Shown one piece after another: positions 1 to 64,000 of a stretch of 64,000 nucleotides of DNA; the first letter of the stretch is position 1, and the number at the start of each line of letters is the position of its first letter. The stretch comes from an uncultured Verrucomicrobiae bacterium. Its GTDB lineage: Bacteria; Verrucomicrobiota; Verrucomicrobiia; Limisphaerales; UBA8199. The stretch is from contig CAWGGD010000015.1 of assembly GCA_963822005.1 (NCBI GenBank), positions 479,555 through 543,554 on the forward strand, in the 5' to 3' direction. A program made the position numbers and the translations under genes. The notes beneath the pieces are model-generated. The model was not told where the DNA came from and did no database searches. It saw nothing but the letters and a program-made list of their open reading frames with translations.

Positions 1-450
1 AGCCGTGCATCGTGGGCAGATGCTCGTCCAGGTCGCCCTGGTGGTTCTTGCCGAATTGTCCGGTGGCGTAGCCTTGGCTCTTGAGGACCGTGGCCATGGT
101 CACGTCCACTTTCTTCCAGCCTTCCTTCGCGCCGGGCAGACCGACCTTGGTCATGCCGTTGCGGACGGGGACAGAGCCGCTAATGAAAGCGGAGCGCCCT
201 GCCGTGCAGCTCTGCTGCGCGTAATAGTCAGTGAAGGCCACGCCTTCTTTGGCGATGCGATCAATGTTGGGGGTCTGGTAGCCCATCATGCCGTGGCTGT
301 TGTAGCTGATGTTCTGGATGCCGATGTCGTCGCCCCAGATGACGAGGATGTTGGGTTTCTTGGCTGCCGCTTGAGCCGGGCTGACAGCGCAGAGGAGCGC
401 CGCCGTGCCGGCCAGCAGTGACAAGCCGATGTGTTTAAGTTTCAATTTCA
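1..450 (-). CDS. Arylsulfatase family protein, N-terminal part only. The C-terminus lies beyond the window start. It has a signal peptide [28 protein letters not shown].
   Basis: The reverse-strand translation gives the sulfatase N-terminal signature ([10 protein letters not shown]...C-x-AGR...GKNHQGD). The ATG is at 448-450. It is paralogous to the next gene upstream. Confidence 0.85.
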
Positions 451-591
451 TATCTTCGTATCCTTCTATCTTTCTTTGTTCCGTGTGTTTCGGAAACTGC
501 ACAGGAGCAAACGGAGTCAACCGAGTGGATTCTCGTTCTCTGTTATCTCTGTTTGCTCCTGTTCCATTGATCGGTTCATTTGGGTGGGATA

Positions 592-629
592 GGCGGGCGG
601 CCCTGGCGAGCCGCCCGCCGTGAAGGTCA
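592..629 (-). terminator. GC-rich hairpin (GGCGGGCGG-N11-CCGCCCGCC) located 3' of the frameshifted sulfatase and 5' of the sulfatase leader.
   Basis: A perfect 9-bp inverted repeat lies directly after the stop of the upstream minus-strand gene. There is no clear U-tract. Confidence 0.4.
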
Positions 630-635
630 TTCCGG

Positions 636-2276
<1,641 letters not shown>

Positions 2277-2369
2277 ATATTCGTATCTTTCTCTCTTTCT
2301 TTGTTTTGTCTGTATTTGCCTTTCTATTGGTTGGTTTGCTTTGTTGTATTGCTCGGTTTGGTGGTTCGG

Positions 2370-2777
2370 CTACGGCCCGGTGTAATGGATCGCCACGGCG
2401 ATGATGACCCGGCCTTGTATCGTTTGCACTGAGCGCCCCCACCACGGGCCGGTCACAAACGCTCCCGTGGTCTGGGTCCTGTCATAAACCACCACGGCGG
2501 CATCGGCGCCCATTTTCGCCGCCCCTTTGCGCAGGGCGGCTTCGATCTCCGCCACGGGCACGCTGTCGCTGGAGGGTTCCGCCGTGACCTCTCCCAGCCG
2601 CACGTGCGGACGGGTCGGTGCCGTGCGCAGAATCTGAACCAGGGCCGGGTCCGAGGGCGGGAATTTCGGCCCGCCGATATCCTGCTTGTTAGAGGTGGAG
2701 ACGGTGTTGCAGCCGGTCAAGGCGACCAGCGCGATGACGGCGGTGAACACTGCGATAGGCTGAATAGTGGCTTTCAT
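2370..2777 (-). CDS. Small lipoprotein with signal MKATIQPIAVFTAVIALVALTGC and a conserved C-terminus ending IHYTGP. It is a paralog of 26626-27033.
   Basis: Lipobox LTGC. There is about 60% identity with the 26626-27033 product (ILRTAPTRPHV.LG.VTAEPSSDSVP...AAKMGADA...IHYTGP). Confidence 0.7.
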   Translation of the reverse strand: MKATIQPIAVFTAVIALVALTGCNTVSTSNKQDIGGPKFPPSDPALVQILRTAPTRPHVRLGEVTAEPSSDSVPVAEIEAALRKGAAKMGADAAVVVYDRTQTTGAFVTGPWWGRSVQTIQGRVIIAVAIHYTGP

Positions 2778-2817
2778 ATTACTGGTGATATTTGATGGTT
2801 GATGGTTTGAGGTTAGT

Positions 2818-3732
2818 TCATTTAGGGAAGAGGAACTGGACTTGAAACCGCAGTTGCCAATCGGCGCCGTTGTCGGGTTTCTCGACGTTGTAAAACGCCT
2901 GGAGCTGGAAGTTGACCGGCAGCTTGCCGAAGCGCTGGATCTTGCCCACGCCGCCGCCGACGGGCACCGTCCAGCGGTTGTCGCTGTTCGCTTCCCAATC
3001 AGCGGTGATGATGGGCGCGGTGACGAGGTACCAGCCGTGGGGCAGGTTGTAGTTGACGAACGGCTGCACGAGCATGGCGTTGACGTTGCGATCACCCCAG
3101 CCCGCGAAGGACCACTGGTTATTGGCCAGCGCGCCGATGACCCAATGGCCCTGCATGGTCAGCGCCACCGCCGCCGGCCCGGCGCACCACTTCCCGTTGC
3201 CCAGCATCGAGTCGGTCGCCGTCGGGAAGGTGAAGGTTGGCCCCGCGCCCCAGATGAACTTCTTGGACTTGGCCGGCGAGAAGAAGAAAGTGGGGTTGAT
3301 GTCGCCCAGGCCGGACGCGCTCCGCACACCGGGCTGGGGAGGCTGGCTGATGATCGGCATGATGGTCCGCGTGATCAGGTTCCAATCCTCGCTCAAGCTG
3401 ATGGGAATGACCGGCTGGACGTTGAGAATGTATTGCACGGCGTTGTTCGGTCCGACGCCGAAATTGAAGTCGTTCTGGAAAGGCACACTGATGAGTTTCG
3501 CGACCGGGTTCTGCGCGGCCTTGGCCAGCGCCTCCTGGCCTTCCTCGCCTTCGCCCCCGCCTCCGCCTCCAGCCGTCTCACCGGGAGCCTCCTTCAGGGT
3601 GAGCGGACGGTAGAACGCGCTTTGGCCGTCATCCAGACCGCGCGCGTCGCCGACGTTCTGACCCTGGAGGTCGAAGCTGGTCGCGAGCGCGGCCAGCAGT
3701 GGCAAGGCGATGTGGTTTAGCTTCAGCTTCAT
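2818..3732 (-). CDS. Outer-membrane beta-barrel protein (MetA-pathway/transporter-like OMP family) with signal peptide MKLKLNHIALPLLAALATS.
   Basis: The sequence is aromatic-rich and ends in a terminal aromatic (LFPK), with a Gly-rich linker. A paralog lies at 21648-22670. Confidence 0.55.
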   Translation of the reverse strand: MKLKLNHIALPLLAALATSFDLQGQNVGDARGLDDGQSAFYRPLTLKEAPGETAGGGGGGEGEEGQEALAKAAQNPVAKLISVPFQNDFNFGVGPNNAVQYILNVQPVIPISLSEDWNLITRTIMPIISQPPQPGVRSASGLGDINPTFFFSPAKSKKFIWGAGPTFTFPTATDSMLGNGKWCAGPAAVALTMQGHWVIGALANNQWSFAGWGDRNVNAMLVQPFVNYNLPHGWYLVTAPIITADWEANSDNRWTVPVGGGVGKIQRFGKLPVNFQLQAFYNVEKPDNGADWQLRFQVQFLFPK

Positions 3733-3809
3733 GTATTTGTATCCGTCTCTGGCTCTTTGTTCTGTTTGCTAATTCGTTATCTGTGAGTTTACCGCCTTCT
3801 GAAATCCTC

Positions 3810-4187
3810 TCAGGCGCTCTCACCCGCCGGCTCGGCGTGGGTGCCGGAGCCGAGCCGGATCGCCCCGACGTAATCCAGCCCGCGGGTCTCGGACATCCAG
3901 CGGATCTCCAGCACGGGCGGTCTGGGGGCGGTTTCCATCACCGCCAGGAGTCGGCCGAAGCGCCGGGAGCGAATCTGGTCCTCCATTTGCGCCGGGCTGG
4001 CCCATTCTTCGACGTAACAGAGCGCTTCCGGCTGATCCACCTCCTGGTAGATACAGCTCGATACGAAGCCGCGCTCAGCCCGCGCCGGCAGCATGATGGA
4101 CCGCAGGGCCTTGACCATCTCCGCCGCGTGTACAGGTTGAGCCTTGATTTGTAAGCGTAATTCGACCAACAGATGGGCTATAGGCAT
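3810..4187 (-). CDS. Small ABM-like (antibiotic biosynthesis monooxygenase fold) protein.
   Basis: The ORF is 125 aa, with size and pattern consistent with an ABM/Dabb domain. It lies downstream of a palindromic repeat array. Confidence 0.45.
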   Translation of the reverse strand: MPIAHLLVELRLQIKAQPVHAAEMVKALRSIMLPARAERGFVSSCIYQEVDQPEALCYVEEWASPAQMEDQIRSRRFGRLLAVMETAPRPPVLEIRWMSETRGLDYVGAIRLGSGTHAEPAGESA

Positions 4188-4472
4188 TTATGATGCCAAG
4201 CCGGTGGGTTGATGAATCTACATCGCTAACTTGCTGAAACAAAGCAACTTAGGTGACATACGCCGTTTATGAGCCCGGCTATTGAACTAGGAAATATCTC
4301 CAGCTTATTGGAGGCTCTACAGCAGGCTGGAGGCCCACTGCGACAGCGCGGCAGCGCGGCGAGTCAACACAGATAGACGGCTGCATCCATCCCTGCCCCT
4401 GACTCGGCAACCAGAGTACCCCGCTCGGCAGCCAGGACGACCTCCCCCAGGCACTCCAGATACTGCCACCAT

Positions 4473-4581
4473 AGTACCTCCGTCCCAGTACCTCCGTAGT
4501 ACGTCCGTAGTACCTCCGTATGGCTAACGGAGGTACTACTTAGGTATAACGGAGGTACAAGGGAGGTACTACGGAGGTACC
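4473..4581. repeat. Composite palindrome made of about 4 direct copies of GTACCTCCGT followed by about 5 copies of its complement ACGGAGGTAC.
   Basis: The repeats can be read directly in the sequence. The array sits between the sigma-54 activator gene 3' end and the ABM gene start. Confidence 0.85.
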
Positions 4582-4697
4582 ATCGGGGCACTGGGGGGCA
4601 CTTTAACGAGAAGGTTCGGGTGGAAAATAGGCGCTTGGGGCCTTGCACCCCCACAGCGTCAATCCCGGCAGGAAAGACTGTGTTTGAATTGTTTCGG

Positions 4698-6269
4698 CTA
4701 CGCCGGGCGCCGAAGGCCCAGCTTTGCCATTCGGAATTCCAGGGTGGTGGGTTTGAGGCCCAGAATCGCCGCCGCGCCCTTTTTGCCGCGGATTCGCCAG
4801 GCAGTCTGTTCCAGCACCCGCAAGACGTGTTCGCGCTCGACCTCTTCCATAGCCTGGCTGGGCTGCGCCCCCGTCGCGCGGGCATCAGGCTGTTCGATCT
4901 TCAACCTGGTCCCCGACGAGACGATCATCGCCCGCTCGATGGCGTTCCGCAGCTCCCGCACATTGCCCGGCCAGGGATAGCGCTGGAGCTGGTCCATGGT
5001 GGCTTGCCCAATGGACTGGATCTGCTTGCCGAACTGCGCGGCAAACTCCTCCACGAAGGCCCAGACCAGCGGCGGGATGTCTTCGCGACGCTCGCGCAAG
5101 GGCGGTACCTTGATCGGAAATACGTTCAGCCGATAGTAGAGATCCTGCCGGAACCGGCCTTCCCGGACCAGCTTCTCCAGGTCCCGATTCGTCGCCGCGA
5201 TGATGCGGATATCAACCTTGACGGGCTTGTGGCTGCCCAGCCGTTCGATTTCCTTCTCCTGCAGGACACGCAGCAGTTTCGCCTGAACCTCGGGTGGCAG
5301 CTCGCTGATTTCATCCAGGAAAATGGTGGAGCCGCTGGCCAGTTCGAAGCGGCCGGCCTGCCGGGTTAAGGCGCCGGTGTAGGCGCCTTTCTCGCGGCCA
5401 AACAGCTCGCTCTCAATGAGCGTGGCGGGAATGGCCGCGCAGTTGACCGTCACCATCGCCAGGCCGGAGCGGGGGCTGAGGTCGTGGATGACCGACGCGA
5501 TCACCTCCTTGCCGGTGCCGGTCTCGCCTTGCAGCAGGACGGTGGACGCGGTTGGGGCCACCTGCTCGACCTGGGCGAGGACGCGCTGGAGGGCCGGGCT
5601 TCGGCCGGTGAGACGCCGGTGGCCATGGAACTCTTTCACCTCCTGCCGGAGATAGGCGTTCTCCTGCTCCAATTGCTCTTTCAACTGCCGCACTTGCTCC
5701 ATGGCCTGGCGCAGAGCCGTATCAGCGGCCTGTCGCGATAGGGCATTGGCGAAAATCTCCGCGATCAAGCGCAGGCGGCCAACCAGCACTTCCGGCCAGC
5801 GGCGCTCCTCCTTTAGCGTGCCGAAAGCCAGCGCGCCCAGAACTTTGCCGCCCGCAATCAGCGGAAACGTCACGTTTGACTTTGGTCCCAGTCGGCGAAT
5901 GCTCTCTTTGTCCACCGCCGCCTCGGCGGGGAGTTCCTCCACGGATGAAAACTGAATGGGCCGGCCGGCGAGAATCTGTTGAACCCCCCAGGGATAGAGT
6001 TTGCCTGGGGGCGTCGGCGGATTCAGCTTGAATTCAGGCCTGGCCCAGCCATGGGTGGTGACCAAGTCCCGCGACGGCTCTCGCAATTCATAGAGTGTGC
6101 TCCGGTCAAGCCCCAGCGCTTCGCAAATGCGCTGCTGAGCGTTCTCAATCGCCCCGTCCACCTTGTCGCCGGCGATGTTGACGAAGCCCGCCAAGAGCTC
6201 GGTGAGCAGTATCTCAAACTGCAGGCGCTCTTCGAGTTCTGCGGGCGGCGTGGCGTCTCCGGCATTCAT
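4698..6269 (-). CDS. Sigma-54-dependent transcriptional activator (bacterial enhancer-binding protein) with an N-terminal GAF-like domain, an AAA+ domain and a C-terminal Fis-type HTH.
   Basis: Diagnostic motifs are present: GETGTGKE (Walker A), GAFTGA, ESELFGH-like, and a C-terminal HTH (AAILGLKPTTLEFRMAKLGL). Confidence 0.9.
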   Translation of the reverse strand: MNAGDATPPAELEERLQFEILLTELLAGFVNIAGDKVDGAIENAQQRICEALGLDRSTLYELREPSRDLVTTHGWARPEFKLNPPTPPGKLYPWGVQQILAGRPIQFSSVEELPAEAAVDKESIRRLGPKSNVTFPLIAGGKVLGALAFGTLKEERRWPEVLVGRLRLIAEIFANALSRQAADTALRQAMEQVRQLKEQLEQENAYLRQEVKEFHGHRRLTGRSPALQRVLAQVEQVAPTASTVLLQGETGTGKEVIASVIHDLSPRSGLAMVTVNCAAIPATLIESELFGREKGAYTGALTRQAGRFELASGSTIFLDEISELPPEVQAKLLRVLQEKEIERLGSHKPVKVDIRIIAATNRDLEKLVREGRFRQDLYYRLNVFPIKVPPLRERREDIPPLVWAFVEEFAAQFGKQIQSIGQATMDQLQRYPWPGNVRELRNAIERAMIVSSGTRLKIEQPDARATGAQPSQAMEEVEREHVLRVLEQTAWRIRGKKGAAAILGLKPTTLEFRMAKLGLRRPA

Positions 6270-6275
6270 TGGATT

Positions 6276-7106
6276 TCAGCCGTGGTGCTGGCCACCCGTG
6301 GGCTCGGATTGGCCCGAGGAAGAATGGAGCGCCACCAGGCGTGAAATCAGCACGGCCACGTAGAACAGTCCGGCGATGGCTTCCGTCACCGCCAGCATCC
6401 GGGCAGCCTTCGACACCGGCGTGATGTCGCCGAAGCCGATGGTGCACAGTGTAATGAAGCTGAAGTAGAACGCGCTGAAGCCGTCCAGAGTGGCTCCTGC
6501 ACTGGACCCTGCCGGGAACGCGAATGCGCCTGGATTCAGCCGGGAGACCATCACGTACATCGGTATCCACAGCAACCCGAGCAGCAAATAGCCGGAGAGA
6601 CCGGCGCAGAGCACGTTGGTGTCAACCCGGGGGGCTCGCATGATGAAGCGGAGCAGATTCGCGACGATAAAGCCGAAGAACACGACCCCGGAGGCCAGAA
6701 AGACGACGGGAGGCATCAGATCGGGGCGGAGATGGTTGGCCCACTTGCCACCCAGCGCGGGGCTCAGCAGCAGCAGCGCGACGATCAACGTCCGGCGGCG
6801 GCCGCCCACGGCCAGCACCGCCGACACCATCACCAGCGTGAGTAGGATAACCTCGATCAAATCACCCCCTGGCAAATCCTCTACGAGTGGCGCCGACACA
6901 AACAGGAGCACCAACGCCACCAACAGTTCGACGGCGGAGAAGCGAAACGCGCCCACGCGAAAAAGCCCTTCGCGCTGGGGCGCGAGGGACGCCATTCCGT
7001 CGCCCGGCGGTTGACCCGGGCGCCACCCCACCTCGGTCGGAGTTTCGGTGGTCTCGGAGCCCTGATTCGCTCGGTCGTCCGGTCTGGTTGGGGTCGTGTG
7101 CGCCAT
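6276..7106 (-). CDS. Ion-channel protein (K+-channel-like pore) with selectivity-filter variant TIGFGD. Its stop is 7 bp upstream of the sigma-54 activator start.
   Basis: Transmembrane helices and the pore motif TLCTIGFGDITP are present. It is paralogous to 14173-14916, which carries the canonical TVGYGD. Confidence 0.7.
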   Translation of the reverse strand: MAHTTPTRPDDRANQGSETTETPTEVGWRPGQPPGDGMASLAPQREGLFRVGAFRFSAVELLVALVLLFVSAPLVEDLPGGDLIEVILLTLVMVSAVLAVGGRRRTLIVALLLLSPALGGKWANHLRPDLMPPVVFLASGVVFFGFIVANLLRFIMRAPRVDTNVLCAGLSGYLLLGLLWIPMYVMVSRLNPGAFAFPAGSSAGATLDGFSAFYFSFITLCTIGFGDITPVSKAARMLAVTEAIAGLFYVAVLISRLVALHSSSGQSEPTGGQHHG

Positions 7107-7142
7107 AAGCTGATCGCCGTTCTAAGCGGTGAGATACTTCAT

Positions 7143-8678
7143 TTACCAGACGAGCACAAATTGAAGTTGCGCCACCAGCGCGGCATTGGCGTTGGGGTTG
7201 TGGACCGGGTTCCAAACGACCTGGAAATCGGGCTGGATTCTCATCATCGGGGTCAGTTGCAGCGTGTAGAACGTTTCCAGGACATACTCGTTTTCGTGAA
7301 ACACCGGCTGAGAGGTGGCTGCCGGCTGGGACCACACAAAGCCAACGCCGAGCAGATCGTTGCTATGCCGGGGCAGCAACCCCGCGTGTTTGAAAGGCGC
7401 ATGCATCACCAAACCGGTGCCCGCCTGCGCGGAAGCGGCGGCAGCCACTTCCGAACCGCCGAAACCAAACCGCCCGAACCAGCCGAACGGAGAATGGCGG
7501 CCAAGCTGCTGCTGCAGGTTGAAACAGAGCCCGCCCTGGACTCTGCCGCCGGCTCCGCCCACAAACGGTTGAATGCGGTAAATGCCCGGCCCCAGGCCGA
7601 ACACATCGTCCGGGGCGTAACCGCCCTCCCAGCTCAGCGACCAGCTTTCCCAGCTAAAATCGGTCCAGGGCGCATGGCCGGCGATCGAGCTGCCAGCGGA
7701 GGCGCCGAGCATCGCGTACCAATCGTCGTGCGGCTGCCACTGCAGGTTCAGGCCGAAGCTGTAGCTCGGCAACGGTAGCACAAGGCTGTTGATGAGCGCC
7801 GAGTTGATGAATTGGCCGCGGCCGCTTTGGGCATAGCTATTGGCGTCCAGGTAATTGCCCTGGCTCACCATGCCCGCCACCACCACCACCTCGCCGTCGC
7901 GGAAGGACTGCTGCCAGTCCAGTTCGGGAATCCGAAAGCCGTTGACGCTGGACCAAATCCCAGTGGGATCGGTAAGGGAACCGAGGTTCCGGCGAGCGTC
8001 CTGCGTCCGGCCGCCCGAACCGAGCCCGGTTTTGGCCTCGACCTGAGTGCTCAGCCAGCCCGCGGTGCCCGCGTTGGGCGCGTCGAAGACCGCCCACTTG
8101 GCCTTGAAATCAAAAGTGTAGTAGCCAAGGGCATGGTCTCCCTGCATCACGTCGGTCAGGCCGACACCGGTACAGGTCTGCTCCAGCGAGTAACGCAGCC
8201 CCATCTCCGAGGCCAAGTACTTCGCTCGCTGTACCTCGCGCTCAAAGGGCGCCACGGCGATCAGCGACCCCGGCTGGCCGGCCGTGTTGCCGTACTCATC
8301 CTGGCTCGCCAGGTAGGGCATGAGGCGCGGTTGAACCGATGGAAAGAACTGGATTCCCGCCCGGGGCTCACGGCTCTGCTCCAACCGCTCACGTATCTCG
8401 GGAGGCGATTTGGTGCCTTTTGTGGGGGTGGGAATCTGGCGCTTTAGGTCAAGACCGGCGGGCGGGTACAGCTTGGAAGGCAGTTCGTTGGTAGGCACCT
8501 TGACCAGGCGCCCCAAGCTGTCCAATAGCAGGACCTTATCGGTGTGGGAGTTGGTGGCATTGTCACTGCCGGCCTCGGCAGCCATGCTCGGAGCCCCCGA
8601 CGCCTGAACTTGCGCCGGCAGGGTGAAGCCGGCCAGGCAGACCGCCAGCAGCGGGTTCAGTTTCCCGGGCCATTTCAT
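7143..8678 (-). CDS. Large outer-membrane porin-like beta-barrel protein (possibly an OprB-type carbohydrate-selective porin) with signal MKWPGKLNPLLAVCLAGFTLPAQVQA.
   Basis: A signal peptide is present. The sequence is rich in Gly and aromatic residues and ends in Trp (LQFVLVW). Confidence 0.45.
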   Translation of the reverse strand: MKWPGKLNPLLAVCLAGFTLPAQVQASGAPSMAAEAGSDNATNSHTDKVLLLDSLGRLVKVPTNELPSKLYPPAGLDLKRQIPTPTKGTKSPPEIRERLEQSREPRAGIQFFPSVQPRLMPYLASQDEYGNTAGQPGSLIAVAPFEREVQRAKYLASEMGLRYSLEQTCTGVGLTDVMQGDHALGYYTFDFKAKWAVFDAPNAGTAGWLSTQVEAKTGLGSGGRTQDARRNLGSLTDPTGIWSSVNGFRIPELDWQQSFRDGEVVVVAGMVSQGNYLDANSYAQSGRGQFINSALINSLVLPLPSYSFGLNLQWQPHDDWYAMLGASAGSSIAGHAPWTDFSWESWSLSWEGGYAPDDVFGLGPGIYRIQPFVGGAGGRVQGGLCFNLQQQLGRHSPFGWFGRFGFGGSEVAAAASAQAGTGLVMHAPFKHAGLLPRHSNDLLGVGFVWSQPAATSQPVFHENEYVLETFYTLQLTPMMRIQPDFQVVWNPVHNPNANAALVAQLQFVLVW

Positions 8679-8771
8679 CTGTCTTTGACTCGGGTCACCT
8701 TCTCGGTCCATCCGTGAATGCGCAGGCTGCTCTCAGGTCAGACGGCCCGCGCGGTTCGCAGGCGCGGCGCG

Positions 8772-9533
8772 TCATCTGTGAGGGGGCGCTTGCGGGACAG
8801 CCGACGTCGTCTCCTTGAGCGCTTGCGCAAGTTGGCGGCTCAGGTCGGCGACGAGTCCGCTTAGCGTGGCAATGGCCCCGGACGGGTCGGCGTCCGGCGG
8901 GGCGCCCTGGCGCGCGAGACGAACCTGGCCGGCTTTGAGCATCTTCTCTCCGCCCGGTGCGAGGATGCGCCACCATGCGACGAGCACTCCGTGGCCACCG
9001 GCATCCACGTCGAATCGCTCGATCGCGACATAGACCTCCACTGAGACGTCCTCGCTCCGCCACGCGGACAAACGCACCTGGTCCGTGGGCAGCAAGGTCG
9101 CAAGGTTGGCCGCCAGCACACGCTGGATTCCGGTGTCCAGGCGCTCGGCCCAGAGCACCGAGGGGAGATAATCAACTTCGTTGGTGCCCTTGCGAACCGC
9201 CAGCGAGGTGTCGAAGAGATAGGCCGGTAGTTTCACCTGGCCCACGCCCACGGCCAAAGCACCGGGAGCCACCTTCGCCGGTCCGGTAGCCGGCAGCGGG
9301 GTCAGGACGAAATGCCGGGCCGTGGCGCGCGCGGGCTTGAGGAAGCCGAAGCAGCCCGTCAAGCCCCCACAAGCGGCAACAGCGAGTACCAAGCGGGTGA
9401 GAGTAGAAAGCCGAAGCAGCCTGGTGAGTGGGCGACTGCCTGGCGGCACGCAAGCGGCGGTTTCACAACGCAAGCGCGGTTCCGCTATTCGCACTTCGGA
9501 CTTCGGACTTCGGACTTCAACTTCGTGTTTCAT
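8772..9533 (-). CDS. PqiC/YmbA-like (DUF330) ABC-transport auxiliary lipoprotein.
   Basis: Lipobox LTGC. The gene immediately follows an MCE-protein gene, and its ATGA overlaps that gene's stop. Confidence 0.6.
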   Translation of the reverse strand: MKHEVEVRSPKSEVRIAEPRLRCETAACVPPGSRPLTRLLRLSTLTRLVLAVAACGGLTGCFGFLKPARATARHFVLTPLPATGPAKVAPGALAVGVGQVKLPAYLFDTSLAVRKGTNEVDYLPSVLWAERLDTGIQRVLAANLATLLPTDQVRLSAWRSEDVSVEVYVAIERFDVDAGGHGVLVAWWRILAPGGEKMLKAGQVRLARQGAPPDADPSGAIATLSGLVADLSRQLAQALKETTSAVPQAPPHR

Positions 9534-10519
9534 GGTTTCTTGGGGAGGATTTGGCGACCGGCGATAAGGGCGTTGGGGTGCTGTTTCAGAAAGTCGAGCA
9601 GGACGGCCAAGGACTGCACAGCCCCGGAGAGTTGTTGCAGGGCCTGGTCGAGATTGTTGGGCAAAGGCGCATCGGGCCCGAGCAGGGTCCGCAGGTTCTC
9701 GCCCGCCCCGCGGATTTGGGCTAGCGCGCGATTGGCTTCCGCGAGCGAGTTGGTGATGCTGTCGGAGAGCGGGTCAACCTTGCCGGTGAGCTTGGCGCCC
9801 AACTCGCGGTACTGGTCGAGCGTCGGCCGGACGGCCGCCAAGCCGTTCGTGATGTCGGGGGAGGTCACGAGACGCTCAACCGAAGCGAGCAGGTTAGTGA
9901 TGCTTTGGTTGATCTCCGCCATGTGCAGACTGCCGACGGTGGTGTCGAGTTTGACGAGCAGCGCATTCAGGTTCTTCTCGATGCTCTTGATGTCGAGGCT
10001 GGCGAGGTTGCTCATCAACTGCTGGATTTGGGTCGGCTCGGTGGGCAGCTCAGGATAGATCTGCTGGAGTTGATGGAAGACCGGCGGCGGCGCGTTCGGA
10101 TTGGGTCGAACCTCGATGTAGAGCACCCCGGTGACCAGGCTCTCGGATTGCAAGGAGGCGCGCAGGCCGCTTTGAATCCGCTGCCCCAGGGAGCGGTCCG
10201 TGAAGACCTCCATATTATCATCTCCCAGCCGCGCCCGCAGGAGCTTCTCCTCCAATTCGATGATCACCGGCATGGCGTAATCGTTGGTGGCCTGGTTGAA
10301 CCGGACCATCACCCGCTTGACGGAGCCGATGGTCACGCCGCGGTACTTGACCGGAGCGCCTACGTTCAGGCCGTTCAGCGAGTCGTTGAAGTAGACGATG
10401 AGGTCGCGGGTCTTGCTGAACATCTTAGACGAGCTGAAGAGCAGCAAGCCGGTCACGCCCAGGGCTACGCCCGTGACAATGAACAGCCCGATGGTAGTGG
10501 TGTTGATTTTCTGGCTCAT
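9530..10519 (-). CDS. MCE/MlaD-family (PqiB-like) protein.
   Basis: It has an N-terminal transmembrane helix followed by an MCE domain (VKYRGVTIGSVKRV) and a long helical C-terminus. Confidence 0.85.
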   Translation of the reverse strand: MSQKINTTTIGLFIVTGVALGVTGLLLFSSSKMFSKTRDLIVYFNDSLNGLNVGAPVKYRGVTIGSVKRVMVRFNQATNDYAMPVIIELEEKLLRARLGDDNMEVFTDRSLGQRIQSGLRASLQSESLVTGVLYIEVRPNPNAPPPVFHQLQQIYPELPTEPTQIQQLMSNLASLDIKSIEKNLNALLVKLDTTVGSLHMAEINQSITNLLASVERLVTSPDITNGLAAVRPTLDQYRELGAKLTGKVDPLSDSITNSLAEANRALAQIRGAGENLRTLLGPDAPLPNNLDQALQQLSGAVQSLAVLLDFLKQHPNALIAGRQILPKKP

Positions 10520-10531
10520 AAGTCTGGAGGA

Positions 10532-11321
10532 TTACTGGGCCTTGGCGGCGGCAGGTTGGGGGACGGCTTCACCGCGGGTGAGAAACTCGCGCACGGCGGG
10601 ATCGGTGGAGTTCTTCAGCAGCTCGCGCGGGTTGCCTTGCGCCCGCATCGTGCGGGTGTTGGGATCCAGGAAAACCGAGTTGTCGGCGATCGTGAAAATG
10701 CTGGCCAGCTCGTGGGTGACGACGACGAACGTGGCGCCGAGGCTGTCGCGGAGTTGCAGGATCAGTTCGTCCAGGTTGCGCGAACTGATCGGGTCCAGGC
10801 CGGCCGACGGCTCGTCAAAGAACAAAACGTCCGGGTCCAGCGCCAGGGCGCGAGCGAGCCCGGCACGCTTGCACATGCCGCCCGAAATCTCCGCCGGATA
10901 GTAATCCTCAAAGCCTTTCAAGCCGACGAGCGCCAGCTTCAACCGGGCGATGTCGCGGATTTCGGCCGGCGGGAACTCGGTGTATTCGCCCAGCACCAGC
11001 CCGATGTTCTCCGCCAGCGTCATCGAGCTCCACAGGGCGCCCCCCTGAAACAAGACGCCGAAGCTGCGCAGCTTGACCGTCCGCGCTTCCTCATCCGAAG
11101 CCCAGAAAGGAGCGCCGTCGTAGAACACATCCCCCTGCGCCGGCTGCTTCAGCCCGATCATGTGCCGCAGCAGCGTGCTTTTGCCGCAGCCGCTGCCACC
11201 CATGATGATGAAGATCTCGCCGCGCTTGCATCTTCGCGCTGATGTCGCGCATGACCACGAACGAGCCGTAGGCCATCGTCAGGTCGCGAATCTCGATCTT
11301 GATGTCGGCGTCGGGGTTCAC
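10532..11321 (-). CDS. ABC transporter ATP-binding protein (MlaF-like) with a 1-bp frameshift near 11215.
   Basis: Walker A (GGSGCGKST), the ABC signature LSGGM and Walker B DEP are present. The N-terminus (MNPDADIKIEIRDLTMAYG) is in another frame (ORF 11091-11321). Confidence 0.8.
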
Positions 11322-11324
11322 GGC

Positions 11325-12468
11325 TCAAATGTGCAATGCGCTGCAGATCACGGCGAAAATGCCATCCGACGCGATGATCCAGGTGATGCCGGTCACCACC
11401 GCCGAGGTGGTGGCCTGGCCGACGGCGGCCGCATTGGTGCCGCATTGCATCCCGCGCAAACAGCCGGTCAGCGCCACCAGCACGCCAAAGAACCCGCCCT
11501 TGAAAACGCCCAGCAGAAACCCGGAAAGGCGGATGGCTGCGACGGTGCGGTCCAGATAAAGCACCGGCGGCGACGTCCAGCATCAGGGTCGAGACCAGGA
11601 ACCCGCCGGCGATGGCGATCAGGTCGGCGAAAATGCACAGCAGCGGCATCATCAGGATCAACGCCAGCATCCGGGGCAGGACGAGGAACTCGAAGGGCGA
11701 GATGCCGAAGGTCCGGAACGCCTCGATCTCCTGGTTCACCTTCATGGTGCCCAGTTGCGCGGCAAACGCCGCGCCGGTGCGGCCGCAGATGATGATGCCG
11801 GTCATGATGCAGGCCATCTCGCGGACGGTGGCCACGGCCACGAGATCCGCCGTGTAGATGGACGCGCCGAACTGGGTCAGCTCGGTGGCGCCGACGAAGG
11901 CGAGGATCATCCCGATGAGAAAGTTGATCAGGGCCACGATGCCCAGGGCCTCCGGCCCGCACTGCTGGATGACCAGCAGTGTGTCCGACCAGCGGAACTG
12001 GGCCCGGCCACGCAGCAGCTTCAGCAACGCCACCACGCTCTCGCCCAGGAAGCTGAGCATCGCCGTGCCGCCCGTCCAGGCCTCCAGGCCCGACTCGCCG
12101 ACCCGCTGGAGGAAGGGCGCCTTCACGTCCCGGCGGGCCGCATCCGTCTTTTCCGGAACGGCCTGGGAAAGCGCGATCAGCTTCGCCAGGCCGTCCGGCA
12201 GGGTCTTGGTGCGGAACTCGACCTTCGCCTTTGTGCAAAGCTCGTTGAGTGCCAGAATGCGCACCATCAAGGCGCTGTCCCAGCGTCCCAGCCCCTGCGC
12301 ATCAAACTCCAGTGCGGGCACGCGGCTGCCAGCCAGTTCCTTCTCCACCGCCGAGACGTCCGGCAGGCCCGTCCGATCCAGCCAATCACCGGCGATTTCG
12401 ACGACGAGGACGCCATCCTCTTTCCGCCGAACGGCCAGCCGCGCACGAGTATGTTCCGGGTTACTCAC
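11325..12468 (-). CDS. ABC permease MlaE-like with an N-terminal STAS (anti-sigma-antagonist-like) domain fusion. There is a frameshift near 11570.
   Basis: The MlaE transmembrane core is split between ORF 11158-12468 and ORF 11325-11564. The N-terminal ~120 aa is STAS-like. Confidence 0.75.
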
Positions 12469-12788
12469 ATTTCAGAGTGGTGGCAGGGCGATTCATCGGT
12501 TGCGCCGCCGTTGCCGGCACGACCTGCAAAGTGAAGAATCCCTTGGCCGTCGGCAAGTGCAGACGGCCGCCGGAGCCTGAACGGATGGTACACAAACATG
12601 GATTGCTCCGGAATGCTAACGATGATCACGACCGGCCCGGCGGGCGAGACTTCGGGCTTCCAGACATAGTCGCCCGGCTTGAATTCCGGGGTGAGCGGGG
12701 CAATCTGACGGCCTTCAGTAAGCCCAGCGGCACCCGCCGTGGTGGAGATCAACCCCGCGAACAGGAGGACAATCGCGAATGATTTCAA
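12465..12788 (-). CDS. Hypothetical exported protein (signal peptide), possibly the truncated N-terminus of a YkuD-like protein.
   Basis: Signal peptide MKSFAIVLLFAGLISTTAGAAG. Its ATGA overlaps the permease start. Confidence 0.35.
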   Translation of the reverse strand: MKSFAIVLLFAGLISTTAGAAGLTEGRQIAPLTPEFKPGDYVWKPEVSPAGPVVIIVSIPEQSMFVYHPFRLRRPSALADGQGILHFAGRAGNGGATDESPCHHSEM

Positions 12789-12827
12789 AGCAGCTTTTCA
12801 GCGGTTCAGCGGTTCCCGACCGCCCGC

Positions 12828-13765
12828 TTAATCCACCCGAATGCTGATCCGGGAGTCCTCCGCCTTCGGGAACTTCGCTTTCACGTCGGCTTCCAGATCT
12901 TGCAGGTCAAGCCCCGCCGGCATGTGGACGAAGAACACCATCCGCTTTTTGCCCCGGGACAGCGCATAACTTACAATCCGACAGCCGTGCGCGATGAGCA
13001 CTGGCTGCACTTTGCTATACACCGGGTTCGGATCCGCAGTGCCCTCGAGCCGGACCCTGATCCGGCAGCTTACCCGTGAATCCAACCAGAAGATCAGGCC
13101 CCAACTGAACGCGGTGACGAAGACCGCCATCGTCCACGATCCCATGCCGCAGGCCAGTCCAATCACCACGCCAGGATGGCTTTCCCGGTGACTTTCGGAT
13201 TGTCGAGCACGGTGCGGAACCGCAGCAGCGCGCCGATGCCGAAGATGACAAACGCGAGCGTTGGGCTGGTCCCGCTCAATTCGGCCACAATAGCGCCGAC
13301 CACGCCGAGGATGATGAGCGCCTTGCGCTCTTCGAAGTCGGACAGCGGATCAATCCGCGTCGCGCGGCGCGGATGCCAGGCAACCACCCACGCGCAACCC
13401 ACCGCCAGGCTCAGGCTCAAGAAGAGGCGCAGCACGAATTGCGGATGCGCAAACTGTTGCAGGCTGTTTTGGATGGACAGCAACGAATCGCCGTGCGGAT
13501 CGGTGCCGCCCATGACCGCGCCTCGGGTCATGGCCTTCGACAAGATTGATACGTGCGTCGTTTCCTTCTCGCCACTACCCGCAACCTTGGCGGTGTCATT
13601 GGACACCGCCGAATCGTGGTGCGGAACCTCGCCGCTGGTGGCCGTATCCTTGGTCGTCTCTTTCGCCGGGTCAGCGCCAAACGCCGCCGAGGATAGCAGG
13701 AGGGCAAAAGCGGCGATGGCGGAAGCCAGCGCCCCGGTAAACAATGCATTTCTGTCTGTTTTCAT
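12828..13765 (-). CDS. DUF4956-like membrane protein with a frameshift near 13165.
   Basis: The motif LLRFRTVLDNPKVTGKAI...VIGLACGMG is split between ORFs 13163-13765 and 12828-13169. Confidence 0.5.
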
Positions 13766-14172
13766 GATTTGAGTCTGCTGTTTTTGTCGTCTTCTATTTC
13801 AACCGCGAATGCGCGGGCCGCGGAATCAAAGGATTCAACAGGAGGAAACCGCCGCCGTGGCGAAGGGGGTGGCGCGCCGCGAAGGCGGAAGGGAGCGGAG
13901 ACGAATTGCTTTCGTCTCCGTTCGCTCCATTAGCTCCTGTGCCCATTACTGATTCTAGCTTTCAACTTTCACAATGCCAGCGTTTTCCTCAGCGGCCCGC
14001 CTGAACTTCAACGTGGGTTCTCTCTCATTTTTTCGGCTCATCACGCATCGTCTTAGCGGAGATCAATTCTTCAGCCGAAGGGGTTGCCGGGCCTCACGAG
14101 TTGGAGCGCGGATAGGACACTTCATATTGCGATGTGGTTGGTGGTTGGTGTCTATACGGAACGGGACCAAAA

Positions 14173-14916
14173 TCACGGTCCCTTCTCGAGGTTCGACCCG
14201 GCAGCAGGTTGCGCGGAGGCATAGACCGACACGAGGCGGGAAATCAGCACTGCCATGTAGAACAGCCCGGTGATGGCTTCCGTCATCGCGAGCATTCGGG
14301 CGACCCTGGAAACTGGCGCGATGTCGCCGTAGCCGACGGTGCAGAGGGTGATGACGCTGAAATACAAGGCGCTGAACCCGTCTAAGGTGGCGGGCGCATC
14401 CGCACCCGCAGGCAGGGTGAACGCGTGGGGATTCAGGCGGGCGACGGCGGCGTAAGCCGGCACCCACAGCAAAGCCAGCATCAAAAAGCCCGAGACCCCG
14501 GCGCAGAGAACATTGGCGTCCACCCGCGGCGCGCGCACGAGGAAGGCGAGCAGGCGCGCAATCACAAACGCGAAGAAGGCGACGGCGGCGGCCAGAAATA
14601 TGGCCGGAGGCAGCAGGTCGGGGCGGAAGTGGTTGATCCACTTCCCAGCCAGCGCGGGAGTGAGCAGTACAAGCGCGAGGATCAAGACCTTGCGCCGGCT
14701 CCCGACCACCAGCACGGCGGACACCATGACGAGCGTCAGAAGCACCGATTCGAGCAGGTCGCCCTGCGGCAAATCCTGCACGAAGGGCGCGGACACGAAG
14801 AGAAGTCCCAGCGCCACCAGGAGCTTGACGGCGGAGTAGCGAGCGGCGCCGAGCGGAAGGGCGGATTGGCACCGGGGCGGGACGGTTGGGTCGGGGGATT
14901 GGGGTGTGGGGTTCAT
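14173..14916 (-). CDS. K+-channel-like protein with canonical selectivity filter TVGYGD. It is a paralog of 6276-7106.
   Basis: Pore helix plus TLCTVGYGDIAP. There is about 60% identity with the other channel. Confidence 0.75.
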   Translation of the reverse strand: MNPTPQSPDPTVPPRCQSALPLGAARYSAVKLLVALGLLFVSAPFVQDLPQGDLLESVLLTLVMVSAVLVVGSRRKVLILALVLLTPALAGKWINHFRPDLLPPAIFLAAAVAFFAFVIARLLAFLVRAPRVDANVLCAGVSGFLMLALLWVPAYAAVARLNPHAFTLPAGADAPATLDGFSALYFSVITLCTVGYGDIAPVSRVARMLAMTEAITGLFYMAVLISRLVSVYASAQPAAGSNLEKGP

Positions 14917-14921
14917 CGGCC

Positions 14922-15677
14922 TTACTTCGCGAAATGGTTCAGGGCGTTAAGCATCGGTTCGCTGGAAAGCCGGATCATGCCGCCCAGCGGGTGGTCCAGC
15001 TCAACGACCAGGAAGACGGCGACGGCGACCGATAGGGCCGCAGAGACCAGGGCGAGGGTGGTGGTGGCGTTAGGCGGCGCGAGCAGGCTGAAGCCGAGAA
15101 AGATGAGCATCAGCCAGCAGCCGACGGCGATCAGCAACGGCTTGGGAATCGAGGGGACCATCTGCGCCAGCAACAGCATGCGGAGCTGGGCAAGGTCCAC
15201 GGCCAGAGACGCGGCCTGCGCCTTCAGGCCGCGCTGGGTGTCGTCGCGGGGGGAGAGTGACTGGATGGCGGCATAGACCGCGTCGCCCGCTTGCGCGTTG
15301 GGCATCAACTGGGCCCGCTCGCGCGCCTCCCGCGGCCACATGCGCCGGACCGCTTCCTCGACGGCTTGCCGAAAGCGGGCGCGAGCCTCGGCCGCTTCCG
15401 GACCATAGGCGGTGAGGACGCGGTCGAGGAACGCAACCTTGGCGGCCATCTGGATGACCTCGGTGCGCTGGGTGTCGTAGGTGCCCTTGGCGGAGCTCAC
15501 GAGCAGGCCCAGGAGCAGGGCGGTCATCGTTGCGACCAAGCCCATGGCCAGCTTCACGGCGTCCTTCGAGTCCCCGCTCAGGTGATGATCCGGCAGGTGC
15601 GGTCGCACAGTGCGTCCGAGCAGCACCGCGGCCACGAGGGCGGCGAGCAGGATAAGGGAGGTGAGGGCGGTGCTCAT
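14922..15677 (-). CDS. Hypothetical integral membrane protein, immediately upstream of and co-directional with the K+-channel paralog.
   Basis: It has an N-terminal transmembrane helix, a C-terminal transmembrane pair, and a 6-bp gap to the downstream gene. Confidence 0.5.
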   Translation of the reverse strand: MSTALTSLILLAALVAAVLLGRTVRPHLPDHHLSGDSKDAVKLAMGLVATMTALLLGLLVSSAKGTYDTQRTEVIQMAAKVAFLDRVLTAYGPEAAEARARFRQAVEEAVRRMWPREARERAQLMPNAQAGDAVYAAIQSLSPRDDTQRGLKAQAASLAVDLAQLRMLLLAQMVPSIPKPLLIAVGCWLMLIFLGFSLLAPPNATTTLALVSAALSVAVAVFLVVELDHPLGGMIRLSSEPMLNALNHFAK

Positions 15678-15682
15678 TGATT

Positions 15683-16117
15683 CTAACGACGCCGCGTTTC
15701 AGGCCGACGGTAGGTTCCACCGTCTCGCGAATAGGTCCGTGGATACACCTTGGCGGGTGAAACCGCGGCTGGAACAGGTCCCCGCGTAGCCGGGGTACCC
15801 GGAGGCCCCAGAGTGGCCCGCCGGGCATACGCAAGTTCCTCGTCTGACCACGTGGGATACGTTGCATAGGCTGTGGTCGGAGCTGGCGGCGGCTGATCTG
15901 TCGTCGCTGCCGGTGGCGGAGGGGCAGCGCCCGACTGGTCAACCGCGCCGGCTGTCGCGGCTGCCGGTTGAGCGTTTGCCACGACGGGCTGGGGAGCAGC
16001 AACGGCAGGTTGCACGGCGGGTTGCGTAAACGTCAACAGTTCCTCGTCCGAGGCGCGCGCGGCTGCCAGTGCATCCTCGCATAAACCGACACCCACCATC
16101 CGCCATACGCCCCCCAT
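15683..16117 (-). CDS. Pro/Ala-rich hypothetical protein. The ORF is uncertain.
   Basis: The ORF is low-complexity and overlaps the 3' end of the upstream gene. Confidence 0.25.
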   Translation of the reverse strand: MGGVWRMVGVGLCEDALAAARASDEELLTFTQPAVQPAVAAPQPVVANAQPAAATAGAVDQSGAAPPPPAATTDQPPPAPTTAYATYPTWSDEELAYARRATLGPPGTPATRGPVPAAVSPAKVYPRTYSRDGGTYRRPETRRR

Positions 16118-16749
16118 TCGCTCGGCATAACGGTTTCAAACGTCATCCCCTTGTTTTTCTGCACATCCTTCTGTTGCCAGCTCAAGGCGCGGACCATTTT
16201 CCGGTCGTCAGCGTTGGCCAGCACGGAGCAAATAAAACTCACGCAGTTGCTCCTCGCCTGATCGCTGTCCTTGAGAAAAGACATGGCGCCGATTTGGACG
16301 GCGGCCGGCTTGCCCAGGTCACCGAAGATGTTGAGTTCGTAGCCGGCGAATTGGCATTGAAACGAGATGTAGGGAACGTTCTTCCAGATGCCGGTTTCAA
16401 TCATCGTGGCCGGGACCTGTTTGAGCCCATCCGACCACTTGGTGTTTGCCAGCAGGGTAACGATCTGGGCCCAATCGGGAATTCGTTGTCCGTTGTTGGA
16501 CACATGGGGGGCGGCGGCCGGTTCTTTCTTCACCTCCTTGATCCAGGAGCGCGGATAACGGTGCGTGCCGGATTCCATTTGAATGAGAACGCCGTCGTCA
16601 TCCTGTTTCAGGATCTTTCCGGTCAGCACCCCGCCCTTTTCCAGGATGACCACGTCGGCGTTAAGCAGCGTTGGACACCACAATGCTAAACCGCAGGCGG
16701 CGATCAGTTTAACAGTTTTGAGTGATTTTGTTAGCCGGTTCTTTTTCAT
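16033..16749 (-). CDS. Secreted hypothetical protein (signal MKKNRLTKSLKTVKLIAACGLALWCPTLLNA).
   Basis: A signal peptide is present. Its start lies 9 bp after the stop of the upstream small gene. Confidence 0.5.
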   Translation of the reverse strand: MKKNRLTKSLKTVKLIAACGLALWCPTLLNADVVILEKGGVLTGKILKQDDDGVLIQMESGTHRYPRSWIKEVKKEPAAAPHVSNNGQRIPDWAQIVTLLANTKWSDGLKQVPATMIETGIWKNVPYISFQCQFAGYELNIFGDLGKPAAVQIGAMSFLKDSDQARSNCVSFICSVLANADDRKMVRALSWQQKDVQKNKGMTFETVMPSEWGAYGGWWVSVYARMHWQPRAPRTRNC

Positions 16750-16757
16750 GTTGTCTA

Positions 16758-17181
16758 TTAGTCGGGATCTAACGGATAATTGATGTGAAACGCGCATTCC
16801 TGAGTGCCGCTGGAGAGCCAGAGCAGCGCCTCCTCGAAGTCGCCAAAAGCCCGAACGGCGTAGCCATGCATGGTGCTTAAGAACGCAAACAGCCGGGCCC
16901 GGTGGTAGGGTCGGAACCGTAAAGGATCGCCAGACGCTCCTCCCGAGTGAAAACGACATCGCGAAACGTGCCCACGAGTTCAGCCAGGTCAGCCGGGCTA
17001 AACACCGGCTTCGGCCCGGGGTGCAACGCCTGTAAATCCATCATCGCGTGGGCGATGCCCTGTTTCCGGCACACGCCGACCAGGTCCGCCAGGGCCGCCT
17101 GGCTGGCCGGCAGGTCGAAGTGACCGTGCGCGCCGAACCGGATGGATTCACTGGCGCGGATGCTTTGAAGTTCCTGTGGCA
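16758..17181 (-). CDS. Small hypothetical protein, possibly with a STAS-like fold. It is a paralog of 23358-23999 and has a 1-bp frameshift near 16905.
   Basis: MPQELQSIRASESIRFGAHGHFDL...PKPVFSPADL...ERLAILY, then the continuation (HRARLFAFLSTMHGYAVRAFGDFEEALLWLSS) in a second frame. There is about 65% identity with the paralog. Confidence 0.5.
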
Positions 17182-17190
17182 TAACTAGCC

Positions 17191-18756
17191 TCACTTCACC
17201 AGCTCGATCTCCCCAGGCCGCCACGTCTGGTTGAACCACGGTTCGAGCGGACCGTAGAGGCGCAGGATGGTGAACCAGGATTGACCGGGGATCGTCTGAA
17301 CCCAGTTGGGTTCCTTGCCGGGCGGCGGTTTTGGGCCGAAATACACGTCCACGGAGCCGTCGGTGTTCACCAGCAAATCCTTGTTCTGGCTGCTTACGCT
17401 GGGGAACTGCTGGTCCGTCTGGACCATCGAACGGGTCTGGTCGCTGTAAACGATGACCGACCAGAAGGTTTTGACCGGGATGTGCGGCGGCAGGTGCAGC
17501 TTGTAGTTCTTGCCGCCATCCAGAGGGTGCTTGTTGGCGTCCACGGCCGTCCACGGGTAGGTGGAGCCTTCCCCAATGATCTTGGTGTCCATCGCCGGCG
17601 TGACGCCCGTGGCGAGGAAGAAGAACATGGCGGCAGCATTGAGGTTCGCGACCCCTGGTTGACACTCGAATTGATAGCCGCCCACAAACGCAAGCCGCCA
17701 GTTGGCGTTGTCGAAGAAATAACCTTCCTTCTCCCGCATCCGGTAGGCAATGGCCCGAGCGGTGGCGTCGCCGACGGTGGCGGCCTCGGTGAGAATTTTC
17801 TTCATGCGCGCGTTGGGAGCGAAAGGCTTGCCCTTTTCAATGCCGATGGACGCCCAGAAGCCCAGCGTGGTCGCGTCCATGGAATCCGTCGGCTCTTCCT
17901 GCACGACCTGGTTGAGCATTTCCCAGAAGCGGTAGTCGGATGGCCCGACCATGCAAAACGGCTTGCCGGACATGTTCACGAATTTAGGTGTCGGCGGGTT
18001 GGCAGCCTTGGCGAGCGGATAAATTCTTGTGGCCTTTTTCACCTCATCCACGCCCGGCTTGGGATCGCCGTTCACCAAGAAGCTGCGCCAGCCAGCCCAA
18101 ATGCTAAAGGTCGCGGGCCGCATGACGTGGTAACCTTCCGGCACCTCGCCCTTGAAGCCGGGCGGCAACAGCAGGTATTTCCCGCCCGCTCCCTTGTCCG
18201 GTCCGGTGATGCCAAGGTCGCCCGACCAGTGATACCACATGTCGTCGATCAGCCCCAACACCTTCGGGGGCACTTCCAAAACCAGCGGGCCGTTGTGGAG
18301 ATCGAGCCAGAACCAGGTGTAAGGTGTGTTGTCGTTCGCGGTGAGTTCGATGGTGCGGGAGTCCACCATCTGTTCCCAAATGGGCACGGTCGTGTTGGCC
18401 GGGCCTTCCTTAAGGATATTGGAGCGGTTGGCCAACTGGTTCACCGGCGGCAGGCCCAGCAGATAACCCTGCACGGCGTGCTGGAAGTCGAGGTTGTCGT
18501 AGAGCTTCTCGGTGGTGGCGATGTCTGGGCAGCCGCCTTCGAAATGAAGCACGCCTAGGCGCGTCTCGACCTTGTCTGACACCTCAATGCCCGGCGGTAT
18601 GGGCGTGGTCATTTTGTAGGTGGCCGAGTGGGAATGGGTTTGGTTATCGGTCGCGCAACCCGTAAGCAACAGTGTCAGGCCCGTGGCGCAGGCCATTGTC
18701 CCTACACCCAGGTTGATTTTGTCCGTCGTAATGGTTGTTTTCATGTCTGCTTTCAT
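17191..18756 (-). CDS. DUF1254/DUF1214 domain lipoprotein.
   Basis: Lipoprotein signal (LLLTGCA). Both domain signatures are conserved along the ORF. The start was chosen at MKADMKT. Confidence 0.75.
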   Translation of the reverse strand: MKADMKTTITTDKINLGVGTMACATGLTLLLTGCATDNQTHSHSATYKMTTPIPPGIEVSDKVETRLGVLHFEGGCPDIATTEKLYDNLDFQHAVQGYLLGLPPVNQLANRSNILKEGPANTTVPIWEQMVDSRTIELTANDNTPYTWFWLDLHNGPLVLEVPPKVLGLIDDMWYHWSGDLGITGPDKGAGGKYLLLPPGFKGEVPEGYHVMRPATFSIWAGWRSFLVNGDPKPGVDEVKKATRIYPLAKAANPPTPKFVNMSGKPFCMVGPSDYRFWEMLNQVVQEEPTDSMDATTLGFWASIGIEKGKPFAPNARMKKILTEAATVGDATARAIAYRMREKEGYFFDNANWRLAFVGGYQFECQPGVANLNAAAMFFFLATGVTPAMDTKIIGEGSTYPWTAVDANKHPLDGGKNYKLHLPPHIPVKTFWSVIVYSDQTRSMVQTDQQFPSVSSQNKDLLVNTDGSVDVYFGPKPPPGKEPNWVQTIPGQSWFTILRLYGPLEPWFNQTWRPGEIELVK

Positions 18757-18822
18757 GGGTTGCTGGTCTATGTTATTGAAGATTTGACAGGAGATAACGG
18801 GGGCAACAGAGAAGGGCTGTTC

Positions 18823-18856
18823 CGCTCCGTTCTCTGCGTTTGCTTCTGTTGTCAAC
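18823..18856 (-). promoter_or_regulatory. Conserved 5'-leader motif (mRNA sense: CAACAGAAGCAAACGCAGAGAACGGAG), shared with the leaders at 501-567 and 21601-21630.
   Basis: Direct sequence comparison of the three upstream regions. Confidence 0.6.
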
Positions 18857-18962
18857 CGGGGTTCATTACTTCTTCGACCGTGAATTCGCGGGCCGACCTG
18901 GTTGGGCCAGCCCGCGCGTTTCACAACCGAAACGAGTTTGCTGTTCGCGCTACTATGCAGGA

Positions 18963-21511
18963 CTAATGCGGCCCGCCCTGCAAATGATGGATCGGCTGGC
19001 CGTCAACCGCGACCGCTTCCGTGTTCTCAAGTTTCTTGATGTCCTCGGGCGACAACTGCGGGCGGTCCACTTTGATCGTCAGCTTGTTCAGCTTGGCGGT
19101 GAGGGTGAACGGCGGCTGGTAATCCGCGTCGTTCACGCCGGTCAGCGTGTCCGAACCGATGTCGAAGCTTTCGTCCCATTGCAAGATCATCGGCAGGGTC
19201 TTCTCCATCTTCTGCGTGGCGACGTCCTTTCCGTCCACCTTGAGCGTGCCGGTGCCGGGACGACCGAGGCCGCTCATGTTGTTGAACGCAAGCGTGCCGA
19301 GGCCCAGGCCGTCATACTTGAAGTCGAACTCCAGCGTGTGCTTGCCGGGCGCGAGCGCCTCCGGGCCTTCCCATTTAATCCGCTTGAGGTCAACGAGGTT
19401 CCAAAGGAACACCGGCTTGCCCTTGAGCAGGTAGAAGCCGTAGCCGGCGAAGCGTCCGCCGGAGGTCAGGATCATGCCTTCCGCGCCACCGTCGGGGACC
19501 GTGATGTCGGCGGTGATGGTGTATGAGGCGTCGAGCAACATCGGCGAATCACCCTGCGGCAGGCCAACCATGGGCCGGGTGTACACAAACTCGGTGCGGC
19601 CGGCGGTGATGTTCGGACGCGGCGCCACGATGCGAGCCGCCACCGAGGCGTCCAGCGGGAGCACCTGATACTTCTCCGCTTCCTTGATGAACATCTTCTT
19701 CAGCTCCTTCACTTTGTCCGGATGCTGGCCGGCGAGGTCCTGGGACTGACTGAAGTCCTGGTTCAGGTCGTAGAGTTGGAGGACCTGGTTGTTGAGCGGG
19801 TCGGTATTGGCGGCGCCGAAGGCCTCCCACGGCGCGCGGTTCACCTTGGTGCTCAACAGCCAACCTTCGTGGTAGAGTGCCCACTGGCCCATCATCTCGA
19901 AATACTGGGTCTTGTGCCGTGAGGCTTCCTTGGCGTTCTTCTCCTCGAACGTGTACGCGAAGCTCGTGCCCTCGATGGGCTTTTGCTTGATGCCGTCCAC
20001 GTAGTCGGGGGCGGAGATGCCGCAGACCTCGAGGAGGGTGGGCACCACGTCAATGACGTGCATGAACTGCTCGCGGAGGGCGCCTTGGTCCTTGATGTGG
20101 CCAGGCCAGGAGACGGCCATGCACTGCCGGATGCCGCCGAGCCGCGAGGCGTTCTGCTTGAACCATGTGAACGGCGTATCAAAGGCCCAGGACCAGCCCG
20201 CCGACATGTGATTGTAGGTCTGCTCCGTGCCCCAGACGTCATACCACTTCATCTGAAGCTCAGCGGGCATCATGCCGACGCCGTTGAACCACGCGACTTC
20301 GTTGGGCGTGCCGAGCGGGCCGCCCTCGGCGCTCGTGCCATTGTCGCCGTTGATGTAGATGATGAGTGTGTTGTCGAGCTTGCCCATGTCCTCGACAGCC
20401 TGAATCACGCGGCCTATTTCGTGGTCGTTGTAGGCCTCAAAGGCGGCAAAGATCTCCACCTGCTTGATGAAGAGCTTCTTCTCCTCGGGCGTGCAATCCT
20501 CCCAGTTCTTGATGACATTCGTCGGCCAGGGCTCCAGTTGCGTGTTCGCCGGAATCACGCCCAGGCGCTTCTGGTTCTCAAAAATCCGCTCGCGCAGCTT
20601 GTTCCAGCCGTCGTCGAACAGGTGCATGTTGTGGATCTTGTCCACCCACTCTTTCGTCGGATGATGCGGCGCATGCGTGGCACCGGGAACGTAGTAGCAG
20701 AAGAACGGCTTGCTCGGGATCAATCTGGTTGACGCGGTTCATCCAATCAATCGCGTCGTCGGCCATGCCGGTGACGAGATTCCAACCCGGCTTGCCTTCG
20801 AAGGGATAAATCTGCGTGGTGTTGCGGAACAGGTTCGGCTGCCACTGGTTGGCGTCGCCGCCGACGAACCCGTAGAAATACTCGAAGCCCATGCCGGTCG
20901 GCCATTGGTCGAACGGCCCGATCGCGCTGGCCTCGAAGGCGGGCGTGTTGTGGTCCTTGCCGAACCACGAGGTGGCGTAGCCATTGTCCAGCAGGATGCG
21001 GCCGATGGTCGCCTTGTCCTTGGCGATGATGCTGTTGTAGCCCGGGAAGCCGGTGGACTGCTCCGAGACCACGCCGAAGCCGGCCGAGTGGTGATTGCGC
21101 CCGGTAATCAACGCGGCGCGCGTCGGCGAGCAGAGCGCGGTGGAGTGAATGTTATTGTAGCGCAGCCCGGCCTTCGCGATGCGGTCCATCGCCGGCGTCG
21201 GGATGACGCCCCCAAACGTGCTCGGCACGCCGAAGCCCGAGTCGTCGGTCATGATGAGCAGGACGTTGGGAGCCTGCTTCGGGCGGCACGATGCGCGGCG
21301 CCCACCAGGCTTTGGATTTGAGGGCGTCGTTCTCGATCACGCCGCCGAATTTCGGGTCGGGCGCGGGCAGTTGTTTGCCGCTGATGGTCGTGGTCGCGCC
21401 GGGTGAACCCGGCGTGCCGGTGGTTTGGATTTCCGCTCGGGCGAAGGAGGCGGCCGCCATCACGGCAGCCGCGAGCACCCCGGTGAGCACGATGTGTCTT
21501 TGAGTTCGCAT
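18963..21511 (-). CDS. Large arylsulfatase (~850 aa, sulfatase domain plus a C-terminal beta-sandwich domain). It has 2 single-base frameshifts, near 21275 and near 20712.
   Basis: ORFs 21152-21511 (signal), 20578-21252 (MTDDSGFG...CSPTRAALITGR) and 18963-20723 (C-terminal 586 aa) align to one sulfatase. Both shifts are in G/C runs. Confidence 0.75.
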
Positions 21512-21600
21512 ACTTCTTTTTCTTTGGTTTGGTTTCAGTAATCTGCGGTTGTTAGAGACTTGAACAGAAATTAGAGGGAACAGGGGACAGTGGTCAGAGA

Positions 21601-21630
21601 CTCCGTTCTCTCCGTTTGCTCCTGTTGAAA
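21601..21630 (-). promoter_or_regulatory. Conserved 5'-leader motif copy (mRNA sense: CAACAGGAGCAAACGGAGAGAACGGAG).
   Basis: It lies about 95 nt upstream of the sulfatase start at 21511. Confidence 0.6.
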
Positions 21631-21647
21631 TCTCCGGTTTTTCGCGT

Positions 21648-22670
21648 TCACAGCTTCTTTATGAGGTTGATGCTGAAGGAGGCGCCCTGGACGCGCTCTT
21701 CGGCGGCGTATTCGTACATCCCGCGGAAGTTCAGGATCAGGTTCCACGGCACGTAGGTCAGGCCTATCTGCCCGCCGATGGCGCTGACCGAGGTGCGCGA
21801 ACTGGGATTGCTGGTGCCCCCGGTGTCACTGGAGATCTGCCACTCGTAGTAGCCGGCCGGGCCGATTTCCAGGAGGAGTTTGTCGTCCTTCGTCAGGGGC
21901 AGGTACTGGCTGATACCCCAGTTGAGCCACAGATTCTGCCCGTACTTGACGTCAGTCCCCTGCTGCGGGCTGTTGTATTCGTAAGTCAGCACCAGGGTGA
22001 CGGCGGTGGCCCGGTTGGTCCAGGGGTACCAGGCGGCTCCTCCCTGAAACTGCTGCGTCCAGAAACCCAAACCGATGTTGTCCGACGCCGGCACGGTCGC
22101 TGCTGCCCGACCGTGTCGGTGCTGTATTTGCCGACCGGGGCGTAGAAACCGTAGCCGGCGGAGACATCCCAGTGCGGGAGCGTCCAGCCCAGCCACAACG
22201 GCTGCACAAACATGTCCCCCGGGGCGAAGGTCGCTTCGGACGCCGTGCCGCCGCGGTCCCGCACGGTGGAGGCGACGGCGTTGAGGCTGGCATTGGCGAA
22301 GGTGGGCGCCACATACGCGCCATATTTCGCGCCCAGGACCTTCCAGGGTGATACCCAGATCAAAGCGGGGACGAGCACATACATGTCGAGGTTCACGCTG
22401 ACCGGCGACGCCCGAACCGCCCGGAAGGGTGGTGGAATTGACCTGGTTGCCGTTCTGATCGTTATAGCGGTCCGAGGTGTAGAAGTAATTGTAGAGCGCG
22501 GCATAGAAGCCCGGGTCCGGCACGAAGTAATCCCGGATGTCCATCATGCCGCCGACGTAGTGGCCGGCATCGCCGGCGCGGGCGGGGCCGCTCGCACCGA
22601 GCAGCGCCGCGGCCAGGATCACTTGTAAGAGGTGTTTGAGGGAGGTTCTGCTCATCATTGTCGTACTCAT
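21648..22670 (-). CDS. Outer-membrane beta-barrel protein, paralog of 2818-3732, with at least 2 frameshifts.
   Basis: The N- and C-terminal parts are in the ORF 21648-22670 frame. The middle part (VNLDMYVLVPALIWVSPWKVLGAKYGAYVAPTF...) is in ORF 21986-22504. Confidence 0.5.
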   Translation of the reverse strand: MSTTMMSRTSLKHLLQVILAAALLGASGPARAGDAGHYVGGMMDIRDYFVPDPGFYAALYNYFYTSDRYNDQNGNQVNSTTLPGGSGVAGQREPRHVCARPRFDLGITLEGPGREIWRVCGAHLRQCQPQRRRLHRAGPRRHGVRSDLRPGGHVCAAVVAGLDAPALGCLRRLRFLRPGRQIQHRHGRAAATVPASDNIGLGFWTQQFQGGAAWYPWTNRATAVTLVLTYEYNSPQQGTDVKYGQNLWLNWGISQYLPLTKDDKLLLEIGPAGYYEWQISSDTGGTSNPSSRTSVSAIGGQIGLTYVPWNLILNFRGMYEYAAEERVQGASFSINLIKKL

Positions 22671-22748
22671 TTCAGTTTGCGGGTTGTTTGAGTCGCTGGC
22701 TGGTGCCTGGATGCGAGCGGCTGGCGAGCCTGGTCAGGTCAACGGGCA

Positions 22749-23354
22749 CTAGGGTTTCTCAACCGTAACGGCTATCGCCTCCGTACAGCGGATCACGACC
22801 TCCTCGCCGACCTGCCGCTGGGTCAAGTCCACATCTTTGCGGACCTCAACCGTCTTGGTGGTGCCATCCGGGAACCGGAGCGTGGCCTTGTGGTGTTTGA
22901 GGTCAATCGCCGTAACCTTGGCGATGACCTGCACGGTGTTGGCCATCAAGCCGCCCGGCTTGGCGCCCTTGGGCGCCAGTGCCACCAACGCCGCCTCACC
23001 GTCGCTCGCCGGCGGGTTGTCCTTGGCCATATATACCACCAGTTGCTGCGCCAGCGTGGCTTTCACCTGGTCGCCGACCCGGATCTGGTCAAAGTTGACG
23101 ACCTCCGGCCCGGCTTTGAAGGTTTCCTTGCGGCCGTCCGGCGTGACCAGCGTCACTTTGCGGTTGGCGGTATCAATCGCCGTGACGGTGGCGGTGTTCT
23201 TGTAGGTCTCGACAATGATCCCGCCCGGCACGCCTTGCTGGTACACGGCCGTCGTGGTCGGTTCGATCTTCGGTGTGGAGGAGCAGGAGGTCAGGGCGAG
23301 CAGGGCTGCCGGCAGCAGCGCTGCGCTCGTCCATTGGAGTGTGTTTCTCTTCAT
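22749..23354 (-). CDS. Hypothetical lipoprotein (signal LLALTSC).
   Basis: A lipobox is present. The gene lies 3 bp downstream of the paralogous small gene at 23358-23999. Confidence 0.55.
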   Translation of the reverse strand: MKRNTLQWTSAALLPAALLALTSCSSTPKIEPTTTAVYQQGVPGGIIVETYKNTATVTAIDTANRKVTLVTPDGRKETFKAGPEVVNFDQIRVGDQVKATLAQQLVVYMAKDNPPASDGEAALVALAPKGAKPGGLMANTVQVIAKVTAIDLKHHKATLRFPDGTTKTVEVRKDVDLTQRQVGEEVVIRCTEAIAVTVEKP

Positions 23355-23357
23355 GGT

Positions 23358-23999
23358 CTATGCTTGCCTTTCTATGGGTGTGTTTGTTGTTCGCTTCACT
23401 TTCATTGTTTGGGACAGCCTCGACCGACGGCTCACGGGCCGCTGCCTCGAGCAGCCCGCGCGGCGCATGGCCGAAACTGCCCTTTTTCGCCCGCTGGTTT
23501 CTCGCTCCTGACGTCCCGGCAGGAGGGCCGGTGGTGCCGGTGGGTTCGCCTCCCGCTTCAAGTCCCGCACGGGAATCCGTTTCCCCGCGGGCCGGCGGCT
23601 CAACTGGGCGGCATCTTCCTCCGTGCTCGAAAGCCAGAGCAGGGCCGCCTCGAAATCGCCGAAGGCCCGGACGCTCCAGCCGCGCACGGTGCTGAGAAAC
23701 GCAAAGAGCCGGGCCCGATGGTGCGGGTCGGAATGGTAAAGAATCGCCAGACGCTGCTGATGGGTGAAACCGATTTCGCGGAACGTGTTCACCAGCGCAA
23801 TCAAGTCCGCCGGACTGAACACCGGCTTGGGGCCCGGCTGCAAAGCCCGCAGATCCATCAGGGCCTGGTTGAGGCCTCGTTTCCGGCACGCGCCGACCAG
23901 TTCCGCCAGCGCGGCTTTGCTGGCTGCCAGGTCGAAATGACCTTGCGCCCCCAGCCGAATGAATTCACTGGCGCGGATGATTTGAAGTTCCAGGGGCAT
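23358..23999 (-). CDS. Small hypothetical protein, possibly with a STAS-like fold. It is a paralog of 16758-17181.
   Basis: MPLELQIIRASEFIRLGAQGHFDL...PKPVFSPADL...RLAILYHSDPHHRARLFAFLSTVRGWSVRAFGDFEAALLWL. Confidence 0.5.
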   Translation of the reverse strand: MPLELQIIRASEFIRLGAQGHFDLAASKAALAELVGACRKRGLNQALMDLRALQPGPKPVFSPADLIALVNTFREIGFTHQQRLAILYHSDPHHRARLFAFLSTVRGWSVRAFGDFEAALLWLSSTEEDAAQLSRRPAGKRIPVRDLKREANPPAPPALLPGRQERETSGRKRAVSAMRRAGCSRQRPVSRRSRLSQTMKVKRTTNTPIERQA

Positions 24000-24042
24000 G
24001 GGGTCAGGCAGGGGCTTGGTCACCGCATGGATCGCTTTGGGG

Positions 24043-24738
24043 TCATTGCTTGCGGTAGCCGCTGTTCTGCACCGTAACTTGGATGTTCTTGGCCTTCGCA
24101 TCGAGCGTGACGTTCGAAGCGTAGGTGGTGCCGTCGTTCAACTGGCCCATCCGCACGTCCAGCGTAACGGCATCTTTCGTGTCATCCAGGTAGGTGCCAA
24201 CCTTCACCCCCAGCGGGCGATTGTTCGCCAGGTCCACTTCCACGCCGAGGTTGTCGCCGGGCTTTTCGTAATCCCGGAAGTGGAGGCGCGCCCGTTTGCC
24301 GGGTTCGAGCACATCAATGGAAACCTTGCCGGCATCCTTGGCCGCCTGGATCTTCGCCGGGCTGGGGGGCACATAAGTCTTCACCAGACTCACGGCGCTC
24401 TTCATGTAGTCGGTCAGTTCCTCCTTCTTCTTCTCGACGATCCTGCCCCGCAAGCCACGCTTCTTCTCCTCCGGTGGCGGCGTGGTGAGCGGGATTTTTT
24501 GGACTTTGCCATCCGCGCCGTAGTAGCAGCGATTCATTTGGCGTGACTTCTCCTCGCCCTTGAGGCTGACGACGGTGGTTTCGACCCATTCATACTGCTT
24601 CAGAACCGCCTGGCTGGCCGTGAGGGAGGCTTTGAGGGCCACGACCCGTTCCTGGGCGGTGGGTTGCTGAGCGAGGGCCAGGCTGCCCGAGGCTAACAAC
24701 AGGGCGGCTTGAGCTAAGGTCTTAAGCGGTGCTTTCAT
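24043..24738 (-). CDS. Secreted hypothetical protein (signal MKAPLKTLAQAALLLASGSLALAQQ).
   Basis: Signal peptide and ORF continuity. Confidence 0.5.
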   Translation of the reverse strand: MKAPLKTLAQAALLLASGSLALAQQPTAQERVVALKASLTASQAVLKQYEWVETTVVSLKGEEKSRQMNRCYYGADGKVQKIPLTTPPPEEKKRGLRGRIVEKKKEELTDYMKSAVSLVKTYVPPSPAKIQAAKDAGKVSIDVLEPGKRARLHFRDYEKPGDNLGVEVDLANNRPLGVKVGTYLDDTKDAVTLDVRMGQLNDGTTYASNVTLDAKAKNIQVTVQNSGYRKQ

Positions 24739-24882
24739 GGTTCTGTTTGCGTTTATTGGTCTGATTTCTGTTTGCGTTCTGATGACGTCAGGGGGCTGAT
24801 TTGGGCCGTTTGTTCGCGTTATCGCCGTCGTCGGCACATAGTGCGTGGTTCTTTGTTTCCTCAGCTTCTCGCGACCGTGAAC

Positions 24883-25451
24883 TCACCACCCAACACCTCG
24901 CGGCCCCCCGACTCCGGGGCCGCCAACCCCACCGGCGCCCACGCCCCGGCGCGCGGCAACCCAGTCGATGAACAACGCCGTCGCACCGCCGCTCACAGGC
25001 ATCGCGCCCTCGATGACCTTGTAGGTGTAAAGAAGATCGGCACCGTCCACAACGGGGTTGCTGATCTTCATCACGACCATCACCTGCTCCTTCCGGCTCG
25101 GTTCGTACACGGAAAGCGTGGCGTTGGGCGGATCCTCGCTGAAGTTGTCCTTCCCCTGACGTCCAGGTGTCCGTGAGATAGTCGGTCATCGTATAGTGGC
25201 CGGCCATGCGCACGGGACGATCGGAGAAGTACAGCGTCTGCTGATTCACTTTGACCAGTCGGAGCGTCTTCTTGGCGGGATCGACGGCAACGTCTTCCGC
25301 GCTCTGGACGAACATGAGCTGCGCTTTGAGCACGAGCTGCCGATGTTTTCGTTGTCGTCGAACATCCCGTCATTGACACCATCAGTCCTGCCAGGAGAGA
25401 CAACTGGCCGGCGTGGATCACGCGCTTGTGGGATTCAGTGAGATTCTTCAT
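24883..25451 (-). CDS. Hypothetical lipoprotein (MKNLTESHKRVIHAGQLSLLAGLMVSMTGC) spread over 3 frames, with 2 apparent frameshifts.
   Basis: Protein-like segments lie in ORFs 25080-25451, 24788-25333 and 24883-25110 and read contiguously. Confidence 0.4.
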
Positions 25452-25479
25452 GGTTTGCTCGATTTCCGAGCTGTCCCTT

Positions 25480-25953
25480 TTATTGCGGCTGTGCCGTCAC
25501 ATAGACCAGGTTGTTTCCCTGAAACACCGCGCGATAGAAGTTGCCGCCGCCGTAATAGTACTCCACTCCGCCGACCGGTGTGGAGACGCAACCCGGGGGG
25601 AGGGCGGACACGACGGTGCCCACCGGGAGCGGTTTCCCGGCCGCGACAGGCGCTGCGGCAGGCGGCGCTGCGGCAGGTGCGGGGGCAGGTTGCTCCTTGG
25701 CGGCGGCAGCCTGCTGCTGGGCAGCAGCGGTCTGCTGCTGAGCCGCGGCCGTCTGCTGTTGGGCGGCCATCGTCTGCTGTTGAGCCGCAGCGGCCTGCTG
25801 TTGGGACTGGGCCATTTTGGCCGAATCCGCAGCGGAGACTTCTGCTGCCACCACGACGGCGGTGCGGCGGCGAACGCCGAAGACGGCGTTTGCTTCGGGT
25901 GCCAGCAAGGTAATGGCGCTGGATACTACTGCAATCTTGAGTATCGTTTTCAT
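25480..25953 (-). CDS. Secreted protein with a Gln/Ala-rich repeat (QQQTAAA)n and a Tyr/Gly-rich C-terminal domain.
   Basis: Signal MKTILKIAVVSSAITLLAPEANA. The repeat is encoded by an 18-bp tandem array. Confidence 0.55.
   Translation of the reverse strand: MKTILKIAVVSSAITLLAPEANAVFGVRRRTAVVVAAEVSAADSAKMAQSQQQAAAAQQQTMAAQQQTAAAQQQTAAAQQQAAAAKEQPAPAPAAAPPAAAPVAAGKPLPVGTVVSALPPGCVSTPVGGVEYYYGGGNFYRAVFQGNNLVYVTAQPQ
25708..25808. repeat. 18-bp tandem repeat (about 5.5 copies of CTGCTGTTGAGCCGCGGC-like) inside the CDS.
   Basis: Visible directly in the sequence. Confidence 0.8.
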
Positions 25954-25972
25954 ATGCTTTCTCTGGTTGGTG

Positions 25973-26579
25973 TTAGCGGTTGGTAATGGTGGTTGTGTAC
26001 AGTGGCATGAACGTGATCGGCTTGCACCCCTGGGGCGGCACGAAGGTAAACCGGGCATCGGGAACGGCTGGCGCCAGGTTCCAGTAACTCATGACCGTTA
26101 CATGAGCAGCCCGCGCTTCCGGTGTTTGTAACGATGTACTTCATCGGCAGCGGCTTTCCGCTGTCTGCAACCCATACCTGAAAGTCCACACCCGGGCGGC
26201 TGAAGGTCAAATGATCGCATTTAACCCCGTTGATGAATGCCTTGCGGACCACCGCCGCGTAGGTCACGTCCTTCATGAGCAGCGGGAAGGCGTTGCTGTA
26301 AACCAGGTCGGAAATCGGGATGATGAGCCCGAGCGAATCGCGCACATAATGAAGCGTTCCATCGATCGTCGCGGGTGCAGGAACCGTCGCATAGACCTTG
26401 TCGGACGGGTTGCACAGCGTCGTTGTCTTGCCGTCGTAGTAGAAGTTCTGGTTGATCAGATCGCCCCTGCGCTCGGCCAGGAGCTTGTTCGGCCGGCTAA
26501 CGATTGCGCGCGCCGAGACGTCGAAATCGACCCTGTGCACCGAATAGTCCAAGTCCTCGAGGGTGCCCTGCGTATTCAC
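25973..26579 (-). CDS. DUF2092-like (LolA-fold) protein with no signal peptide in the ORF. A frameshift near 26100 means the true C-terminus (YWNLAPAVPDARFTFVPPQG...) is in another frame.
   Basis: The KPLPMKYIVTNT motif is present, and the alternative frame gives a DUF2092-like C-terminus. Confidence 0.45.
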
Positions 26580-26625
26580 GCTGAACTGCTTCAGACGCCA
26601 TGTAATTAGTTAACCTGTCAGGATA

Positions 26626-27033
26626 CTAGGGCCCGGTGTAATGGATCGCCACCCCGACGATCACCCGGCCCGTAATGGTGCCCACCTGGCGCCCCCACAA
26701 GGGGCCGCTGACCACCGTCCCCATGATCTGCGTCCGGTCCGCCACGATCACCACCGCGTCGGCCCCCATCTTGGCCGCCGCCTTCTGGAGCGCCTGCTCA
26801 ATCTCCTGTTTGGGCACGCTGTCGCTGGAGGGCTCGGCCGTTACCTGGCCCAACTGCACATGCGGCCGTGTCGGTGCCGTGCGCAGGATCTGAACCTGCA
26901 ACGGGTCGGTGGGGGGGAAGTTGGGTCCGCCCAGATATTGACGCGAACTGATGGACACGCTTTGGCAGCCGGTCACCGCCATCAGGCCGATAAGAGCCCC
27001 GAGGGAGATACGGTATTGGCTTCTTCTTTTCAT
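26626..27033 (-). CDS. Small lipoprotein, paralog of 2370-2777.
   Basis: Lipobox VTGC. The same conserved core and the IHYTGP C-terminus are present. Confidence 0.7.
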   Translation of the reverse strand: MKRRSQYRISLGALIGLMAVTGCQSVSISSRQYLGGPNFPPTDPLQVQILRTAPTRPHVQLGQVTAEPSSDSVPKQEIEQALQKAAAKMGADAVVIVADRTQIMGTVVSGPLWGRQVGTITGRVIVGVAIHYTGP

Positions 27034-27341
27034 GTTCGATGGTTGTTCTGTGCCTTTCAGGCCTGATGATGTGGCGCACAGGAACTATTTGCTGAGCGTC
27101 CGACCACCAGATGACTGTTACCTTATACTCATTTCCCGAAAAGTAAAGTCACCGCATTGTTTTTCTCAATAATCGCAGAAAGGGATTGGCGTTGTCATTG
27201 GGCCCGCATCCAGCCAATCCTGCAGCAGCCGGATCCCGTCATCGGTGACATCAATCCCCACTTCAACGCGACCTTTCCCCGTACCGACTTCCGAACCGGT
27301 GGATTTCTCCCAGGTCTGAGGCCGTCAACTGGCCATCAATC

Positions 27342-29512
27342 GTGATGAGAGTGTGCGATTTCTCTTGTTGGGTTGTGATTCGAATCACTCGTGGAGACTC
27401 TCTTGCTAGTCCCGTGCCAGCAAGTCACACCGATGAACGATGGCTGCCTAAGTGCTTGATTTTGAATCAGATACAACAACCTACCACCTCAGCCTGGTTC
27501 GGGATGCAAGCATGCAAGGTTGACTGGCCGTCCTTCCTGGGTTATTTAGTCAACTGGTTCGCTACCTCAACCCTTGCATGTTATGGTGTATTGACGCGAC
27601 AAAACGGTAGCCCAAGCTCACGGAGGCGCAGGATAAGCTCTGGAAACTGGCCTCTAATCCCTGCATCGTGTTGGGCGAAACTCGAGTCACCGACAGCTGG
27701 CATTGCCCTAACCTGCCTGGGAGACGGATGTCCCGAGGCCAAGCTGGGAATGGAGCCCGGCACTTTCCCTAAGACGATCCAAGCTGCCATCGCCATGATG
27801 CATCCGGAGGACACTCCAGTGTATCGCGAGACCGTAGAACGCTGCCTGGCCACCGGCGAGGCTTTTGACGCGACCTATCGGCTGGCGGACGGCCGCGGCG
27901 GATGGCGATGGATCGAAGGCCGCGCGGTGCCGGTGGAGAACCGGAGCCCCAAGCCGGCCCGATGGGTGCCATCACGCGGTTTGACCGCAACGCGTAGTAA
28001 AGGTAGCGCTGGCCGATCGTTGCAGGAACTGGAGGCTTCCCGGTCGGAGTTGAGGTCCGAGAAAGATAGACTGTGGAGGCTGGCCGCAAACGCCTTCTCT
28101 GTGTTGGGAGAGGCTCGGATCACTGAAAGCGGCATGAACTTCGAGTTTTTCGGGGACGAACCTCCCGAAGCGAAGGTCGGCCTGTTGCCGGGCAGCTTCG
28201 GCGGCAGTCATGAGAAGCTGCTGGCCTTAATCCACCCGGAGGACATCGAGCCTTACCTGCAAAGAGTGGAACATTCCGTGGCCACGGGTAAGCCGTTCAG
28301 AGCGGTTTATCGTCTGTCCGACGGCCGCGGGGGCTGGCGCTGGCTCCAGGCCCGAGCCATCTCCGTTGAAAAGCGCGGCGGCAAGCACGTTCGCTGGTTG
28401 CATGACACCATTGATGTCACGGAGCAAAAAGAGCTGGAGGAGAGTCTGCGCAAGTCCGTGGAAGAACTGCGGCAGTTGAAGACCAAATTGCAGGCCGAGA
28501 ACCTCTTCCTGAGGCAGGAGGCTGGATTGGAGACGGCAGACGCCGATATCATTGGTAGCAGCTCCGCCCTGGGCCACGTCCTGGAGCAGGTGGACTTGGT
28601 CGCCGGGACCTCTTCGACGGTGGTGATCAGCGGCGAAACGGGCACCGGCAAGGAGATGGTGGCCCGTGCGATCCACCAACGCAGTGGCCGCAAGAAGGGC
28701 CTGTTTGTGGCTGTGAATTGCGCCGCCCTGCCGGAGACACTGGTGGAAAGCGAACTGTTTGGGCATGAGAAAGGGGCTTTCACGGGAGCAGTAGCCCGCC
28801 GCACCGGCAGGTTCGAGCAGGCTGATGGAGGCACGCTATTTCAGGATGAGGTGGGTGAGCTGTCATTGGAAACCCAGGCCAAAATGCTTCGGGTGCTGCA
28901 GTCCGGCGAGTTCGAGCGCGTGGGCGGCGGGCGGCCGCTGAAAACCGACGTGCGGGTCATTGCGGCCAGCAACCGCGATTTGGAACAGGCCGTGCGCGAG
29001 GGCCGGTTTAGGAGCGATCTTTACCATCGTCTGGCCGTCTTTCCCATACACCTGCCTCCCCTGCGCGAACGGCGCGAGGACATTCCCCTGCTCGCCGCCT
29101 ACCTGGTGACGCGCAAGGCGCAGCGGCTGGGTCGGAAGATCGAAAAGATACCGAACGCGGTCCTTGACCGGCTGGCGAGTTATGATTGGCCCGGCAACGT
29201 GCGCGAGCTGGAGAATGTGCTGGAGCGCGCGATCATTCTCTCCCCCGGTACGTCACTGCGGCTGGAGGCCATCCAGTTGGGCTCCGCTGCCCGCGCGGCC
29301 CCGGGCGCCCGCATTCACCGGGCGCCACCGCTCACGCCGCTAAGGACGACACACTGCAGGTGCACGAACGGGCACACATCCTGCGCATCTGCCAGGCGAC
29401 CGCCTGGAAAATCAAGGGCGCGGACGGCGCGGCCAAAGCCCTGGGGCTCAATCCCGCCACGCTCTACTCCCGCATGAAGAAGCTCGGCATCCAGCGCCCG
29501 GCGATCCGTTGA
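27342..29512 (+). CDS. Sigma-54-dependent activator with two tandem PAS domains, an AAA+ domain and a Fis-type HTH. The start is uncertain, and there is a frameshift near 29300-29340 before the HTH.
   Basis: Two repeats of ...HPED..Y...VE....TG.PF...YRL.DGRGGWRW... are present, together with GETGTGKE and GAFTGA. The C-terminal HTH (ILRICQATAWKIKGADGAAKALGLNPATLYSRMKKLGI) lies in ORF 29186-29512. Confidence 0.75.
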
Positions 29513-29931
29513 TACCCTCCTGGCTGGGTGCCACGCCGTGGCCCTGCGCCCGGCAAAAGCGTTGCTGCCCGGCACGCGCTGCTCTACCCTCGCCTCATGC
29601 GCAGGAAGAACGCTCCGTATCCGCCTCACGCCTCCAGCCACGCAGCCCGGCTCAAGGAAACTCCACGCCGGCCACGTAGCTTTCTCCCGCTTAACTGAAA
29701 GGTCGCCCGGTCAGCATGCCGCTCGATGGATTCGAGCACGCGGCACGCCTCGGCGAGCGTCTCGCGGATAGTAGTCCTCACGCAGAAACCACCAGCAACT
29801 GGCTCGGTATTCGTCCACCAGCGCGTTCACTCCGCAGGCTCCATGGTGCTGCTGCCGTCCCCGGTTCCCCCCTTCCACCCGGGCCGGCAGCGTGGCCCGC
29901 TCGTCACCCCCGCGACGCGCTCCTTCGCCGC

Positions 29932-30213
29932 TCAGGCAACTTCGCGAACCATGTCGTGGCCGCCGAACGGGTTGGGCACCCGGACGGCGCATTCCGGATC
30001 TTCACACCACTGCCCGTCCACAATGAAGAGGTAGCTGTGTTTGCCCGGCGGCAGCTTCAGGCTGGTCGCCCACGCCCCATCGGCGCCCTTCTCCATCACC
30101 AGCGCGCCCTGTTGCCACTCCGTGAAATCCCCCACGAGCATCACGCTGGTGGCGTCCGGCGCCGCGTAGCGGAAGGTCTGTGTTTTCGGCTTCTTTGATC
30201 GTCTTCTGCTCAT
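29932..30213 (-). CDS. Stand-alone CBM48 / AMPK-beta glycogen-binding-domain-like protein.
   Basis: FRYAAPDATSVMLVGDFTEWQ...GAWATSLKLPPGKHSYLFIVDGQW matches the CBM48 fold signature. Confidence 0.6.
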   Translation of the reverse strand: MSRRRSKKPKTQTFRYAAPDATSVMLVGDFTEWQQGALVMEKGADGAWATSLKLPPGKHSYLFIVDGQWCEDPECAVRVPNPFGGHDMVREVA

Positions 30214-30631
30214 TGGTCACTGTCCTTTCGTCCATTCGGCAGTTGCGCCCTCGGCCAGCATGGCCGACCGAAGACACCCACCGCTCTGTGTTATCCGGCA
30301 CCGGGCCAGCACACCGCGAAGGAAGTCTCCATTTACTTGTGACTAGTGCAGTGTCGCCGAGGGCCGGGGCCGCGTCAAACCCGAAATCCACTGTCGGACA
30401 CGCGCCTTATAAACGCCCTGGCAAATTATAAGTGCAACCGAGCCGCAGGTGGTGTTTGCTTCAGGCAACCAGATGAAAACCAAACCCAATGCCCGACCAC
30501 AGCCCGCACCCGCGGCCGGCCTTCAACACTTCAAGTTGACGGCCAATGGCGCGCCTGTTCCCACCAAGGTTTCGTGCTTGCCTGACGGATGGACTGGTTC
30601 TTTAATGTCGGCAACAACTTAGCGAGGACCT

Positions 30632-31192
30632 ATGGATTTTCTTGTCTATGCCGTTTGTTTCGGCGTTGGCCTTCTGTTCGCCATCGTCAGCGCGTTCCTC
30701 GGACACCTCTTCGGCGGACACGACGCGCACGTGGACGTAGGAACTGGAGGACATGCCGAAGCCGGGTTTCAGGACACCGGCATGCCGGGCCTGTCGCCGT
30801 TCAGCCCCACCACCATCACGGCCTTTCTCACCGCGTTTGGCGGCCTGGGGTTGGTTTTCTCGAAGATTGAAGCGACGCGGAGCCCCTGGCTCAGCGCGCC
30901 CCTGGCGATCCTGGGCGCGTTGATCATCGCGGCCGGAGTGGTCTGGCTTTTCGGGACGGTCTTTCACAAGGTGGATAGCTCGAGCGAGTCGCGCGTCGCC
31001 ACGCTGGTGGGGATGACGGCGACGGTCATCACGCCCATTCCGGCCAATGGCGTCGGGGAGATCGCCTACGTGCAGGCGGGCTCGCGCTACAGCGCCCCGG
31101 CGCGCGATGAGCGCGGAGCGCCGGTCGCCAATGGCCAAACCGTCAAGATCGTCCGCATCGTCGGCTCGCAGTTTTACGTGGCGCCCATTTGA
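30632..31192 (+). CDS. NfeD-like membrane protein (short form, C-terminal OB fold).
   Basis: Transmembrane helices plus a C-terminal beta domain. It sits immediately upstream of the flotillin gene, which is the canonical operon arrangement. Confidence 0.75.
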   Translation: MDFLVYAVCFGVGLLFAIVSAFLGHLFGGHDAHVDVGTGGHAEAGFQDTGMPGLSPFSPTTITAFLTAFGGLGLVFSKIEATRSPWLSAPLAILGALIIAAGVVWLFGTVFHKVDSSSESRVATLVGMTATVITPIPANGVGEIAYVQAGSRYSAPARDERGAPVANGQTVKIVRIVGSQFYVAPI

Positions 31193-31232
31193 TTTTACCG
31201 AAACGCATTAACCCTTAAACACCATCCAATCT

Positions 31233-32768
31233 ATGAACCATACCATTCTCCTCGCCCAAGCGTCCCTCAGCAGCCTGGGAACCGTTGCCATGGTGGCCGT
31301 CGGCCTTGTCGTTGTCGTCGTGATCTTCGCGGCCATCTGGGCCAGCCGCTATATCAAGGTCGGCCCGAACGAGGTGCTCGTCGTCTCCGGCCGCAAGCAT
31401 CGCTACACGGACCCTGACGGCTCGGTGCAGAGCCGCGGCTTCCGAATCCGGAAAGGCGGCGGCACCTTCGTCATTCCGGTCATCGAGAAAGTGGACCGGC
31501 TGTCGCTCGAGCTGCTGACGATTGATGTGCAGCAGGAGCAGGACGTTTATACCAGCAAAGGCGTGCCCGTGCGCGTGGATGGCGTGGCGCAGATCAAGGT
31601 GAAGGGTGACGACATTTCCATCGCCACCGCCGCCGAACAGTTCCTGAGCAAGGACACCGAGGCGATCAAGAACATCGCCATGCAGACGCTGGAAGGGCAT
31701 CTGCGCGCGATTCTGGGCACGATGACGGTGGAAGACATTTACCAGAACCGCGATGCCTTCGCCCAGAAAGTCCAGGAGGTGGCGGCGGGCGACATGGCGA
31801 ACATGGGCCTGGGCATCGTCAGCTTCACCATTCGGGACATCAAGGATAGCCAGGGCTACCTCGACGCCTTGGGCAAGCCGCGCATCGCCCAGGTCAAACG
31901 CGACGCGCAGATCGCCCAGGCGGAGGCGGACCGCGACGCGATGATCAAGTCGTCCCAGGCGATCCAGGCGGGGCAGGAAGCGAAGTTCGCGGCGGATACC
32001 AGGATTGCCGAGGCCCAGCGGGATTACCAATCGAACGTCGCCCAATACCAGGCGGCGGTGAACCAGAAGAAAGCCGAAGCGGACCTGGCGTACGATTTGC
32101 AGAAGTACAAGACCGGCCAACTGGTGAAGGCCGAGGAGGTCCAGGTCAACATCATCGAGAAGCAGAAGCAGATCGAGCTGCAGCAGCAGGAAATCATGCG
32201 CAAACAGCGCGAGCTGGAAGCGAACGTGCAGAAGCCCGCTGACGCCGAGCGCTACAAGGTGGAAACACTGGCCAACGCCCGCAAGTTCCAGTTGGAGACC
32301 GAAGCCGCCGGATCGGCGTCGGCCACCAAGGCGACCGGTTTCGCGGCTGCGGACGTCGTCAAGGCGACCGGTATTGCGGAAGCGGATGCGAACAAGGCGC
32401 GCGGCTTGGCCCAGGCAGCCGTCATCGAGGCGCAAGGCAAAGCGACTGCCGAGGCGATGCGCGTCAAGGCCGAGTCCTTCAAGCAATACAACGAGGCGGC
32501 GGTGGTCGAGATGATCATCCGCGTGCTGCCCGAGGTCGCCGGCAAGATCAGCGAACCGCTGGCGAAGACCGAGAAGATGGTCATCATCAACTCCGGCAGC
32601 GGTGTGGGCGGCGGCGCAAGCAAGCTGACCGGCGACGTGACGCAGATTATGGCCCAGCTTCCGCCGATCATCGAGAGCCTCACGGGCATCAAGTTCGAGA
32701 AGCTGCTCGAACAGGTGCCCGGTCTCAAGAAGACGACGGAAACCGGCGGGTCAGAAGCCAAGAAGTAG
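31233..32768 (+). CDS. Flotillin-family SPFH/band-7 protein.
   Basis: An N-terminal transmembrane helix, an SPFH domain and a long Ala/Glu/Gln-rich coiled coil (flotillin repeats). Confidence 0.9.
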   Translation: MNHTILLAQASLSSLGTVAMVAVGLVVVVVIFAAIWASRYIKVGPNEVLVVSGRKHRYTDPDGSVQSRGFRIRKGGGTFVIPVIEKVDRLSLELLTIDVQQEQDVYTSKGVPVRVDGVAQIKVKGDDISIATAAEQFLSKDTEAIKNIAMQTLEGHLRAILGTMTVEDIYQNRDAFAQKVQEVAAGDMANMGLGIVSFTIRDIKDSQGYLDALGKPRIAQVKRDAQIAQAEADRDAMIKSSQAIQAGQEAKFAADTRIAEAQRDYQSNVAQYQAAVNQKKAEADLAYDLQKYKTGQLVKAEEVQVNIIEKQKQIELQQQEIMRKQRELEANVQKPADAERYKVETLANARKFQLETEAAGSASATKATGFAAADVVKATGIAEADANKARGLAQAAVIEAQGKATAEAMRVKAESFKQYNEAAVVEMIIRVLPEVAGKISEPLAKTEKMVIINSGSGVGGGASKLTGDVTQIMAQLPPIIESLTGIKFEKLLEQVPGLKKTTETGGSEAKK

Positions 32769-32783
32769 CCGGAGAAGATACCT

Positions 32784-33020
32784 ATGGAAGCGCTGCATGG
32801 CGGAGGAGCTGTGGGGATCGTAGGATTGCTGTTTCTGTTGGTAGCACTCGTGGTGGGAGTGGCGGCGTTCGCCTTCTGGATCTGGATGTTGATCCACGCC
32901 ATTACGAACAAAGGGCTGACGGACGGAGAGAAGATCGCCTGGGTCCTGGTCGTCTTGTTCCTGCATGTCCTCGGGGCCTTAATCTACTTCTTCATAGGCC
33001 GCCCCAAAGCGACCGGGTAG
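32784..33020 (+). CDS. Small membrane protein with a PLD-nuclease N-terminal (PLDc_N) domain.
   Basis: The motif WIWMLIHAITNKGLTDGEKIAWVLVVLFLHVLGALIYFFIGR matches PLDc_N. Confidence 0.7.
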   Translation: MEALHGGGAVGIVGLLFLLVALVVGVAAFAFWIWMLIHAITNKGLTDGEKIAWVLVVLFLHVLGALIYFFIGRPKATG

Positions 33021-33041
33021 CGACCTCAACCGGGGGTCACC

Positions 33042-33941
33042 ATGCGCCTGTTCGAAGCCATCATAGATGCCAACCACCGGGCGGTGGAGGGTGACCAGAA
33101 AGCCGGCCTGCACCCGGCGGAGTTCGAGAATGAGCTGCCGGTGGTGGCGCTGACGTGTATTGATCCCCGCCTCAATCCGCTTATTCCCGAGGTGCTGGGG
33201 GTGCCGGAGAGCCAATTCATCTGGCTGCGCAACGCGGGCAACATCATCACCGGTCCGCTGAGCAGCACCATGCGTTCGCTCGCGTTGGCCTGCGCCGTCA
33301 AGGGCGGCAAGGAAATCGCCATCATCGGGCACACCGATTGCCTGGTCGGCAAAACGACCGCGATGGAACTGATTGACCGGTTTCGCGCCCTGGGGGTCGA
33401 GCGGCATCTGCTGCCCGCCAACGTCAACGAGTTCTTCGGCATGTTCGCCAGCGAGCGGGCCAATGTCATCAAGGCGGTGGACATCGCGCGCCAGAGCACG
33501 CTAATCGGGGCGAAGATTCCCGTGCACGGGTTGCTGGTGGATATCGAGACGGGAAAGGTCGAGTGGCTGGTCAACGGCTATCAATCGCTCGACACGATGG
33601 GCACGCGCCTGAAGGAGACCGTGGCGGCCGCCGGCCACACGCTGGATGCGTTGAAGTCGCTGACCGACTTCGAGATCGGCGGGATCAAGTTCCCCGAAAC
33701 CAAGATCGGCGAAGCGGTCACCCAGGCGGAAGACTGGCTTTCCGGCAAGCTCCAGCAACTCGAAACGAAACCGCCGGCCGCGCCCGCAGCGCCGGCCGCA
33801 CCCCCGAAGATTCGGGTGCTGCAGGCTTCCGCCGAGGCCTGGCGCCGGGAGCGGCAGCGGGCGAAGGTTGCCGCACCTCCGGAATCCCCTGCCCCGCCGC
33901 CGCTCGCGCCTAAACTCCGTTTTCGCAAGGGACCTAAATGA
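33042..33941 (+). CDS. Beta-class carbonic anhydrase family protein with an Ala/Pro-rich C-terminal extension.
   Basis: The Zn-ligand motifs CIDPR and GHTDC are present. Confidence 0.65.
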   Translation: MRLFEAIIDANHRAVEGDQKAGLHPAEFENELPVVALTCIDPRLNPLIPEVLGVPESQFIWLRNAGNIITGPLSSTMRSLALACAVKGGKEIAIIGHTDCLVGKTTAMELIDRFRALGVERHLLPANVNEFFGMFASERANVIKAVDIARQSTLIGAKIPVHGLLVDIETGKVEWLVNGYQSLDTMGTRLKETVAAAGHTLDALKSLTDFEIGGIKFPETKIGEAVTQAEDWLSGKLQQLETKPPAAPAAPAAPPKIRVLQASAEAWRRERQRAKVAAPPESPAPPPLAPKLRFRKGPK

Positions 33942-34591
33942 CCGAGCAAACCCCAAAGCCCCGCAAGGGTTGTTTCTTTTACGGGTGCATCACCAGCCTC
34001 GTGCTGCTGGTTCTGTTGCTGGGGGCGTTGCTGCTCGGGCTGCATTACGTGAAGAAGCTGGTCAATCGCTTCACCGACACCCAGCCCATGGCGCTCCCAA
34101 CCCTCCAGATGTCGCGGCCGGAGATTGACAAGGTCAAGGAGCGCTTCGAGGCCTTCCGGGTAGCGGTCCGCGAGCGGCGCCCCACCAAGCCGCTGGTATT
34201 GACCGCCGACGAGATCAACGCGCTGATCGCCAGCGGCCCGGACCAGCAGGCCCTGAAGGGCAAGTTTTATGTCCGCCTCGAAGCCAACCAGTTGAAGAGC
34301 GAGGTCAGCTTGCCGCTGCAAGATGTCGGGTTGAGGATGTTCAAAGGCCGCTACCTGAATGGCAGCGCCACGTTCGACCTGGCTTTTCGCAACGGCGTGC
34401 CCTTTGTCTCGGCGCAGAGCATTCTGGTGAAAGGCAAGCCGCTGCCCGAGCTTTACATGCGGGAAATCCGCAAGGAGAACCTCGCTGCCGGCCTGGTCAA
34501 CGAGCCCGATGCGGTTGCAGTGCTGCAAGGACTCCAGGATATCCAGGTCAGAGACGGCAAGCTGGTGCTCGAGCCCAAAGAGAAGCAGTGA
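33938..34591 (+). CDS. Hypothetical membrane-anchored protein.
   Basis: An N-terminal transmembrane helix. Its ATGA overlaps the upstream stop. Confidence 0.5.
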   Translation: MTEQTPKPRKGCFFYGCITSLVLLVLLLGALLLGLHYVKKLVNRFTDTQPMALPTLQMSRPEIDKVKERFEAFRVAVRERRPTKPLVLTADEINALIASGPDQQALKGKFYVRLEANQLKSEVSLPLQDVGLRMFKGRYLNGSATFDLAFRNGVPFVSAQSILVKGKPLPELYMREIRKENLAAGLVNEPDAVAVLQGLQDIQVRDGKLVLEPKEKQ

Positions 34592-34789
34592 CGGGGAGTC
34601 GTGCTTGGTGAAACGGGAGAGGTATCGCTGGTGCGAGAGCCCGTTGCAAGGGCGGGCTAAGACAAAGACTTTGTCGCAGCCTTTGTCGCCACCTTCGTCG
34701 GCTGGGCTGTTTCTCGACAATTGTTGCGTTGAAGGTCGCGACGAAGGTGCTCGACCGAGCCGGGGGCAACACCCTCTCAATTCTCCACG

Positions 34790-36151
34790 ATGAAGGCAGG
34801 CTCCAGTTACGCACGTCAGCGACTATGGCGGTGGATATGGCCGGGGCTGGCTCTGACAGGATGGGGCGGGCTGGTGTTCTTGAGCCATTGGCCTGCGTCA
34901 AGCGCCGTCCTCTGGACCAACCGTCTGTTTGGATGGATCGTTCTGCTTACTTATTTGAGCTTGTGGGCCTGGTGGCTGGCCCCGCGCTGGGCCGAGCGGC
35001 AAGCCTGGTTCCGCTGCGTCCTGGTCAATCTGGCCGTGGTCATTACCTGGCTGGGCTTGGAATTGCCAGCCGCAGTGAACCTGCTGAATTGGGGCGTCCT
35101 CCTGGATCGGCTGATAGCTCCTCAGGCCGTCAATCACCAGTATCGAACTGCCTTCGTCCTGGACCCGGAACTGGAGTTTCGGAGGCCACCTCATGTCCGC
35201 TGGTCGGGCCCCGCCACCACCGACCTGGAAGCCCAGTGGTTGGTGCGGCCCAGTGTCTCCCGGTTCCTCAGCTTCACCTATGATGCGCGGGGTTATCGCA
35301 ATGCCACCGACCCGGACCGGGCCGAAATCGTCGTGTTGGGGGACTCTTTCGTGGATGGTTGGTATGTGACGGACAAGGAAACCACCGCCAGCGTGCTCGC
35401 AGCCGCGTTGGGCCAGCCGGTCGCCAACCTTGGCGTGGCCGGCTACGGAACCATGCAGGAGCTGATCGTGCTCAAACGGGAGGCGCCGCGTCTCCGCCCT
35501 GCAGTGGTCGTGTGGTTCTTCTTCGAGGGGAATGACTTTTACGATGATTGGCGGTGGGAAAGAGCGATCAAGGGCCTCGCTCGGGCTAAGGCCAGCAGCC
35601 ACAGCCCAGGCCAGCCGGTAACCCGGGCGCACACCTGGCGCCAACGGTCCCTGGCAGGCAATTTCCTCCGCCTCCTTCGCGCTTGGAGTGATCCCCTGGT
35701 CCCCAACCGGGTCCCGTACTTCGGGTGCCTGACCACACCGCCAACCGATCGCCAAGCCATCGCCTTCTCCGATTGTGCCTCGGTCGCGTGGTCGCCATGG
35801 CTGGCTGATCGCTGGCGCCAAACCCAAGTGGCCTTCGAGGAAGGAGCCCGCTTTTGTCGCCAACAGGGCATCCATCTGATCCTCTGCTATGTGCCGGACA
35901 AGTTCCGGGTCTATCGGCCATTCGTCGAATTCCCACCCGATAGCCCCTGTCAGCAATGGACGCTCTGGCCGCTACCGGCCGACTTCGCCGAGTTTTGTCG
36001 CGCCGCCCAAATACAGTTTCTAGACCTGACCGGCCCGCTCCAGGAATCGGTGCGCCAGGGCGGAATGCCCTACTCTTCGGCTGATTCTCATTGGGGTCCC
36101 GAAGGCCACAAGCTGGTCGCCGCCATCCTGCGCGAGCAGCTCAATCACTGA
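34790..36151 (+). CDS. Membrane-anchored SGNH/AlgX-AlgJ-like hydrolase or acyltransferase.
   Basis: An N-terminal transmembrane region, a VLGDSFVDGW motif and a C-terminal ADSHWGPEGH (DHHW-like) motif. Confidence 0.5.
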   Translation: MKAGSSYARQRLWRWIWPGLALTGWGGLVFLSHWPASSAVLWTNRLFGWIVLLTYLSLWAWWLAPRWAERQAWFRCVLVNLAVVITWLGLELPAAVNLLNWGVLLDRLIAPQAVNHQYRTAFVLDPELEFRRPPHVRWSGPATTDLEAQWLVRPSVSRFLSFTYDARGYRNATDPDRAEIVVLGDSFVDGWYVTDKETTASVLAAALGQPVANLGVAGYGTMQELIVLKREAPRLRPAVVVWFFFEGNDFYDDWRWERAIKGLARAKASSHSPGQPVTRAHTWRQRSLAGNFLRLLRAWSDPLVPNRVPYFGCLTTPPTDRQAIAFSDCASVAWSPWLADRWRQTQVAFEEGARFCRQQGIHLILCYVPDKFRVYRPFVEFPPDSPCQQWTLWPLPADFAEFCRAAQIQFLDLTGPLQESVRQGGMPYSSADSHWGPEGHKLVAAILREQLNH

Positions 36152-36183
36152 TCCCGCCCGTTGGCGGCACGGACGGCTGAATC

Positions 36184-37425
36184 TCAGCTTGACGGCTCAG
36201 TCCGCGTGCCGAGCAGTTGCTGCACCGAGATCCCTCGCAGTTCGAACAGCCGCCGAATGGCGTCCTCAATCAGGTTGTTCGGACACGATGCGCCCGCCGT
36301 GATGCCGACTGTCACCTTGCCTGCCGGCAGCCAGTTGGCCGTCTCGACCTCCTCGTGCCGGTGCTGGTCATAATGCTGAATCGCCTGGTCTGATTTCATC
36401 TTGGCGGCGTTCTTGATGAAGTAAGTCGGCAGCTTCGCCTCGCCCATTTCCGCGAGGTGTGAGGTGTTCGACGAGTTGTATCCTCCGATCACCAGCAGCA
36501 GGTCGGGCGGCTCCTGCAACAGCTTCTCCAGCGCGTCCTGCCGGTCCTGCGTCGCCCCGCAGATGGTGTCGAAGAAACGAAAGTGCCGGCCGATTTCCTG
36601 TTCGCCGTATTTCTGCACCATCGCCCGGCGCAGGCGCCGCTGCACTTCCTCGGTCTCGCCCCGGAGCATCGTGGTTTGATTGGCAACTCCGATCGCCTGC
36701 AGATGGACGTCGGGATCGAAACCCTCGGAATACGCCCCCTTGAATTTCTCCAGGAATGCGGCTTTGTCCCCGCCGTTCACAATGTAGTGACAGACGTAGT
36801 CCGTCTCGGCCAGTGTGAACACGACGAGGTAGTGGCCCCCGCCGTTGGCCATCGCCTGTGAGCTGGTGGCTTTGGTCTCCTCGTGCCACGCCTTGCCGTG
36901 AATGATGCTCGTCACCTTGTCCTTGGAATACTGCCGCACCCGCTTCCAGACGCTCATCACGTCCCCGCAGGTCGTATCCACGAAACGGCAGCCTTTCGCC
37001 TCGAGCTGTTCCCGCATCGAAACCTCCGTCCCGAAAGCGGGAATGATGACGATGTCATCCTTCTGCAAATCCGCAATGTCCGCGTCTTTCTCTTTGCCGG
37101 ACAGAAACTTGATGCCCATCGCGCGAATTTGGTCGTTCACTTCCGGATTATGGATGATTTCACCGAGGATATAGATCGGCTGACCGGGAAAGACCTTGCG
37201 CGCGGCATAGGCCAGGTCAATGGCCCGCTCGACGCCGTAGCAAAAACCGAACTGCTTCGCGAGCTTGATGGTCAGATCGCCGGCCGACAGCAGATGACCG
37301 CCGGCCCGGATGCGCTCCACCACGTCGCTGCGATAATGCGACAGCACCTGGGCCTGAACCGCCGCCATGACATCGGGACGGCGAAGGTTGATTTTCTGCG
37401 GCGCGGGAGGCGCTTCGGTTGACAT
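36184..37425 (-). CDS. ispH: 4-hydroxy-3-methylbut-2-enyl diphosphate reductase (IspH/LytB), long form.
   Basis: FGFCYGVERAI...IYILGEIIHNPEV...CPNNLIE are conserved. Confidence 0.9.
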   Translation of the reverse strand: MSTEAPPAPQKINLRRPDVMAAVQAQVLSHYRSDVVERIRAGGHLLSAGDLTIKLAKQFGFCYGVERAIDLAYAARKVFPGQPIYILGEIIHNPEVNDQIRAMGIKFLSGKEKDADIADLQKDDIVIIPAFGTEVSMREQLEAKGCRFVDTTCGDVMSVWKRVRQYSKDKVTSIIHGKAWHEETKATSSQAMANGGGHYLVVFTLAETDYVCHYIVNGGDKAAFLEKFKGAYSEGFDPDVHLQAIGVANQTTMLRGETEEVQRRLRRAMVQKYGEQEIGRHFRFFDTICGATQDRQDALEKLLQEPPDLLLVIGGYNSSNTSHLAEMGEAKLPTYFIKNAAKMKSDQAIQHYDQHRHEEVETANWLPAGKVTVGITAGASCPNNLIEDAIRRLFELRGISVQQLLGTRTEPSS

Positions 37426-37608
37426 ACCTGCCCCACTCTACCATGAACCCGCTCGTCGTCCAGCAGCAAGCCCGCCGCCGCCTCAGTGAATTGCATATTG
37501 GGGTTGCCGCCCCGCCCGCCCAGGGCTAGGCTGGCGAAGCAGTGAAACCGCATCCGCCATTAATCCGATGCTGCGTGCCTGAACAAGACAAAACAAGGAA
37601 GCACAACC

Positions 37609-38964
37609 ATGAAAGACAATCTGACACTCACACGACGTAGTTTCATTCGTACCGCCGCCGCGGGGTCCGTCGCGCTGAGCTGGCTCGGCGCGGGCCGGGC
37701 GCCCCGGGCCTACGCCGCCGAGGCGGCCAAGCCGGCCCTGCTCGGCGGCACGCCCGTCCACCAGGGCGGGTGGGCCCGCTGGCCACAGTGGCGCGAAGCC
37801 TGGGAGCCGGAGCTGCTGAAGGTCTGGCGCAGCGGCCATTGGTTTCGCGGCTCCGCCGAGCACGTGGCGGACTTCGAGCGCGGCTACGCCAAGCTGCTGG
37901 GCGCCAAACGTTGCCTGGCGACCGCCAGCGGCACCACCGCCCTGATCGTCAGCCTCCACGTCATGGACGTGGACGCCGGCGACGAGGTAATCGTCTCCCC
38001 CTACACCTTCATCGCCAGCTACAACGCCATCCTCACCAGCATGGCCCTGCCGGTGTTCGCCGACACCGACCCGGCCACGCTCACCGTGGACCCGGCCTCC
38101 ATCGAGAGCCGCATCACCGACCGCACTCGCGCCCTCATGCCGGTGCACATTTTCGGCATGCCGTGCGACATGGACCCGATCAACGCCCTGGCTCGCAAGC
38201 ACAAGCTGGCCGTCGTCGAGGACGCCTGCCAGGCGTGGCTCGCGGAATACAAAGGCCGCAAGTGCGGCACGCTCGGCGACTTGGGGTGCTTCAGCTTCCA
38301 GGAATCCAAGCACATTCCTTCCGGCGAAGGCGGCGCGATCACGGGCATGAGCGACGAACTGATTGACAAGTGCGACTCCTTCCACAATTGCGGCCGCGCT
38401 GTCGGCACGAACAAGGGGAATGGAAGTTTCACCCGCGGCAACAACTACCGGATGACCCAGGCGCAGGCGGTCCTGCTTATGCAGCAGTTCGACAAGCTGG
38501 TGCAGGAGACCGAAGTCCGCCGCGCCAACGCCGACTACTTGAGCGCTAACCTCGGCAAGATCCCCGGCATCACACCCGTCCGCCTGCCCGACAACAGCCG
38601 GCCAGTATGGCACCTCTACTCGTTCCGCTACGACGCCGCGCAGTTCAACGGCCTGTCCCGTGAGAAGTTCTCGAAGGCGATGGCGGCCGAAGGTGTGCCT
38701 TGCGGCGGCGTTTATCGCGAGCAGTATTACGACGGCCTGCTCGATGAGGCGATCGCCTCGCGCGGCTTCAAGCGGCTTTGGAGCGCCAAACGCCTCAAGG
38801 CCTACCGCGACAGCTTCCACGAGTTGAAAGGCAACAAGCAGGTCTGCGAGACGACCGTTTCCTTTGGCCAAAACATGCTCCTGGCCGACCGCAGCGGCAT
38901 GGACGACATCCTCGAAGCCATTCGCAAAATCCAGGCCCACAGCGCAGAGCTGGCGAAAGCCTGA
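37609..38964 (+). CDS. DegT/DnrJ/EryC1/StrS-family PLP-dependent aminotransferase with an N-terminal twin-arginine (Tat) signal.
   Basis: The RRSFIRTAAAGSVAL Tat motif, then the DegT fold (VSPYTFIASYNAI, SFQESKHIPSGEGG). Confidence 0.85.
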   Translation: MKDNLTLTRRSFIRTAAAGSVALSWLGAGRAPRAYAAEAAKPALLGGTPVHQGGWARWPQWREAWEPELLKVWRSGHWFRGSAEHVADFERGYAKLLGAKRCLATASGTTALIVSLHVMDVDAGDEVIVSPYTFIASYNAILTSMALPVFADTDPATLTVDPASIESRITDRTRALMPVHIFGMPCDMDPINALARKHKLAVVEDACQAWLAEYKGRKCGTLGDLGCFSFQESKHIPSGEGGAITGMSDELIDKCDSFHNCGRAVGTNKGNGSFTRGNNYRMTQAQAVLLMQQFDKLVQETEVRRANADYLSANLGKIPGITPVRLPDNSRPVWHLYSFRYDAAQFNGLSREKFSKAMAAEGVPCGGVYREQYYDGLLDEAIASRGFKRLWSAKRLKAYRDSFHELKGNKQVCETTVSFGQNMLLADRSGMDDILEAIRKIQAHSAELAKA

Positions 38965-39119
38965 GGTTGCCCGGAAATCCGTAATATGCCCTGCGCCTCA
39001 AACCTGACCATGATTCTCCCTCGCCCTTCCGACTCGCCGCGCTGTCGCGCCGTCGCAGCGGGAGGGGAGAGGGCGCTATGTGTAGTTCATTCGGCGGTCC
39101 GTCCTGTGAGAGCGCTCCG

Positions 39120-40547
39120 ATGAAAACTCTTCGCCTGTTTTGCCGGTGCTGCTGCCTCGGGCTGATTCTGTCCCTGGTGCTGTTCGTGCCGGCACTTGGA
39201 ATCACGGGAGAGAACTCGACCCCCGAAGTCGGCATCGCCGTGCGCGACATCACCCCCGAGCTGCCCATCCGGCTGGCCGGTTACGCGGGGCGGAAGCAGG
39301 CTGCCGACAAGCTGGACCATCCGCTGCTGGTCCAGGCCCTGGCGCTGAAGAACGGGTCAGGCGAGCGGTTCGTGTTCGTGGCACTCGACAACTGCGAGGT
39401 GAGCCGCGCCTTCATGCAGCCGCGTCCTGCAACAGCTCGCCGACCAGTTCCAACTGGGCCGCGGCGCGGTCGCCGTCGTCTCCAGCCACACCCATTCGGC
39501 GCCGGTGCTGGAACAGACGCTGACCGACATGGCCCAGCCGCCGCCCGGCGGATCGCGAGCAGATCGCCAAATACAGCCGCTTGCTGCGGGCCAAACTCGT
39601 GGAAGTGGTCGGCGCCGCGCTGGCCGACTGCCAGCCGGCAACGCTCGAGCACGGCCTGGGCCGCGCCGCCTTCGCCATGAACCGCCGCGTTTATCAGGGC
39701 GACAAGGTCGTCTTCGGCGACAACCCCGACGGCCCGGTGGACTGGGACGTGCCCGTGCTGCGGGTCAAGGGAACCAACGGCGCCGTCCGCGCCATTCTGT
39801 TCGGCTACGCCTGCCATGGCACCTCCGTTCGCGGCGGCGACGATTGGTATGTGGTCTCCGGCGAATACATGGCCTACGCCCGCCAGCACCTCGAAGCCCA
39901 CCAGCCCGGCGCCGTCGCGATGTTCCTCACGGGCATGGGCGCGGATTCCGACCCGGCGCCGCGGGGCCGGTTGCTCGACGCCAAACGCCATGGCCTGGAA
40001 CTGGCCGGCGCCGTCATCGGCGTGCTGGACCGTCCCATGCGCCCGGTCCGCGGCGCCTTCAAGCTGGCCTACGACGAAGTCGAACTGCCGCTGGCGGCTC
40101 CTCCGACCCGCGAGCAGTTGGAGCAGGACGCGCGGAGCGAGGACGTCCATCTGAAGCGGCGGGCTGAGGCTTACCTGAAGTCGCTGAACGCGGGCCAACC
40201 GCTGCCGCAGTCGGTCAACTTGCCGATCGCCGTCTTGCGCCTCGGCGACGATCTCACCTTCGTGCTCATGGCGCGGCGAAGTGGTGGTGGATTACTCGCG
40301 CCGCCTCAAGCGCCTGCTGGCCGCCGATCACCCGTGGCCGATCGGCTATGCCTACGAAGTGCCCTGCTACATCCCCTCCGCGCGCCTGATCAAGGAAGGC
40401 GGATACGAGACCGAGTCCTCGATGATCTACTATGGCTACTACGGCCCTTTTCGCGGCGAGATTGAGACGCAGGTTGCTGAACCGGCTCCAAACGCTGGTG
40501 AGCCAGGTGCGCACACGACCCTGAGGCGGTCATCCAGCACTGGTTGA
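39120..40547 (+). CDS. Neutral/alkaline ceramidase-like hydrolase with a signal peptide. It is split over 3 frames, with frameshifts near 39400-39500 and near 40265.
   Basis: ORFs 39078-39680, 39581-40465 and 40281-40547 read contiguously as one ceramidase-like protein. Confidence 0.5.
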
Positions 40548-40656
40548 CGCAATGGCCGCGGCCGCTGATGACTAATGCTTGATAGCTGACACGCTGAAGG
40601 CGGCCCGATTTGTTATTGCGCCCTGGCAGCCTTGTGGGATATTGGACGCGCAGTTG

Positions 40657-40734
40657 CCGGAGCGTAGCTCAGCCTGGTAGAGCACTTGGTTTGGGACCAA
40701 GACGTCGCAGGTTCAAATCCTGTCGCTCCGACCA
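40657..40734 (+). tRNA. tRNA-Pro (anticodon TGG) with encoded CCA.
   Basis: A manual cloverleaf fold gives acceptor stem CGGAGCG/CGCTCCG, a D-arm, anticodon loop TTTGGGA, T-loop TTCAAAT, and discriminator A plus CCA. Confidence 0.85.
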
Positions 40735-41045
40735 CTATTCCGATACAGATGGCATTGGAGAAAGTGAAGGTCAGGGCGATTGTAGATTTGAGGGCGTTGG
40801 CGCCGCTGACACAGCCCTGACACAGAATCCGCCCGAATCCGCCGAGCCAGACATGAAATGGCCAAAGAAGATCAAGCACCGCAATGGTTCACAAGAACTA
40901 CAAGGGCCTGATGAACAAGAAAGACGGTGAAGCCTGGTTCGCCGTCGCGCCAGCCGGAGCCGCGAACATCATACCCCTGCCCGCACACCAGGGCGCGCAC
41001 TGATACGCGCGGGCATGTTGACACGTATAACGCTTAGCGTTATAG

Positions 41046-41336
41046 TTGCCACAGATGATTCGCAGCTTCGCCTGCCACGAAACTGAAAGGCTGTTCAACG
41101 ATGAATCCTCGCGGCGGTTGCCGACGCAGATTCACCGCGCGGCACGGCGAAAACTGCTGTTGCTGCATCAGGCTCGGGGCCTGAACGATTTGCGCGTGCC
41201 CTACGGCAACCATCTGGAAGCTTTGAAAGGCAACCGGGCCGGCCAGCACAGCATCCGCATCAATGACCAGTGGCGCCTTTGCTTTCGGTGGCAGGGCCAG
41301 GATGCGTTCGACGTCGAAATAGCGGACTACCATTGA
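41046..41336 (+). CDS. higB: HigB/RelE-superfamily toxin (plasmid maintenance killer protein).
   Basis: The ORF is about 96 aa and is immediately followed by an XRE-HTH antitoxin with a 5-bp spacing. Confidence 0.85.
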   Translation: MPQMIRSFACHETERLFNDESSRRLPTQIHRAARRKLLLLHQARGLNDLRVPYGNHLEALKGNRAGQHSIRINDQWRLCFRWQGQDAFDVEIADYH

Positions 41337-41341
41337 AGATT

Positions 41342-41659
41342 ATGAAAACGAACAAACTGCCCCCGATTCATCCAGGGGAAATCCTCCGTGAGGAGTTTAT
41401 GAAGCCGCGTGGCCTGTCCCAAAATGCCCTGGCACGGGCGTTGAACGTGCCGCCGCGGCGTGTTAACGAAATCGTCCTGGAACAGCGCAGCGTCACGGCG
41501 GACACCGCCTTGCGGCTGGCGCGCTACTTCGGCACCAGCGCGGAAATGTGGACCGGCTTGCAGGCCGATTACGATTTGCGCCTGGCCCGTTACCGGAAGG
41601 CGCGAATTATCGAGCGCGAAATCGAGCCGCTGGCCGCTTTGCACCCGGTCCCCGCTTGA
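41342..41659 (+). CDS. higA: HigA antitoxin (XRE-family HTH).
   Basis: GEILREEFMKPRGLSQNALARALNVPPRRVNEIV matches the HigA family. Confidence 0.85.
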   Translation: MKTNKLPPIHPGEILREEFMKPRGLSQNALARALNVPPRRVNEIVLEQRSVTADTALRLARYFGTSAEMWTGLQADYDLRLARYRKARIIEREIEPLAALHPVPA

Positions 41660-41806
41660 AACTGGCACTGACACGAGACTACAAAGAAACCGTCATGGCC
41701 CACAACCTGGGCATGATCGTGCGGAGTATCGCCGCCGACCTGGGCATCCGCCCCCGCGTCTTGGCAGCCGCCAGCCGTTGAGAGAGCATTTTCCTGGAAA
41801 CTGACC

Positions 41807-42535
41807 TCAGTTCTTGCGCTGAAGCTCGGCCCTGATCTGCATGAGGATGTCGTAGTAACGCCAGGCAGGCGGGGCATTGGGTTCCTGATGGTGATCCGGT
41901 TTGAGAACGAGGTCGCCCGTCGAGAGCAAAACCCTTTTGACTTGTGGGTTCTGGCGGACCTTTTCCCACGTCGCCGCAACGATAAGCCGGTAGTGTTCCC
42001 TCGGGGCGGTCGGTTTGTATTCGATTCGTTTTCCTTCAAAGGTCACCCATGCGATGCCCATCGCTTTCATGTTCTGGTCCCCCAGGGTGCCGGCCCGCTT
42101 GGCCTCAAACCCGGTTAACTGCGCGACTTGCTGCCGGGTGAAGGTCCAGCGCAGCCCGGGAAAGGTGGCGCGTGGGTCATCGGGGTCCTCGGGATACTTC
42201 ATCATCTGCCAAAATCCTTCGAGGCTGGCGTAGCGCTGGCCATGAAACACAAACGGCGTCGCGGCAAAGTTGGAAAGCAGGCCGAGTTCGTTGCGTTTGG
42301 AGAGAATCACCTCCCCGGGGCCTGCCTCCTGCGGCAGGATTTCCCACGCCGGCGCGCCTTCGCGGGGGACCGCCGCCCACCAATGGCTTGGATACCGCGA
42401 TTCCTGCAGGCCGGCTTGAGTTGGCGACTGTGCTTCGCGCGGGGATTGACAGCCGGCTAGCATCAGAAGCAGGAGCGATGTCAGGCTGCGGCGCACCGAA
42501 GTGTTTTGGCAGCTCTCGGGGAACCTTTCAAGCAT
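41807..42535 (-). CDS. NADAR-family (YbiA-like) protein with a lipoprotein-type signal.
   Basis: The LSNF...F...G..Y.S.E..FQ pattern, with lipobox LAGC. Confidence 0.5.
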   Translation of the reverse strand: MLERFPESCQNTSVRRSLTSLLLLMLAGCQSPREAQSPTQAGLQESRYPSHWWAAVPREGAPAWEILPQEAGPGEVILSKRNELGLLSNFAATPFVFHGQRYASLEGFWQMMKYPEDPDDPRATFPGLRWTFTRQQVAQLTGFEAKRAGTLGDQNMKAMGIAWVTFEGKRIEYKPTAPREHYRLIVAATWEKVRQNPQVKRVLLSTGDLVLKPDHHQEPNAPPAWRYYDILMQIRAELQRKN

Positions 42536-42610
42536 TCATGAAACCGTCAGTCGAGGCGGGAACCCATCGGCCAGTTGACCCGCAGGACCGGGTGCGGGAG
42601 GTTAGCCGGA

Positions 42611-42648
42611 GACTTTAGACTTTAGACTTTGGACTCTGGACTTTAGAG
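42611..42648. repeat. Heptamer tandem repeat (GACTTTA)x5, immediately 5' of hisA.
   Basis: Visible directly in the sequence. Confidence 0.8.
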
Positions 42649-42654
42649 TTCGGT

Positions 42655-43416
42655 ATGTTTCGGCCCTGCATTGATCTGCACGAGGGCAAAGTAAAGCAAA
42701 TCGTCGGCGGCACGCTCGGGGCCGAGCCGGGACGGTTGCAGACGAACTTCGTCTCGGATCGGCCCGCGGCTTGGTACGCCGAACTCTACCGGCGGGACGG
42801 CCTGCAGGGCGGGCACATCATCCTGCTCGGGCCGGGGAACGAAACCGAAGCCCGCGCGGCATTGCAGGCTTATCCCGGCGGGCTCCAAATCGGCGGCGGG
42901 GTCAATCTCGACAACGCGCGCGGCTGGCTCGACGCCGGCGCTTCGCATGTCATCGTCACCTCCTGGGTTTTCCGGGGCGGGAAGGTGGACTGGGCTCGCC
43001 TCGCGCAGCTTGTCCAGGGCATTGGCAAAGCGCGCCTGGTCTTGGACCTGAGCTGCCGCCGCCGCGGCGTCGATTACTTCGTGGTCACCGACCGCTGGCA
43101 GAAGTTCACCGATCTGGCGATCAGCCGCGAAAGCCTGGAAAACCTTGCCGCGTGGTGCGCGGAGTTCCTCGTTCATGCCGTGGATGTCGAAGGGCAGTGC
43201 CGTGGCATTGATCAGGAGCTTGTCTCCAACCTCGGACAGTGGTCCCCGATTCCGACCACCTACGCGGGCGGCGCCAGTTCGCTCGCCGACCTGGAAGCGG
43301 TCACCCGCTTGGGCCAGGGGAGGATTGACCTGACCATCGGCTCGGCGCTCGACATCTTCGGCGGCAGGGGGGTGAGGTATGAGGATGCTGTGGCGTTCAA
43401 TCAACGGCGGCCATGA
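42655..43416 (+). CDS. hisA: ProFAR isomerase of the His6/eukaryote-like HisA type.
   Basis: The N-terminus FRPCIDLHEGKVKQIVGGTLG is characteristic of this form. Confidence 0.8.
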   Translation: MFRPCIDLHEGKVKQIVGGTLGAEPGRLQTNFVSDRPAAWYAELYRRDGLQGGHIILLGPGNETEARAALQAYPGGLQIGGGVNLDNARGWLDAGASHVIVTSWVFRGGKVDWARLAQLVQGIGKARLVLDLSCRRRGVDYFVVTDRWQKFTDLAISRESLENLAAWCAEFLVHAVDVEGQCRGIDQELVSNLGQWSPIPTTYAGGASSLADLEAVTRLGQGRIDLTIGSALDIFGGRGVRYEDAVAFNQRRP

Positions 43417-43419
43417 GCC

Positions 43420-43902
43420 ATGAGCCCGCGACAATGGTTCCATGAGCACTCGCTGAAGCTGCTGGCGATTCGCGACACGCCGGAGGCGATCGCCGGCGGC
43501 GTCGCCATCGGCATCTACTTCGGCTTCACTCCCCTGGTCGGCCTCAAGACGGCCCTTACGATCCTTTTCGCCTGGCTGACCCGCAGCAACATCATCGCGG
43601 CGGTGATCGCGCAGGCGGCGCACGACGTCGGCTTTTTTCTCATGCCGGCACTCTACGTCTGGGAATACAGCCTGGGCTACTGGCTCTTGAGCCAGCCGCA
43701 CCATTGGCCGACGACACTCCCCAAGCTGAAGTGGGAAGGCATCTCTTTGCGCAACTGGCTTGGGTTTCTATGCGGCGTGGGCAAGCCCTTGCTGGTCGGC
43801 GGACTGCTTTTCCCGGCGCCGTTCTCGCCGATCGCGTTCGTGCTGACCAGACGCCTGGTAGCACGCCATCATCGCAAGAAGCATAGATCAGAAGAATCTT
43901 AG
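43420..43902 (+). CDS. DUF2062-domain membrane protein.
   Basis: The conserved DUF2062 core (AGGVAIGIYFGFTPLVGLKTALTILFAW). Confidence 0.7.
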   Translation: MSPRQWFHEHSLKLLAIRDTPEAIAGGVAIGIYFGFTPLVGLKTALTILFAWLTRSNIIAAVIAQAAHDVGFFLMPALYVWEYSLGYWLLSQPHHWPTTLPKLKWEGISLRNWLGFLCGVGKPLLVGGLLFPAPFSPIAFVLTRRLVARHHRKKHRSEES

Positions 43903-46414
43903 CGAGTAGAGATCGGCGTCCTTCAGGGCGAAACGCAGCCGGACCGCCTTGCCCGCCAGCCCGGCCACTCCCGGCCCGCTCGACCACGCAACGACATGGT
44001 CAATCTCATCGCCGATGATCTCCGGGCAATCCGCCAGCGCGTAGCCGGGGAAAGGTTTCCCGCCCTCATCCTGGATCTCCACCCGCACTCCGCCCGCGGC
44101 GCTGGTCTCGAAGTTAATCTCCAGCTTGCTGCCGGCGAACACAAACGGCTTCGTGACCATGTCCCCGCCCCGGAAGGGCGCATGCACCGAAACGAAGCCG
44201 TCCGTGCGCAACGCATACCGCGCCATGTGACACGTCGGCTGGGCGTAGTGCGACACCCGGTAAATGAACATCTCCCGCGCATTCGCGGGCGCCACTCCCA
44301 GCGCCGGCGTGTTGTCGCGCGCCACCCAATCCTCCGCACTTGGCCCCGGCCGGAGAAAGGCCTCCATGAACGTGCGGTCGTAATGGTTGCCGCCGCGGCT
44401 CGTGAAGAAGACTGAGTCGCTGGAAGCAATGCGGTAGCCGGGCTCGCTGACCAGCGCCCGGGCTTGGTCCGCCGGCAGCGCCGCTTTGGTTGGGAAGAAC
44501 CGCTTGGCCAGCGCGATGTAAATCTGCGGCGCGCGGTAATACGGATGCGTCCCGTTCGTGTAAAGATGTTCCGGCGGCGTGTCCCCGAACTCCATTTCCT
44601 CCGGCTCGGTCCAATGCACAAAGTCCTTGCTGGTCGTCCGCGAAATCCAGCGGAAGCCTTCCTTGCCGAACTTCTTCCAGGTGCGGAAATAGCAGACGTA
44701 TTGCTGCTCGGCCGTTGACCAGAAGGCTACATTCTGCGAATCAAAGATTCCCTTGGTGAAAACCGCTTCGGCTTGCAGCGGGCTCCAGTGCACCCCGTCG
44801 GCGGATTTGAAGGCGTGCAGGCCCGTCTTATGGTCGCCGGCCAGGGCTTTGTACCGCTCCGCTTTCGGCGTCTCGGGTCGCTCATCCAGGAAGGGGCTGA
44901 AGTTGTGCGCATATGGGGCGTTGGTCAGGATCACGTTGTTCTCCCGCGTGCCGCGTATCGCAAACAATCCCAGGTCGGGTTTCGTCCAGGTGATGCCGTC
45001 TTTCGATTCCGCGTAGCAGACGACCGCCACCGGGCTGTCGTCGCGGGTCGCAATCGGCAAGCCGCGATAATACATCCGGTAGGTCGGGCCGTCCTTGATG
45101 ACCGTCGTATAGCAGGAGAATCCTCCCTCCCACGGCCGGTCAAACTTCAACGCCACGCCTTCCCGCCGCGGCTCATGCAGCCTCAACTCCACGCCTTCCA
45201 TCTTCGCAATCAGGTAATGGTCCACAAACAACTCCCGCTGTGAGCCAAGCTGAAGGACCTGGTCCTCCAGCCACTCGGGCGAAAAGTGGGCAAACCTGAT
45301 TCTCTCATAGGCATTCGTTCGGCCACACTCGTAAAGACAGCCAATATCCTTATCGGGCAGCACGGTCAGACACGAATACGCGCACGGCCCCTCGTGCAAC
45401 GTCCTGGACACCGGCCACGCCTTGCCATCATCGCGGCTCACGCGCACCGTCAGGTTGTTCCGGCGCGTGCTCGCCGGGTTCGAGAACAGAATCCGCCCCG
45501 GTTCGTTCCCGCTCGGCCAGTTGTAACGCAAGATGCTCGCCTGGCACCGCGGCTCGACCAGTTCCGGCGCAGATTCCGGCGCCGTCCAGGTCTGCCCGCT
45601 ATCGCGGCTGAACGCCTGCGCGCGGCGGTTGGTTTTCGACGTGGTCCGCATGTTGATCAGCAACCCGCCTTGCCCATCGGACAGTTCGACGACCTGGCTT
45701 TCGTTCATTTCCGGACGCACCGTGCCGCCGAGCTTCCAACTCTGGCCGTGGTCATCGCTGTAGATGATATGCGAGCCGTCTCCAGCGGCAGGAACGCCCC
45801 CGTCACGGTTCGGCCCCTCAAAAGAATGATCGCAAGGCATAACCAACCGGCCCCGATGCGGCCCCTGCTGAATCTGGATCCCGACCCCCGGCCCCGTCGC
45901 ATACCAGCCCCAGGACGGGTCCTTGGTCGAGGCAGTGATATTCACCGGCGCGCTCCACGTCTTGCCCTGGTCCTCGCTCCGGGAAAGCCAAACCGTGCGC
46001 GCCGCCCCCGGCTTCCGCTCTCTGATCTGGCGTTCGCCCGTGTTGCCCGGATTATGCGTCAGCAGCAGCCAGATGATCCCGGTCTGTGCATCCAACACCG
46101 GGCAGGGATTGCCGCACGTGTTCGGGCCGTCATCCCAAACCACCTGCGGTTCGCTCCAGGTCTTGCCCCCATCGTCCGAGCGTTTCAGCAGCAGGTCAAT
46201 GTCGCCCGTATCGGACGCGCCGTGTTTTCGCCCCTCGCAAAAGGCCAGCACCGTCTGGTTGCTGGCGACGATCAACGCCGGAATCCGATACGTGTGATAC
46301 CCGCCCTGGCCCGAGACAAAGACATCCGTTTGCTCCAACGGCGCTGAAGCAGCTGCGCCACTGAAGACACCCCCCGCCAGCAACGCCGCCAGCCATCAGT
46401 CCCGCCCGATTCAC
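43888..46414 (-). CDS. Two-domain glycoside hydrolase: an N-terminal BNR/GH33 sialidase (exo-alpha-sialidase) fused to a C-terminal beta-propeller GH-like domain (~430 aa). A poly-G frameshift near 46389 separates the signal peptide.
   Basis: YRIP motif, BNR repeats (SxDxGxTW x4) and the sialidase Arg triad context. The C-terminal domain ends LRFALKDADLYSLRFF. Confidence 0.8.
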
Positions 46415-46457
46415 CCACCGACTGTAGCCGCCGATGTCAGAGGCTGCGTCAGAACCG

Positions 46458-46544
46458 CCTGTTTGGGAGGGCGAGCGTCCCCGCGAGCTCTGATCTTCCC
46501 AGGTTCCCCGCGCAGTATGGGCTCGCGGGGACGCTCGCCCTCCC
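46458..46544. repeat. Palindromic intergenic element, copy 1 (perfect 24-bp stem GGGAGGGCGAGCGTCCCCGCGAGC / GCTCGCGGGGACGCTCGCCCTCCC).
   Basis: Inverted repeat visible in the sequence. Two more copies lie at 55727-55852 and 62301-62406. Confidence 0.85.
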
Positions 46545-46567
46545 GAGCTCGGATTCTAATACAGTTC

Positions 46568-48510
46568 TCATCTCGTCACTTCAATTGAATCCACCACCAG
46601 CAGGCCGTCCGTCGCGGTCAGCACGACGGCGTGCGGCCCGTCCTTCAAGCGCGGGCTCTTCCAAACCGGCTGCGAAGGCGTGAGCCGCTCGGCGTGCAGG
46701 TCGAGGTTCGCCAGCACGCGCCCGTCCACCTTGATTTGCGCCTTGCCGAACTCCGGGCCGCGCGGACTCCACAACGTGAACTGCGCGGCCCTCCACGTTC
46801 CATTTGACGCGCGCCCCCGGGGCCTTCGAGAGCGCGGCCAGGCCGTAGCGGAATTCCGGTCCCGCGCAATTCCTGCCAATCCTTCCGGCTCCCGCCGGCG
46901 CCGAGGATCGCCTCGCTGAAGAGGAAGTTGATCACCGCCGGCTGCGGCTTGCCTTGAATGGTGAATTGCTCCACCACCAGGTGACTGTGCGGCTCGACCG
47001 CGATTCCCAGCACGGACAAGCCACTCGCCCGCCGCGGCGGCAGTTCCCCGCTCCAAAGCGCCCGCTCATCCACGAACAAGCTCGTCTCACCGCCCGGCTT
47101 GCGGTCCAGCCCCACCGCGACTGTCTTTCCGCCCGGGCGGGTGCCCGAGGCCAGCACTGTCTGCTCGCCGCTCGCGCCGAAACGAATCACCTTCCACTGC
47201 CCGTCGTTCAGTTCCACGGCGTCGCAGCGGCTCAGGGCCAGCGGATGCAGCGTGGCGTCCGATTGCGGCAGATTCGGCCCCAGCACGCCGTCATAATCCA
47301 CCAGCAGCCGCACCGTGCCGCGCATGCGCAGCCGCGCGTCGAGCCGAAAGCCCGCGAAGGCGCGCTGCAGCAACGTCAGGCTCGGCCCTTGATGACCCGA
47401 CATCACGAATCCGCTCTTCCGCAGCGGCTGGTTCCACGGCCGGGCGGCGACGTTGACCGTGCCCATCCCCTTCGGGTCGCGGCTGTGAAACGACACCTGC
47501 AACACGCCCTTCGCTATCCACCCACCCGGAGAACGTCTGCCCCCACAACCCGTAAGCCTCGTTCTCCACATCATCCGCGTGCCACACCGAGCCGTTCTGG
47601 ACCAGCTCCCACGCGCCCGGGTTCCGCCGCCCGTTCCAGCGGCGCGCGAAAGAGCGCGTTGTAATTGCGATTCAACGCCACCGAAGTCGCCGGCGCATAC
47701 ACGAACCCGCGATGCACGAACGCCGGATAATACTCCAGCAGCGGCGGATGGAACCCATCAGCCTCGACGTTCCGCAGCAGGACCCGCTCGCCGTAGGGGC
47801 CTTCCGGCTTGGGCGCCGTGATGCCGAACAGCGCCCAACTGTTCGGCGCGTGATCCATCATGGCCGACGATCATCCAATCGTGCTTCCGGCGCAGCAGCG
47901 TCGCCGCGTAGGTGCGCTGGTATCTGCCCGAGCAGCGGCGTCAATTCCTTGTTGAGCGTGATGGGTTGCGGCGCGCGGTGAAACGGCCCTTCCGGCTTCT
48001 CCGCCCAGGCGTAGCCCAGGCCGCCGGTCATGCGACCAGTCCGGCTCCCCCCAATCATAGACCATGTGATAGCGCCCGTCCGCATAGACGATGCTGACAT
48101 CCGGCGTCGAGCCGCCCTGGTCGAACATCTCCTTGCTCCCCTCCAGCACCACGCCGAGGTTCGACCACGATTGGCCGCGGTCGGTCGAGCGCAGCAGCAC
48201 GCAACGGCTCGGCCGCGCCGCGTAGCCTTCGGGATAATCCCCCACATAGATATACCAGTTGCCGCTGACCGGGTCGGCGAAGAAGAAGCTGTTGACCGGC
48301 CATTCGAACGGCGCCGCGCCGCGGTGCAGCGGATTCCGCGGCGCATGCACAAACGCATCGAACGACGGCCCGCCCATAGACCGGGTGCTGCAGCCACAGC
48401 CCAGCGTGGCGCGACTCCGCGTAATCCACCCCGCCGCGCCAAGCCCCGACTGCCGGCAGGACCACCAGCAGCGCGCAGCCCACCCACCGAACCATCGCGG
48501 CACATTTCAT
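46568..48510 (-). pseudogene. Glycoside-hydrolase-like beta-propeller protein with a C-terminal carbohydrate-binding-like domain. It is broken by at least 5 frameshifts.
   Basis: Protein-like segments run in ORFs 48055-48546 (signal), 47871-48503, 47858-48517 (tail), 47571-47861, 46645-47574 and 46568-47056. The density is about one shift per 400 bp. Confidence 0.5.
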
Positions 48511-48617
48511 GCCGCACGGATTAGCAGTTGCCGCCGCCGAAGACAATGACGGGTTGACCTGGGAACCGTTAAAGGCCCCTTCGGGGCAATACGCCCTCGG
48601 AATGCCCCCGCTAACGC

Positions 48618-50141
48618 CTACTTCTGTATCTTTCTCAAATCGAAGCCCGGCGGCCGCTCATACGCCGGCACCACCGCCGCGAACGAATCCAACCCCAGAT
48701 AATACCCGGTGGAGTGGTCCGATTTGCCCTTGCACTCGAAGCGCAGGACATGCGGCCCGGCGCTGAGCTTGTGCACCCCCCAATGGTCGGACTGCCGTTT
48801 GGTCTCTGCGCTATAAAGGTCCACTACCGCCAGTTCCTGGCCGTCGAGCGTCACACGGTAGATGCCGTAGTCATGGGAATGAATGAACTTGCCCCAGAGG
48901 TGCGCCGTGATGTCCTTGTCCACCTTGAACGAGAGCTCCACCCAGCCCTTGTCGTCCTTGGGGGTGAAGAATAGTTGTTTGTCCTCCTTGGAAATGCCGG
49001 GCAGGTCCTGCACCTGGATGGGAGCGTCCGAGTGCTTGGCCTTCGCCACCGCGCGCCAGCCGGTAATCAACTGCAACGTCTGCTCCGCCAACCGTTCCGG
49101 CCCCGGCGGCAGTGCCGGCCACGGCTTGTGCGGCTCCGTCTGATACCAGAAGGCGACCGACGACATCAGGTCATCGCGCTCGATGAAGCCGCTGCCCGTC
49201 TTGTCCGGGAAATCCTGCGAGCCTTTGTGCTCGATCTCCACGCGCAGGGATTTCTTGAACGGCACCGGGTCCGTGAGATGGAAGCGGTAAACCGAGCCGC
49301 GATTGCCCGCCGCATACCCTTCCCACAGCGGCACGCCGTAAAACGGGCCGTCATGCTGGCGGAAGCCCCAGCCGTCGCAGAAGTAGTCCTCCGTGCCCGT
49401 GCCGCGCAAGCGCGGCTCGGTTTCGCCGTCAATGAAGAAGAAATCATCCCCCTCGCCATACCAGCCGGCGGACATGTTTTGCACACTCTGCACCGTGCCC
49501 ACGTAATGGCCGCGGCCCGCGAGGTCGGCGATGAGGTAGTTGCGGCCCATCACGCATGGATATTCCTGCCGGTACATGGCATGGAAGTAGGCGGTGTCCT
49601 TGGGCAGCGACTTGTACGCCTGCCAGTCAAGGTAGTAGTAGAAGGCGCCGCACTTCCGGTTGCTTTCGTTGGTCACCGTGATGCGCGCGGATTTCCGGAA
49701 CGGCATCGGCCAGTAGCAATTCCGCCCCCTGCCCTCCGAAGACACCTTGATGGGCAGTGAAACAAAGGGCTTGTCCAGCCCGTGGCCGATGCCGAAGAAA
49801 TCGCCAATCGGGCACTCCACGCTGGGGTTCTTCTCGCCGTCCCAGTAGATCCGCAGCGTCAGCAACCGCGAATAGAACGGCACGTTGTGCGAGATCGTGT
49901 TCCAGAAGTGCGCGATCATGCCCGGGCCTTGCAGGTCCGCCACCACCAGCGTGCCGCCGGGTGGAATCGGCCGGGCGTCGCCGTTCCCGTTGCGCCAATC
50001 CAAGTCCGACGATGAGGCGCGCATGGCCTCGAAGTCCTTCAGCTTTTCCAGCCCCGCCAGCGGGTTGCCGGGTGACAGTTGAGCCAGTGCCTGCGCGCAG
50101 AACGCGAGCGCGAGTCCAAAAACAAGGAAGCGTGTTTTCAT
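48618..50141 (-). CDS. GH172/DUF2961-family protein with a signal peptide.
   Basis: RGTGTEDYFCDGWGF and the surrounding DUF2961 pattern. Confidence 0.8.
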   Translation of the reverse strand: MKTRFLVFGLALAFCAQALAQLSPGNPLAGLEKLKDFEAMRASSSDLDWRNGNGDARPIPPGGTLVVADLQGPGMIAHFWNTISHNVPFYSRLLTLRIYWDGEKNPSVECPIGDFFGIGHGLDKPFVSLPIKVSSEGRGRNCYWPMPFRKSARITVTNESNRKCGAFYYYLDWQAYKSLPKDTAYFHAMYRQEYPCVMGRNYLIADLAGRGHYVGTVQSVQNMSAGWYGEGDDFFFIDGETEPRLRGTGTEDYFCDGWGFRQHDGPFYGVPLWEGYAAGNRGSVYRFHLTDPVPFKKSLRVEIEHKGSQDFPDKTGSGFIERDDLMSSVAFWYQTEPHKPWPALPPGPERLAEQTLQLITGWRAVAKAKHSDAPIQVQDLPGISKEDKQLFFTPKDDKGWVELSFKVDKDITAHLWGKFIHSHDYGIYRVTLDGQELAVVDLYSAETKRQSDHWGVHKLSAGPHVLRFECKGKSDHSTGYYLGLDSFAAVVPAYERPPGFDLRKIQK

Positions 50142-50516
50142 GGTAGTATTTGGGTCAGTGTTAACTTTTGTCCGCCGCCGCATATACAAGGTTCGCGGAG
50201 TGAATGCAACAGGGGACTTCGGATGAGGGGGCGCTGCGGGCGCATTCGCTGGTTGCTTTCACTCCAGTACTTTCCGGGCTTGTTCACGTATTCTGGCCCG
50301 CCATGGCACAAGGTTCACAGAGCGCCCTACCGGGGTTGATAAAGCAGCGCCGGCGGAGGACTTCGGCGGGTGGTTTTTGTTCGGGGCTCTAAGAATTCGC
50401 TGAAGAGGCTCTGGCAGGCAGGTTGTTTCGCTTCTGGGTGCCAGCTCAGTGGGGTTCTGCGATGCGATTTTGCTAGGCGGCAGCGCCGCCCGGCGGCTAC
50501 GCTGCTGCACAGCCTT

Positions 50517-51960
50517 ATGAACACGGAACAACTCTACCAGGAACGCCTCAACCGCTACATCACCGCCATGCGCAACGAGAAGCCAGACATGATTCCGCTC
50601 CGGCCTTTCGTCGCCGAGTTCACCGCCAAGTACGCCGGCTACACCTGCCAGGAGGTCGCCCACGATTACAACAAGGCCTTCGAGGCTGCCCTCAAGACCG
50701 CCAAGGATTTCGGCTGGGAGGCCGTCGTGCCGAACATGGTCTATGTCTGGACCGGCCTCGCGCAGGCCGTCGGGCTGCGCTATTACGGCATCCCCGGCCT
50801 CGGCATTCCGCACACGACCGGCTTCAACTACATCGAGCCGCCCGAGGACCAGGCCTGGATGCGCGCCGACGAATACGACGCCCTCATCGCCGACCCGACC
50901 GGCTTCCTTTACAACGTCTGGCTCCCGCGCGTTTCCACCGAGGTCAGCAAGATCGGCCAGCCCGCCACCTACCGGAACAACCTCTCCTTCGTGAAGGGCG
51001 CCATGGCGATGCTCGCCTACTTCTACGCCTTCGGCCCCCAGATCGCCCGGCTCCGTTCCGAATGCGGCACCGCCTCGGCCATCGCCGGCATCTTCAAGGC
51101 GCCCTTTGATATCATCGCCGACAAGCTGCGCGGATATGTCGGCCTCACGATGGACATGGCGACGCAACCCGACAAAGTCCTCAAGGCCTGCGAAGCACTC
51201 ATGCCGCACTTGTGTCACGTGGGCCTGACCACCGCCGACCCGGGCAAGCAAGTGCCCATCGGCTTCTGGATGCACCGCGGGTGCGTGCCTTTCATCAACC
51301 CGAAGACCTTCGCCTCCCACAATTGGCCGACCCTCAAGCCCATCATCGAGGAGTTCTGGAAGAACGGCCACCAGACCTTGTTCTACGCCGAAGGCAAATG
51401 GCACCACCACTTCGACACCTTCCGCGAATTGCCCGACCGCAGCATCGTCTTCCATTGCGACCAGGACGACATCTTCCACGCCCACCGCAAGCTGCACGAC
51501 AAGTTCGCCCTGAGCGGCGGCATTCCCAATGTGCTGCTCAGCTACGGCAAGCCCGACGAAGTCCGCGCCTTCTGCCGGCGTGTGATTGATGAGGTTGCCC
51601 ACGAAGGCGGCTACATCATGGACGCCGGCGCCATCATGCAGGACGACACCAGCATCGAGAACATGCGCGTGATGACCGACACCGCGCGCCAGCACGGCGT
51701 CTATTCCGCCGGCAGCTACCCGCCGCCCGCGCCCACCCCACCGTGCGAACTGCCAGGCGTCAGTGGCCGACCGTCAGAAGCTCAGCGGCATGAAAGGCCG
51801 CCCGCAGCCGCGCGTGCGTCCCGGCGTCTGTTTCCCCTGGGAGGACCGCGTCAAAGAACTGCCCCAAATCACTGGCAGCCCCGACCTCATCCGCAAGATC
51901 TGGGAAGACATTGACGGCTTCGGCAACATGTACATCTGGCAATTGCTGCTGAGCTTCTAG
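50517..51960 (+). CDS. Uroporphyrinogen-decarboxylase (URO-D)-family protein (MtaA/CmuA-like methyltransferase fold). A frameshift near 51750 is likely.
   Basis: The N-terminal URO-D pattern (ERLNRYITAMRNEKPDMIPLRPFVAEF). A plausible C-terminus lies in ORF 51763-51960. Confidence 0.65.
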
Positions 51961-51982
51961 CCGACGTAACCCGGCTCAGCCT

Positions 51983-54688
51983 GTGCAACCACGAAATACA
52001 CCAAGCACACGAAACATCACGGGTCTGCTTTTGGCATGTTTCGCGTGTTTCGCGGGCCCTTTAATCCCTATCGCCTCCGCCGCCAACTCCGTGCGCGCGA
52101 TGCGCTTCCAGGCCCAGACCCCTGCCGAAGGCCACGCCTGGCAGGAAGCCGCCCGCGCCAAGCTCTTCGCGCTCCTCATGGGCGGCCGCCAGCCCGAGCG
52201 CGTCCCGCTGGATGCCAAGATCCTCCGCACCATCGAGGTGCCCGCCAGCCGCTGCGTGCTGGAGGAGATCACCCTGCAAACTCTCCCTGACCGTCGCGCG
52301 CACGTTTGGCTGGCACGGCCCACGCAGCCCAAGGGGAAGGTCGGCGCCGTGCTCGCCCTGCATGGCCACGGCGGCAGCGGCGAGCAGATCGTGACTGGCG
52401 CCAGCCTTTACTGGTATGGCCGCGCACTGATTGAGCGCGGCTACGTCGTCATCTCGCCCGACATCGGCCAGCACGAACTCCAGCACACCAACTGGACCCT
52501 GATGGGCGAACGCACCTGGGACGCCCTCCGTTGCCTCGATTACGTCGTCACGCTGCCGGAGGTGGACCCCACCCGCCTCGCGGTTGCCGGCTTGTCGCTG
52601 GGCGGGGAGACCACCATGTATGTCGCCGCGCTCGACGAGCGCCTCAAACTCGCGTGCAGCAGCGGATGGCTGACCACCATCACCAACATGAAGAACGGCC
52701 ACTGCGTCTGCTACAACTTCCCCGGCCTGGAAGAGAACTTCGAGTTCTCCGACATCTTCGCCTGCGTGGCGCCGCGCCTGCTCGTCTGTGAATTGGGCCT
52801 GCAGGAGAAGGCGCCCGCGGGTTTTCCCGTTTCCATCGGCAGGGAGGCTTTCGAGCAATTGCGCGCCGCCTACCGCGTCTTCAATGCCGAGTCAAACCTC
52901 ACCCTCACCGTCCACCCCGGCCCGCATGTCTTCAGCGGCGAAGACTTCTGGCCGCTGCTCCGCCGCACCCTCGGCGCCCCGGCTTCTGCGTCTCTGATTC
53001 CCCCGCCCAACGAGGCCTTTCCTGAAATGCGCAAAGCCTGGGATACCCAACCCCCGGCCAAGTGGCCCTCCCTCTCCCCAAGGGAGAGGGCCGGGGTGAG
53101 GGGAAAGGAAGCAGACTCGTCTCCAGGCAGCGACCGCACCCGGCCCCTGTTCCGCCAAGCCGAGAAGAATGGCCGCCTCGCCAACGAAGCCTTCTTCCGG
53201 TGCCGCCGCTACATTGACGGCTGGCTGGCCCATTGCGACCCCGCCACCGGTCTGTTCCCCCGCAACCTGCGCGAGAGCAACTACTGGAATGGCCGTGACT
53301 CCGCCGCCGACAATTACCCCTTCATGGTTCTCACCGCCGCCATGACCGACCGGCCGCTCATGGAGGGCCGCTTGCTCGACATCCTGCGCACCGAGACCCG
53401 CCTGACCTGCCGCCAGGGCCGCCTGCCCGACGACTACTCCTTTGCCACCCACAGTTGGCGTCGTGAGAAGCCCGACCTCGATGCCATCATCTTCGACGGC
53501 GCGGAATACGTGAAGGACGGCCTGCTCTACATCGCCGAGTGGCTCGGCCCCAGCCCGTGGACCGACCGCATGGTCGGCATCACCGAGGACATCTGGAAAT
53601 ACGCGCCCATCGAGACGCCTTACGGCAATATCCCCACCCTCAACTTCGAAGTCTGCGGCGACATGCTCCAGGCCTCCGCGCGCATGTTCTGGTTCACCGG
53701 CGAGCGCAAATACCTCGATTGCGCCGTGCGCCTGGGCGACTTCTTCCTGCTCGGCACCAATCACCCCACGCGCAACCTCAAGCAGCTTCGCCTGAGCGAT
53801 CACGGCTGCGAGGTCATCAACGGCTTGAGCGAGCTCTATGTCGCCGTCTCCTATGCCATGCCCGAGAAGAAGAAGGCCTATGAGCAGCCGATCCACGAGA
53901 TGTTCGATTGCATCCTCGCCAAAGGCCGCAACCCGGACGGCCTCTTCTATGTCTGGTTCAATCCGCAAACCGGCGAACACTCCCCCGACCTCTGCGACAC
54001 CTGGGGCTACGACTACGACGGCGTTTATACCCTCTGGCTGCTCGACAAGACCGAGGCCTACCGCGACGCCGTTCGCAAGGCCCTGGGCAATCTTCGGGGC
54101 AAATACATCGGCGCCTGCTGGGCCGACAAGAGCGCCGACGGCTTCGCCGACTCCATCGAAGGCGCCATCAACCTCTTCAACCGCGAGCCGGACGACTCCG
54201 CCGCCGATTGGACTGACACCCAGACCCGCATGATGTGGTCCATCCAGAAGCCCGACGGCATCATCGAAGCCTGGCACGGCGACGGCAACTTCGCCCGCAC
54301 CTCCCTGATGTATGCGCTCTGGAAGACCCAGGGCGTAACCGTCCAACCCTGGCGCGCCGATGTCCGCTTCGGCGCCGTCCGTGACGCCGGCACCGTCTAT
54401 CTCTGCGTCACGGCGACCCAGCCCTGGGAAGGGCGCCTGCTCTTCGACCGCCCCCGGCACAAGCTGCTCATGCACCTGCCCCTGGACTACACCCGCATCA
54501 ACCAGTTCCCCGAATGGTTCACCGTCCAGTCCGACGCGCGCTACCAGGTCAAACTCGGCTCTGCCCCGCCGGAGAAGAAGTCCGGCGCCCAGTTGGCCGA
54601 AGGCCTGCCCGTCAAGCTCAAAGCCGGGGAGACGATGCTGATCGAGGTGGCACCAGATGAAAATCGCCTTCACCCCCGCCGTCTATGA
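51983..54688 (+). CDS. 901-aa fusion: a signal peptide, an alpha/beta-hydrolase esterase domain (GLSLGG nucleophile elbow), and a ~520-aa (alpha/alpha)6-like glycoside-hydrolase-type domain.
   Basis: HGHGGSG, AGLSLGGETT, and a long C-terminal helical-repeat domain. Confidence 0.7.
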   Translation: MQPRNTPSTRNITGLLLACFACFAGPLIPIASAANSVRAMRFQAQTPAEGHAWQEAARAKLFALLMGGRQPERVPLDAKILRTIEVPASRCVLEEITLQTLPDRRAHVWLARPTQPKGKVGAVLALHGHGGSGEQIVTGASLYWYGRALIERGYVVISPDIGQHELQHTNWTLMGERTWDALRCLDYVVTLPEVDPTRLAVAGLSLGGETTMYVAALDERLKLACSSGWLTTITNMKNGHCVCYNFPGLEENFEFSDIFACVAPRLLVCELGLQEKAPAGFPVSIGREAFEQLRAAYRVFNAESNLTLTVHPGPHVFSGEDFWPLLRRTLGAPASASLIPPPNEAFPEMRKAWDTQPPAKWPSLSPRERAGVRGKEADSSPGSDRTRPLFRQAEKNGRLANEAFFRCRRYIDGWLAHCDPATGLFPRNLRESNYWNGRDSAADNYPFMVLTAAMTDRPLMEGRLLDILRTETRLTCRQGRLPDDYSFATHSWRREKPDLDAIIFDGAEYVKDGLLYIAEWLGPSPWTDRMVGITEDIWKYAPIETPYGNIPTLNFEVCGDMLQASARMFWFTGERKYLDCAVRLGDFFLLGTNHPTRNLKQLRLSDHGCEVINGLSELYVAVSYAMPEKKKAYEQPIHEMFDCILAKGRNPDGLFYVWFNPQTGEHSPDLCDTWGYDYDGVYTLWLLDKTEAYRDAVRKALGNLRGKYIGACWADKSADGFADSIEGAINLFNREPDDSAADWTDTQTRMMWSIQKPDGIIEAWHGDGNFARTSLMYALWKTQGVTVQPWRADVRFGAVRDAGTVYLCVTATQPWEGRLLFDRPRHKLLMHLPLDYTRINQFPEWFTVQSDARYQVKLGSAPPEKKSGAQLAEGLPVKLKAGETMLIEVAPDENRLHPRRL

Positions 54689-55625
54689 GCACGCGGCCCG
54701 CTTCGTCGGGCGCACCCCAGCCGAGGTCTCCCGGGATGCCGAGCTTCTCTTCCAGGCCCATCGGGGCGCCTACCTCGAATACCGCCACCAGCCCATCGCC
54801 GTCGGCATTGACATCTACAACCTCGAAGCCGAGGCCTACGGCGCCAAGGTCGAGTTGGGTGAAGGCGACGCCATCCCCGCGATCCATCAGCCCCTCCTGA
54901 CCTCCCTCGAGGACGGCCTCGCACTCAAACCCTTCAACCCGGAGCGCGATGGCCGGATCGCCATGATCCTCGCCGTCGGCCGCCGCCTCAAACAGGAGTT
55001 CCCCGAGGCCGACGTGCGCATCCCCGTTGCCGGCCCCTTCTCCGTCGCCTTCAACCTCCGCGGCATCAACGCCCTCTGCGAAGACGTCGCCGACCGGCCC
55101 GACGCCACCGCCAAGCTCCTCTGGCGTCTGGCCGAAAACCAGGCCGTCCTCTGCCGTGCCGTGGCCTCGGCCGGGCTGGACGTTGCCTTCTTCGAATCCG
55201 CCGCCGCGCCGCCGATGCTCTCCCCCCGGCAGTTTCGTGAAGTCGAATTGCCCGCCCTCCGCCGCATCCTCGAACTCGCCGCCGCCAGCGTCGGCCATCC
55301 CGTCCCCTGCATCATGGGCGGCAACACCTATCCTATCGTCGCCGACCTCCTCTCCACCGGCACCAGCTTCCTCGTCTGCAACGTCGAAACCAACCAGCCG
55401 GCCTTCGTCGAGACCGTCGCCCGCACTCATCCGCACGTGAAGGTCCGCGTGAACATGAACCCGGTCATCGTCACCTGCCCTGAGCCGGACCGTATCTACC
55501 GCGAGATTGACCGCGTCCTGGCCTTCGCCGGCGGCCGCCCCAACTGCCTGCTCGGCACCGGCGCCCTCCCCCTCGAAACTCCCCCCGCCAACATCCGCCT
55601 CATCAAGACTTACCTGGCGGGTTAG
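54657..55625 (+). CDS. Second URO-D-family protein. It overlaps the upstream gene's end by 32 bp.
   Basis: URO-D-like length and pattern. Confidence 0.75.
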   Translation: MKIAFTPAVYEHAARFVGRTPAEVSRDAELLFQAHRGAYLEYRHQPIAVGIDIYNLEAEAYGAKVELGEGDAIPAIHQPLLTSLEDGLALKPFNPERDGRIAMILAVGRRLKQEFPEADVRIPVAGPFSVAFNLRGINALCEDVADRPDATAKLLWRLAENQAVLCRAVASAGLDVAFFESAAAPPMLSPRQFREVELPALRRILELAAASVGHPVPCIMGGNTYPIVADLLSTGTSFLVCNVETNQPAFVETVARTHPHVKVRVNMNPVIVTCPEPDRIYREIDRVLAFAGGRPNCLLGTGALPLETPPANIRLIKTYLAG

Positions 55626-55726
55626 AGTCTCTGCAGAATCCCCCCTCTCTGGAGGGCTGGACGCGAGGCTACTCCAGCGACGCCCGGGAGGGCGTGCTCT
55701 GCAACTCAGCTTCTCAGGATTGAGCG

Positions 55727-55852
55727 CCTGTTTGGAAAAGCCAACCCTGGGAGGGCGAGCGTCCTCGCGAGCCCAAATATCTCCAGGAATCTGTGGGAGC
55801 CAGGGCTCGCGAGGACGCTCGCCCTCCCGAACGGCCAGTTTTCAAACAGGCT
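55727..55852. repeat. Palindromic intergenic element, copy 2, including the outer inverted repeat CCTGTTTGGAAAA / TTTTCAAACAGG. It lies between convergent genes.
   Basis: Perfect 26-bp stem GGGAGGGCGAGCGTCCTCGCGAGCCC with a 28-nt loop. Confidence 0.85.
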
Positions 55853-55918
55853 CGAAGATTCTGCGGCTGGCATCGGGCCCGGCAGCTTGGCCGAACCCGC
55901 TACTCCACCGAAGGGCAC

Positions 55919-57442
55919 TTAGTTCGCCTTTTTCTTCTTCTTCCCCGCGCGGCCCGGAAGGTCGGCCGATTGGGTTTTCGGCAGGAGCCGTTTGAGTTCG
56001 GCGACCTGGGTGGCGTAGTTCGGGTCTTTCGCGAGGTTCTGATATTCATGCGGGTCGGCCTCGTGGTCGTAGAGTTCGGCGCCGGCGGCGCCGCCGTCCC
56101 ATTCGCTATACCGCCAACGTTCGGTGCGGACGCTGTAGCCCATGATCTGTCTGCCGCCGTCAGGGTGGACCACCTGCGTGATGGCCGGTTTGGACCAGGG
56201 CGCTCGGGGATTCTCCAGCAGCGGACGCAGGCTCCTGCCTTCCAGGTTGGACGGCGGAGTCAGGCCGCACAGATCGGCCAGGGTGGGATAGATGTCCACG
56301 AACTCGACCGTGCGCGGCGAAACCCCGGTCACCTTGGCCTTGGGCAGCGCGATGATGAACGGCACCCGCGCCACTTCCTCGAACAGCAACCGCTTCTGCC
56401 ATTGGCCATGCTCGCCCAACGACCAGCCGTGGTCGCCCCACAAGACCACGATGGTCTTGTCCGCCAGCTTCATTCGGTCCAGCGCATCGAGCACCTTGCC
56501 CACTTGCGCGTCCACGAAGCTGATGCTGGCGAAATAGGCGCGTTTGAACATTCGCAGCTTCTCTGCTTCGAGCCCGTAGTTGAGCGGCTTGGTGGTGAGC
56601 GCCACCGGCGGGATGTTCGCGAGGTGCTCGGGCGGTTCCTTGGGCAAGGTCACCTTGTCCAGCGGATACAAGGCGAAGTAGGGCTTGGTGGCGATGTCCG
56701 GCACGTGGGGCCGATAGAAGCCCACCGCGAGGAAGAACGGTTTGCCTTTGCGCTCCTCCAACAGCCGGATCGCCTCGGCCGCGACCTTGCCGTCGGTTTG
56801 TTCCTCGTCGGTGCCTTTGGCCTCCAGCCAGCAGAGGGCAGAGCCAAGGCCGCGGTCGGGTGTGAAGTTAATGATGTCCGCCTCGTCGTCCTTGTCCCGC
56901 CCGCGCGGGTTAACGAACTGGTCCCAGGACGGGGGATCATCCATGCCGCTGGTGCCGATCTGGCCCGGGACGCCGTAATGGTAGAGCTTGCCGACGCGCG
57001 CCGAGAAATAGCGGTTGTTCTTGAACATCTGCGGCAGCGTCACGATGTCGGGGAACGGCTTGCGGATCGGCGTGCTGTTGTCATAGATGCGGCTGGTGTC
57101 CGGCCGAAGCCCGCTCAACAGGGAGCTGCGGCTGGGATTGCACAGCGGGTACTGGCAGTAGGCGCGGTCGAAGCGCACACCCCGCGCCGCCAGCCGGTCA
57201 ATGTTCGGCGACTTGACCAGCGGGTGGTCGTAGCAGCCGAGGGAAACGTTCAGGTCGTCTATGGCGATGAACAGAACGTTGTATCGGGGTGTGGCGGGCT
57301 TCTCCGCCGCGGTGGCCGAGAGGCAGCAGTTTCCGAACAGCACCACGCTGCAACACACCGCTCGGGCCGCGTGCAAGAGATTGGATGAAGAACGGAGCGA
57401 TCGCTCCATTACGGCGAGGATTTGTGGCTTATTCGTGAGCAT
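55919..57442 (-). CDS. Sulfatase (iduronate-2-sulfatase-like). The start may be the internal Met at 57409.
   Basis: IAIDDL...CNPSRSSLLSG...GDHGW..GEHG motifs are present. No frameshifts. Confidence 0.88.
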   Translation of the reverse strand: MLTNKPQILAVMERSLRSSSNLLHAARAVCCSVVLFGNCCLSATAAEKPATPRYNVLFIAIDDLNVSLGCYDHPLVKSPNIDRLAARGVRFDRAYCQYPLCNPSRSSLLSGLRPDTSRIYDNSTPIRKPFPDIVTLPQMFKNNRYFSARVGKLYHYGVPGQIGTSGMDDPPSWDQFVNPRGRDKDDEADIINFTPDRGLGSALCWLEAKGTDEEQTDGKVAAEAIRLLEERKGKPFFLAVGFYRPHVPDIATKPYFALYPLDKVTLPKEPPEHLANIPPVALTTKPLNYGLEAEKLRMFKRAYFASISFVDAQVGKVLDALDRMKLADKTIVVLWGDHGWSLGEHGQWQKRLLFEEVARVPFIIALPKAKVTGVSPRTVEFVDIYPTLADLCGLTPPSNLEGRSLRPLLENPRAPWSKPAITQVVHPDGGRQIMGYSVRTERWRYSEWDGGAAGAELYDHEADPHEYQNLAKDPNYATQVAELKRLLPKTQSADLPGRAGKKKKKAN

Positions 57443-58475
57443 TGGAATTATGTTCTCTGGATGAGGGAGGATAAGCCTGGCCTTTCGCTTCCGGCAAATC
57501 GAATCTCATCTCTGCGCTGCCCAAGGGCACAGGACAGAATTCTTCGTTCCCTTTGTTTGCTTGGTGCAAAAGAGTCAAATGCATCCGCTCTTCCGGCGCG
57601 AACCGGGACGGGGGAATGGTTTAACAGAAGCAAACGAAGGAAACGAAGGAGGCAGAGATATGCTGTATGCGCAGGAAGATACGGGTGGGCCGAAAACCCC
57701 GTGAGCGACTGTGCCTGAAGACTTCTGTGATGCGCCGGCCGCCTATCCCTCGCGGCGACTCGATTCGGCCACGTCTTTGCTATCTCTCAACCTAGAAACC
57801 GCAATTGGATTTCCCGCTAAACATGCTAAACATGCTAAAACAAAGGGCAAGACGAAGGTGCGTGAGGAAAAGCGGCTTCACCCGGGAGGTGAACGGTGAC
57901 CGCAGCGAAGACAGGGGGGCGAGGTTGCGGTTCTTCGCGTGTTTAGCGTGGTTCGCGGGCCATTTCTTAGCCGCGGAAACAAGTCAACTGCGGCTTTTAG
58001 GCTCAATCCTCCCGCAATCCATCTGCGAGTTCCTTACGGCAAAGAGCAATCGCCTTTGCTGCCTGAGGATGACCCAAATGCTGAGCTTCCTCGAAACAAG
58101 AAAGCGCCTCATCGTAGCGCATCAGTTCAAGAAACTCTGTGCCCTGCTGAAACCAGTTTTTTGAGTTGACTGCCTTCTGCCCTGGTTTACGAGGCCGGTG
58201 CGTACTTTTTCTTTCTCGCTACACCTTTAATGTCAACAATGAACATTTCAATCGAAGTTGCGCTAACTTTTAATGGATATACAAGGAGCCGTCCGTATAT
58301 CCACCCCGGCAGATTCTACGTGCAAGCCGTTGCATACGAGAAGTTTACGCGCTTCGGCACTACTCGGTCAATACACCCCCCCCGCCTTGAACCGCCCCGG
58401 CAGCACAACCGCGAACCTCAGAGAGACACCATCAGTATTGGCCGGAACGGTGTTTGGTAATAATCCAAATAATGT

Positions 58476-58592
58476 TGGGTGGTCGTAGCAGCCGAGCGAA
58501 GCGTTCAGGTCGTCTATCGCGACGAACAGGACGTTGTATCGAGGTGTGGCGGGCCCCTCCGCCGCGGGTGGTCGCGAAAAGCGGCTATACAC
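58476..58592 (-). pseudogene. 5' fragment of a sulfatase gene (signal-peptide end plus the first ~30 mature codons: PATPRYNVLFVAIDDLNASLGCYDHP). It is about 90% identical in DNA to 57222-57310.
   Basis: Direct duplication visible in the sequence. It diverges into AT-rich non-coding DNA after CYDHP. Confidence 0.6.
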
Positions 58593-58596
58593 AGCG

Positions 58597-59982
58597 TCAC
58601 AAGTCCCGGCTGCCTCGGCGAGGCAGCCCCACCAGGGTGGGGCGCTTTCGCCGAAAGCGCCGGCGCAACGAGTTAAGTCGCTGTGTATAATTCCGCGTGG
58701 GTCCGGGTGCTCGCGGCGCGCAGCGGAGTGCGCGCCCTACCCCTGAATCCCTTTGGGCGACACGCCCTCGACACTGCCACCAAGGGTTGGAGCGCCCAAC
58801 GATGACGGACCGCGAGCCGATGGACGGCTCGCGGTCCGGTGGCAGTGTCGAGCTGTGGCCGTCGCCCAACGCCCGCAGCCGGCGGTGGCGCTCGGCTTTC
58901 GACTCGTGCGTCAGCTTGTCGGCAGCCTGGTAGAACTTCTCCAGGTCGCCGCCGTTCTGTGCGAGCAGCCGTTCGAAGCCGGGCACCAGATCGTAGTAGG
59001 CGGCGACCGAGTTGAGCTGGGCGTTGTTGAGCGGCTGGGCGAACCACGCGTCGTAGTCCGTGACGCCGCCCCATTGGGCCTTGAGTTGGGTGTATTCCTG
59101 CCGCAGGCGGCCAAGCAACTCCTGCTTCCCCCGCCGCAACTGCTCGAGCGGAACCCAACGCGGCTCCCTGGTGGCCTTGATCTTGCCCGCGTCAGTTCGC
59201 TGGTCGCCGTAGAGCTTCTCCAGCCGCTCGCGCGTGTTCATGACCAGGTGCGCGAATTGGGCCTCGCGCCGAAGCTTGGCCAAATATTTCTCCAGGGCAG
59301 CCGGATCGCCCTTGGCCCGCAGCCAGCGGCGGGCGCCTACCTGGCCGACGGTCGTGGCGAAGGCCTCGTTGAAATCCGTGTCGCCGCTGGCAAAGACGCG
59401 CTGGTGGCCCAACTCGTGGAAGAGAGTCTCCGCCAGGTCGGGCTCGGGGTCGAACACGAACGTGTTGAGCACCGGGTCTTTGAACCAGCCCAGCGTCGAA
59501 TACGCCGTCACGCCGCCCACATACACATCATCGTCTTTCTTCGCCAGCGACGCGGCGTACTTCCGCGCGCCCGGCTCCGTAAAGTAGCCGCGGTATTCGA
59601 GGCTGCCGACAAACGGGTACCACCAGGCCTTCGGTTCAAGCGAAAACTCGGGCGCGGCCTCGACGTTCCAAACGACGAAGGGGCGTTGCACGTCCGCATA
59701 CTTCTCGTAATGGCCGTCCACGGGGAGGTGGAGGTCCTTGACGGCGAATGCGCGCAGGTCCTGGACGAGCTGCAGTTTGGCTTTGAGCGGCGCGGGCGTT
59801 TGCGGGTCCGCCAGCAGCTTCTCGATCTTCTGCCGTTGGGCGACGACCTGGTAATGGCCTTTGATGGCCTGGCCGTAATAGCTGAGGTTTTGGCAGCCGG
59901 ACATCGCCAGCACTGCCAGCAGGAGGGCGGGCGCCAGCAGCCATCGGCGCCGGCGCCGCGTTGGTTCGGGGTTCCGAATCAT
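58597..59982 (-). CDS. Predicted Zn-aminopeptidase (COG4324-like, HELGHQ) lipoprotein. The last ~60 aa look non-native.
   Basis: Lipoprotein signal (LAMSGC) and the HExxH motif. Confidence 0.65.
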   Translation of the reverse strand: MIRNPEPTRRRRRWLLAPALLLAVLAMSGCQNLSYYGQAIKGHYQVVAQRQKIEKLLADPQTPAPLKAKLQLVQDLRAFAVKDLHLPVDGHYEKYADVQRPFVVWNVEAAPEFSLEPKAWWYPFVGSLEYRGYFTEPGARKYAASLAKKDDDVYVGGVTAYSTLGWFKDPVLNTFVFDPEPDLAETLFHELGHQRVFASGDTDFNEAFATTVGQVGARRWLRAKGDPAALEKYLAKLRREAQFAHLVMNTRERLEKLYGDQRTDAGKIKATREPRWVPLEQLRRGKQELLGRLRQEYTQLKAQWGGVTDYDAWFAQPLNNAQLNSVAAYYDLVPGFERLLAQNGGDLEKFYQAADKLTHESKAERHRRLRALGDGHSSTLPPDREPSIGSRSVIVGRSNPWWQCRGRVAQRDSGVGRALRCAPRAPGPTRNYTQRLNSLRRRFRRKRPTLVGLPRRGSRDL

Positions 59983-60100
59983 CGAAATATGCCCCCTCCC
60001 ATTAAGCCGCAGCCGGCCGTTTGGCAAATGTTGTTGAGCATTTTTTGACCTTGCCAAACGGGCACATGAACTCCAAATACTGCCCGAATCTTAAACAACT

Positions 60101-62032
60101 ATGCACGTACAGCTCACCTGGCTTGATTACACCATCCTGCTGGCCTACACGGGCTTTGTCATCGGCATCGGCTTCGCCCTGCGGAAGTACCTGAAAAGCT
60201 CGTCGGACTTCCTCACGTCGGGCCGCTCCATTCCGACGTGGGTGACGGGGCTGGCGTTCATCTCGGCGAACCTTGGCGCGCTCGAACTCGTCGGCATGGC
60301 GGCCAGCGGGGCCAAGTACGGCATCGCCACCAGCCATTTCTACTGGGTGGGCGCGATTCCGGCGATGGTCTTCCTGGCCATCTTCATGATGCCGTTCTAC
60401 TACGGCTCGAAGGCGCGCTCGGTGCCGGAATACCTGAAGATGCGGTTCGACGAACGGGTGCGCGCGTTGAACTCGATCGCGTTCGCGGTGATGACCGTGT
60501 TCGCCTCCGGCATCTCGATGAACGCGCTGGCCAAGCTGCTCAACCAGCTCCTCGGCTGGAACTATCACGTCGCGCTGTGGATCTGCTCGGGCGTCGTGCT
60601 GGTGTACGTCCTCAAGGGCGGCCTGACCTCCGCGATCTACACCGAGGTGCTCCAGTTCTTCATGATCGTGCTCGGGTTTGCGCCGGTGGTTTATCTCGGC
60701 CTGAAGGACGTCGGCGGCTGGGGCTCGATGAACAAGGCGCTGGAGGGCGTGGCGGCAAATCCGGCGGCGCTGAACCTGAAGGAAGCCGGCACGACCTACG
60801 CCGGTAATGCCTGGTCCAGCGCCTGGCAGCCGCTGCTGGCCGGTCCGGCGCACAACCCGATGGGCGTGGACTGGTTCGCGATGGTGTTCGGCCTCGGGTT
60901 CGTGTTGTCGTTCGGCTACTGGTGCACGAACTTCCTCGTGGTGCAGCGCGCGATGGCGGCCCGGAACATGACCGCCGCCCGGAACACGCCCCTGGTCGCC
61001 GCGGTGCCGAAGATGTTTTTCCCCCTGCTGGTGATTGTGCCCGGCATGATCGCCGTGGCGCTGACGTCCATGCCGGACAAGAACTACCGCATCCCCCCGC
61101 CGATCATCAGCGACGAGGTTTATGCCCGGGCGGCGGCGGTGGTCCAAACCGCCGGCACGATGGATTCCGCGGCTGCGTTTAAGGCGGTGAGCGATGCCAT
61201 CGGCCGGAAGATGGACCAGGCGAAGGTCGCCGCTTTGGTCAAGGATGCCGGGAACCTCAAGGCTGAGCAGATCAAAGAGGGCCTCTACAATGCCGTCGCC
61301 GAGTACGACTACGACGGTGTGATTCTTTCGCTGGTGAAGAAGTACTGCCCGACCGGGTTGCTGGGTCTGGCGCTGACGGCGCTGCTGGCCTCCTTCATGT
61401 CGGGCATGGCGGGCAACGTGACCGCCTTCAACACGGTCTGGACCTACGATCTTTACCAGGCCTACATCGGACGGGGGAAGAGCGACCAGCATTACTTCTG
61501 GATGGGCCAGGCGGCCACCGTGGTGGGCATCCTGGTGAGCATCGGCGCCGCTTACTTCGCGTCGCTTTACAACAACGCGATGGACATCATCCAGCTCGTG
61601 TTCGGCTTCGTGAACGCGCCGCTGTTTGCGACGTTCCTGCTGGGCATGTTCTGGGCGCGCTGCACGGGCACGGGCGCGTTCCTCGGACTGTTCGGCGGCA
61701 TCGGCGGCTCGGCCATCTTCCACGCGCTGACCATCGCCGCGGGCAATGCGCCGGGCGTCAAGGGCGGCTACCTTGGCGTGCTGAAGACGTTCCCGAGCGA
61801 GATGGCGCAGAACTTCTGGCTGGCCGGCTTCGCCTTCCTCGTCTGCTTCACGCTGACCCTCGTCATCTCGCTGGCCACACGCCGCACCAAGACCGACGAG
61901 GAACTCAAGGGCCTGGTCTATTCGCTGACGGCCAAGATCAAAGACGAGGGCACGGCGTGGTATCTGCGCCCGGCCGTTGTGGGCACCGTCCTGCTGGCCG
62001 CCTGCGTCATCCTCAACATCATCTTCTGGTAA
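60101..62032 (+). CDS. Sodium:solute symporter (SSS family).
   Basis: About 13-14 transmembrane segments and the SSS signature regions. Confidence 0.9.
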   Translation: MHVQLTWLDYTILLAYTGFVIGIGFALRKYLKSSSDFLTSGRSIPTWVTGLAFISANLGALELVGMAASGAKYGIATSHFYWVGAIPAMVFLAIFMMPFYYGSKARSVPEYLKMRFDERVRALNSIAFAVMTVFASGISMNALAKLLNQLLGWNYHVALWICSGVVLVYVLKGGLTSAIYTEVLQFFMIVLGFAPVVYLGLKDVGGWGSMNKALEGVAANPAALNLKEAGTTYAGNAWSSAWQPLLAGPAHNPMGVDWFAMVFGLGFVLSFGYWCTNFLVVQRAMAARNMTAARNTPLVAAVPKMFFPLLVIVPGMIAVALTSMPDKNYRIPPPIISDEVYARAAAVVQTAGTMDSAAAFKAVSDAIGRKMDQAKVAALVKDAGNLKAEQIKEGLYNAVAEYDYDGVILSLVKKYCPTGLLGLALTALLASFMSGMAGNVTAFNTVWTYDLYQAYIGRGKSDQHYFWMGQAATVVGILVSIGAAYFASLYNNAMDIIQLVFGFVNAPLFATFLLGMFWARCTGTGAFLGLFGGIGGSAIFHALTIAAGNAPGVKGGYLGVLKTFPSEMAQNFWLAGFAFLVCFTLTLVISLATRRTKTDEELKGLVYSLTAKIKDEGTAWYLRPAVVGTVLLAACVILNIIFW

Positions 62033-62048
62033 ACGAAAGGAAAACCTT

Positions 62049-62273
62049 ATGGGTCTCGACATCCGCTGGCCAATCGGCCTCATGTTCTCGCTGGTCGGGC
62101 TGCTGCTGACCATCTTCGGCTTCGCCACCAAAGGCGACGCCGAGATGTACCAGCGCTCGCTCGACATCAACATCAACCTCATCTGGGGCATCATTCTGCT
62201 CCTGTTCGGCGGCTTCATGCTCGTCATGGCCATGCGCAAGAAGGACGACGCGGGCGCGCCCGGGCCGAAGTAA
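62049..62273 (+). CDS. Small two-transmembrane protein, 14 bp downstream of the SSS transporter.
   Basis: Two hydrophobic helices, tightly linked to the transporter. Confidence 0.45.
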   Translation: MGLDIRWPIGLMFSLVGLLLTIFGFATKGDAEMYQRSLDININLIWGIILLLFGGFMLVMAMRKKDDAGAPGPK

Positions 62274-62300
62274 CTTGAGAGCCTGCGTGAAAACTCAATC

Positions 62301-62406
62301 TGGGGAGGGCGAGCGTCCACGCGAGCCCAAATATTTTGGGGAAAGGGGCAGAAGTCAGGGCTCGCGGGGATGCTCGCCCTCCCCGACGACCATTTTCAAA
62401 CAGGCT
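62301..62406. repeat. Palindromic intergenic element, copy 3.
   Basis: GGGGAGGGCGAGCGTCCACGCGAGCCC ... GGGCTCGCGGGGATGCTCGCCCTCCCC with the conserved tail CCATTTTCAAACAGGCTC. Confidence 0.85.
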
Positions 62407-62444
62407 CCAAGGCATCCGACGTTGACCCTCTTTGCTCCTCGCCC

Positions 62445-63494
62445 ATGAAGGCCACCGTTGCCAGGTCCCCGTTCGGCAAGCTACCGTCCAGCCGGGCCGT
62501 TGAGCTGTTTACGCTGACGAACGCCAACGGCCTAATCGCCCGGATCACGAACTACGGCACCATCCTCACCGAACTGCACGTGCCCGACAGGAAAGGCCGC
62601 CTGGGCGACGTGGTGCTGGGGTTCGACAACCTCGGGCAGTATCTCAAGGGCCATCCCTACTTCGGCTGCACGACCGGGCGGGTGGCCAACCGCATCGCCG
62701 GCGGCAAGTTCAGGCTCGGGGGCAAGGCGTATTCGCTGGCGGTGAACAACGGCCCAAACGCGTTGCATGGGGGCAGCAAGGGTTTTGACAAGGTGCTGTG
62801 GAAAGCGACGCCACTCCGGGGGGCGACGGTGCGGTTCGATTACACCAGCGCGGATGGTGAGGAAGGTTACCCCGGCAAGCTCGCGGTGACGGTCATCCTG
62901 AAGCTGACCGACGCCAACGAGCTTCTGATTGACTACACAGCGACGACCACCAAGCCAACGCCGATCAATCTTACGAACCATTCCTACTTCAACCTGGCTG
63001 GCGGGGGCGACATCAAGGGCCACAAGCTGATGATCGCGGCGGATTTCTATACTCCGAGCGACCCGACCAATGTGCCGACGGGCGAAGTCCGCCCGGTCAA
63101 AGGCACGCCGCTCGACTTCACCAGGCCGACGGCGATTGGCGCGCGGTTTGCGAGGCTCGGCGGGAGGCCACAGGGCTATGATCACAATTTCGTTCTGCGC
63201 GGCGACGCGACGAACTCCGGCCAGCCCGCTTTCTGCGCCCGGGTGGTCGAGCCCAGGTCCGGCCGGGTGATGGAGGTTTTCACGACTGAACCGGGAGTGC
63301 AGCTTTACACTGCGAACTGGCTGGACGGCTCGCTCGTCGGCAAGGGCGGTGTTGTTTACGGCCGGCACTGCGGCCTCTGTCTTGAAGCCCAGCACTTCCC
63401 GAACTCGATCAACGTCCCGCATTTCCCCGGCACGGTTCTGCGCCCCGGCGAGACCTATCGCCAGTTGACCATCCACCGATTCTCCACTCTCTGA
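62445..63494 (+). CDS. galM: Aldose 1-epimerase (galactose mutarotase).
   Basis: HGG..GF...W, NHSYFNL and the overall GalM pattern. Confidence 0.8.
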   Translation: MKATVARSPFGKLPSSRAVELFTLTNANGLIARITNYGTILTELHVPDRKGRLGDVVLGFDNLGQYLKGHPYFGCTTGRVANRIAGGKFRLGGKAYSLAVNNGPNALHGGSKGFDKVLWKATPLRGATVRFDYTSADGEEGYPGKLAVTVILKLTDANELLIDYTATTTKPTPINLTNHSYFNLAGGGDIKGHKLMIAADFYTPSDPTNVPTGEVRPVKGTPLDFTRPTAIGARFARLGGRPQGYDHNFVLRGDATNSGQPAFCARVVEPRSGRVMEVFTTEPGVQLYTANWLDGSLVGKGGVVYGRHCGLCLEAQHFPNSINVPHFPGTVLRPGETYRQLTIHRFSTL

Positions 63495-63528
63495 CGCCGC
63501 ACTTATTGCCGTTCAAGCATCACGCACC

Positions 63529-64000
63529 ATGACACTCCCTGAACTCGTCCAAGCGACCGCCCATGACTTCAAGAAAGCATTCAGCCGCGACCCGCAATGG
63601 GTTGCCGCAGCGCCCGGGCGCGTGAACGTCATCGGCGAGCACACCGATTACAACGACGGTTTCGTTCTGCCGATGGCCATTGACCGTTACACGGTTATCG
63701 CCGCGTCGCCGAATGGTACGGACAAGATCACGCTTCGCAGCGCGGCCGGCGATGGCATCGCGAGCGTGGACCTGACGCAGCCACTGAAGCCCGGCCCGAA
63801 AGGCTATTGGGCGAACTACCCCATGGGCGTGATCGCCGGTTTCCTGGCGCGCGGGCTCAAGCTGGTTGGCTTCGACGCGGTGTTGCATTCCACGGTGCCG
63901 CTTGGCGGCGGGCTGTCCAGCAGCGCCGCGCTGGAGGTGGCCACGGCGACTCTGCTGGAGGCCATCACCGGCCAGAAGCTCGACCCGGTGGACAAAGCGC
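63529..64000 (+). CDS. galK: Galactokinase, N-terminal part. The gene continues past the window end.
   Basis: PGRVNVIGEHTDYNDGFVLPMAI matches the GalK/GHMP signature. Confidence 0.85.
   Translation, partial: MTLPELVQATAHDFKKAFSRDPQWVAAAPGRVNVIGEHTDYNDGFVLPMAIDRYTVIAASPNGTDKITLRSAAGDGIASVDLTQPLKPGPKGYWANYPMGVIAGFLARGLKLVGFDAVLHSTVPLGGGLSSSAALEVATATLLEAITGQKLDPVDKA

Follow-up and report, generated by a model that had tools for sequence, protein, structure and literature searches.

A potassium-channel-family gene directly upstream of a GAF-domain sigma-54 activator gene in a verrucomicrobial genome: a recurrent but dispensable pairing

In the window, the whole 64,000-nucleotide stretch of verrucomicrobial DNA analyzed here, a gene for a K+-channel-family protein (chanA) directly precedes, on the same strand, the gene for a GAF-domain sigma-54 activator (bEBP_A). 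Orthologues of this activator (75 to 90% identity) have a channel gene immediately upstream in four lineages and lack one in six. The pairing is thus found in some close relatives and missing from others, which looks like a lineage-specific operon fusion. We see about an even chance that the arrangement is a lineage-restricted fusion giving co-expression, with channel and activator functions independent of each other. On the evidence of sequence conservation, the deeply conserved partner of the activator is the downstream ABM/sulfatase unit, with its candidate promoter and binding site.

The channel gene chanA (6276..7106, minus strand) encodes a 276-amino-acid protein of the A/B-type channel clade, which matches the Pfam family Ion_trans_2 (PF07885; E value, 2.4e-13). 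Its filter, TLCTIGFGD (residues 219-227), has the T-x-G-x-G-D pattern of the K+ channel superfamily, and T222, G224, G226, and D227 do not vary among 117 homologues. The initial annotation had singled out TIGFGD as a variant filter; the isoleucine and the phenylalanine are each seen in other members of the channel family, and the variant is of no special significance. Modeling of the TIGFGD pore, as had been proposed at the outset, was carried out with AlphaFold, and the model was remade with 117 sequences after an earlier 32-sequence model had proved poor (pLDDT of 61, with meaningless Foldseek matches). The resulting monomer (pLDDT, 83.6) has seven helices. Four of these (58-75, 81-100, 104-126, and 133-157) precede the pore, and helices 163-190 and 233-266 flank the pore helix (209-222) with pLDDT values of >90, in the positions of the outer and inner transmembrane helices. 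The protein is therefore not the "pore-only" channel that had been described, since the model contains six transmembrane helices in addition to the pore helix.

The top Foldseek matches of the chanA model were all K+ channels, with six-transmembrane (6TM) channels matching over most of its length and Kir channels over the pore only. The 6TM channels head the list, and KvAP, SthK, hERG, GORK, and Slo were aligned over 220 to 260 columns, although all matches have E values of at least 0.013 and TM-scores of 0.24 to 0.45. The pore also aligns with those of Kir and KirBac (root mean square deviation, 3.5 to 4 Å), and PDB sequence matches span the pore only. Homologues of chanA are annotated at JGI as 'voltage-gated potassium channel'. 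An S4 helix with at least four basic residues at every third position was not found in chanA, where the only S4 arginines, R153, R157, and R160, lie at the C-terminal end of helix 4. Pfam Ion_trans gave no match for chanA and a weak, below-cut-off match for the L-type channel, a member of the sister subfamily described below. No cytoplasmic domain able to contact the activator is present in the AlphaFold model, and the C-terminal tail is short, of low complexity, and unconserved. By its sequence and monomer model, chanA has the pore features of the K+ channel superfamily, and it would conduct K+ selectively as a tetramer.

The adjoining gene, bEBP_A (4698..6269, minus strand), encodes a 523-amino-acid protein with a sensory GAF domain (residues 41-177), a Sigma54_activat domain (PF00158; E value, 2e-71), AAA_lid_14, and HTH_8 (residues 474-516), all identified with Pfam. 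Its translation contains a Walker A motif (GETGTGKE), DEISE, and a GAYTGA loop, the F-to-Y variant. By its sequence, bEBP_A has the AAA+, helix-turn-helix, and sensory domains of sigma-54 activators. It falls under all NCBIfam equivalog cut-offs (388 versus 830 for FhlA, 385 versus 529 for NifA, and 353 versus 476 for NorR). The N-terminal stretch MNAGD...ELEER is kept in six activator orthologues, which supports the start of the gene, and the N terminus is alike with or without a channel neighbor.

The junction between the two genes was read directly as GGC TGA AAT CCA ATG. The initial annotation had placed the TIGFGD channel directly before the GAF activator on the same strand, which is confirmed, and all of its coordinates check out; the spacer (AATCCA; 6270..6275, minus strand) is, however, 6 nt from the chanA TGA to the activator ATG and not 7 nt. 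This spacer sits within a leader of about 14 nt, GACYGAAANCNAATG, which is conserved 5' of every orthologous activator gene, irrespective of what stands further upstream. A scan of the junction detected neither a terminator-like nor a sigma-70-like site, although such a scan carries little weight in this phylum. The 6-nt spacer itself leaves no space for a promoter or a terminator, and the separating element that had been named as counting against the proposed arrangement is accordingly absent. The two genes thus share a strand and a very short spacer with no terminator-like site between them, as expected of an operon, and because nothing lies between them, co-transcription of chanA and the activator is likely from the sequence. 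The two open reading frames also share one reading frame, separated by TGA and two codons, so that read-through of the stop codon would yield a channel-activator fusion.

A review of reporter studies in E. coli puts the working range of translational coupling at -4 to about +25 nt and names the -4 NTGA overlap as the most frequent spacing between prokaryotic genes (PMC12548453). The same review describes the coupling of nifL and nifA and, citing Huber et al. 2023, reports an enrichment of ATGA overlaps in genes whose products belong to one complex as subunits (PMC12548453).

Upstream of chanA, at a distance of 36 nt, lies an OprB-family porin gene (7143..8711, minus strand; Pfam OprB), and the same porin-channel order with the same 36-nt gap is found in L084, the closest chanA orthologue. 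The porin gene is preceded on the same strand by an Mla-like array (8772..12468), in which Pfam identified an ABC_trans_aux lipoprotein (8772-9533), MlaD (9530-10519), an ABC ATPase (10532-11203), and STAS-MlaE (11158-12468). Genes for MlaD and ABC_trans_aux also precede the L086 activator and, in L082, a chanA-type channel. A simple deletion would have explained the window arrangement had the gene after the L082 channel matched the arabinofuranosidase that precedes the L086 activator; the two genes are unrelated, and this candidate was rejected.

The channel-bearing activator lineages are the window, the P0122 contig, L090/L091, and the L156 group. The initial annotation had made its proposal depend on conservation of the adjacency in related genomes, and this was borne out in part: three other lineages show it, two of them with an overlap of stop and start, but six orthologous loci are without a channel. 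A pairing wherever the activator occurs, of the NifL-NifA kind, was therefore not observed. A fifth channel-activator lineage may exist, as judged solely from two proteins whose contigs are of equal length. In three relatives, the channel belongs to a different subfamily, termed L-type, that is 50 to 54% identical to chanA. Two channel subfamilies consequently occupy one junction beside closely similar activators, that of the window being 88 to 90% identical to those of the L-type loci. Among the L-type loci themselves, channels are 73 to 76% and activators 84 to 86% identical. The channel stop codon overlaps the activator start codon (ATGA) in L090/L091 and L156-L160, and a 249-nt gap separates the two genes in the P0122 contig. 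In L156-L160, a deletion remnant is all that is left of the activator (residues 1-103 and 336-362), next to an intact channel with 88% identity to that of L090.

At the nucleotide level, the window is homologous to orthologous loci over the activator, ABM, and sulfatase genes, and this homology ends about 10 nt before the ATG of the activator. The upstream contexts that break about 14 nt before this codon comprise non-coding DNA (L085 and L086, homologous to each other over about 150 nt), a gene for a 304-amino-acid protein (L089), an L-type channel gene, and chanA. No channel remnants were found upstream of the channel-less activators of L085-L089, and a channel was absent from all loci of activators with about 50% identity. 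Conversely, no activator is seen 3' of the three closest chanA orthologues (76 to 82% identity), and a sigma-54 AAA+ gene was found in the flanks of 0 of 52 full-length A/B-type (chanA-subtype) channel loci in other genomes, a count outside which the L-type channels fell because the patterns used to scan the genome collection fit the A/B-type. An apparent link between P0222 and L057, which both lie on 4022-nt contigs, proved to be a coincidence, since L057 has no activator.

Downstream of the activator lies a gene of about 120 amino acids with a Pfam ABM domain (3810..4187, minus strand). The ABM gene is also found 3' of the activator orthologues in L085, L086, L087, L089, and the P0131 contig, and 3' of activators of about 50% identity in 13 further loci. 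It probably starts at the TTG at 4169, which is invariant; third-position substitutions indicate coding from this codon on, and for this reason Met24, the start chosen by gene callers in the relatives, was rejected. Further downstream, a sulfatase gene (699..2276, minus strand), located by tblastn and synteny, is split over three reading frames, the L086 sulfatase matching the window in frames -1/-2/-3/-1. In relatives, the sulfatase gene is syntenic with the activator-ABM pair.

Between the activator and ABM genes, conservation and pattern searches revealed an inverted repeat, CCTCCAATAAGCTGGAG (4298-4314), and a similar half-copy (4317-4333), together spanning 4298..4333 on the minus strand. 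The repeat is near-invariant across five orthologous loci and was also flagged as terminator-like; it is a candidate either for an activator-binding site or for the terminator of the activator gene. A -24/-12 sigma-54-like motif, TGGCATCATAAATGC (4184..4198, minus strand), which is invariant in five loci, follows the repeat at a distance of about 108 nt and precedes the invariant ABM TTG by 14 nt. Nothing else in the 64-kb window matches TGGCAY-N5-WTGC, a relaxed pattern picked after the motif had been seen; the E. coli consensus TGGCAC-N5-TTGC with one mismatch allowed gave an uninformative 6 matches versus 6.3 expected. More distant activator-ABM loci have GG-N10-GC motifs 75 to 110 nt upstream of the ABM gene. 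With only 14 nt between the window motif and the ABM start codon, the mRNA would be almost leaderless. We infer that the motif and the inverted repeat make up the putative sigma-54 target promoter region of the activator.

Elsewhere in the window, a paralogous channel gene, chanB (14173..14916, minus strand), encodes a protein with a TVGYGD filter that is 65% identical to chanA, and it adjoins no activator gene. The initial annotation was correct in describing this channel as tightly linked to a membrane protein: the gene 5 nt upstream (14922..15677, minus strand) encodes a 251-amino-acid protein with a Bestrophin-like domain (PF14023; E value, 1e-30), and the pair is adjacent in seven other loci. 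A second activator gene, bEBP_B (27342..29512, plus strand), is of the PAS-PAS/sigma-54 AAA+ type and unlinked to either channel. The tandem PAS domains that had been reported for it were found, the open reading frame at 27342-29477 containing two PAS_3 stretches and Sigma54_activat by Pfam, but the helix-turn-helix lies in a different frame ending at 29512, so that the gene as sequenced is frameshifted between about 29290 and 29370. Because chanB and bEBP_B are about 12 kb apart and unlinked, they do not form the second channel/activator set that had been proposed.

In the reading to which we give an even chance, the Mla-like transporter genes, the OprB porin gene, chanA, and, as its tail, the activator gene would form one same-strand transcription unit. 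With just 6 nt from the chanA stop codon to the activator start codon, read-through transcription from chanA and translation by termination-reinitiation are the most likely route to expression of the activator. The ancestral unit would have consisted of the activator, the ABM gene, and the sulfatase gene, with the GAF domain of the activator sensing a small ligand and the activator driving the sigma-54 promoter before the ABM gene. An L-type channel would have been fused onto the 14-nt leader of the activator in one group of close relatives, and in the window lineage the porin-chanA block would hold that position instead. The channel would be an ordinary minimal 6TM K+ channel in ion homeostasis, with which the activator merely shares expression.

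Chance does not readily explain why two channel subfamilies occupy one and the same junction, and selection may have favored the pairing. The channel might serve the GAF activator as a stoichiometric partner in the membrane or as a sensor, much as in NifL-NifA or PspA-PspF, with K+ flux, membrane potential, or membrane sequestration gating sigma-54-dependent expression of the ABM/sulfatase unit. Such a functional module would account for the recurrence in four lineages and for the ATGA overlaps; the L-type channels and their activators diverge in step, consistent with long co-inheritance, and spacings of -4 to +6 nt suit translational coupling, pairs of this kind often encoding subunits of a complex according to the coupling review (PMC12548453). 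We nevertheless regard it as rather doubtful, since the pairing was lost in 6 of 10 orthologous lineages with no visible change in the activator, the channel stayed intact where the activator decayed (L156-L160), and the two genes are 249 nt apart in the P0122 contig. Furthermore, the channel offers no cytoplasmic domain and no conserved tail, no A/B-type locus among the 52 is paired with an activator, and literature searches that combined K+ channels with sigma-54 activators turned up no relevant paper. The ion or membrane-potential input to sigma-54 regulation suggested by the initial annotation fared similarly, as nothing ties K+ or potential to the activator and the ABM/sulfatase unit is its conserved partner; a direct ion or voltage input is possible but unsupported. 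It is unlikely that a dedicated, translationally coupled 6TM K+ channel gates the GAF activator in one verrucomicrobial clade and that chanA replaced a lost L-type channel there. ABM/sulfatase expression would in that case be gated by K+ flux, by membrane potential, or by holding the activator at the membrane, and the pairing would have been valuable enough for a paralogue to refill the exact junction.

Neutral juxtaposition at a rearrangement hotspot, with an activator promoter inside the 3' end of chanA and neither co-regulation nor a functional link, appears decidedly unlikely. At least four unrelated upstream contexts do break at the same place, IS200-type transposase genes lie near the activator loci in L088 and L089, and because tandem channel paralogues exist (L011), a deletion between copies could place chanA at the L-type position without selection. 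Even so, the junction keeps the native chanA stop, the same codon as in L084, and with two to three channel paralogues per several thousand genes, a channel neighbor would arise by chance at a rate well under 1% by rough estimate. No sigma-70-like promoter was detected either, although the consensus may not be that of this phylum. It is very improbable that long-read metagenome assembly produced the junction, or its exact spacing and frame, in error: both junction reading frames are intact and of full length, the final 20 nt align gap-free to L090, L085, and L089, and a channel occupies this place in independent contigs assembled from other samples, even if the apparent frameshifts in the sulfatase gene (three frame changes) and in bEBP_B fit indel-prone long-read data.

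As the evidence stands, the analysis documents a recurrent but dispensable gene pairing and points to the downstream ABM/sulfatase unit as the activator's real conserved partner. It also defines a large uncharacterized family of minimal 6TM K+ channels, which comprises two subfamilies. Should the channel inform the activator after all, it would be the first ion channel to provide the input to a sigma-54 enhancer-binding protein, and it would link the electrical or ionic state of the membrane to transcription in a little-studied phylum.

Among known systems, the arrangement resembles NifL-NifA in that an upstream gene is tightly coupled to the gene for a GAF/sigma-54 AAA+/HTH activator, with a stop/start overlap (ATGA) in the relatives L090 and L156 and a distance of 6 nt in the window. 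NifL of Klebsiella and Azotobacter is a soluble, PAS/histidine-kinase-like sensor and anti-activator that binds NifA, and to our knowledge it accompanies NifA wherever that system occurs. In contrast, the upstream gene here encodes an integral-membrane channel without a cytoplasmic domain that is missing from most of the orthologous lineages, and bEBP_A lies below the NifA cut-off. The channel shares its TxGxGD filter, S5-P-S6 pore, and, in the model, four preceding transmembrane helices with minimal 6TM K+ channels (KvAP, KvLm, MVP, the SthK transmembrane core, and E. coli Kch), but its S4, with three arginines, has no regular RxxR ladder, its loops are very short, it carries no RCK or cyclic-nucleotide-binding domain, and Pfam Ion_trans does not match it. 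With FhlA, NorR, and NifA, the activator shares the domain order GAF, AAA+, HTH_8 and strong partial NCBIfam matches; its neighbors are an ABM-domain gene and a sulfatase gene rather than hydrogenlyase, nif, or nor genes. FhlA is a larger protein than bEBP_A, which has a single GAF domain. Control of an enhancer-binding protein by the state of the membrane, as the initial annotation had proposed, has its known precedent in PspA/B/C-PspF, where membrane energetics act through membrane proteins and the adaptor PspA binds the AAA+ domain of PspF, which has no sensor domain. Unlike in the Psp system, there is no PspA-like gene here, and the activator carries a GAF sensor of its own.

On the minus strand, Pfam searches identified a run of seven co-oriented genes from 12468 down to 4698: STAS-MlaE (11158-12468), an ABC ATPase (10532-11203), MlaD (9530-10519), an ABC_trans_aux lipoprotein (8772-9533), an OprB-family porin (7143-8711), chanA (6276-7106), which encodes a 276-aa Ion_trans_2 protein, and the activator gene bEBP_A (4698-6269), which encodes a 523-aa GAF/Sigma54_activat/AAA_lid/HTH_8 protein. 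The adjacency of the last two is as initially annotated; both genes are on the same strand, and the junction (GGC TGA AAT CCA ATG) has a 6-nt spacer. The start of the activator is fixed by its N-terminus, MNAGD...ELEER, which is conserved in six orthologues. The two open reading frames share a frame and are separated by just TGA AAT CCA (6270-6278, minus strand); read-through of the chanA stop codon, if it occurs, would produce a channel-activator fusion protein, and no natural fusion was found among the homologues listed. A sequence scan of the junction revealed neither a terminator-like nor a sigma-70-like site, and the two genes are likely co-transcribed. The translated activator contains Walker A/B motifs and the GAYTGA loop, reached no cut-off of the NCBIfam equivalog models, and is a generic GAF-type bEBP.

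Many close orthologues of bEBP_A exist, and a channel gene lies upstream of some of them. On the P0122 contig (activator 90% identical), a channel is directly upstream on the same strand with a 249-nt gap, and in L090 and L091 (activators 84-88%) the TGA of the upstream channel overlaps the activator ATG as ATGA. In L156-L160, the channel is intact and the ATGA junction is kept, with the activator reduced to residues 1-103 and 336-362 and followed by sulfatase fragments; these deletion remnants (L156, 6801-8261) are followed by PqiA-PqiA-MlaD-lipoprotein genes. P0125 with P0246 is possibly a fifth case, inferred solely from both being on 7104-nt contigs. Adjacency recurs in some relatives, but six orthologous activator loci (L085, L086, L087, L088, L089, and the P0131 contig) have no channel upstream, and the pairing is dispensable. 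L085 and L086 have in common ~150 nt of homologous non-coding DNA upstream of the activator, which is probably the ancestral promoter region; a search of this DNA for channel remnants found none.

Starting from the channel, a single scan across species-representative genomes gave 80 loci, 52 of them full-length relatives and 51 of these with at least 1 kb of downstream sequence. The scan patterns fit only the A/B-type subfamily, to which chanA and its paralogue chanB belong, and left out the sister L-type subfamily. No sigma-54 AAA+ gene was present in the flanks of any of the 52 full-length A/B-type loci; at one locus, a GAF-bEBP lies at a distance of 5 kb. Activator adjacency is not supported by the three orthologues closest to chanA either: L084 (82% identity) has a porin and the channel, after which come 180 nt of non-coding repeats and the contig end; L082/L083 (76%) have MlaD, a lipoprotein, the channel, and then an unrelated lipoprotein; and in L081 (77%), the channel is followed by an LssY_C gene in convergent orientation. 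The L084 repeats (1222-1400) are three copies of a ~45-nt unit (CCTGAAAGGCGCAGAYAAT...) directly 3' of the channel. An OprB-family porin repeatedly adjoins A/B-type channel genes (the window, L084, L005, L017, and L021); L084 has the same order and 36-nt gap as the window, the order is reversed in L005 and L017, and the L021 porin is near the channel on the opposite strand.

The channels adjoining activators in relatives form a distinct clade, the L-type, with 73-76% identity among the channels and 84-86% among their activators. The window holds a different channel paralogue at the same place, because chanA is just 50-54% identical to L-type channels, against 88-90% identity between the window activator and those paired with them. 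Every upstream context breaks ~14 nt before the activator ATG, inside the conserved leader GACYGAAANCNAATG, and the chanA stop, which lies inside this leader, matches that of L084 in codon position. Two subfamilies at one junction could reflect selection on the pairing or a deletion that collapsed tandem paralogues; tandem channel genes are present in L011.

The chanA family is large, with at least 2425 matches to chanA at E <= 1e-5 and at least 3596 to the L-type subfamily at E <= 1e-30 (8000 candidates scored for each), and with homologues in Verrucomicrobiota, Planctomycetota including anammox bacteria, Competibacteraceae, Syntrophales, and others. An AlphaFold model of chanA from a 117-sequence alignment (pLDDT 83.6) places four N-terminal TM helices before the outer helix, pore helix, and inner helix, a layout that points to a minimal 6TM channel and not to the "pore-only" protein first proposed. 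Foldseek top matches were K+ channels throughout, every one at E >= 0.013; the 6TM channels Slo2.2, KvAP, hERG, GORK, CNG, and SthK align over most of the chanA length, with the Kir channel alignments confined to the pore, to which PDB sequence matches were also restricted. Because predicted helix 4 has just three arginines, the "voltage-gated" label of chanA homologues is not established. The filter TIGFGD, singled out as a variant, is unremarkable, since TIG and GFG each recur in other family members and both are compatible with K+ selectivity, as in Kir and hERG-type filters.

The paralogue chanB (14173-14916, minus strand; TVGYGD) is 65% identical to chanA and, as noted initially, is tightly linked to a membrane protein: it starts 5 nt downstream of a gene encoding a Bestrophin-like domain (PF14023) protein (14922-15677, minus strand). 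This pair is adjacent in 7 of the 52 related loci, from several phyla (L015, L017, L021, L025, L032, L046, and L065), a pairing that is far better conserved than that of channel and activator and suggests a cation-channel/anion-channel module. Downstream of chanB, a membrane protein without a Pfam match (13163-13765, minus strand) shares the segments FVLRLFLSL..WHPR and VLDNPK.TGKAIL with the L081 gene at 143-1162, the upstream neighbor of a chanA-type channel. A second channel/activator "set" does not hold, as chanB and the PAS-type activator bEBP_B are ~12 kb apart in unrelated positions. As for bEBP_B (27342-29477, plus strand), it does encode two stretches of PAS_3 along with an AAA+ domain, but the HTH lies out of frame with them, in a frame that ends at 29512.

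The conserved partner of the activator instead lies downstream. Nucleotide homology between the window and orthologous loci spans the activator, a ~120-aa ABM-domain gene (3810-4187, minus strand), and a sulfatase; 13 additional metagenomic loci with activators of just ~50% identity likewise have an ABM gene 3' of the activator. Ahead of the ABM gene, an inverted repeat, CCTCCAATAAGCTGGAG (4298-4314, with a half-copy alongside to 4333, minus strand), is nearly invariant in five orthologous loci, as is, ~108 nt downstream of it, a (nearly) invariant -24/-12-like motif, TGGCAYCATAAATGC/TGGCATCATAAATGC (4184-4198, minus strand), the sole TGGCAY-N5-WTGC match in the 64-kb window. Such an arrangement would be expected of a bEBP-dependent promoter, for which the region is a candidate. 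In more distant loci, GG-N10-GC motifs lie 75-110 nt upstream of ABM genes; in the window clade, just 14 nt separate the motif from the invariant TTG start codon, a spacing that would imply a near-leaderless transcript. The window sulfatase (699-2276, minus strand) is spread over three reading frames; this and the out-of-frame bEBP_B HTH (29290-29512, plus strand) are either pseudogenes or long-read indel errors. Between ABM and sulfatase genes, the window (2818-3732, minus strand) and L087 (8858-9652) carry an insertion that encodes a 304-aa protein without a Pfam match, judging by its sequence a putative beta-barrel outer-membrane protein; L085, L086, and L089 lack it.

On a finely balanced judgment, we favor a lineage-restricted operon fusion, in which the activator would have lost its own upstream region and would be expressed via the channel gene by termination-reinitiation, the two proteins functioning independently. 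A review covering reporter studies in E. coli finds translational coupling effective from -4 to ~+25 nt and describes the -4 overlap as just the most frequent gene spacing in prokaryotes (PMC12548453). A channel acting as a true sensor partner, of the NifL-NifA or Psp kind, would fit the recurrence of the pairing, the overlapping ATGA codons, and the replacement of one paralogue by another at the junction; we nevertheless consider it rather doubtful, as the pairing is frequently lost, the channel survives where the activator decayed and has no cytoplasmic domain, and activator N-termini are identical with or without a channel neighbor. The initial interpretation is thus borne out in part: co-transcription is likely and some relatives share the pairing, whereas an ion or voltage input to the activator is unsupported. 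That the channel is a neutral neighbor of an activator with an internal promoter seems improbable, and an assembly artefact at the junction highly so. Systematic pairing of L-type channels with this activator family, if true in a wider survey, would give the arrangement greater significance. Our literature search found no paper describing it; the channel and activator are themselves new members of known families.
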